Source: Geotalea daltonii FRC-32 (lineage in GTDB: Bacteria > Desulfobacterota > Desulfuromonadia > Geobacterales > Geobacteraceae). From it: DNA of 32,000 nucleotides. The notes beneath the pieces are model-generated. The model did not search any database and was not told where the DNA came from. It worked only from the letters and a program-made list of their open reading frames with translations. Every line of letters begins with the position of its first letter. Positions within the stretch are counted from its first letter, which is position 1. Shown here in pieces: positions 1 to 32,000 of this stretch. The stretch covers positions 300,001-332,000 of the forward strand of contig NC_011979.1 of NCBI RefSeq assembly GCF_000022265.1, given 5' to 3'. Made by a program: the position numbers and the translations under genes.

Positions 1-1010
1 TGCTTTCCGGGGGAAGCGGTCAGGCTCCCGCCAGGCAGGCTCTGCGTTATGGCGGCCTCCCCGACTCGGTACCGGCAATGACCATCAACAAGGTGTGCGG
101 CAGCGGCCTGAAAGCGATTATGCTCGGGGCCGATGCAATACGTCTGGGAGACGCCCACGTTGTGCTGGCCGGCGGCATGGAGAACATGTCCCAGGCACCC
201 TATGCCCTGCCCAAGGCGAGGAATGGTTTCCGTATGGGGAACGGTGAAGTGGTTGACCTGATGGTCAATGACGGCCTGTTGGATCCATACAGCGGCAACC
301 ATATGGGGGTCATTGCCGAGGCCAATGCTGCCAAAAACGGCCTGAGCCGTGCCGAGCAGGATGAATTTGCCGTCGCTTCCTATAAAAAAGCTCAAGCAGC
401 GGTTAAAGATGGCGTGTTCAAAGATGAGATAGTGCCAGTGGTGAAAAAGGGGCGCCAGGGGGAGGTGGTGATTGCCGAGGATGAAGAGCCGCTCAAGGGT
501 GATATCGGCAAGCTGCCCGGGCTGCGTGCCGCATTTGCCAAAGAGGGAACCATCACCGCTGGTAACGCATCCACCATCAACGACGGCGCCGGGATAGCCC
601 TGCTGGCATCCGGCGAAGCGGTTAAGAAATACAACCTGAAGCCGAAGGCCCGTTTGCTAGCCTATGCCACCAACAGTATTCATCCCGACCTCTTTACCGA
701 GGCGCCGGTGGGAGCCATTGAAAAAGCATTGGTCAAGGCAGGGCTCAAGGTGGGTGACATCGATCTCTTCGAGCTCAATGAGGCCTTTGCCACCGTGCCG
801 CTTTTGGCTATCAAGAAGCTGGGCATCGATCCTGCCCGGGTCAACGTCAACGGTGGAGCGGTCGCCATCGGCCACCCCCTCGGAGCGAGCGGCGCACGCC
901 TGGCAGCTACCCTTATAAGGGAACTGCACAAGAGGAATGCCCGTTATGGCCTTGCCACCCTTTGCATTGGCGGAGGAGAAGCGGTCGCAGCGATTTTTGA
1001 GCGGGTATAG
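1..1010 (+). CDS. acetyl-CoA C-acetyltransferase (thiolase II), 5'-truncated by the window edge
   Basis: The frame is open from nt 3 and reads [38 protein letters not shown]. It has the acyl-enzyme Cys motif NKVCGSG and the C-terminal thiolase signatures [19 protein letters not shown] and CIGGGEA. Stop at 1008-1010. Confidence 0.95.
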
Positions 1011-1049
1011 CCCCAGCGCCCGGTTGTGGACAATTGACCCCCTCTCAAT

Positions 1050-1072
1050 CCCCCCTGTTTTTTATAGGGGGG
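1050..1072. other. hairpin CCCCCCT-N9-AGGGGGG in the thiolase-hbd spacer
   Basis: A perfect 7-bp G/C stem with a T-rich 9-nt loop (gttttttat). No U-tract follows, so it is not a canonical terminator. Confidence 0.4.
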
Positions 1073-1130
1073 AAGCGAGCTACGGCGAGCAGGGGGGTGA
1101 CCATTCTGACTATTGCAGAGGGAGACGAAC

Positions 1131-1976
1131 ATGATCAAGAAAGTAGGCGTTTTGGGTGCGGGGCAGATGGGGAGCGGTATCGCCCATGTCCTTGCGGTAC
1201 AGGAGATAGAGGTAGTCCTTTTCGATATCGCAGAGGATCAACTTGCCAAGGCAGTTGCCGGCATCGAGAAGAACCTGGAACGCCAGGCAAAAAAAGGGGA
1301 AGTGGACAGCGCTTCCATCCCGGCCATTCTCAAACGGATCCATACCACCAAGGTCATGGGAGACCTGTCCGACTGCGACATGGCCATTGAAGCGGTGACC
1401 GAGCGGGAAACCCTCAAGCTGGATATCTTCCGCCAGCTGGACGGCATTGTCAAAAAGGGGGCGATCCTTGCTTCCAACACCTCCTCCATTCCCATTACCC
1501 GTATCGCTGCCGTTACCGGCCGTCCCGACAAAGTGATCGGCATGCATTTCATGAACCCGGTACCGGTGATGAAACTGGTGGAGGTGATCCGCGGCCTGGC
1601 CACCAGCGACGAGACTTTCGATGCTACCGCCGCCCTGGTAGCCAAACTGGGTAAAGAAATGGCGGTTTCAGCCGATTACCCCGGGTTCATCGTCAACCGC
1701 ATCCTCATTCCCATGATCAACGAGGCAGCCTTTGCCCTTTTCGAGGGAGTCGCCACCGTCGAAGATATCGACAAGGCCATGAAGCTCGGCACCAATCAGC
1801 CCATGGGCCCCCTGACCCTGGCCGATTTCATCGGCCTCGACACCTGTCTGGCCATCATGAATGTGCTCTATGAAGGTTTTAAGGATACGAAATATCGCCC
1901 CTGTCCACTGCTGGTGAAAATGGTTGAAGCCGGCTACCTGGGCAAGAAGGCGGGGCGCGGCTTTTACACATATTGA
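1131..1976 (+). CDS. hbd: 3-hydroxybutyryl-CoA dehydrogenase (NAD-dependent 3-hydroxyacyl-CoA dehydrogenase)
   Basis: MIKKVGVLGAGQMGSGIA is a Rossmann GxGxxG motif. The C-terminal region MKLGTNQPMGPLTLADFIGLDT...GKKAGRGFY is typical of Hbd. I prefer the ATG at 1131, preceded by GAGGGAGA, over the track start at 1113. Confidence 0.93.
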   Translation: MIKKVGVLGAGQMGSGIAHVLAVQEIEVVLFDIAEDQLAKAVAGIEKNLERQAKKGEVDSASIPAILKRIHTTKVMGDLSDCDMAIEAVTERETLKLDIFRQLDGIVKKGAILASNTSSIPITRIAAVTGRPDKVIGMHFMNPVPVMKLVEVIRGLATSDETFDATAALVAKLGKEMAVSADYPGFIVNRILIPMINEAAFALFEGVATVEDIDKAMKLGTNQPMGPLTLADFIGLDTCLAIMNVLYEGFKDTKYRPCPLLVKMVEAGYLGKKAGRGFYTY

Positions 1977-2013
1977 TAGAATCGCATGGGCGAAAATCGC
2001 TATTTGCCGGATC

Positions 2014-2038
2014 GTAGGGGCGAATCTTGTATTCGCCC
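2014..2038 (+). repeat. REP-like element: GTAG tetranucleotide plus an 8-bp-stem hairpin
   Basis: The sequence is GTAG-GGGCGAAT-cttgt-ATTCGCCC, with perfect stem complementarity. Confidence 0.6.
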
Positions 2039-2095
2039 GAACCAAGGCGGGTTACATTCGCCCAATCCCAAGGCGATCATGATCGGATAAACCTA

Positions 2096-2120
2096 GGGCG
2101 ATCACAAGGATCGCCCCTAC
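2096..2120 (-). repeat. REP-like element, inverted copy of the one at 2014
   Basis: On the minus strand it reads GTAG-GGGCGATC-cttgt-GATCGCCC. GTAG, the GGGCG stem base and the loop match the first copy. The distal stem bases differ on both arms (AT/AT versus TC/GA), so pairing is kept. A perfect 12-bp palindrome CGATCATGATCG (2074-2085) lies between the copies. Confidence 0.6.
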
Positions 2121-2130
2121 GGGGGAATTC

Positions 2131-2913
2131 ATGGAATACAGAAATCTGCTTATTGAAAAACATGGCGCAGTAGCGGCCCTGACAGTCAACCGGCCAACGG
2201 TGCTCAACAGCCTGAACAGCGCCGTGCTGGATGAACTGCTCGCTGCCTTTAGCTCACTGGGCCAGGATGAGGGTGTCAGGGCGATAGTCCTTACCGGCAG
2301 CGGTGAGAAGGCCTTTGTTGCAGGGGCAGACATCGCGGAAATGGCTGATCTGTCCGCCATGCAGGCACAGGAATTCTCCCGGAAGGGGCAGCAGCTGGTC
2401 AACCTGATCGGCCGGCTGGCCAAGCCGGTCATAGCAGCCGTCAACGGCTTTGCCTTGGGTGGCGGGCTGGAGATGGTACTGGCCTGCGACTTTGCCTATG
2501 CCTCGGAAAATGCCAAGCTTGGCCTTCCTGAGGTGACGCTTGGCATCATCCCCGGATTTGGTGGCACCCAAAAGCTCGCCCGGCTCATCGGCCGCAGCCG
2601 TGCCAACGAGCTGATCTTCACCGGCAGGATGCTCACCGCAGCCGAGGCAAAGGACTGGGGCGTTGTCAATGCAGTGTTTCCGGGCGGGGAACTGGTTGCC
2701 AAGGCCATGGAAACTGCCGCCAAAATAGCGGCCAACGGTCAGCTCGGTGTGGCCCATGCCAAGGATGCCGTCAAAAGCGGCCTGGATATGGCAGAAGCAG
2801 ACGGAATGAATTACGAATCGGTTCACTTCGGCGCACTTTTCTCTACTGCAGACCAAAGGGAAGGGATGCGGGCGTTTCTTGAGAAGAGAAAGCCGGTGTT
2901 TTCCGGCAGATGA
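2131..2913 (+). CDS. crt: enoyl-CoA hydratase (crotonase family)
   Basis: 260 aa. The crotonase-fold motifs are VLTGSGEKAFVAGADI and AAVNGFALGGGLEMVLACDF. It ends with EGMRAFLEKRKP. Confidence 0.9.
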   Translation: MEYRNLLIEKHGAVAALTVNRPTVLNSLNSAVLDELLAAFSSLGQDEGVRAIVLTGSGEKAFVAGADIAEMADLSAMQAQEFSRKGQQLVNLIGRLAKPVIAAVNGFALGGGLEMVLACDFAYASENAKLGLPEVTLGIIPGFGGTQKLARLIGRSRANELIFTGRMLTAAEAKDWGVVNAVFPGGELVAKAMETAAKIAANGQLGVAHAKDAVKSGLDMAEADGMNYESVHFGALFSTADQREGMRAFLEKRKPVFSGR

Positions 2914-2946
2914 GCAGCATAGACAGGAACTAATTGGGGAAAAGCT

Positions 2947-4935
2947 ATGGAAGCGACACGCGAATTATACTGGAATATAGGCCATGGGGCACTTGTACTG
3001 TTGCCCATGTACCTCTTTACTTTTGTTGCCCTGGGACTTTTGGTCAAAAGCGGCCTGAAGCGGCTTGATATCTATCGTCAGGGAAAACCCCTGGATCGAT
3101 TCGGCAACAGGGGCGAGCGCATCGCCAATCTCCTGAAGAATGTCTTTCTGCAGAGCCGGGTGCTGATGGTCAAGGGACCCGGTTATGCCCACGGTCTTTT
3201 CTTCTGGGGCTTCTTCGTCCTCTTTGTCGGCACCATACTCGTGGCCCTCCAGGCCGATTTCACCGACCTCCTCTTTGGCTTCAGGTTCCTGGACGGTGAG
3301 TTCTACAAACTCTTTTCCCTGGCGCTGGATCTGGCCGGTCTTGCCGCCGTCGTCATGCTGGCCGGTCTCTTTGTCCGCCGTTACCTGGTGCGCCCCAAAG
3401 GGCTTGAAACCAGCCGCGACGACGCCATCATGCACGGACTGCTCTTTGCCATCCTCATCACCGGCTTTGTCATCGAAGGGGCGCGGATGGCCGTCAACGA
3501 GCTGCCCAACGACCCGGCCCTGGCGGCATGGTCGCCGGTGGGACTAATGATCGCCAAAGCGCTTGCCGGCATGGGTGAACCATCCCTGCGTGCCCTGCAC
3601 CAGGGGCTGTGGTGGGTCCATTTCTTCCTGGTCATCGGTTTCATCTGCGCCATCCCCTTTACCAAATTCCGGCACATTTTCACCACCGCCGCCAATTACT
3701 TCTTTGCCGACCTTGGTCCCAAGGGGGCGCTGGTGACCCTGGATATGGAAGGTGATGCCGAAAGCTTCGGCACCGCCAACCTTAAAGACCTCACCTGGAA
3801 AGACATCTTCGACACCGATGCCTGCACCAAATGCAAGCGCTGCCAGGACCGCTGCCCAGCCCACAACACTGACAAGCCCCTTTCCCCCATGAAAGTCATC
3901 AATCAGCTGGGAGAAGTGGCTTGCACCAACCCGGAAGCCAACCTTATCGAAACGGTGAGCAAGGATGCCCTCTGGTCCTGCACCACCTGCCGCGCCTGTC
4001 AGGAGATCTGTCCTGCCGCCATAGAGCACGTGGGCAAGGTAGTCGACATGCGTCGCAACATGGTGCTCATGGAAGGTGAATTCCCCGGCGAAGAAGTCAT
4101 GGCCGCCATGGACAACACCGAAGTCAACGGCAACCCCCTGGGGATGGCCATGGCTTCCAGGGGCGACTGGGCCGAAGGGCTGCCGGTTAAAAAGATGGCC
4201 GAAGATGCCGACGTGGATATTCTCTATTTCGTCGGCTGCTACGCCTCCTTCGACAAGCGCAATATCAAGATCGCCACCAGCTTTATTCATCTCTGCGCCG
4301 CTGCCGGCATCAAGGTGGGCATTCTCGGCAAAGAAGAGAAGTGCTGTGGTGAACCCATGCGCAAGATGGGCAATGAATACCTGTACCAGTCCATGGCCGC
4401 CGAAAACATCGAGACTATCAAGGGCTATGGGGTGAAAAAGGTGGTAACCGCCTGTCCCCACTGCTTCAACACCCTGGCCAAGGACTATCGGGATTTGGGC
4501 TTCGATGTGGAGACCGAGCATTACACCGTCTTCCTCAATCGGCTGGTGGAAGAGGGCAAACTGAAGCTCAAAGCAGAAACCTTCGACTGCACCTACCATG
4601 ACTCATGCTATATCGGCCGTTACAACGACCTGTATAAGGAACCGCGGGCGCTCATATCGGCGGCAGGCGGCACCATCCGGGAAATGGACAAAAGCGGCGC
4701 CGAGAGTTTCTGCTGCGGCGCCGGTGGCGGACGGATCATGGCCGAGGAGAAACTGGGGAGCCGGATCAGCGTCAGCAGGGCGAAAATGGCAGCCGGGACC
4801 GGAGCAGGAATGCTGGTATCCAACTGTCCCTTCTGCATGACCATGTTCGAGGACGGTATCAAAGGGGCAGAGCTGGAAGGGCAGCTGGTACCGCGGGATA
4901 TCGGCGAGATACTACTGGAACGGCTGACCCTGTGA
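2947..4935 (+). CDS. membrane-anchored Fe-S oxidoreductase (HdrD/GlpC-like, DUF224-type putative ETF:menaquinone oxidoreductase)
   Basis: 662 aa. The N-terminal ~250 aa are hydrophobic and polytopic. Two ferredoxin-type motifs follow (CTKCKRCQDRCP, CTTCRACQEICP). Two CCG-type Cys-rich segments are present (KCCGEP, FCCGAGGG, CPHC, CPFC). Confidence 0.8.
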   Translation: MEATRELYWNIGHGALVLLPMYLFTFVALGLLVKSGLKRLDIYRQGKPLDRFGNRGERIANLLKNVFLQSRVLMVKGPGYAHGLFFWGFFVLFVGTILVALQADFTDLLFGFRFLDGEFYKLFSLALDLAGLAAVVMLAGLFVRRYLVRPKGLETSRDDAIMHGLLFAILITGFVIEGARMAVNELPNDPALAAWSPVGLMIAKALAGMGEPSLRALHQGLWWVHFFLVIGFICAIPFTKFRHIFTTAANYFFADLGPKGALVTLDMEGDAESFGTANLKDLTWKDIFDTDACTKCKRCQDRCPAHNTDKPLSPMKVINQLGEVACTNPEANLIETVSKDALWSCTTCRACQEICPAAIEHVGKVVDMRRNMVLMEGEFPGEEVMAAMDNTEVNGNPLGMAMASRGDWAEGLPVKKMAEDADVDILYFVGCYASFDKRNIKIATSFIHLCAAAGIKVGILGKEEKCCGEPMRKMGNEYLYQSMAAENIETIKGYGVKKVVTACPHCFNTLAKDYRDLGFDVETEHYTVFLNRLVEEGKLKLKAETFDCTYHDSCYIGRYNDLYKEPRALISAAGGTIREMDKSGAESFCCGAGGGRIMAEEKLGSRISVSRAKMAAGTGAGMLVSNCPFCMTMFEDGIKGAELEGQLVPRDIGEILLERLTL

Positions 4936-4969
4936 AATGAAGCAGTTGTCGTGAAGGACGGAGGGTATC

Positions 4970-5059
4970 ATGTCCATGCGGGAATATGTGAAGCAGTTTC
5001 TTAAGATTGGCGGTACCGTGTGCCATTGTGCTCACGTCCTGTTGCACATTCCGCCATGA
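4970..5059 (+). CDS. hypothetical 29-aa micro-ORF (MSMREYVKQFLKIGGTVCHCAHVLLHIPP)
   Basis: The ATG lies 5 nt after a GGAGGG Shine-Dalgarno-like site, in the 215-nt spacer before sucC. It is too short for the ORF track and has no other support. Confidence 0.2.
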   Translation: MSMREYVKQFLKIGGTVCHCAHVLLHIPP

Positions 5060-5150
5060 AAGATCGCCATGCTGGTTACTGGTCCTACTGTAATGATTAA
5101 AAGCGGGATGCCGCTGATGATGCGAGTTTTACTCGCGGGGAGAGGATTGC

Positions 5151-6317
5151 ATGAATATACATGAGTATCAGGCAAAGGCAATACTGAGGGAATTCGGGGT
5201 GCCCGTTCCGGATGGGCACGTCTGCTACAACGGCGCCAGCGCCCGTGAATGGGCGAAGCGGCTGAGTGAGGGACCCTGGGTAGTCAAGGCCCAGATCCAT
5301 GCAGGTGGCCGTGGCAAGGGGGGCGGTGTCAAGCTGGCCCGCACCGCCGACGAGGTACGAAACACCGCCCGGGACATGCTCGGCATGATCCTGCGCACCC
5401 ACCAGACCGGACCGGAAGGGAAGGTGGTTACCCGGGTCCTGGTGGAAAACGGCTGCAATATCGGTACTGAACTGTACATCAGCCTTCTGGTGGATCGTGC
5501 TACCTCCAAGGTGACGGTCATGGCCTCCACCGAAGGGGGAATGGACATCGAAGAGGTTGCCGCCAAGACACCAGAGAAAATCTTCCGCGAGGCCATCGCC
5601 CCGCTGGTGGGACTTACCCCCTTCCAGTGCCGCAATCTGGCCTTCAGTCTGGGACTTACCGGCAAGCTGACCAACAAGGCGGTCAAGCTGCTGCAGGGGC
5701 TCTACGAAACCTTTATCGGCTGCGACTGCTCTCTGTTGGAGATCAACCCCCTGGTCGTGACCAAGGAAGGGGACCTGCTCTGTCTTGATGCCAAGTTCGG
5801 CTTCGACGACAACGCCGTCTTCAGGCATCCCAAGATCGGCGATATGCGGGATTATGACGAAGAAGACCCCAACGAGGTGGAAGCATCACAGCACGACCTC
5901 TCCTATGTCTCCCTGGCCGGCAACATCGGCTGCCTGGTCAACGGCGCCGGTCTGGCCATGGCCACCATGGACATTATCAAGCATTCCGGCGGCAATCCGG
6001 CCAACTTCCTGGACGTTGGGGGCGGGGCGACCATCGAGCGCGTTACCGAAGCCTTCAAGATCATCCTTTCCGACAAGAACGTCAAAGGCATCCTGGTCAA
6101 CATCTTCGGCGGCATCATGAAATGCGATGTCATTGCCACCGGGGTTATCGAGGCCGCCAAGCAGGTTTCCCTCAAGGTGCCGCTGGTCGTTCGTCTGGAA
6201 GGTACCAATGTGGACAAAGGCAAAGAAATCCTTTCCGCCAGTGGTCTGAATATCATCGCCGCCGACGGCATGGCCGACGCCGCAAATAAAATCGTCCAGG
6301 CCGTGGCAGCTGCCTGA
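5151..6317 (+). CDS. sucC: succinyl-CoA synthetase (ADP-forming), beta subunit
   Basis: [20 protein letters not shown] is the ATP-grasp N-terminus. It also has [18 protein letters not shown] and the C-terminal ligase-CoA domain [10 protein letters not shown]. Confidence 0.93.
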
Positions 6318-6330
6318 GGGGGGGAGAGCA

Positions 6331-7203
6331 ATGAGCATACTTATCGATAAAAACACCAAGGTAATCACCCAGGGGCTCGGTGCAACCGGACTCTTTCACG
6401 CCAACGGCGCCAGGGATTACGGCACCCAGATGGTCGGGGGAGTCACCCCCGGCAAAGGCGGGACCACCATCGAAGGCTTTCCCGTATTCGACACGGTTAA
6501 AGAAGCCGTCTACAAAACCGGTGCAACCGCTTCGGTGATCTACGTACCGCCGCCATTTGCCGCAGACGCAATCATGGAAGCGGTCGATGCCGGCATAGAT
6601 CTGGTCTGCTGCATCACCGAAGGTATCCCGGTGCTGGACATGGTCAAGGTCAAGCAGTACATGCAGGGGAAAAGGACCAGGCTGGTAGGGCCAAACTGCC
6701 CTGGCGTCATTACCCCCGGCCAGTGCAAGATCGGCATCATGCCAGGCTACATTCACAAGCCCGGTAAGATCGGCGTCGTTTCCCGCAGCGGCACCCTCAC
6801 CTACGAGGCTGTCTGGCAGCTGACCAATGTGGGGCTTGGCCAGTCCACCTGCGTCGGTATCGGCGGCGATCCGGTCAATGGCTCCAGCCATCTGGATGTG
6901 CTGAAGATGTTCGAAGAGGATCCGGGCACCGAGGCGGTGATCATGATCGGCGAAATCGGCGGCACCTCCGAGGAAGAAGGAGCCTACTTCGTCAAGGAGC
7001 ATATGACCAAACCGGTTGCCGCCTACATCGCCGGTGTTACCGCTCCGCCGGGCAAACGTATGGGGCATGCGGGGGCCATCATTTCCGGCGGCAAGGGTAC
7101 GGCAGCCGAGAAGGTGGCAGTACTGGAAGACTGCGGTATCGCCGTAGCGGCCAGCCCGGCAGATATGGCCCAGGCACTGCTGAAGGTTTATAAACCGAAG
7201 TAA
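6331..7203 (+). CDS. sucD: succinyl-CoA synthetase, alpha subunit
   Basis: It has [15 protein letters not shown] and the phosphohistidine loop [11 protein letters not shown]. It starts 13 nt after the sucC stop with a GAGGGGGGGAG SD. Confidence 0.95.
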
Positions 7204-7348
7204 TTGAGAAGACAGATAGTTTGTTACAGCATTGCCGAGGAAATGCCGTTTTTCGGGGTGAGGACTGCATTGTTTTGCTGCTGTAACAGGGTCATTGGCC
7301 ATCCCTTGCGGGGTGGCCAGTGGCTCGCAGGTAAAGGAGGTACTTAAA

Positions 7349-7537
7349 ATGGGTCTTTATAAGGAAAATCCGCGGTACAAATGTGTGTCGGCACGGTTGA
7401 GCGATGATGAATGGGAAGACTTGATGATCGTCTGCGGGCAAAAGAGAACAAGCATGTCCGAGTGCATCAGAGAAGCTTTAACAGCACTGTTGATGGAAAA
7501 CGGTTTGAGAGGGGAAAGGGCGGAAACCGCAGGATGA
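7349..7537 (+). CDS. small ribbon-helix-helix (CopG/MobC-like) protein, 62 aa
   Basis: The ATG at 7349 follows AAAGGAGG. The pattern is beta-strand CVSARLS, then helix DDEWEDLMIV, then helix SMSECIREALTALL. It is a paralog of the ORF at 30588-30782. Confidence 0.6.
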   Translation: MGLYKENPRYKCVSARLSDDEWEDLMIVCGQKRTSMSECIREALTALLMENGLRGERAETAG

Positions 7538-7728
7538 GATGGCAATTTGCAGCAAAATCCGGTCAGGGAAATATGCAGAAAAGCAGGAAAACTTTTTCTT
7601 GCTTATAAAATAGTATTATGGTACGAATTTACACATAACGTTGTTTGGTTTTTAAAATCATGCCCGGTCATTAGCGGCTCCGTGACTGCTCGGGCGACGC
7701 TGTTCAATACCAGACTAGGAGTAGCCAC

Positions 7729-8541
7729 ATGCTTGTCATCTCCTGCATCAAACAGGTGCCTGATACTACCCAGGTAAAAATCGATCCGGTGACCAATACT
7801 CTGGTCCGGGAGGGGATTCCCTTCATCATCAACCCTTACGATACCCATGCCCTGGAAGAGAGTCTCAATCTCAAGGATCGTTTTGGTCTTCGTGCCGTGG
7901 CGCTCTCCATGGGACCGCCAAACACCGAGGCTACCCTGAGAAAGGCAGCCGCCCTGGGAGTCGATGAAGCTATTCTCCTTTCCGACCGCGCCTTTGGCGG
8001 AGCTGATACCCTGGCCACCAGCAAGGTTCTTTCTGCGGCCATCGAACGGCTCAATGACCAGGAAGAGGTGGGCATCGTCTTCTGCGGCAAGCAAACCATC
8101 GATGGCGACACAGCCCAGGTCGGGCCCGGCATCGCCACCCGTCTCGGCTTTACCCAGCTGACGCTGGTCGATCGCATCGAGAGTCTGGACCTGGTGAAGA
8201 AAAAAATCCGGGTGCGGCGCAAGCTGGAAGGGCGCCACGAGATCGTGGAAGCTCCCCTGCCGGTGATGATCACCGTGGTCCGAGAGCTGAATCGTCCCCG
8301 TTACCCGACTGTTCCCATGCGGCTCATGGCCCAGGAGACTGAAGTCAAGGTCTGGGACAACTCGATCCTCAAGCTGGATGCAACCACTGTCGGCCTCAAG
8401 GGCTCTCCCACCTGGGTAAGCAAGATCTTCTCCCCGGAACGGGACCAGGGGGAGATCATCGGCGATGGGATAAACGATCCGGTGGGAACGGCGAATCTGC
8501 TCATCGACAAGATGGTGGACAAGGACATGCTGGCGGTCTGA
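7729..8541 (+). CDS. etfB: electron transfer flavoprotein, beta subunit
   Basis: MLVISCIKQVPDT is the ETF-beta N-terminus. It also has GKQTIDGDTAQVGP. An AGGAG SD lies 7 nt upstream. Confidence 0.93.
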   Translation: MLVISCIKQVPDTTQVKIDPVTNTLVREGIPFIINPYDTHALEESLNLKDRFGLRAVALSMGPPNTEATLRKAAALGVDEAILLSDRAFGGADTLATSKVLSAAIERLNDQEEVGIVFCGKQTIDGDTAQVGPGIATRLGFTQLTLVDRIESLDLVKKKIRVRRKLEGRHEIVEAPLPVMITVVRELNRPRYPTVPMRLMAQETEVKVWDNSILKLDATTVGLKGSPTWVSKIFSPERDQGEIIGDGINDPVGTANLLIDKMVDKDMLAV

Positions 8542-8569
8542 GAGTGAGGAGTGAGGAGTGAGGAGTGAG
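8542..8569. repeat. perfect heptanucleotide tandem repeat (GAGTGAG)x4
   Basis: Read directly from the sequence. It starts 1 nt after the etfB stop, in the etfB-etfA spacer, and creates three GAGGAG SD-like sites upstream of the real SD (AAAGGAGGAG, 8579-8588). Confidence 0.95.
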
Positions 8570-8595
8570 GGGAACAGCAAAGGAGGAGTCGGCAA

Positions 8596-9945
8596 ATGAC
8601 TGAGGCAAAGAAACCGATGAAGAAACCACGGGGCAAGGCGCGGGTCGTCGAGGGCAAATGCATTGCCTGTGGCGCCCGGTGCGAAAGCTCCTGCCCGGTA
8701 AACTCCATAGAGATGAGCGACGGAGGCGAACCTGCGGTTCTTGCCGAGAAATGCATCGGCTGCGAAAAGTGCATCAAGGTCTGCCCTGCCTCCGCCCTGG
8801 AGATGTTCTATTCGCCGGAGGATCTGGAGCTGCTCAAGCAGTGGGATAAGGAGCATGGGCCCGCCGGTGAAGAGATCAGTGACGAGGAGAAGCAGCTCAG
8901 GGAAATGCTGGCACGTTACCGGGGCGTCTGGGTTTTCATCGAGCAATACGATGGAGAAGCGGCCAAGGTTTCATGGGAACTCCTGGGGACAGGGGCCGGC
9001 CTGGCAAAGACCCTCGGTGTTGAACTTTCTGCGGTGGTTATTGGTGATCATGTGGGACATATCTGCGGCGAAGCCTTCGCCTACGGTGCCGATCAGGCCA
9101 TTCTGCTCGATTCACCGGTCTATGCCAACTACCGCACCCAGCCCTATGCCGATGCCATCTGCCATTTGGTGGAGAAGCACCGGCCGGAAGTGATTCTCAT
9201 GGGAGCGACCGGACAGGGGCGCGACCTGGCAGGGGCGGTGGCGACCGTGGTCAAGACCGGCCTGACTGCAGACTGCACCGGGCTCGGCATCGACGACAAG
9301 CGGAACCTGATGCAGACCAGGCCGGCTTTCGGCGGCAACATCATGGCCACCATCATGTGCGACAAGTTCAGACCGCAGATGGCCACCGTCCGTCCACACG
9401 TGATGCAGATGCCGGAACGGAAGGAAGGCAGGATCGGCAGGGTTGTCCGCGAGACATTTGCACCCCGGGAAGAGGATGTGCTGGTCAAGGTCATCGAGGT
9501 CCTGAATGACAAGGACGGCAAGGATCAGGTGGATGTGGCTGCTGCCGAGATCATCGTTTCCGGCGGTCGCGGCCTGATGAACAAGGAAAACTTCTCCATG
9601 CTCCAGCAACTGGCTGACGAACTCGGCGGGGTGGTGGGCGCTTCGCGTAGCGCAGTAGATGCTGGCTGGATGCCCCACGGCCGCCAGGTTGGGCAGACCG
9701 GCAAGACGGTGAGGCCGAAGATCTATATTGCCTGCGGCATCTCCGGTGCCATCCAGCACATGGTCGGCATGCAGGATTCCGATGTGATCATCGCCATCAA
9801 TCGCGACCCCGAGGCTCCCATTTTCCAGATTGCCACCTACGGCATCGTCGGCGATCTGTTCCAGGTTGTCCCGGCATTGATCGGCAGAGTGCGCAGTATG
9901 AAGTCCCAGCGCGGCGGTACAGAGCCCGAGCGGGTCGCCGTCTGA
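8596..9945 (+). CDS. etfA: electron transfer flavoprotein alpha subunit with an N-terminal 2x[4Fe-4S] ferredoxin domain
   Basis: The N-terminus has CIACGARCESSCP and CIGCEKCIKVCP. The remainder is ETF-alpha, with the FAD-binding signature PKIYIACGISGAIQHMVGM. Confidence 0.9.
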   Translation: MTEAKKPMKKPRGKARVVEGKCIACGARCESSCPVNSIEMSDGGEPAVLAEKCIGCEKCIKVCPASALEMFYSPEDLELLKQWDKEHGPAGEEISDEEKQLREMLARYRGVWVFIEQYDGEAAKVSWELLGTGAGLAKTLGVELSAVVIGDHVGHICGEAFAYGADQAILLDSPVYANYRTQPYADAICHLVEKHRPEVILMGATGQGRDLAGAVATVVKTGLTADCTGLGIDDKRNLMQTRPAFGGNIMATIMCDKFRPQMATVRPHVMQMPERKEGRIGRVVRETFAPREEDVLVKVIEVLNDKDGKDQVDVAAAEIIVSGGRGLMNKENFSMLQQLADELGGVVGASRSAVDAGWMPHGRQVGQTGKTVRPKIYIACGISGAIQHMVGMQDSDVIIAINRDPEAPIFQIATYGIVGDLFQVVPALIGRVRSMKSQRGGTEPERVAV

Positions 9946-9981
9946 TTTCCCTGTTACCGGAAGAGATTTAGCGAGGTTACC

Positions 9982-11964
9982 ATGTCAAACACCACAATAT
10001 TCATACCGCTCTTCATCGTTGCCAGCCTCACCTTCATCTACAGCTGCTATCAAAGGCTGCAGCTGGTCGCCGTCGGCAGCGCCGAAGAGCGCTTAGATAA
10101 CCCCTTGTCCAGGTTGGCAGGCACCTTTGCCTATGCTTTCGGACAGAAAAGGGTGCTGGCTCGCCCCTATGGGGTCAATCATTTCTTTCTTTTCTGGGCA
10201 TTCATGTTCCTGCTCGTTGCCAACGTGGAGTTCCTGCTGGAAGGGCTCTTTCCCGGGATAAGTCTGTCGGCTCTGCCCGCCCCCCTCTACCACGTTCTGG
10301 AGCTGATCTTCGATCTGGTGTCGCTGGTTGCCCTGGCGTGCGTGGCTGTGGCCTTTATTCGCCGGTTATTTTTCGCTCCGGCCTACCTGGAGAATGATTA
10401 CACCAAGGCGAGAAGCGGTGAAGCGCTGCTGATCCTGGCCATGATCGCCACCCTGATGCTGGCCTTCTTCTTCATGAATGGAGCAAAGCTCGTTCAAGGG
10501 GGAGATGGGATCTGGCAGCCGGTATCGGCCTTCTTCGGCAGCCTGCTCGTCGGTCTTCCCCCTTCGGCCCTGGAGAGTGTGGCCGGCGCAGCCTGGTGGG
10601 TGCATGCGGTAGTGCTGCTGGTTTTCCTCAACCTGTTACCGCGCAGCAAGCATATGCACATTCTCACCGCCATCCCCAACTGCTATTTCCGCAGCCTGGA
10701 AAAGCCCAATGTCCAGCCGCGGGAGACCTTCAAAAAAGGTGAACGTTACGGGGTCAGCCAAGTGGAGCAATTCACCTGGAAAGATCTCTTCGACAGCATG
10801 ACCTGTACCGAATGCGGCCGCTGCCAGGATCTCTGCCCGGCCCATAACACCGGCAAGCCCCTCAATCCCAGGCGCATCGTCCACGATATCAAGCTGAACC
10901 TTTTCGGCAATGCTTCTGCCCTGAAAGAGGCGCAGCAAGGCAAAACTCCTTTGATAGGCGAGGCCGGGGAGGGAACCATCTCCGAGGAAGCCCTCTGGTC
11001 GTGTACCACATGCGGGGCCTGTCTCTCGGTCTGTCCGGTGCTCATCGAGCATATGCCGAAAATCGTCAAGATGCGCCGCCACCTGGTGGAAGAGAAGGCG
11101 AAGTTTCCCGAGGAACTGCTCAACCTTTTCGAAAATATGGAGCAGCGCAGCAACCCCTGGGGCATTGCACCGTCCGAGCGGACCAAATGGAGCACCCAGC
11201 TGGGTGAACGCCCCTTCAAAGCGGGTGAAACCGAATATCTTTTCTTTGTCGGCTGTGCCGGCGCCTTTGACAGCCGCAACAAGCACGTCACAGTAGCTCT
11301 GGCGACACTGCTCGACGCAGCCGGGGTCACCTGGGGCATCCTGGGCAAGGACGAAAAATGTTGCGGCGACAGTGTGCGGCGTCTCGGCAATGAGTTCGTC
11401 TTTGACAGGATGGCCAGCGAGAATGTGGCTACCTTCAAGGAACGGGGGGTAACGAAGATTGTCACCCAGTGCCCCCACTGCTTTAGCACCCTGAAAAACG
11501 ACTATCGGCAGTATGGGCTTGAGGTGGAAGTGCTGCACCACAGCCAGCTCATAGCGCAGTTGGTCCGGGACGGAAAACTGAAGGCCGCCAAAGCAGCAAA
11601 TATGGGCAAGGTGGTATTCCACGACTCCTGTTACCTGGGTCGCCACAATGACACCTTCGAGGCGCCCCGTCAGGTTATCGCCGCCGCCACCGGCCAAGCT
11701 CCGGGAGAATTCGGCCGCAATCGGGAAAGTGCCTTCTGCTGCGGCGCCGGTGGCGGGCGCATGTGGATGGAAGAGCAGACCGGCACCAGGATCAATCTTG
11801 AGCGGGTCAAGGAAGCCCTGCAACAGCAACCGGACACCCTTTGCGTCAGTTGTCCATACTGCATGACCATGCTGGAGGACGGCCTGAAGGACGAGGGGGC
11901 AAACCAGGTAAGGGTGAAGGATATTGCAGAGGTCATGGCCGAAAGCCTGAGACCGAATGCATAG
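9982..11964 (+). CDS. second membrane-anchored Fe-S oxidoreductase, paralog of 2947-4935
   Basis: 660 aa with the same architecture. It has a hydrophobic N-terminal domain, CTECGRCQDLCP, CTTCGACLSVCP, KCCGDS, FCCGAGGG, CPHC and CPYC. It is collinear by eye with the first copy across the soluble half. Confidence 0.8.
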   Translation: MSNTTIFIPLFIVASLTFIYSCYQRLQLVAVGSAEERLDNPLSRLAGTFAYAFGQKRVLARPYGVNHFFLFWAFMFLLVANVEFLLEGLFPGISLSALPAPLYHVLELIFDLVSLVALACVAVAFIRRLFFAPAYLENDYTKARSGEALLILAMIATLMLAFFFMNGAKLVQGGDGIWQPVSAFFGSLLVGLPPSALESVAGAAWWVHAVVLLVFLNLLPRSKHMHILTAIPNCYFRSLEKPNVQPRETFKKGERYGVSQVEQFTWKDLFDSMTCTECGRCQDLCPAHNTGKPLNPRRIVHDIKLNLFGNASALKEAQQGKTPLIGEAGEGTISEEALWSCTTCGACLSVCPVLIEHMPKIVKMRRHLVEEKAKFPEELLNLFENMEQRSNPWGIAPSERTKWSTQLGERPFKAGETEYLFFVGCAGAFDSRNKHVTVALATLLDAAGVTWGILGKDEKCCGDSVRRLGNEFVFDRMASENVATFKERGVTKIVTQCPHCFSTLKNDYRQYGLEVEVLHHSQLIAQLVRDGKLKAAKAANMGKVVFHDSCYLGRHNDTFEAPRQVIAAATGQAPGEFGRNRESAFCCGAGGGRMWMEEQTGTRINLERVKEALQQQPDTLCVSCPYCMTMLEDGLKDEGANQVRVKDIAEVMAESLRPNA

Positions 11965-11976
11965 CAGGGACACCTG

Positions 11977-11991
11977 TGGCACAGCCTCTGC
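11977..11991 (+). promoter_or_regulatory. candidate sigma-54 (-24/-12) promoter upstream of the IclR gene
   Basis: TGGCACAGCCTCTGC has a perfect TGGCAC -24 box and correct GG-N10-GC spacing. The -12 box is CTGC rather than TTGC. It lies 86 nt upstream of the ATG at 12077. Confidence 0.3.
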
Positions 11992-12076
11992 TGCGCCTTG
12001 CCCGGTGGCCTCAATCAAACGAAAAAAAAGACCATCCATGAGTTATCCATCCTCAGGCAAAAATGGATAGAGGGAT

Positions 12077-12916
12077 ATGACCATGGCCAAGAATGTGAAA
12101 AAAAAGAATTATACCATTCGCTCAGTGTCCAACGCCTTCGATCTCCTCGAACAGTTCCACGGCGATGTGTCCGAGATGGGCCTCACCGATCTCAGCCAAA
12201 ATCTGCAGCTGACAAAGAACAATGTCTTCCGATTGCTGGCAACCCTGCAGTCGCGCCATTACGTGGAACATGATTCCCACACGGAAAAATACCGCCTGGG
12301 TTTCAAGACGGTAGAGTTGGGACAGACGGTGATCCGCCAGCGGGGACGACTTAACAACTCCAGGGAAATCATCGAGGAACTGGTCAAGGAATGTAATGAG
12401 ACCGTCTGCGTCTCGGTAATGAAAGACTTCTGCAGCGTCAACCTGGACGTGGTGGAGTGCGATCATCCACTGCGGGTCATCCCCCGCATCGGTGTGCGGC
12501 TTCCTGCCTATTGCACTGCGGCAGGCAAATCCCAGATCGCCTATTTTGCCGACGACATCCTCAAGAAGTATCTCAGCGAAAATCAGCTACAGCCCCATAC
12601 CGAAAACACCATCATCATTCCCGAGCAATTGAAGAGGCACCTGCGGGAAGTGGCCAGTCAGGGCTATGCCATCGAGAATGAGGAGCTGGACATCGGCGTG
12701 GTCAGTGTCGCAGCCCCCATCCGCGATTACATGTCCAGGATCATCGGCGCGGTCACCCTGCTTGGCCCGTCCCAAAGGCTTTCCACAAAGCTCATGGAAA
12801 GCACCTTCATTCCGCTGGTCATGAAAGGCGCCGGGGAAATCTCCGCCAAGCTGGGCTACTGCGGCGGCCAGGCCGAGGAAATCCATCCGGTACTTCTGGG
12901 AAGGGCGCAGGGCTGA
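12077..12916 (+). CDS. IclR-family transcriptional regulator
   Basis: The N-terminal winged HTH is SVSNAFDLLEQF...LTDLSQNLQLTKNNVFRLLATLQ. The C-terminal IclR effector domain includes ELDIGVVSVAAPIRD...GAVTLLGPSQRL. The start could instead be the ATG at 12083. Confidence 0.85.
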   Translation: MTMAKNVKKKNYTIRSVSNAFDLLEQFHGDVSEMGLTDLSQNLQLTKNNVFRLLATLQSRHYVEHDSHTEKYRLGFKTVELGQTVIRQRGRLNNSREIIEELVKECNETVCVSVMKDFCSVNLDVVECDHPLRVIPRIGVRLPAYCTAAGKSQIAYFADDILKKYLSENQLQPHTENTIIIPEQLKRHLREVASQGYAIENEELDIGVVSVAAPIRDYMSRIIGAVTLLGPSQRLSTKLMESTFIPLVMKGAGEISAKLGYCGGQAEEIHPVLLGRAQG

Positions 12917-13102
12917 TCACTGCGCCCCCAGAGCTCCATTTATCCTTTTCACACACAGTAGTTCCTTCCTGATAAGTCTATACAAACAAATTCATTTTAA
13001 TAGTCGGACGTGGTATAACAGCCACAAGCTCTGACCCTGTGAAGACGGTGTCAATACGTACAGCGCGGCCAATATTCCTGAATTCTTTAGGGGGTAATCT
13101 CC

Positions 13103-13441
13103 ATGCTCAAAGATATGAAAACGCAGACGCACCTGAAACCGGGGCAGAAGGGTACGAAGCGTCTTGTGGAGAAATATGGCGAATCGCTCCTTTGCATCGG
13201 TATCAGTACGATGAAAAGCGAGGGATTCGTTTAAAGACCGTCGAGATCATTGTGGAGGAAAGCCCCGGCAAGCGTTCCTCACGGCATCATGATGAAGATG
13301 TCGTCCCCGTAATCGTCGCATATACGGAGAAAGCACTTGAAGACAGCAGGTGGCAGGTGGGACCCACAGGGAAAGGTCTGGCTTGTCCAATATGGCCTAA
13401 TTCGCGGCACAGAGTTGGAAGAGAGAATGTTGAAGGATTGA
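13103..13441 (+). pseudogene. frameshifted small plasmid/ICE-type gene (LKPGQKGTK...RYxYDE...GGRWDPxxKxW family)
   Basis: Frame A from 13103 reads MLKDMKTQTHLKPGQKGTKRLVEKYGESLLCI. The sense then continues in frame B as RYQYDEKRGIRLKTVEIIVEE...VVPVIVAYTEKAL, while frame A hits TAA at 13232. It returns to frame A near 13340 as KTAGGRWDPQGKVWLVQYGLIRGTELEERMLKD*. Confidence 0.6.
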
Positions 13442-13454
13442 AAAGAATGCATTA

Positions 13455-13599
13455 CCGATATAGGGAACAGGTTACCTATACAAGGAACAAATGGACAACA
13501 GGCAGAATGGTCAAAAGATGCCTATATAGGGAACTATGGCGGTTGCCTATATAGGTTACAAACTCCTTATATAGGGAACCGGTTGCTTATATAAGTAAC
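13455..13599 (+). repeat. iteron-like array: six direct copies of a ~14-bp site with a palindromic core CYTATATARG
   Basis: The copies start at 13455 (ccgatatagggaac), 13475 (cctatacaaggaac), 13521 (cctatatagggaac), 13546 (cctatataggttac), 13566 (cttatatagggaac) and 13586 (cttatataagtaac). Three of the five intervals are exactly 20 bp. Alternate copies are preceded by GGTTRC. Confidence 0.75.
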
Positions 13600-13668
13600 T
13601 TACTCTAACTGGTCAATAACTAGTTGAAACATTAAACCAACTGACAAATCAAAAATCAGGAGGGGTTT

Positions 13669-14073
13669 ATGAACATTGAGTACAAATACACACAAGATTT
13701 TGAACAGAGCCAATTACAAGACCTTTTTCTTTCTGTCCAATGGTCATCTGGACAGTACCCAGACAAGTTGCAAATCGCCATGAAGAACTCGGACTGCGTT
13801 ATTTCAGCTTGGCATGGAGACACCTTGGTCGGACTCATAAATGCACTTTCAGATGGTGTGATGACAGCCTACTTTCACTATCTCCTTGTGCGTCCAGAGT
13901 ATCAATCCCAAGGCGTCGGAAAACAGCTCGCCTCCCTCGCTCTGAGCAAGTATAACGACTACGCTCGGAAAGTACTCATTGCATATGATAAAGAAGTTGG
14001 ATTCTACCAAGGATTAGGATTCGAGATCGGCACAGGAAAAACTCCTATGTTTGTCACGTACTTGACAACATAA
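13669..14073 (+). CDS. GNAT-family N-acetyltransferase
   Basis: 134 aa. Acetyl-CoA binding motif A is LLVRPEYQSQGVGKQL, and it ends with YQGLGFE. An AGGAGGGG SD is present. The codon usage is AT-rich, unlike the flanking core genes. Confidence 0.85.
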   Translation: MNIEYKYTQDFEQSQLQDLFLSVQWSSGQYPDKLQIAMKNSDCVISAWHGDTLVGLINALSDGVMTAYFHYLLVRPEYQSQGVGKQLASLALSKYNDYARKVLIAYDKEVGFYQGLGFEIGTGKTPMFVTYLTT

Positions 14074-14131
14074 TCCGACAAAATTAACGGTGTAGACGGA
14101 TCGTGAGCTATTTGTTAACCGGCTTGTCGGT

Positions 14132-14977
14132 TTGTTGAAATCTACCGGAACCGAATGTCTTGCATGGGCGCTTATCCCCAACCATTTCCATCTTCTGCTC
14201 CGTGCCGGCAATAGCGGCCTGCCAAATTTTATGAGACGGCTATTGACCGGCTATGCGATCACCTTCAATAAACGACATAACCGTGTCGGACATCTTTTTC
14301 AGAACCGCTACAAATCGATAGTTTGTGAAGAAGACCCATACCTTCTCGAACTGGTTCGTTACATACATCTGAACCAGCTGCGGGCGCGGATCGTAAAGAG
14401 TCTGGCCGAGCTAGACCGATATCCGTGGAGCGGTCACGCCGTAATCATTGGAAATCAGCAGTTGGAAGGAGAGCAAACGGAAGAGATTCTTGCTTATTTC
14501 GGCAAGCGCAAGAAAACGGCAATGAGCAAATATCGACAATTCGTTGCAGACGGCATAGGGCAGGGACGGCGTTCAGACCTGATTGGCGGCGGGTTGCGGC
14601 GCAGTCGGGGAAACACCATTGCGAGAGAACAAGTGGAAAGTTTCGACGAGCGGGTGCTAGGAAGCAGTGAATTTGTCGAATACCTGAGAAAAGAAAAGAA
14701 CATGCATGAGCGCTTGTCTTCAGGCTTGTCACTGGAACGCGTTGCCGAAAGCTTTGGCCTGACAGCAGATTCGCTGAGGAGAAGTGGTCGCATGCCACAG
14801 GTAGTAGAAGCGCGAGGAATGGTCTGCTATTTTGCGGTGCGAGAATTGGGCAAGAGTGGGACAGAGGTAGGTTCAGTTCTTAACATGAAGAGATCTGGAG
14901 TGTGTCTGGCGGCAAGGCGTGGTGAGAAGATAGTAGAGGAAAAACCGGAGATAAGGGAAAGGGTATTGGGGTGCTAG
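14132..14977 (+). CDS. IS200/IS605-like (REP-associated, RayT-like) HUH/Y1 transposase homolog with a C-terminal DnaA-C-like HTH, apparently 5'-truncated
   Basis: The HUH motif is LIPNHFHLLL and the Tyr motif is GHLFQNRYKS. The C-terminus resembles the DnaA C-terminal HTH (ERVAESFGLT...EARGMVCYFAVRELGKSGTEVGSVLNMKRSGV). The ORF begins with TTG just before the HUH strand and an in-frame TAA sits at 14117. The usual ~50-aa N-terminal beta-strands (YHV..RG) are therefore missing. Confidence 0.7.
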   Translation: MLKSTGTECLAWALIPNHFHLLLRAGNSGLPNFMRRLLTGYAITFNKRHNRVGHLFQNRYKSIVCEEDPYLLELVRYIHLNQLRARIVKSLAELDRYPWSGHAVIIGNQQLEGEQTEEILAYFGKRKKTAMSKYRQFVADGIGQGRRSDLIGGGLRRSRGNTIAREQVESFDERVLGSSEFVEYLRKEKNMHERLSSGLSLERVAESFGLTADSLRRSGRMPQVVEARGMVCYFAVRELGKSGTEVGSVLNMKRSGVCLAARRGEKIVEEKPEIRERVLGC

Positions 14978-15067
14978 CAAACCTTACTTCGCCCTTTACT
15001 TCCCCGTCCCCTTTACTTCAATGACAATGATCAAAGGTGGTAAGGCAGATTTGAGCCTCCATCAATG

Positions 15068-15778
15068 TCAACCTTCCCTGGCGCCGGGGCATTTACTCTG
15101 CAGGAGTTTTGACAGTTCCGTCATTTGCATTGGGGTTGTCTCTTCAACCTTGACTCCTATACCTGGAATAGTCAGCTGTTCTCCCCAAGCCAACTTCCAG
15201 CATATGACAGCCTTGATGGGAGTCTGATCTGAAAACTCGTGAATTTTCAGCCAAACCGTTTGGCCGTTTTCCAAGGGCCCTACCGTATGCAGGAAGCAGC
15301 CCCCTTTTGAGACGTTGACGGTAAATGTTTTTTCCGTCAGGCCTTCAGGGAAAGATGGGTCCGGCGACAAGAGTATATTCAAAATCAGCTCTTTGCGGGG
15401 ATACATCCGCAATCTTCTCGACCTGAATGGCCTGCATTTTTCTTCAATGAATGTCCTGAGCGCTGCGACTGATTCGGTCTCGGACATCTGCCCAAGCAGG
15501 GAAAGGCTGATCGACTTATGCCGCGTGTCCCATTTGACGTGCGTGGCGGGAAAAAAATTCATCAGTTCATAGGCAATCCTCTTTTCGTCTTTCCCGGCGC
15601 GAACCAGGGTCAGCATGTCAACAATCATGCCATTGTATGCTTCTTTACGTACCATGGATGAAAGGTGGCGAAACGAGGAAGCAACGTCATAATTCACGCC
15701 GATCTGTTCCAGTGCCAGCCCATAAGCGTCCATGGCTTCCCCCTCCCTTGAGACGACCAGGACTTTGAGTGACTCCAT
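15068..15778 (-). CDS. PilZ-domain (c-di-GMP-binding type) protein with a degenerate receiver-like N-terminal domain
   Basis: I prefer the ATG at 15778 (MESLKVLVVS), preceded by GGAG, over the track start at 15955. The PilZ motifs are RSRRLRMYPR (RxxxR) and NVSKGG (D/NxSxxG). The N-terminal alpha/beta domain lacks the DD acidic pair. Confidence 0.75.
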   Translation of the reverse strand: MESLKVLVVSREGEAMDAYGLALEQIGVNYDVASSFRHLSSMVRKEAYNGMIVDMLTLVRAGKDEKRIAYELMNFFPATHVKWDTRHKSISLSLLGQMSETESVAALRTFIEEKCRPFRSRRLRMYPRKELILNILLSPDPSFPEGLTEKTFTVNVSKGGCFLHTVGPLENGQTVWLKIHEFSDQTPIKAVICWKLAWGEQLTIPGIGVKVEETTPMQMTELSKLLQSKCPGAREG

Positions 15779-16327
15779 CTTTGATACTCCGTTGATTACC
15801 CTGCAGTTTTGGAATATGAACGGCTTTCCCCCGCCTGCTATTGCAGCCATTATGCCAGCTGCGAAAGCAGAGGAGCACCTTCTACTCTGCCGCGTTTGAT
15901 AACAGATATTCCTATGGTATCGGTAAGAAGATTGGAAACTTGAACGTTTTGTCACGCCTTTTCACATGTTCATGCCACTGAGAAGAAACTGTTAATATTG
16001 CCGAAGTCCCATTTCATCTGCTTATCCCTTTCCGTTCTCAGAGTAAAAGTCAGTTAAAAGGCGAATTTATTAGCATTGATCTTCCGCTTTGACTTTATAC
16101 CAAGTTCCCTCTCTATGAGGGATAGGGGTAGGGTGAGGGGGGAATCACTTGGATTCATCGAGTTTCTGCGCCCCCTCAGTCATCCCGGCAGGATATCTGA
16201 CTGTTGCAGGGGGCAAGGTCGTGGTATGGGACTTCCGCTTTTTGGTATTCAAGTAATCTCATTTGTTGCCGATAAATTAATGAGTTTTACGTTGAAACAG
16301 CACTGCCTGTGGAGGTAAGCTGTCGCC

Positions 16328-19168
16328 ATGAATGCCAAAATATCTCCGGGAACTTTGACCCTTCCCGCCCCATCGCCGCTCAGATCCATTCTCGTCCTGC
16401 TGCTGGTTCTCTTTTTCGTAGAGATGCTGCTGATGTTTTCTTTCTCCCATCTGTTGCCGTCAAGAAGCATCATAATTACCAATATTACCGACGCGGCCCT
16501 GTTAACCCTCTTTTGCTCACCTTTTATCTATTGGCTTATCTTCCAGCCCTTTAAAAAAATGGCTCTCATGCAGGAAGCGCTGGCAGAAAATGTGTTGGGC
16601 CAGGTGGTTGACGGCGTGGTGCTTTTCGATGAAGAGAAGACTATCCGTTCATTCAATCCCGCTGCGGAAAAGATATTCGGTTACTTGGCGCAGGAAGTCC
16701 TTGGTTGCAACCTGCAACTGCTGTTCGAATCGGCATGTGGATCAGGTGGGAGCGAGGGCATAGGTGCCGCCATCTCTAAAGATACTTCCATTAACCGGGA
16801 ATATACAGGCAAGCGCCGGGACGGCTCCCACTGCCACCTGGATATTTCCATCAGCAAGGTACGGGTGGGAGATTCCTGGATGCACATGGGGATTGTCCGT
16901 GACCTCTCCGAGCAGAAAAGGGCTGAAGCGGAATACCAGGCAATTTTGCGTACGGCCATGGATGGGTTCTGGATCACCGATGAAAAAGGCGGATTTCTCG
17001 ACGTGAACGATACCTACTGCCAGATGACCGGCTACAGCCGGCAAGAGCTGCTGGCCATGCAGATAGGTGACGTGGAAGCCGTCCTGACGGCCGAAGAGAT
17101 AAAGGCACGCATGGAAAGTATCAGGAACCCGGGAAGGATTCGCTTTGAGACCAGGCATCGGCGCAAGGACGGCAGCTCATTCGATGTGGAGGTCAGCGCC
17201 AATTACTTGCCGGCCGGGGGAGGGCGTTTTTTCGCCTTTCTGCGAGACATCACCTGTCGCAATGAGATGCTGGGAACTCTGGCCAAATCCGAGGAGAAAT
17301 ACCGGACCCTTGCCGACAATGTTACTGTCGGCGTCACCCTGATCAGTCCAAAAATGGAGATTATTTCGGCAAACAGGCAGAGCCGCCAGTGGTATCCGGA
17401 GCTGGATGAGAAATATTCTCCAATTTGCTACAAAACGTTCAACAATCCGCCGCGCGACAGCATCTGCCCGGACTGTCCCACCGTAAAAACCCTGGCCGAT
17501 GGAGGAATCCACGAGGCAGTGGTGACAAATCCCTGGAAGGGTGTGGCGCGCCACTTTCGCATTGTCTCTTCACCCATTAAGGACAATGCCGGCAATATCA
17601 CCGGGGTGATCGAATCGGTGGAAGAGGTGACTGCCTTAAAGCGGAGCGAAGATGAATACAGCGAGGCACTTTCCAGGCTCACCGCCACCCTGGAGGCAAC
17701 AGCCGACGGCATCCTGGCTGTCGACCTGAATGGCCGGATCGTCAGCTATAATCAGAAATTAGTCCAGATGCTGAAAATACCAGGCCATATCCTGGAAACC
17801 GATGATTTCTACCTGCTGATTGCCAACATTTACTCTCAGTTGAAGGGCCACGACAAACTGGTCCGGGCAGAGTTCGAGGGTGATGCGGACAGGGATTTTC
17901 ACGACCTGCTTGAGTTCAAGGACGGGAGGGTCTTCGAAAGGTTCTGCCGTCCCCAGCGTATCGGCGATACCATTGTCGGCAGGGTATCCAGTTTTCGCGA
18001 TATTACCGGCGAAAGAAAAATGGAGGCGCAGCTCCGCCATGCCCAGAAAATGGAGGCAATCGGCACCCTGACCGGCAAGGTAGCCCATGATTTCAATAAC
18101 ATGCTGACGGCAATAATCGGCTACTGTCACCTTTCCCAGATGCAGATTCACAGCAACGATCCATTGATGCAAAACATCCGGCAGATAATAACGGCGGCGG
18201 AAAGGGCTGCGGGGCTGACCCAAAGCCTGCTGGAGTACAGTCGGAAAACACCGAGCAATCCCCAGGCCATGGAACTGAATCAGGTGGTGAGACAGGTGAA
18301 TGGATTCCTCTCTCGCCTCATCGGGGAAGATATCGAACTTGTCACCTCCCCTGCCGACGAGCCGCTGGTCATCATCGCCGATGCAGGACAGATCGAACAG
18401 GTATTGATGAATCTGGCCACCAATGCCAGGGATGCCATGTCGGGCAAAGGAAGGCTGATAATCGGCACGGCAACCACAAGAATCGGCGAGGATTTCCTCC
18501 AGAGTCACGGCTTTGGCAATCCGGGTACCTATGCCCTGGTGTCGGTGTCCGATACCGGTTCGGGCATGGATGAAGATACATGCGACAAGATATTCGAGCC
18601 ATTCTTTACCACCAAGCCTGTGGGGAACGGCACCGGCCTGGGTTTGTCCATCGTTTACGGCATCGTCAAGCAGCATAACGGTTATGTAACCGTTGAAAGC
18701 AAAAAAGGCTGCGGCACAACCTTCCGGGTTTATCTGCCCCTTACCGGCCAGGCTCCCCATGAAAAAGTGGAGAAACCGACTCTTCCGGCGAAAATGGGGG
18801 GGGAAACGGTTCTTGTCGCCGAGGATAACTCGGAAGTAAAGGCTTTGCTGGAGGATGTGCTGCAGGGTTATGGCTACAGTGTCGTCACGGCTCTGGATGG
18901 CCATGACTGCGTTGAATCCTTCAGAAAAAAACGGGACGACATCGACCTGATAATCATGGACGTGATGATGCCGAGGAAGAACGGCAAAGAGGCCTATGCC
19001 GAGATCGAAAAACTCAAGCCGGGCATGAAGGTGATTTTCATCAGCGGCTACACCGGGGATATTCTGCACAGTGCCGACCTTGCTGAAGAAAACCTCAACT
19101 TTCTTGCCAAACCATTGTCACCCAACCGGTTGTTGACCAAGGTGCGGGAGGTATTGGACAGGGACTAG
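16328..19168 (+). CDS. hybrid sensor histidine kinase (2 TM, multiple PAS domains, HisKA, HATPase_c, C-terminal receiver)
   Basis: The H-box is [13 protein letters not shown], the N-box is [12 protein letters not shown], and the G-boxes are DTGSGMD and GTGLGLS. The receiver has VLVAEDN and [10 protein letters not shown]. There are at least three PAS-like segments, one carrying a CPDCP pair. Confidence 0.9.
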
Positions 19169-19172
19169 CCGG

Positions 19173-20348
19173 TCACATTTTCCATTCAAACATCACATTG
19201 ATCTGATGCCCTCCGAACCCGCCATGGCGCGGCCCATCGACGCCGTAACCATACCCCATGACGAGGGTGATATCATCCGGAAACCGGAGGATGATATCCG
19301 CTCCAAGCCCATTAAGGCTGCTGCGCGGCAGGTCATGTCCGGGCAGATAGCCGATCAGGGCGTAATCATAGTTCAATTGCAGCTGGAGGCGCTCCATGGC
19401 GGGAATGGGAGCGAACCTGTAGGAAGTGTTGAGCAGGAAAAAGCTGCGGGCGAAGATCTCCCGGAAGTAATACCCATGCAGGATTAAAGGCACTTCGTCC
19501 TGAAAACGGAGACCACTCCCCATGCGGTAGCAGGAGAACTCATCGGTCCTGCCCGAAGTGCCGGCGCTCATCATCACCGATCCGCTCTGCTCCCGCCACA
19601 GCGGCATGGTGCCGCCAAGGCTTCCCCAGGTTTGCTGGGTCAGGTGCTCAGTCTCCTGCCGCTGCCCGGGCAGTCCGTGAAGGCCGGTTTTTACCCGATA
19701 ATCAACCTGATGCCAGAGTGAGACCTCCAGTGCCTTTTCAGGCAACAGTTCAGGCGGAACGCCACCCACTCGCACCCCCACCTTCACCGAATGAACGAAG
19801 CTGTCAGCCGGCAGCAGATAAGCCGGATCGGTGTCCCCACTGCGCTGGTAGATTGCATAGCGGGAGGCGAAACGCAAAATGCCGTCAACCGGCAATTCAC
19901 CACCGATGGGGGGAGGCCGCAGGTAATAGGAGAAGGCGGTATCGGCACCATGTCCCCGGAACGATTCACGCCGCACGTAGCTGCCGTCACGGACCTGGTC
20001 GAAGTCGTTGATGAGAAAACCGCCGCCGATGCTGAAGCCAAGGGCATGCCCCTCTGCCGGCCACTTGTCGCGTATCACCTCGGCGAACAGATACGGGGAA
20101 AGGATGGCCAGGAGGTATGTGTCCTGGTCGCGAAAATGGGGCCGGTTGAAAAGCACCATGCCGTAACCGCCCAATGGGCCGTTGTTGTACAGCGGCCCGG
20201 CAAAACCCACTTCCATGTTGGTCCGGCGTTCCGGGTCAATCTCGCCGATTGCTTCCGTTGGCAAAATGAAGAAACAGAGGAGCAGAATAATAAAATGGCA
20301 TTTATATACGCTTTTTCTCGTCGTAGGGGGCAGGTGGTCGGCCGACAT
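19173..20348 (-). CDS. putative outer-membrane beta-barrel protein (function unknown)
   Basis: It has an N-terminal signal-like segment (HFIILLLCFFILPTEAIGE). Gly/Tyr/aromatic residues alternate throughout, and the C-terminus is GYGYGVDG...HQINVMFEWKM. No family was recognised with confidence. Confidence 0.4.
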   Translation of the reverse strand: MSADHLPPTTRKSVYKCHFIILLLCFFILPTEAIGEIDPERRTNMEVGFAGPLYNNGPLGGYGMVLFNRPHFRDQDTYLLAILSPYLFAEVIRDKWPAEGHALGFSIGGGFLINDFDQVRDGSYVRRESFRGHGADTAFSYYLRPPPIGGELPVDGILRFASRYAIYQRSGDTDPAYLLPADSFVHSVKVGVRVGGVPPELLPEKALEVSLWHQVDYRVKTGLHGLPGQRQETEHLTQQTWGSLGGTMPLWREQSGSVMMSAGTSGRTDEFSCYRMGSGLRFQDEVPLILHGYYFREIFARSFFLLNTSYRFAPIPAMERLQLQLNYDYALIGYLPGHDLPRSSLNGLGADIILRFPDDITLVMGYGYGVDGPRHGGFGGHQINVMFEWKM

Positions 20349-20550
20349 GGAAAAGCTTCCTCCCTGGGAGCTGTATCCAGAAATATGAATCAGATCTAAT
20401 TATTACCGCTGTCGACCATAAAGCAACTTTGCCATCCATGGCTGACCGCAAAAACATGGACTCATGGAAGAGGGATATGCTATATATCCAGTGTTCGCCG
20501 GTGCATCCCATTGATTCGCCGACTATATTTCCAGAGGCAGGAAAACAGCC

Positions 20551-22755
20551 ATGCATTACGAAGCAACTAAGCTCAACCACGGCTATGCCGGCCGCATTCT
20601 TACCATCGATCTCCCGTCCCGTGCCATTGAGGCGCCGATGCTTGATGAGCACGTCAGGGATTACTTTCTTGGCGGCCGGGGCCTCGGTTTGTACCTGTTA
20701 CACCAGAGTGTGACTTCAACCACCAGGGCCACTGATCCGGAAAACCCGTTGATTCTCGCCAACGGTCCTCTTGGGGGTATTCCCCAGTTTCCGGGCACGG
20801 CCAAGGCCATGGCGGTCTCCCTTTCCCCAATCACCGGCGTGCCCGGCGTTTCCAACTTTGGCGGCTATTTTGGCGCCTTCCTCAAATATGCGGGCTTCGA
20901 TGCCCTCAAGGTTACCGGCAAGGCGGGGCGCGACGTGATGATCATCATCGATGGCCTGAAACATCAGGTGGCTGTTGAAGAAATCGCCCATCTGGATGAG
21001 GCCTTCGATCTGGAGCGGATGATCGATGAACGCTATACCGGCCTGGGGATTGACCGCCGCCACATTGCCTTCATGTCTACCGGTATCGGCGCCGACCATA
21101 CCACCTTCGGCTGCATCAACAGCCATTATTTCGATATGACCAAGCCGACGCCGAACGGGCGAGGCATATACCGCACCAAACAGGCGGGGCGTACCGGCAT
21201 CGGCTCGGTGATGAGCGGCAAGGGCATCAGGGCCATAGTCGTGCTGGCTGCTTACCCCCAGGGTGAAAACCCCTATGGGGCGGCAGACTGGGAGCGGGCA
21301 AAGGATGCGGGTAAACGGCTGCACCAGGTGGTCAAGGAGGTGGATCCCACTTCCCTGCGCATGTCGCGCAAGGGGAGCGCCGGACTGATCACCTTCATGA
21401 GCAAGGATGAGTATCAATCGCTCCCGGTCAACAATTTTCAGGCAGGTTCCGACCCGCGAGCGCCGCAGATCTGCGGCTCCCATTACGAGGAGCATCTTTT
21501 CGAGCATCGTGGCATGGATGGCTGTTTTCCCGGATGCAACCTGCAGTGCAACAAGGGGGGATGGGTGACGTTGGTTTCCGGAGCCCACAAGGGGAGTCGG
21601 GTCTGGGTTGACGGCCCGGAGTATGAGACGGCCGCCGGCTTCGGCTCCAACCTGGGCATCTGGAATCCCGAGTTCATCCTGGAAGCCAACTGGCACTGCG
21701 ATAATTACGGCATCGACACCATCAGCACCGCCACCATCCTGGCCTTTGTCATGGAGTGCTTCCAGCGCGGGTTCCTGACCAGCGCCGCAGCCGATGGCCT
21801 TGAGCTTGCCTGGGGCAATGAGGGGGCAGCGCTGGAGTTTATCCACCGCCTGGCCCGCGGGCAGGGTGAGCTGTACAAGCAGGCAGGAGGGGGGATGCTT
21901 CCCCTGGTGGATTGGGTCGCCGCCGGTTGCAAGGCGAAAACCGGCAGGGATGTCAGGGGTGAACTGGACCTCTTCGCCATGCAGACCAAGGGCCTCCCCT
22001 TTTCCTTTTACCGCACCCATCGTTCCCTCTCCATGCAGGGATCCTACGCTGCCGCCAGCGACATCGGCGCCCACCACGCCGCTGCCTGGCTGATCAAGGC
22101 CGACCTGCTCGGCGCTTTTCCCACTTTCGAAGAAAAGGCCTGGGCTTTGATTTCCTATCCGCGGGTCAGGCTGGGGAACGACAACCTGGGACTGTGCAAG
22201 CTCCCATGGGTGGATGTCTTCAATCCCGAGTCGGCCAGGCGCACCGATACCGACATCCATATCAATCCTGCATCCCAGGAAATCTATGCCGACTTCTTCA
22301 ACAGCATGCTGGGCACCGACATGAGCTGGGAGGAAATTTTCGCCCAAACCGACCGGGACATCAACCTGCAGCGGGTGATGAACGTGGTGCGCTTCGGCGA
22401 CAAGACCAGAGCGTACGACTGGATTCCCGACCGGGCCATCGGGCCTACCGATGATGCCCTTTATGAAGGGGAAGGGGATTACAATGACGGCGAAGTGGCC
22501 GGTATACTCGGCGTATCCAGTGAGGAAGTGGCCGCCATGGCCACGTCCCGCAAGCGTATAGTCCTCATGGATTACCGCAAGCAGGAGCTGCAGCGGCTGA
22601 TTGATGTTTATTACGCGGAGCGTGGCTGGAACCGTGCCGGCATCCCCTTCATCGACACTCTGCAGGAACTGGGGCTCTGGAGCTACCTGACGGCCGAGAC
22701 CCAGGCAAAAATAGCCGGACTGCAGGAGATTGTCGAGATTGTCGCGCCGGCTTGA
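20551..22755 (+). CDS. aor: aldehyde:ferredoxin oxidoreductase family (tungsto/molybdopterin) enzyme, long form (734 aa)
   Basis: The AOR N-terminal domain is GYAGRILTIDL...YFLGGRGLGLYLL. The Cys cluster is GCFPGCNLQCNKGG. A GPEYET motif and a C-terminal AOR domain are present. Confidence 0.9.
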   Translation: MHYEATKLNHGYAGRILTIDLPSRAIEAPMLDEHVRDYFLGGRGLGLYLLHQSVTSTTRATDPENPLILANGPLGGIPQFPGTAKAMAVSLSPITGVPGVSNFGGYFGAFLKYAGFDALKVTGKAGRDVMIIIDGLKHQVAVEEIAHLDEAFDLERMIDERYTGLGIDRRHIAFMSTGIGADHTTFGCINSHYFDMTKPTPNGRGIYRTKQAGRTGIGSVMSGKGIRAIVVLAAYPQGENPYGAADWERAKDAGKRLHQVVKEVDPTSLRMSRKGSAGLITFMSKDEYQSLPVNNFQAGSDPRAPQICGSHYEEHLFEHRGMDGCFPGCNLQCNKGGWVTLVSGAHKGSRVWVDGPEYETAAGFGSNLGIWNPEFILEANWHCDNYGIDTISTATILAFVMECFQRGFLTSAAADGLELAWGNEGAALEFIHRLARGQGELYKQAGGGMLPLVDWVAAGCKAKTGRDVRGELDLFAMQTKGLPFSFYRTHRSLSMQGSYAAASDIGAHHAAAWLIKADLLGAFPTFEEKAWALISYPRVRLGNDNLGLCKLPWVDVFNPESARRTDTDIHINPASQEIYADFFNSMLGTDMSWEEIFAQTDRDINLQRVMNVVRFGDKTRAYDWIPDRAIGPTDDALYEGEGDYNDGEVAGILGVSSEEVAAMATSRKRIVLMDYRKQELQRLIDVYYAERGWNRAGIPFIDTLQELGLWSYLTAETQAKIAGLQEIVEIVAPA

Positions 22756-22821
22756 CTATGGTCCTTGAAATGGTAAGCTATGCCCGGTTTGCTGTTATCA
22801 ATTTTTTGAGAGGGAGGATTT

Positions 22822-23286
22822 ATGAAGAAAATAGTTGCCGTTACAGCCGGTTTGGCCCTTCTGGCCTTTGCCGGGGTTGCCTCTGCTGCGGAGATTAATG
22901 CCGATTTTTCTCCAACTGATGCAATTATGAAAAAAGAACAGGCGCTGAAAGAGCAAGCTGCCAAAAAAGAAGCGGACCTGAAGGCAAAACAGACAGAGGC
23001 AGCGGAAAAGGCCAAGAAACAAGAAGCGGACCTGAAAGCCAAAAAGACCGAGCTGACCGATAAGGCGAAGAAGAAAGAAACAGAGCTGAAGGACGCCAAG
23101 AAGAAGCAGGATGAAAAATCTGCCGAGTCGAAGAAAAAGCGGCAGGAGCAGATCGATGCTGCCAAAAAGAAGAAGCAGGAGCGGATCGACGCACTGAAAA
23201 AGAAAAAAGAGCAGACGGTGAAGGATGTCAAGGATGCGAAGGAGCAGACCAGAAAGGATATCAATGAGCTGAAGGAAGTAAAATAG
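22822..23286 (+). CDS. secreted Lys-rich coiled-coil repeat protein
   Basis: The signal peptide is MKKIVAVTAGLALLAFAGVASA. It is followed by repeated K-E-A-D-L-K-A-K-type units (KKEADLKAKQTE / KKQEADLKAKKTE / KKKETELKDAKKK). A GAGGGAGG SD is present. Confidence 0.7.
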   Translation: MKKIVAVTAGLALLAFAGVASAAEINADFSPTDAIMKKEQALKEQAAKKEADLKAKQTEAAEKAKKQEADLKAKKTELTDKAKKKETELKDAKKKQDEKSAESKKKRQEQIDAAKKKKQERIDALKKKKEQTVKDVKDAKEQTRKDINELKEVK

Positions 23287-23308
23287 GCAAAGCTCACTGG
23301 ATAGGATG

Positions 23309-23348
23309 AAAAAAAGAGCCCGTCGGCATTGTCGGCGGGCTCTTTTTT
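23309..23348. terminator. bidirectional rho-independent terminator
   Basis: The sequence is AAAAAAA-GAGCCCGTCGG-cattg-TCGGCGGGCTC-TTTTTT. The stem is about 12 bp including 2 G.U pairs. An A-run and a T-run flank it, and it sits between convergent genes. Confidence 0.85.
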
Positions 23349-23367
23349 GCGGGATAGCAAAGACGCT

Positions 23368-25329
23368 TCAGAAAGAAATGCCGAATTCTCTCATTTTCCG
23401 ATAAAGAGTATTGCGGCCGATACCAAGCTTGGCCGCGGCTTTCTGGATATTGCCCTGGTAGAAGGCCAGTGCATCGACAATCATATCGCATTCCACTTCG
23501 CGTAACGACCTGATTTCCTTCACCACCGGTGCGGCAATTACCGGCTTCACGGCCTGGGCTGCCTGCATCTCAAGCAGCTCTGCTGTCAGAACGCCGCCAA
23601 TTCCCGCTCTAATGACAGCCCGCTCAATGGCATTTTCCAGCTCCCTGATGTTGCCGGGCCAGCCATGGGACACCACCTTTTCCATGAAGCTGTTGCCGAC
23701 CGCCGGCACGTCCCGGCCAAGTTTTGCCGCCATTTTCTCTATCAGGTGTGCGGTAATCACGGGCAGGTCTTCTCTCCGCTCACGCAAAGGCGGAATATTG
23801 ATTTCCAGTACGTTGAGCCGGTAGTAGAGGTCCTGCCGGAATCTGCCGCCACGGACCTCCTCCGCCAAATCCTTGTGGGTGGCGGCGATTACCCTAATGT
23901 CCACCGGCCGCTCGTTGGCGGAACCGATGCGGGAGACCTTCTTTTCCTGAATTACCCGTAAAAGCTTGGCCTGCACATTGGCGGACATGTCACCGATCTC
24001 ATCGAGGAACAGCGTGCCGCCATCGGCGACCTCGAATTTACCGGCCTGGCCTCCCTTGCGGGCACCGGTGAAGGTGCCTTCCTCGTAGCCGAACAGCTCG
24101 CTCTCGATGAGACTTTCCGGCAGGGCGGCGCAATTAAGTGCGATGAACTGACGGTCACCCCTTGGGCTGGCATGGTGTATGGCCTGGGCAAATAATTCCT
24201 TGCCCGTACCGCTTTCTCCCCTGATGAGGACGGTGGAGAGGCTGGCGGCGGCAAGTTTTGCCCACTCCTTGACAGCAGTAATGGCCGGGCTGGCGCCGAT
24301 GATGTTGTCGAAGGTGTAGCAGTGGGACTGGAGGATGGTGGGGCGCCTGACCGGCTGCCTGTTGTTCATTTCGCGAAAGACGGCAACGGCGCCGATGGTG
24401 CCACCGGTATCATCCCGCAGCAGCGTCGCCGAGCTGTAAATCTTCCGTCCCAGCTTCTCGATGATGATCTCGCGGTCCTCGTATTCGGTTCCCTCGGAGA
24501 GCACCTGCAGAAGGGTGTTCCGGGCATTATAGATCTGCTCCACGTGGCGGCCTTTGGCCAGTGTCGGATTGCAGCCGAGAATCTCGCCAGCCTTGGCGTT
24601 CATTTCCGTGATGATGCCGTTGTTGTTGATGGAGATAAGGCCGTCGGACATGTTTTCCAGCAGGGTATTGGAATAGCGGTAGGCCATGTAGAGCTTGTCG
24701 GTGGCCTTCTGCAGGCGGAGCTGGTTTTCGATGGCGTTGACCGCGGCCACAACCATGCCCAGGGTATGGGCATTGGCGACGCGATAATCGCCGCTGATGT
24801 CGAGGATGCCGATCGCCTCTCCTTCGGGATTGAAGATGGGGGCGGCGGAGCAGGTTAGGAAATGGTTGGATTTGCAGTAATGTTCCCAGGCATAGATCTG
24901 CACCGGCTTCTTCTCGACGATGGCGGTGCCGATGGCGTTGGTCCCCTGCTGGGACTCACTCCAGTTGCCCCCCGGGCAGAGCAGGACCTGGCGGGTGCGG
25001 TTGACTATTTCATTGTCCCCCAGTACCTCCAGCAGGTATCCGAGCTCGTCGGTGAGCACGACCTGGAAACCGGACCCCTTGACGAAATTGTAGAGGTTGT
25101 CCATGAACGGGCGGGCGACCTTGAGGAGATGCTGTTTGTGGTAGATCCGCTCCCTCAGTTCCAGTTGATTGACGTGGCCATCAGCTTCCTGGAAAGGATT
25201 GACGTTGAGATGGCGGCAACGCTGCCATGAACTGGCCACCTCCGGGCGCAACAGTTGAACGTCGAGCTCGTGAGTCTCAACGTAGCGATGCCAGGTTTTC
25301 TGCATTGTCAACAGTTTTTTTGGTGCCAT
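23368..25329 (-). CDS. sigma-54-dependent transcriptional activator, AcoR-like (GAF-PAS-AAA+-Fis HTH)
   Basis: Walker A is GESGTGKE. The sigma-54 contact loop GTFTGA is a GAFTGA variant. It also has FLDEIGDM and the C-terminal [24 protein letters not shown]. The N-terminal region is GAF-like, followed by a PAS segment ([17 protein letters not shown]). Confidence 0.92.
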
Positions 25330-25566
25330 CTGCTCCGGTTTCCTAATTATGCAGAAAGTCGCATGTTTTAATTAAATTATCGGCTTTTGCCGGTGAATTT
25401 GTCAACCGGATTCTTTTCTGGTTTTCTTCAGACTTTTGACGCTATTACAGTTAGTTATGCGTTACGACATTCCTTGTGCCTGCCCGGCCAGCTTTTTCCC
25501 TCACATTTGCTAAACTATAATTGTTTTCAGGCAATCTGTCCCAAGCGGGGGGGAACTTTAACCGTG

Positions 25567-26713
<1,147 letters not shown>

Positions 26714-26730
<17 letters not shown>

Positions 26731-27946
26731 TGCGGGGGAGGACTGGGATGCCCAGCGGGAGAAGATCATCGGCCTGGGGGAACGTTCCCTGCGCAAGACC
26801 TATTACCCGGAGCTTCAGCAGAAGCTTGACGAGCTGGAAAGATTCCGCTCGCTCCTGGATGAGAGCAATGACTGCATCTTTCTTTTCCAGGTACCGTCCT
26901 TCGCTTTTGTCGATGTCAACGAATCCGCCTGTCGGCAACTGGACTGTCCCCGGGAAAAATTCCTCTCCCTCAGCCTCGAAAATCTCGTTCCCGTAGAAGA
27001 CCTGCTGCGTATCAGGCAGCTGGCCACGGCTGCTATCACTGACGGTAGAGACAAAGGCACCATCATGACCCAGCTGAACAAGTGTTCCGGTGGCGAGTTT
27101 CCGGCAGAGATCACTATCAGAATCGTCAACCTGAATAAGGCCTGCTACGGCGTGGCGGTGGCTCGCGACATAACAGAGCGGCTGCAGGCCCAGAAGGTGC
27201 TGCTGGAGAATTCCCGCATGCTGCGCGACATGGAACTGGCCCGGCAGATCCAACTATCCCTGCTGCCCGGCGCTCCTCCCCGGGTGCCAGGAGTGCGGCT
27301 CGCAGGATGCTGTGTTCCGGCGACCCACGTGGGGGGAGACTATTACGATTACTACATACGGGAAAAAGGCACCCTCGATCTGGTCGTTGCCGATGTGTCA
27401 GGACACAGCATCGGTGCCGCGCTGATGACGGCAGAAGCCAGGTCCGTCCTTCGCGCCCAGTTTCATTCATCCCCTAGCGCCGGCAAGCTTCTGGCCTATC
27501 TTAACGACGTCCTCTATGACGACCTGAACCGGGCGGGGCTTTTCATCACACTCTTTTATGTGAAGTACGATCCGGAAAGCCGCATGCTTGCCTATGCAAA
27601 TGCCGGTCATGTCTCACCGTTGCTGTTGCGTCCCCCGGAGGTTTCCTGCCGCAAGCTGGATGCGGAAGGGCTGATCATCGGTGTCAGGGAGGATGAGACT
27701 TACGAAGAAAAAGAGCTGCAGATGCAGCCGGGAGATCTGCTTGTGCTTTATACGGACGGTATCACCGAAGCACAGAACAGTGCAGGTGAAATGTTCGGGT
27801 TCAGCCGGCTGTGCAGTATCGTTTCTGCCATCAGCTCCAACCCCCCGGAGGATGTGGTATCCATCGTACTGGAGCAATTAGCCGGTTTTACCGGCACTAC
27901 GGCCCTGGAGGACGATGTGACCATGATCGTCATGAAAGTGATCTGA
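26714..27946 (+). CDS. PAS-domain PP2C/SpoIIE-type serine phosphatase (RsbU/RsbP-like)
   Basis: It has an N-terminal PAS segment. The PP2C motifs are GGDYYDY, VADVSGHSIGAALM, LYTDGITEAQN and DDVTMIVMKV. Its ATG lies 17 nt inside the end of the adh gene. Confidence 0.85.
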
Positions 27947-29072
27947 GTCTCCTCGCCCCTTCATTTGCCCCAAGTCCTTCCTCTGCAATCCGGTCGATCC
28001 CATCGAAATCAATGACTTTCTCTGCCGAAGAACAGATCAGCTCGATTTTTTCCTCATCCTCAACGCTGATCTTGGAGATATGCCCGGTAATGGTGGAAAA
28101 AACATCGGCCGTGGACTGGAAAATTCGGATATAGGGGATGCCGCTGGCATCGAGGATGCGCTGGGTTATGGCCGATACCGGAGCCTGTCCGGGAATGACC
28201 AGGCCGGCGATCTTTTCCCGGTAGGCTGGGATGTGATAGAGGGATGACAGGGTAACGATCAGTTCATCCCTGGAGCTGGTGGTGATGAGAAGGGTCGATT
28301 GGGCCAGAAGATCAATGACCTTCTGGGAAGAGGCGGCGCCGAGCTGGACATGGTGGACGATGCGGCTGCGTGCCGCACCGTCACCGCAAAGTGGGTGATC
28401 GAGGAGCCTGGCGATGTGGTTGAGGGTCGGGTTAGCCAGGATCGGTGAGTAATCGAAAGCAGCCGTCACCGGCAGGTGAAGAGGGGCGAAGGCCTTGGTC
28501 AAATAGCCGAGGGAAATCTCCCTTTTTTCCGGCAGCAGCTTGTTGACCATGAGTAGCCTGACCGGGCTTGCCTCCGCCCGGTAGAGGGGGAGATTGAGCA
28601 GGACCGAATCGATGACGTTGCCGATGCCGCCGCCGCTCACCATCAGCACCGGCGCATTGCACAGACTGGCCACCCGGCCGTTGCTGAGTCCCACCACCGA
28701 GCCGACTCCGCCGTGCCCGGCCCCCTCGATTACCAGAAAATCGTACTTCCTTTCCATTTCCCGACAGGCAGCAAGTAGTCTCCCTTCAAGTTCGGCGGTG
28801 GTAAGTTGGCCGTCGAGAAAACGCTTGGTGGAGCCTCTGCCAAGGACAACCGGGGACATGAGGCGGATATCTTCCTCCATGTCGAACACCCGGGCCATCA
28901 GCGCCGCGTCCTTGTCAACGATACAGCCGTTGAATTCCTGGCACTTGGGCCCGATGGCCTTGATGAAGCCGACCCGCTTGTACCGCTGCCGTGCCAGGTG
29001 GACCAGCGAGAGGCTGATGGTGGTCTTACCGGTATTCTGGCCGGTTGCGGCAATAAAGATTTTTCTGCACAT
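27930..29072 (-). CDS. BioD/CobQ-like P-loop plus DRTGG-type domain protein (resembles the N-terminal half of long phosphotransacetylases)
   Basis: The P-loop is FIAATGQNTGKTT, followed by FLVIEGAGHGGVG. The C-terminal half (LLITTSSRDELI...GLVIPGQ) is DRTGG-like. No PTA catalytic domain is present. Confidence 0.7.
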   Translation of the reverse strand: MCRKIFIAATGQNTGKTTISLSLVHLARQRYKRVGFIKAIGPKCQEFNGCIVDKDAALMARVFDMEEDIRLMSPVVLGRGSTKRFLDGQLTTAELEGRLLAACREMERKYDFLVIEGAGHGGVGSVVGLSNGRVASLCNAPVLMVSGGGIGNVIDSVLLNLPLYRAEASPVRLLMVNKLLPEKREISLGYLTKAFAPLHLPVTAAFDYSPILANPTLNHIARLLDHPLCGDGAARSRIVHHVQLGAASSQKVIDLLAQSTLLITTSSRDELIVTLSSLYHIPAYREKIAGLVIPGQAPVSAITQRILDASGIPYIRIFQSTADVFSTITGHISKISVEDEEKIELICSSAEKVIDFDGIDRIAEEGLGANEGARRLRSLS

Positions 29073-29122
29073 GGCTTCAGTGATTCTCCCTCTGACCGCA
29101 GACGGTTAAAATGTCGCCATCC

Positions 29123-30502
29123 TCAGTCCAAACATCTGAATACCCCCGAGCTCCATAGACAGCTCCCGCAGGGTTCCGTATTCACGTAGCAATCCCGCTC
29201 GAACTCGTCCTTCTGCACCAGGTCGCAGGGGGAACAGTTGCAGCCGGAGCACGAAGGGTAGTCATGGTGCAGGACGTTTTCCCGGAAGGTGCGGAACTCG
29301 CAGCTATTCCATATTTCCAGGATGCCCCGCTGGCTGACATTGCCGAACGACCTGGGCTTGATTGGATGCAGCCAGCCGTTGGCAAAGGACTGGCACCGGT
29401 GCCAGAGGTGATAGCACGGGTGCATCTTACCGTCCCAGGAGACGAAAGCTCCTCCCTGCTCAACAAAAGCGCAGCCTCTTTTTTCACGCCGCACCACTTC
29501 AGGAAGCCTCAGGTCCAGGCCGACCCTCCTGGCCACCCTCATCGCCTCATCAAAGACGGCCATGGTCACGCCGATCTGGCTATAATCCATGGCAAAAAGC
29601 CTTTTCAGATCAAGGGTAATGCCCCGGTCGCCGGCATCGGTCTTCATGGCGTCGACAAAATCAACGACCTGCTGCTCATCGGCAGTCTTGGCGTATTTCC
29701 AGAGAATTCTGAAATAGCTGAGCATGTCCACGCCGATGGTATCGGCCTTGGATTTCCAGGTCTGGAAGATCTGGATCGCCTCATCGGTGCAGGTGTCATA
29801 GGCACACTGCTCAAGGTGAGGCTCATGGAACGGGTGAAGGTGGGAGACAATGGCGAAACTTGCCCCACGTGCCGCAGCCCATTCCAGTGCCGGCGGAAGT
29901 TCCCGGATGTTGTCCCTCATGACAACGAATTCCACGCCAATTTCCAGGTCGTGGCGCCCGCAGACAGTCCTGGCTGCGGCAAGGGCCTCGAATGCCCACT
30001 GCAGGTCCAGCAGCTGACTGCCGGTGCGGATGCTGCCGAAGGTGGTACTGTCCACTCCGTCCATGGAGAGACAGATCCTGTCGAGACCGGCATCGAGCAG
30101 GGTCATGGCCCTCATGTTGGTTAGCAGAAGGCCATTGCTCTGGAAACCGATCCAGCCGTGGGACGGCATCAACTTTTTCGCCCGGGTGATGAACTGTTCC
30201 AGGCGGGAGTTGAGCAGAGGCTCACCTACACCATTGAGTACCAGGGCATTCAGATTGGGCAGGGCCGGTTCCAGGGCAGAAAAGGTGCCCATGTCCAGAT
30301 CGCCATCCCCCGTGCCACCATCATTTTGTTTCATGCACATGACGCAGCTCAGGTTGCAGCGGCTGGTGGTCTCGACGAAAAGCCTGGACGGGTAAGGCAG
30401 CAGGGCCGAATCGACCGCCGGGTACCGTTGTTCAAGTGTCATGGCGGCAGTGCAGTTTTGCATGGTCATCCTTATGTCGATCGGGCAGAAACCTCCGGCC
30501 AC
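29123..30502 (-). CDS. radical SAM enzyme with a C-terminal SPASM/twitch-type auxiliary-cluster domain
   Basis: The CX3CX2C motif is TSRCNLSCVMC. The SPASM-like part is C-x13-G-x4-C (CAFVEQGGAFVSWDGKMHPC), followed by CSGCNCSPC and CGSC. The start is uncertain. GTG 30502 has no SD and lies 3 nt after an upstream TAA. ATG 30463 is preceded by AAGGA. Confidence 0.85.
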   Translation of the reverse strand: MAGGFCPIDIRMTMQNCTAAMTLEQRYPAVDSALLPYPSRLFVETTSRCNLSCVMCMKQNDGGTGDGDLDMGTFSALEPALPNLNALVLNGVGEPLLNSRLEQFITRAKKLMPSHGWIGFQSNGLLLTNMRAMTLLDAGLDRICLSMDGVDSTTFGSIRTGSQLLDLQWAFEALAAARTVCGRHDLEIGVEFVVMRDNIRELPPALEWAAARGASFAIVSHLHPFHEPHLEQCAYDTCTDEAIQIFQTWKSKADTIGVDMLSYFRILWKYAKTADEQQVVDFVDAMKTDAGDRGITLDLKRLFAMDYSQIGVTMAVFDEAMRVARRVGLDLRLPEVVRREKRGCAFVEQGGAFVSWDGKMHPCYHLWHRCQSFANGWLHPIKPRSFGNVSQRGILEIWNSCEFRTFRENVLHHDYPSCSGCNCSPCDLVQKDEFERDCYVNTEPCGSCLWSSGVFRCLD

Positions 30503-30505
30503 TGT

Positions 30506-30655
30506 TTAGGCGATCATGGCCATGCAGTTGGGGCAGCTCACGCAAGTGGCGCCGGGTTCTCTTTGGAGGGCCTTGGGTAAGCAGCCCTCAGATGTGCAGC
30601 GACATGTCCGTGCCGTGGGACAACTCCCACTGCTGCCGCAGGAGGGTGAAAGCAT
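30506..30655 (-). CDS. candidate Cys-rich micro-ORF (49 aa if it starts at ATG 30655): MLSPSCGSSGSCPTARTCRCTSEGCLPKALQREPGATCVSCPNCMAMIA
   Basis: It is not in the track because it is under 60 aa. It has 8 Cys. Its last 26 codons fill the 85-nt RHH-rSAM gap and 21 of them have G/C at the third position. The TAA sits 3 nt before the GTG that opens the rSAM frame. The 5' part overlaps the RHH gene in another frame and lacks a good SD, so the true start and even its reality are uncertain. Confidence 0.25.
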   Translation of the reverse strand: MLSPSCGSSGSCPTARTCRCTSEGCLPKALQREPGATCVSCPNCMAMIA

Positions 30656-30782
30656 CCCGCATGAGGTCCGCTGCGGACAGATTGGTCATTTCCATGATCT
30701 GGCGGAACTTGTCCATCTCCTCATCTGTGACGCGCATGGAAACGATATAGGGCTTTCTCGGGTTGTTGTACTTCCTTGCCAT
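30588..30782 (-). CDS. small ribbon-helix-helix (CopG/MobC-like) protein, 64 aa
   Basis: I prefer the ATG at 30782 (MARKYNNPRKPYIVSMRVTDEEMDKF...), 9 nt after AAGGAGG. The track start at 30806 is a TTG. The pattern is beta-strand IVSMRVT followed by two helices, and it is a paralog of 7349-7537. Confidence 0.6.
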   Translation of the reverse strand: MARKYNNPRKPYIVSMRVTDEEMDKFRQIMEMTNLSAADLMRDAFTLLRQQWELSHGTDMSLHI

Positions 30783-30850
30783 CTCTTCTTCCTCCTTCTC
30801 AGACAACCAGCAACCTTAAAATTGAAGATTGCTGCTGGAAATGGGCAGAG

Positions 30851-30865
30851 GCAATTTCGGTACCA
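30851..30865 (-). promoter_or_regulatory. sigma-54 (-24/-12) promoter for the RHH / rSAM-SPASM / DRTGG operon
   Basis: The minus strand reads TGGTACCGAAATTGC. The GG-N10-GC spacing is exact and the -12 box is TTGC. It lies about 70 nt upstream of the ATG at 30782. Confidence 0.6.
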
Positions 30866-31170
30866 ACACCCATTACGCACGCAGACCGGGTGGCCGCCCA
30901 GATGGGTCGAGCCGTTGAATACAGGGGAATGGGACGCTTTTCCCGGGAGTGTTGAAAAGAAGGTAGGGGGAGTTTTTACCGCCGGCAAGAGTGAATGGGA
31001 GCGTTCCAGACTATGACATGTGCTCCATTATGGAACAGTCCACGTGTGCCATTTCAGAACAAAGTTCATTAAACAAAGATTGCCAGGGGGCAGTCGTTGA
31101 GGTCCAACCGCCTATTTTTACAGCTGCTTGCCCCATATGTTTCCAGAAATATGGTGGCTGGTAAAATTGT

Positions 31171-31185
31171 TGGTATAGGGTTTGC
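31171..31185 (+). promoter_or_regulatory. sigma-54 (-24/-12) promoter for the second Fe-ADH gene
   Basis: TGGTATAGGGTTTGC has exact GG-N10-GC spacing and a TTGC -12 box. It lies about 100 nt upstream of the ATG at 31287. Confidence 0.55.
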
Positions 31186-31286
31186 GGTATAGTAAAAAAA
31201 CGTTTTAGAAAACCGTATGCAGGAGATGGTTCAAGGCACAAAAAACCAATGTGGTTGATTCCACAAAATACAAAGGAGGAGCAACA

Positions 31287-32000
31287 ATGGCATTAGCAGA
31301 ACAGACGTACGGATTTTTCATTCCAACAGTTTCATTGATGGGGATAGGTTGCTCCAAGGAAACGGGGGCCCAGGCCAAGGCGCTGGGTGCGACGAACCTG
31401 CTCATTGTCACTGACGCCGGTCTGTCCAAGATGGGGGTCGCCGACAAGATCAAGGCCCAGCTGGTGGAAGCCGGTCTGAAAGCGGTAATTTTCGACGGCG
31501 CCGAGCCCAACCCCACCGACAAGAACGTCCATGATGGCGTCAAGGTCTACCTGGACAGCAAGTGTGACGGGATCGTTTCCCTGGGTGGCGGCAGCTCCCA
31601 TGACTGCGGCAAGGGGATCGGCCTGGTCATCGGCAATGGCGGCAACATCCGCGACTTCGAAGGGGTCAACAAGTCCACCAAGCCCATGCCCCCGTTCCTG
31701 GCCATCAATACCACCGCCGGCACCGCTTCCGAGATGACCCGCTTCTGCATCATCACCAACACCGATACCCATGTGAAGATGGCCATCGTCGACTGGCGCT
31801 GCACACCGAACATTGCCATTAACGATCCGGTCCTCATGGTGGGCAAACCCCCCGCACTCACCGCTGCCACCGGTATGGACGCCCTGACCCATGCCGTTGA
31901 GGCCTACGTCTCCACCATCGCCACCCCCATTACCGATGCCTGCGCCATCAAGGCAATTGAGCTGGTCGCCGCCAATCTGAGCGTGGCCGTAGCCAACGGC
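31287..32000 (+). CDS. iron-containing alcohol dehydrogenase (DhaT/methanol-DH-like group III ADH), 3'-truncated by the window edge
   Basis: It is absent from the track because it has no stop in the window. The ATG at 31287 lies 7 nt after AAAGGAGGA. All 238 codons to nt 32000 are open, beginning MALAEQTYGFFIPTVSLMGIGC. The motifs are LIVTDAGL, FDGAEPNPT, SLGGGSSHDCGKGIG, INTTAGTASEMTRFCIIT and TGMDALTHAVEAYVS. Confidence 0.92.
   Translation, partial: MALAEQTYGFFIPTVSLMGIGCSKETGAQAKALGATNLLIVTDAGLSKMGVADKIKAQLVEAGLKAVIFDGAEPNPTDKNVHDGVKVYLDSKCDGIVSLGGGSSHDCGKGIGLVIGNGGNIRDFEGVNKSTKPMPPFLAINTTAGTASEMTRFCIITNTDTHVKMAIVDWRCTPNIAINDPVLMVGKPPALTAATGMDALTHAVEAYVSTIATPITDACAIKAIELVAANLSVAVANG

What the first reader, a model, noticed from the sequence alone, without database searches (positions are those of the whole stretch)
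27930..30865. Sigma-54-driven operon: RHH protein, Cys-rich micro-ORF, radical SAM/SPASM enzyme, BioD-like/DRTGG protein
Seen in sequence: a well-spaced sigma-54 promoter (TGGTACCGAAATTGC) precedes four tightly packed minus-strand reading frames. The frames are a 64-aa RHH protein, a Cys-rich short frame that fills the only gap, a CX3CX2C radical SAM with a SPASM-type C-terminal Cys domain, and a P-loop plus DRTGG protein lacking any Pta catalytic domain. Established knowledge: SPASM-domain radical SAM enzymes are mostly peptide or protein maturases (sactipeptides, PQQ, mycofactocin, anSME). I know of no characterised system that pairs one with a DRTGG/BioD-like protein and an RHH gene under sigma-54 control. 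The operon is embedded between two Fe-ADH genes, an AcoR-like activator, a PP2C phosphatase and an AOR. It could therefore make a modified peptide or cofactor, or mature one of these redox enzymes, as part of alcohol/aldehyde metabolism. As a competing explanation, I recall an NCBIfam/TIGRFAM family named roughly 'tungsten cofactor oxidoreductase radical SAM maturase', found next to AOR-family genes. I cannot verify membership here, and the AOR is about 7 kb away.
Basis: partly seen in the sequence, partly recalled or inferred. Interest (0 to 1): 0.82.

Follow-up and report, generated by a model that had tools for sequence, protein, structure and literature searches.

The report
Radical-SAM operon beside tungsten aldehyde oxidoreductase
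This is a three-gene accessory operon (small DNA-binding protein, radical SAM enzyme of an already curated "putative metalloenzyme maturase" family, and a Pta-N-terminal-like ATPase) that belongs to a conserved sigma-54-controlled ethanol/acetaldehyde-oxidation gene cluster of Geobacter relatives; it is not a new peptide-modification system.

Summary
The window is Geotalea (Geobacter) daltonii. Three of the four reported frames are real genes. They are a 64-aa RHH protein, a 446-aa radical SAM/SPASM enzyme and a 380-aa AAA_26+DRTGG protein. The Cys-rich micro-ORF is an out-of-frame reading of the RHH gene and is not conserved even in 83-89%-identical relatives.

The rSAM scores 654.6 bits on NCBIfam TIGR04311 ("radical SAM/SPASM family putative metalloenzyme maturase", cutoff 400). 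It falls below the cutoff of the sister family TIGR04317, the tungsten-cofactor oxidoreductase maturase.

The sigma-54 site is not significant on its own. It is, however, conserved at a fixed position in 23 of 24 orthologous loci and paired with a second, divergent sigma-54 site for an Fe-ADH gene.

That Fe-ADH is followed, just beyond the window end, by a Moco/W-co riboswitch and a tungsten-type AOR. In most relatives the operon reads moaA-mosC-RHH-(etfBA-FeS oxidoreductase)-rSAM-(nfnAB)-(DRTGG). RHH-rSAM is the recurrent core. The DRTGG gene is a facultative visitor and lies elsewhere in many genomes.

Most likely role: maturation or support of the adjacent W-AOR/ADH ethanol module. The chemistry is unknown. 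This is a known family, and interest is modest.

The parts
30851..30865 (-). Sigma-54 -24/-12 promoter element TGGTACCGAAATTGC, 69 nt upstream of the RHH start codon
   Evidence: Sequence read and matched. An element TGGTA[CT][CT][GA]A[AT]ATTGC sits at the same relative position (about 390-460 nt from the Fe-ADH start) in 23 of 24 orthologous loci across Geotalea, Geomonas, Citrifermentans and Geobacter MAGs. As a single-sequence match it is not above chance.
31171..31185 (+). Second, divergent sigma-54 -24/-12 element TGGTATAGGGTTTGC, about 100 nt upstream of the Fe-ADH gene
   Evidence: A TGG[TC]A[CT]-N5-TTGC element lies 69-114 nt upstream of the Fe-ADH start in 24 of 24 loci.
30998..31075 (.). 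Conserved GTTC/GAAC-type inverted repeats between the two promoters (for example GGAGCGTTCCA / TGGAACAGTCC). They are candidate activator (UAS) sites.
   Evidence: Inverted repeat I3. The block is conserved in the 5-locus alignment, including the distant L027 and L028. The enriched 9-mers GTTCTGAAA, ACTGTTCCA and CGTTCCACA occur in 8-10 of 24 intergenic regions. Binding is inferred, not shown.
30588..30782 (-). 64-aa ribbon-helix-helix protein, first gene of the operon
   Evidence: The window protein gives only weak hits: RHH_1 17.4 bits, below the 20.5 gathering score. Among 11 orthologues, 7 match RHH_1 (best E 1.9e-6) and 8 match NikA-like (best 2.3e-7). An HMM finds it in 23 of 25 orthologous loci with enough flank, and directly upstream of the rSAM in 15 of 49 paralogous loci.
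30506..30655 (-). Cys-rich 49-aa frame reported as a micro-ORF; judged not to be a gene
   Evidence: It overlaps the RHH gene by 68 nt in another frame. tblastn matches only residues 1-24, the overlapping part. The start is lost in L002, the frame is truncated in L001, and the gap length is not conserved. No family hit.
29123..30463 (-). 446-aa radical SAM/SPASM enzyme, member of NCBIfam TIGR04311 (putative metalloenzyme maturase)
   Evidence: TIGR04311 scores 654.6 bits (cutoff 400) over profile positions 1-423 of 423. TIGR04317 scores 227 (cutoff 380) and MoaA 57. Pfam SPASM and Radical_SAM both match. It is 100% identical to P0001, 446 aa. The C-terminal Cys residues are invariant across 25 homologues.
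27930..29072 (-). 380-aa AAA_26 (BioD-like P-loop, GKT intact) + DRTGG protein, homologous to the N-terminal half of class II phosphotransacetylase and lacking the catalytic domain
   Evidence: AAA_26 scores 91.3 bits and DRTGG 29.0 bits. PRK05632 Pta profile positions 1-369 of 708 match at E 1.9e-29, and BioD falls below its cutoff. Orthologues are 65-90% identical across Geobacteraceae. Genomic location is variable.
31287..32000 (+). Fe-dependent alcohol dehydrogenase (5' part; runs off the window), first gene of the divergent adh-riboswitch-aor operon
   Evidence: Translation. The full 387-aa Fe-ADH is on the identical contig L081. It is followed there by a Moco/W-co riboswitch (RF01055, 62.5 bits) and an AOR 92% identical to the AFOR_N/AFOR_C protein of L001.
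23368..25329 (-). Sigma-54 enhancer-binding protein (MimR_N-GAF-PAS-AAA+-HTH_8), candidate activator of both promoters
   Evidence: Domain hits. A 70-76% identical orthologue lies immediately downstream of the rSAM in L003, L010 and L016. The regulatory link is inferred.
25567..27946 (+). ErcA-type regulatory Fe-ADH (25567..26730) overlapping a PAS-PP2C/SpoIIE phosphatase (26714..27946); convergent with the operon
   Evidence: NF041833 Fe_ADH_ErcA scores 614.8 bits (cutoff 550). PAS and SpoIIE-type hits. The same arrangement occurs in L001 and L002.

Best explanation
The three genes are the reduced Geotalea daltonii version of a conserved, sigma-54-dependent accessory operon. It is transcribed divergently from the ethanol-oxidation operon adh (Fe-ADH) - Moco/W-co riboswitch - aor (tungsten-type aldehyde:ferredoxin oxidoreductase).

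In most Geobacteraceae the accessory operon reads moaA-mosC-RHH-(etfB-etfA-FeS oxidoreductase)-rSAM-(nfnA-nfnB)-(DRTGG protein). It therefore bundles pterin-cofactor synthesis, electron-transfer modules and the rSAM.

Shown:
- The gene set, its conservation and its family membership.
- The paired, conserved sigma-54 elements.
- The adjacent riboswitch-controlled AOR.

Inferred:
- An AcoR/MimR-like activator fires both promoters when alcohol or aldehyde is present.
- The RHH protein binds DNA and tunes the operon. It forms a recurrent module with the rSAM.
- The TIGR04311 rSAM cleaves SAM at its CX3CX2C cluster and, with its SPASM auxiliary clusters, performs a radical step. That step would be needed to make an active W-pterin AOR, acting on the cofactor or the apo-enzyme, by analogy with its sister family TIGR04317.
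- The AAA_26+DRTGG protein is a nucleotide-binding, Pta-N-terminal-like regulatory or accessory protein of acetyl/acetate metabolism. It is only facultatively parked in this cluster and is not a partner of the rSAM.

The confidence given (0.45) is for the mechanistic core, that is, the rSAM serving W-AOR or W-cofactor maturation. That the locus is a member of this conserved cluster and of family TIGR04311 I hold at about 0.9.
For: - Family: TIGR04311 scores 654.6 bits against a cutoff of 400. The next best is TIGR04317 at 227 bits, then MoaA at 57.
- Synteny in 32 orthologous loci. AOR+Fe-ADH lie divergent in 24, moaA-mosC at the head in 17-18, etfBA/FeS oxidoreductase in about 19 and nfnAB in about 13.
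- The window contig continues into a Moco/W-co riboswitch and an AOR. The riboswitch lies between adh and aor in 7 of 7 other loci tested.
- Sigma-54 elements are conserved in 23 of 24 and 24 of 24 loci.
- The activator is adjacent to the rSAM in L003, L010 and L016.
- RHH is present in 23 of 25 orthologous loci and 15 of 49 paralogous loci.
- The Gmet_1046/Gmet_1045 ADH+W-AOR pair is the recognised ethanol route in G. metallireducens (PMC7324539). moaD and moeB lie beside it (PMC2700814).
- DRTGG is not conserved with the rSAM. A standalone AAA+DRTGG gene lies next to pta-ack in Desulfovibrio vulgaris (PMC4481167).
Against: - No member of TIGR04311 or TIGR04317 has been characterised in any paper I could find. 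'Maturase' is a curator's inference.
- Paralogues at 48-56% identity lie beside NAD-dependent aldehyde dehydrogenases, Fe-ADHs, porins and ferredoxin/FAD modules more often than beside AORs. The family-wide common theme is alcohol/aldehyde catabolism rather than tungsten enzymes specifically.
- The Pelobacter carbinolicus genome paper links three paralogous rSAM oxidoreductases to alcohol clusters, not to its four aorA genes (PMC3543383). I could not test whether they belong to this family.
- A direct RHH-rSAM-DRTGG trio recurs in at least one other genome (L087), so some functional link of DRTGG to the cluster cannot be excluded.
- No transcript data were available.
Confidence: 0.45

Rival explanations
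1. The rSAM serves alcohol/aldehyde catabolism in a way that does not involve the tungsten AOR. It might activate or repair the Fe-dependent alcohol dehydrogenase, or act as an rSAM oxidoreductase on a small alcohol or aldehyde-derived molecule. The RHH-rSAM pair would be a portable module that plugs into different catabolic clusters.
For: - In 18 paralogous loci with full flanks, neighbours within 3 kb include Aldedh (4), Fe-ADH (2), AOR (2), porins (3) and sigma-54 activators (3).
- Fer4_22 plus FAD/NAD modules precede RHH-rSAM in L050, L059 and L066.
- Two Fe-ADH genes flank the operon in the window.
- The best solved-structure hit is BtrN, an rSAM dehydrogenase (E 1e-7).
- P. carbinolicus rSAM paralogues lie next to diol/alcohol clusters (PMC3543383).
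Against: - Fe-ADHs and NAD-dependent ALDHs are not known to need radical maturation (established knowledge).
- An rSAM that consumes SAM on every turnover is implausible as a catabolic enzyme.
- In the orthologous group the operon carries moaA and mosC and faces a riboswitch-controlled AOR.
- The nearest named family is the W-cofactor oxidoreductase maturase.
Confidence: 0.25
2. RHH, rSAM and the BioD-like/DRTGG ATPase form one dedicated three-protein system that builds a new cofactor or modification.
For: - The three genes are co-oriented with short gaps and no internal terminator.
- The same direct trio occurs in a second genome, followed by a MoCF_biosynth gene (L087).
- DRTGG follows the cluster, after nfnAB, in 7 other orthologous loci.
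- BioD-type P-loop enzymes activate carboxylates with ATP (established knowledge).
- In L050 a ParA-like P-loop gene follows the rSAM.
Against: - Most orthologous loci lack DRTGG within 10 kb.
- MAG SMAG_U430 has the full cluster (L020), but its 83%-identical DRTGG gene lies in an unrelated housekeeping neighbourhood.
- G. sulfurreducens, Geobacter sp. AOG2 and sp. DSM 9736 keep the DRTGG orthologue in unrelated contexts.
- The protein's closest homology is to the regulatory N-terminal half of class II Pta.
Confidence: 0.08
3. A RiPP-type system: the rSAM/SPASM enzyme cross-links a small Cys-rich peptide encoded in the RHH-rSAM gap, or modifies the 64-aa RHH protein itself.
For: - SPASM enzymes are mostly peptide or protein maturases (established knowledge).
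- A small gene immediately upstream of the rSAM is the typical RiPP layout.
- The 49-aa frame has 9 Cys.
Against: - The micro-ORF is lost or truncated in relatives whose RHH and rSAM proteins are 83-89% identical to those of the window, and the gap is not conserved.
- The RHH family has RHH/NikA-like profile hits and no conserved Cys or C-terminal core.
- In about 19 loci three ETF genes separate RHH from the rSAM.
- All RiPP-maturase models score far below their cutoffs.
Confidence: 0.03

Closest known systems
NCBIfam TIGR04311 (rSAM_Geo_metal), 'radical SAM/SPASM family putative metalloenzyme maturase'
   Same: Full-length match at 654.6 bits against a cutoff of 400. Hundreds of 57-83%-identical homologues carry this name in JGI and NCBI records. 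The taxonomic range is the same: Geobacteraceae and Desulfuromonadales.
   Different: Nothing differs at the sequence level; the protein is a member. The family itself has no experimentally defined substrate.
NCBIfam TIGR04317, 'tungsten cofactor oxidoreductase radical SAM maturase'. From my own memory, not verified here: this family is related to the cmo gene next to aor in Pyrococcus furiosus.
   Same: It is the closest named relative, at 227 bits versus 57 or less for all other families. Like that family's name implies, the gene sits beside an AOR-family gene.
   Different: The score is below the 380-bit cutoff. The profile is 349 positions long against 423 for TIGR04311, which is consistent with extra sequence between the rSAM core and the SPASM domain. 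Here the AOR lies in a divergent operon, not directly adjacent.
MoaA (GTP 3',8-cyclase)
   Same: An rSAM core with a C-terminal auxiliary cluster, a weak match (57 bits; PDB 1tv7/2fb2 at E about 7e-7), and a pterin-cofactor context.
   Different: It scores far below the cutoff (284). A bona fide moaA is encoded in the same operon in 17-18 orthologous loci, so the two are not redundant.
Class II phosphotransacetylase N-terminal region, and the standalone AAA+DRTGG protein DVU3031 of the Desulfovibrio vulgaris pta-ack lactate-oxidation cluster (PMC4481167)
   Same: The same AAA_26+DRTGG two-domain architecture without a PTA_PTB domain. It is also located in a cluster that oxidises a fermentation product to acetate.
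   Different: No function has been shown for either protein. The Walker A Lys-Thr is intact here. Association with the cluster is facultative.
Pelobacter carbinolicus rSAM oxidoreductase triad Pcar_1394/2515/2884 and riboswitch-controlled aorA genes (PMC3543383)
   Same: Paralogous rSAM genes of unknown substrate linked to alcohol/diol clusters in a related organism. AOR genes there also sit behind Moco riboswitches.
   Different: I could not test whether the Pcar proteins belong to TIGR04311. In that genome they are not reported next to aorA.

Membership tests
TIGR04311 radical SAM/SPASM putative metalloenzyme maturase | Whole-protein HMM score above the curated cutoff (400 bits), full-length alignment | tested here: met
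   654.6 bits, E 6.7e-197, residues 37-458 of the 459-aa frame against profile positions 1-423 of 423.
TIGR04311 radical SAM/SPASM putative metalloenzyme maturase | CX3CX2C radical SAM cluster motif and a Cys-rich C-terminal SPASM domain | tested here: met
   The motif C-NLS-C-VM-C is present. PF04055 scores 30.0 bits and PF13186 52.1 bits. C331, C350, C357, C405, C408, C413, C425, C432, C435 and C444 are invariant in 25 homologues.
TIGR04311 radical SAM/SPASM putative metalloenzyme maturase | Acts as a maturase of a metalloenzyme (the function implied by the name) | not testable with these tools
   Only context supports it: AOR, moaA, mosC and the Moco riboswitch. No literature was found.
TIGR04317 tungsten cofactor oxidoreductase radical SAM maturase | HMM score above the curated cutoff (380 bits) | tested here: not met
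   227 bits in two stretches.
TIGR04317 tungsten cofactor oxidoreductase radical SAM maturase | Encoded next to an AOR-family (tungsten cofactor) oxidoreductase | tested here: met
   The AOR gene starts about 2.0 kb from the RHH start, in the divergent adh-aor operon. The Fe-ADH+AOR pair is present in 24 orthologous loci.
rSAM/SPASM RiPP maturase systems (sactipeptide, ranthipeptide, mycofactocin, PQQ, GeoRSP) | A conserved precursor-peptide gene adjacent to the maturase | tested here: not met
   The micro-ORF is not conserved. The RHH protein has no conserved core or Cys.
rSAM/SPASM RiPP maturase systems (sactipeptide, ranthipeptide, mycofactocin, PQQ, GeoRSP) | Score above the cutoff of any curated peptide-maturase model | tested here: not met
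   PqqE 45.8 (cutoff 381), MftC 33.4 (265), GeoRSP 23.6 (400), WgkB 44.1 (650).
MoaA (GTP 3',8-cyclase) | Score above the curated cutoff | tested here: not met
   57 bits against 284. A separate moaA lies in the same operon in relatives.
Ribbon-helix-helix (CopG/Arc/MetJ) DNA-binding proteins | Match to the RHH profile over the beta-strand and two helices | tested here: inconclusive
   The window protein scores 17.4 bits on RHH_1, below the 20.5 gathering score. Of 11 orthologues, 7 match RHH_1 (best E 1.9e-6) and 8 match NikA-like (best 2.3e-7). There is no hit to solved structures. DNA binding was not tested.
Class II phosphotransacetylase | N-terminal AAA_26 + DRTGG region | tested here: met
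   PF13500 91.3 bits and PF07085 29.0 bits. PRK05632 profile positions 1-369 of 708 match at E 1.9e-29.
Class II phosphotransacetylase | C-terminal PTA_PTB catalytic domain | tested here: not met
   No PTA_PTB hit. The protein ends at residue 380, and 102.8 bits is far below the 418 cutoff.
Dethiobiotin synthase BioD | Score above the curated cutoff | tested here: not met
   TIGR00347 scores 35.8 bits against 83.3. PDB BioD hits are only E about 4e-4.
Sigma-54-dependent promoter | GG-N10-GC core (TGGxxx-N5-TTGC) at a suitable distance from the first gene | tested here: met
   TGGTACCGAAATTGC lies 69 nt before the ATG. It is conserved in 23 of 24 orthologous regions. Its count in the window is not above chance.
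Sigma-54-dependent promoter | A cognate enhancer-binding protein and upstream activator sites | tested here: inconclusive
   The activator gene lies 5 kb away in the window and is adjacent to the rSAM in L003, L010 and L016. Conserved inverted repeats lie between the promoters. Binding was not tested.
Sigma-54-dependent promoter | An rpoN-dependent transcription start | not testable with these tools
   No transcript data were available.

The most novel reading that the evidence does not exclude
The RHH-TIGR04311 pair is a portable two-gene module whose rSAM carries out a still unknown radical step. That step would be required to make active tungsten-pterin aldehyde oxidoreductase, acting on the cofactor or on the apo-enzyme. 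If so, this would be the first biochemical function for the Cmo/TIGR04317/TIGR04311 clade. It would also show that W-AOR maturation needs more than the standard Moco pathway.
Probability: 0.35. Interest if true: 0.6.

Novelty: new member of a known kind. Interest (0 to 1): 0.3.

Why it matters
The finding places an uncharacterised but widespread rSAM family (hundreds of Geobacteraceae and Desulfuromonadales sequences) in a well-defined setting. That setting is a sigma-54-controlled ethanol/acetaldehyde module with a riboswitch-gated tungsten AOR and its own moaA/mosC.

Geobacter species can be manipulated genetically. The cluster therefore offers a clean place to ask what the AOR-linked rSAM 'maturases' do, a question that the literature I could search leaves open.

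For genome annotation, three lessons follow:
- The trio is not a new system.
- The Cys-rich micro-ORF should not be called.
- The DRTGG protein should not be read as an rSAM partner.

Tried and rejected
- **Micro-ORF as precursor peptide.** Rejected after tblastn and frame-by-frame comparison in 11 loci.
- **RHH as RiPP precursor.** Rejected: an HMM alignment of 38 homologues shows a conserved RHH core and a variable, Cys-free tail.
- **RNA element in the 124-nt RHH-rSAM gap.** No Rfam hit in the window, and the fold z-score is -1.1.
- **Sigma-54 motif statistics within the window.** Not significant. My first pattern had the wrong spacing.
- **Greedy ORF calling and clustering of neighbours.** It was noisy because of long antisense ORFs in GC-rich DNA. 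I replaced it with tblastn using defined queries and with Pfam counts over neighbour ORFs.
- **Profile search of the RHH family against solved structures.** Only chance-level hits.
- **Literature searches** for a characterised AOR-linked rSAM, for cmo, and for TIGR04311/TIGR04317. They returned nothing relevant.
- **A hidden recurrent DRTGG-rSAM link.** In G. sulfurreducens the DRTGG gene lies beside a geopeptide maturase on the opposite strand. That is an unrelated rSAM family, so I judged it a coincidence.
- **Not attempted.** Structure prediction of the rSAM or the DRTGG protein, because fold matches would not identify the substrate.

Full report
**Source and anatomy**

The 446-aa rSAM is 100% identical to a database protein found on a 4,304,501-bp contig. 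That contig size, the style of the source's protein name and the nearest relatives (Geotalea sp. SG265 and G. toluenoxydans, 83% identity) lead me to infer that the window is Geotalea (Geobacter) daltonii; the organism name itself was not returned by any tool. An independent contig, L081, is identical to window 23091-32000 and extends 2,262 nt further.

The minus strand carries three genes:
- a 64-aa gene at 30782..30588;
- the rSAM at 30463..29123. The annotated and homologue-supported start gives 446 aa, not the 459-aa GTG frame;
- a 380-aa gene at 29072..27930.

The gaps are 124 nt and 50 nt. No terminator-like site lies inside the operon.

**The micro-ORF is not a gene**

- The 49-aa Cys-rich frame (30655..30506) overlaps the RHH gene by 68 nt in another reading frame.
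- In Geotalea toluenoxydans (L002; RHH 89% identical) the ATG is gone and the downstream part is unrelated.
- In Geotalea sp. SG265 (L001) the frame stops at the RHH stop codon.
- In other loci the RHH-rSAM spacer is 18-300 nt, with no shared frame.
- The spacer has no Rfam match and no unusual fold.

**What the proteins are**

*rSAM.* It scores 654.6 bits on NCBIfam TIGR04311, 'radical SAM/SPASM family putative metalloenzyme maturase' (cutoff 400), over the whole profile.
- The next family is TIGR04317, 'tungsten cofactor oxidoreductase radical SAM maturase', at 227 bits, below its cutoff of 380.
- MoaA follows at 57 bits.
- All peptide-maturase models are far below their cutoffs.
- The CX3CX2C motif, the SPASM domain and ten invariant C-terminal cysteines are present.

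*The 64-aa protein.* On its own it gives only weak RHH hits. Its orthologues match RHH_1 and NikA-like profiles down to E 2e-7. An alignment of 38 homologues shows the strand-helix-helix core and a variable tail without Cys.

*The 380-aa protein.* It is AAA_26 + DRTGG with an intact GKT. It aligns to the first 369 positions of the 708-position class II Pta profile, lacks the catalytic domain and is not BioD.

**Comparative context**

I collected 80 loci encoding relatives of the rSAM and mapped defined query proteins onto them.

Orthologues (58-83% identity, 32 loci) share one layout:
- An AOR and an Fe-ADH lie on one strand.
- Divergent from them is an operon that in most genomes reads moaA-mosC-RHH-(etfB-etfA-CCG-type FeS oxidoreductase)-rSAM-(nfnA-nfnB)-(DRTGG).

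Counts are as follows:

| Feature | Loci |
|---|---|
| Fe-ADH with or without AOR | 24 |
| moaA-mosC | 17-18 |
| ETF genes | about 19 |
| nfnAB | about 13 |
| DRTGG on the same strand | 7, plus the window |

G. daltonii has the shortest version, RHH-rSAM-DRTGG.

On L081 the Fe-ADH that starts at window 31287 is followed by two features:
- a Moco/W-co riboswitch (RF01055, 62.5 bits; window-equivalent 32665-32779);
- an AOR 92% identical to the AFOR_N/AFOR_C protein of L001, starting about 0.8 kb beyond the window end.

The riboswitch lies between adh and aor in all 7 other loci tested. The relevant AOR is much closer.

Published work treats the orthologous pair Gmet_1046/Gmet_1045 as the ethanol route of G. 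metallireducens (PMC7324539). It also places moaD and moeB beside that pair (PMC2700814).

**Promoter**

- TGG-N8-TTGC occurs 6 times in the window against 7.5 expected, so the site is not significant alone.
- Two of the six hits fall in the 504-nt adh-RHH intergenic region, each pointing at its gene.
- The same pair is found at the same relative positions across genera, whether the first gene is RHH or moaA. The count is 23 of 24 loci towards RHH/moaA and 24 of 24 towards adh.
- GTTC/GAAC-type inverted repeats between the two sites are also conserved.
- A sigma-54 activator (MimR_N-GAF-PAS-AAA+-HTH_8) lies 5 kb away in the window. It lies directly after the rSAM in L003, L010 and L016.

I regard the sigma-54 promoter as well supported by phylogenetic footprinting, although it is untested experimentally.

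**Which genes really belong together**

*RHH and rSAM.* An RHH HMM finds the small gene in 23 of 25 orthologous loci with enough upstream sequence. It also finds it immediately upstream of the rSAM in 15 of 49 paralogous loci (48-56% identity) that sit in quite different neighbourhoods. RHH-rSAM is therefore the recurrent core.

*DRTGG.* It is not part of that core.
- nfnAB separates it from the rSAM in the two closest relatives.
- Most loci lack it.
- One MAG has the full cluster (L020), but its 83%-identical DRTGG gene lies among housekeeping genes.
- G. sulfurreducens, Geobacter sp. AOG2 and sp. DSM 9736 keep it in unrelated places.
- The direct trio does recur once more (L087), there followed by a MoCF_biosynth gene. 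A loose functional tie to the cluster therefore remains possible.
- A standalone AAA+DRTGG gene next to pta-ack in Desulfovibrio vulgaris (PMC4481167) fits a role in acetate/acetyl-phosphate metabolism.

**Mechanism, with its limits**

Shown: family membership, synteny, the riboswitch-gated AOR and the conserved promoters.

Inferred:
- The activator switches on both operons.
- RHH binds DNA.
- The rSAM performs a radical step needed for an active W-pterin AOR.
- DRTGG is a nucleotide-binding accessory protein unrelated to the rSAM chemistry.

The maturase inference has two weaknesses:
- No TIGR04311 or TIGR04317 member has been studied in any paper I could find.
- Paralogues sit next to NAD-dependent aldehyde dehydrogenases, Fe-ADHs, porins and ferredoxin/FAD modules at least as often as next to AORs. 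P. carbinolicus rSAM paralogues are likewise reported beside alcohol clusters (PMC3543383).

I therefore give about 0.45 to 'AOR/W-cofactor maturation' and 0.25 to a non-AOR role in alcohol/aldehyde catabolism. The three-protein-system and RiPP readings get small values.

**Verdict**

The promoter is real by conservation.

The interpretation as an unprecedented pairing is not upheld. The rSAM is a member of a curated family that annotation pipelines already name. The operon is the trimmed version of a conserved ethanol/aldehyde-oxidation supercluster, and the DRTGG adjacency is lineage-specific.

What remains open and worthwhile is the chemistry of this rSAM clade. Interest is 0.3, and the novelty class is 'new member of a known kind'.

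Noticed in passing
L081:1484-1598 (-), window-equivalent about 32665-32779, just beyond the window end: A Moco/W-co riboswitch (RF01055, 62.5 bits) lies between the Fe-ADH and the AOR. The same arrangement occurs in 7 of 7 other loci tested, and some loci carry two or three copies further downstream (L002, L014, L015).
   Followed up: partly
window 25567-27946 (+): An ErcA-type 'regulatory' Fe-ADH (NF041833, 614.8 bits, cutoff 550) overlaps a PAS-PP2C/SpoIIE phosphatase gene by 17 nt. Its stop overlaps the DRTGG gene's stop, and the two genes are convergent. The pair looks like an alcohol-sensing regulatory module next to the sigma-54 activator.
   Followed up: partly
window 20551-22755 (+) and 22822-23286 (+): A long (734-aa) AOR-family protein, only about 25% identical to the 576-aa ethanol-cluster AOR. 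It is followed by a 154-aa protein whose N-terminus looks like a signal peptide and which has no family hit. Both are conserved in L001 and L002.
   Followed up: no
L084:5446-9723 (Geobacter sulfurreducens): The DRTGG orthologue is flanked, on the opposite strand, by a geopeptide precursor (TIGR04229) and its rSAM maturase (TIGR04280, 561.6 bits), plus another rSAM. I judged this a coincidence, but it is a second case of DRTGG lying next to rSAM genes.
   Followed up: partly
L014:7690-11600: Two TIGR04311-type rSAM genes lie close together on the same strand: the orthologue (70% identity to the window protein) and a paralogue (55% identity) starting about 2.5 kb after the orthologue's start. 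The RHH-rSAM spacer in this locus holds a short dinucleotide-type repeat that translates as LPLPLP/FTFTFT.
   Followed up: no
L050:324-5505; L059:7707-9985; L066:5143-7305: In paralogous loci the RHH-rSAM pair is preceded by a Fer4_22 protein and a FAD/NAD-binding 2Fe-2S protein. In L050 it is followed by a ParA/AAA_31-type P-loop protein. This hints that the module travels with its own ferredoxin/NAD(P)H electron-supply genes.
   Followed up: partly
window 14132-14977 (+): A 281-aa ORF with a weak, below-cutoff match to REP-associated tyrosine transposase (45.3 bits, cutoff 80).
   Followed up: no
L015:17097-17173 (+): A c-di-GMP-I riboswitch hit (39.1 bits, gathering score 35) downstream of the DRTGG gene in a Desulfuromonadaceae MAG.
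   Followed up: no
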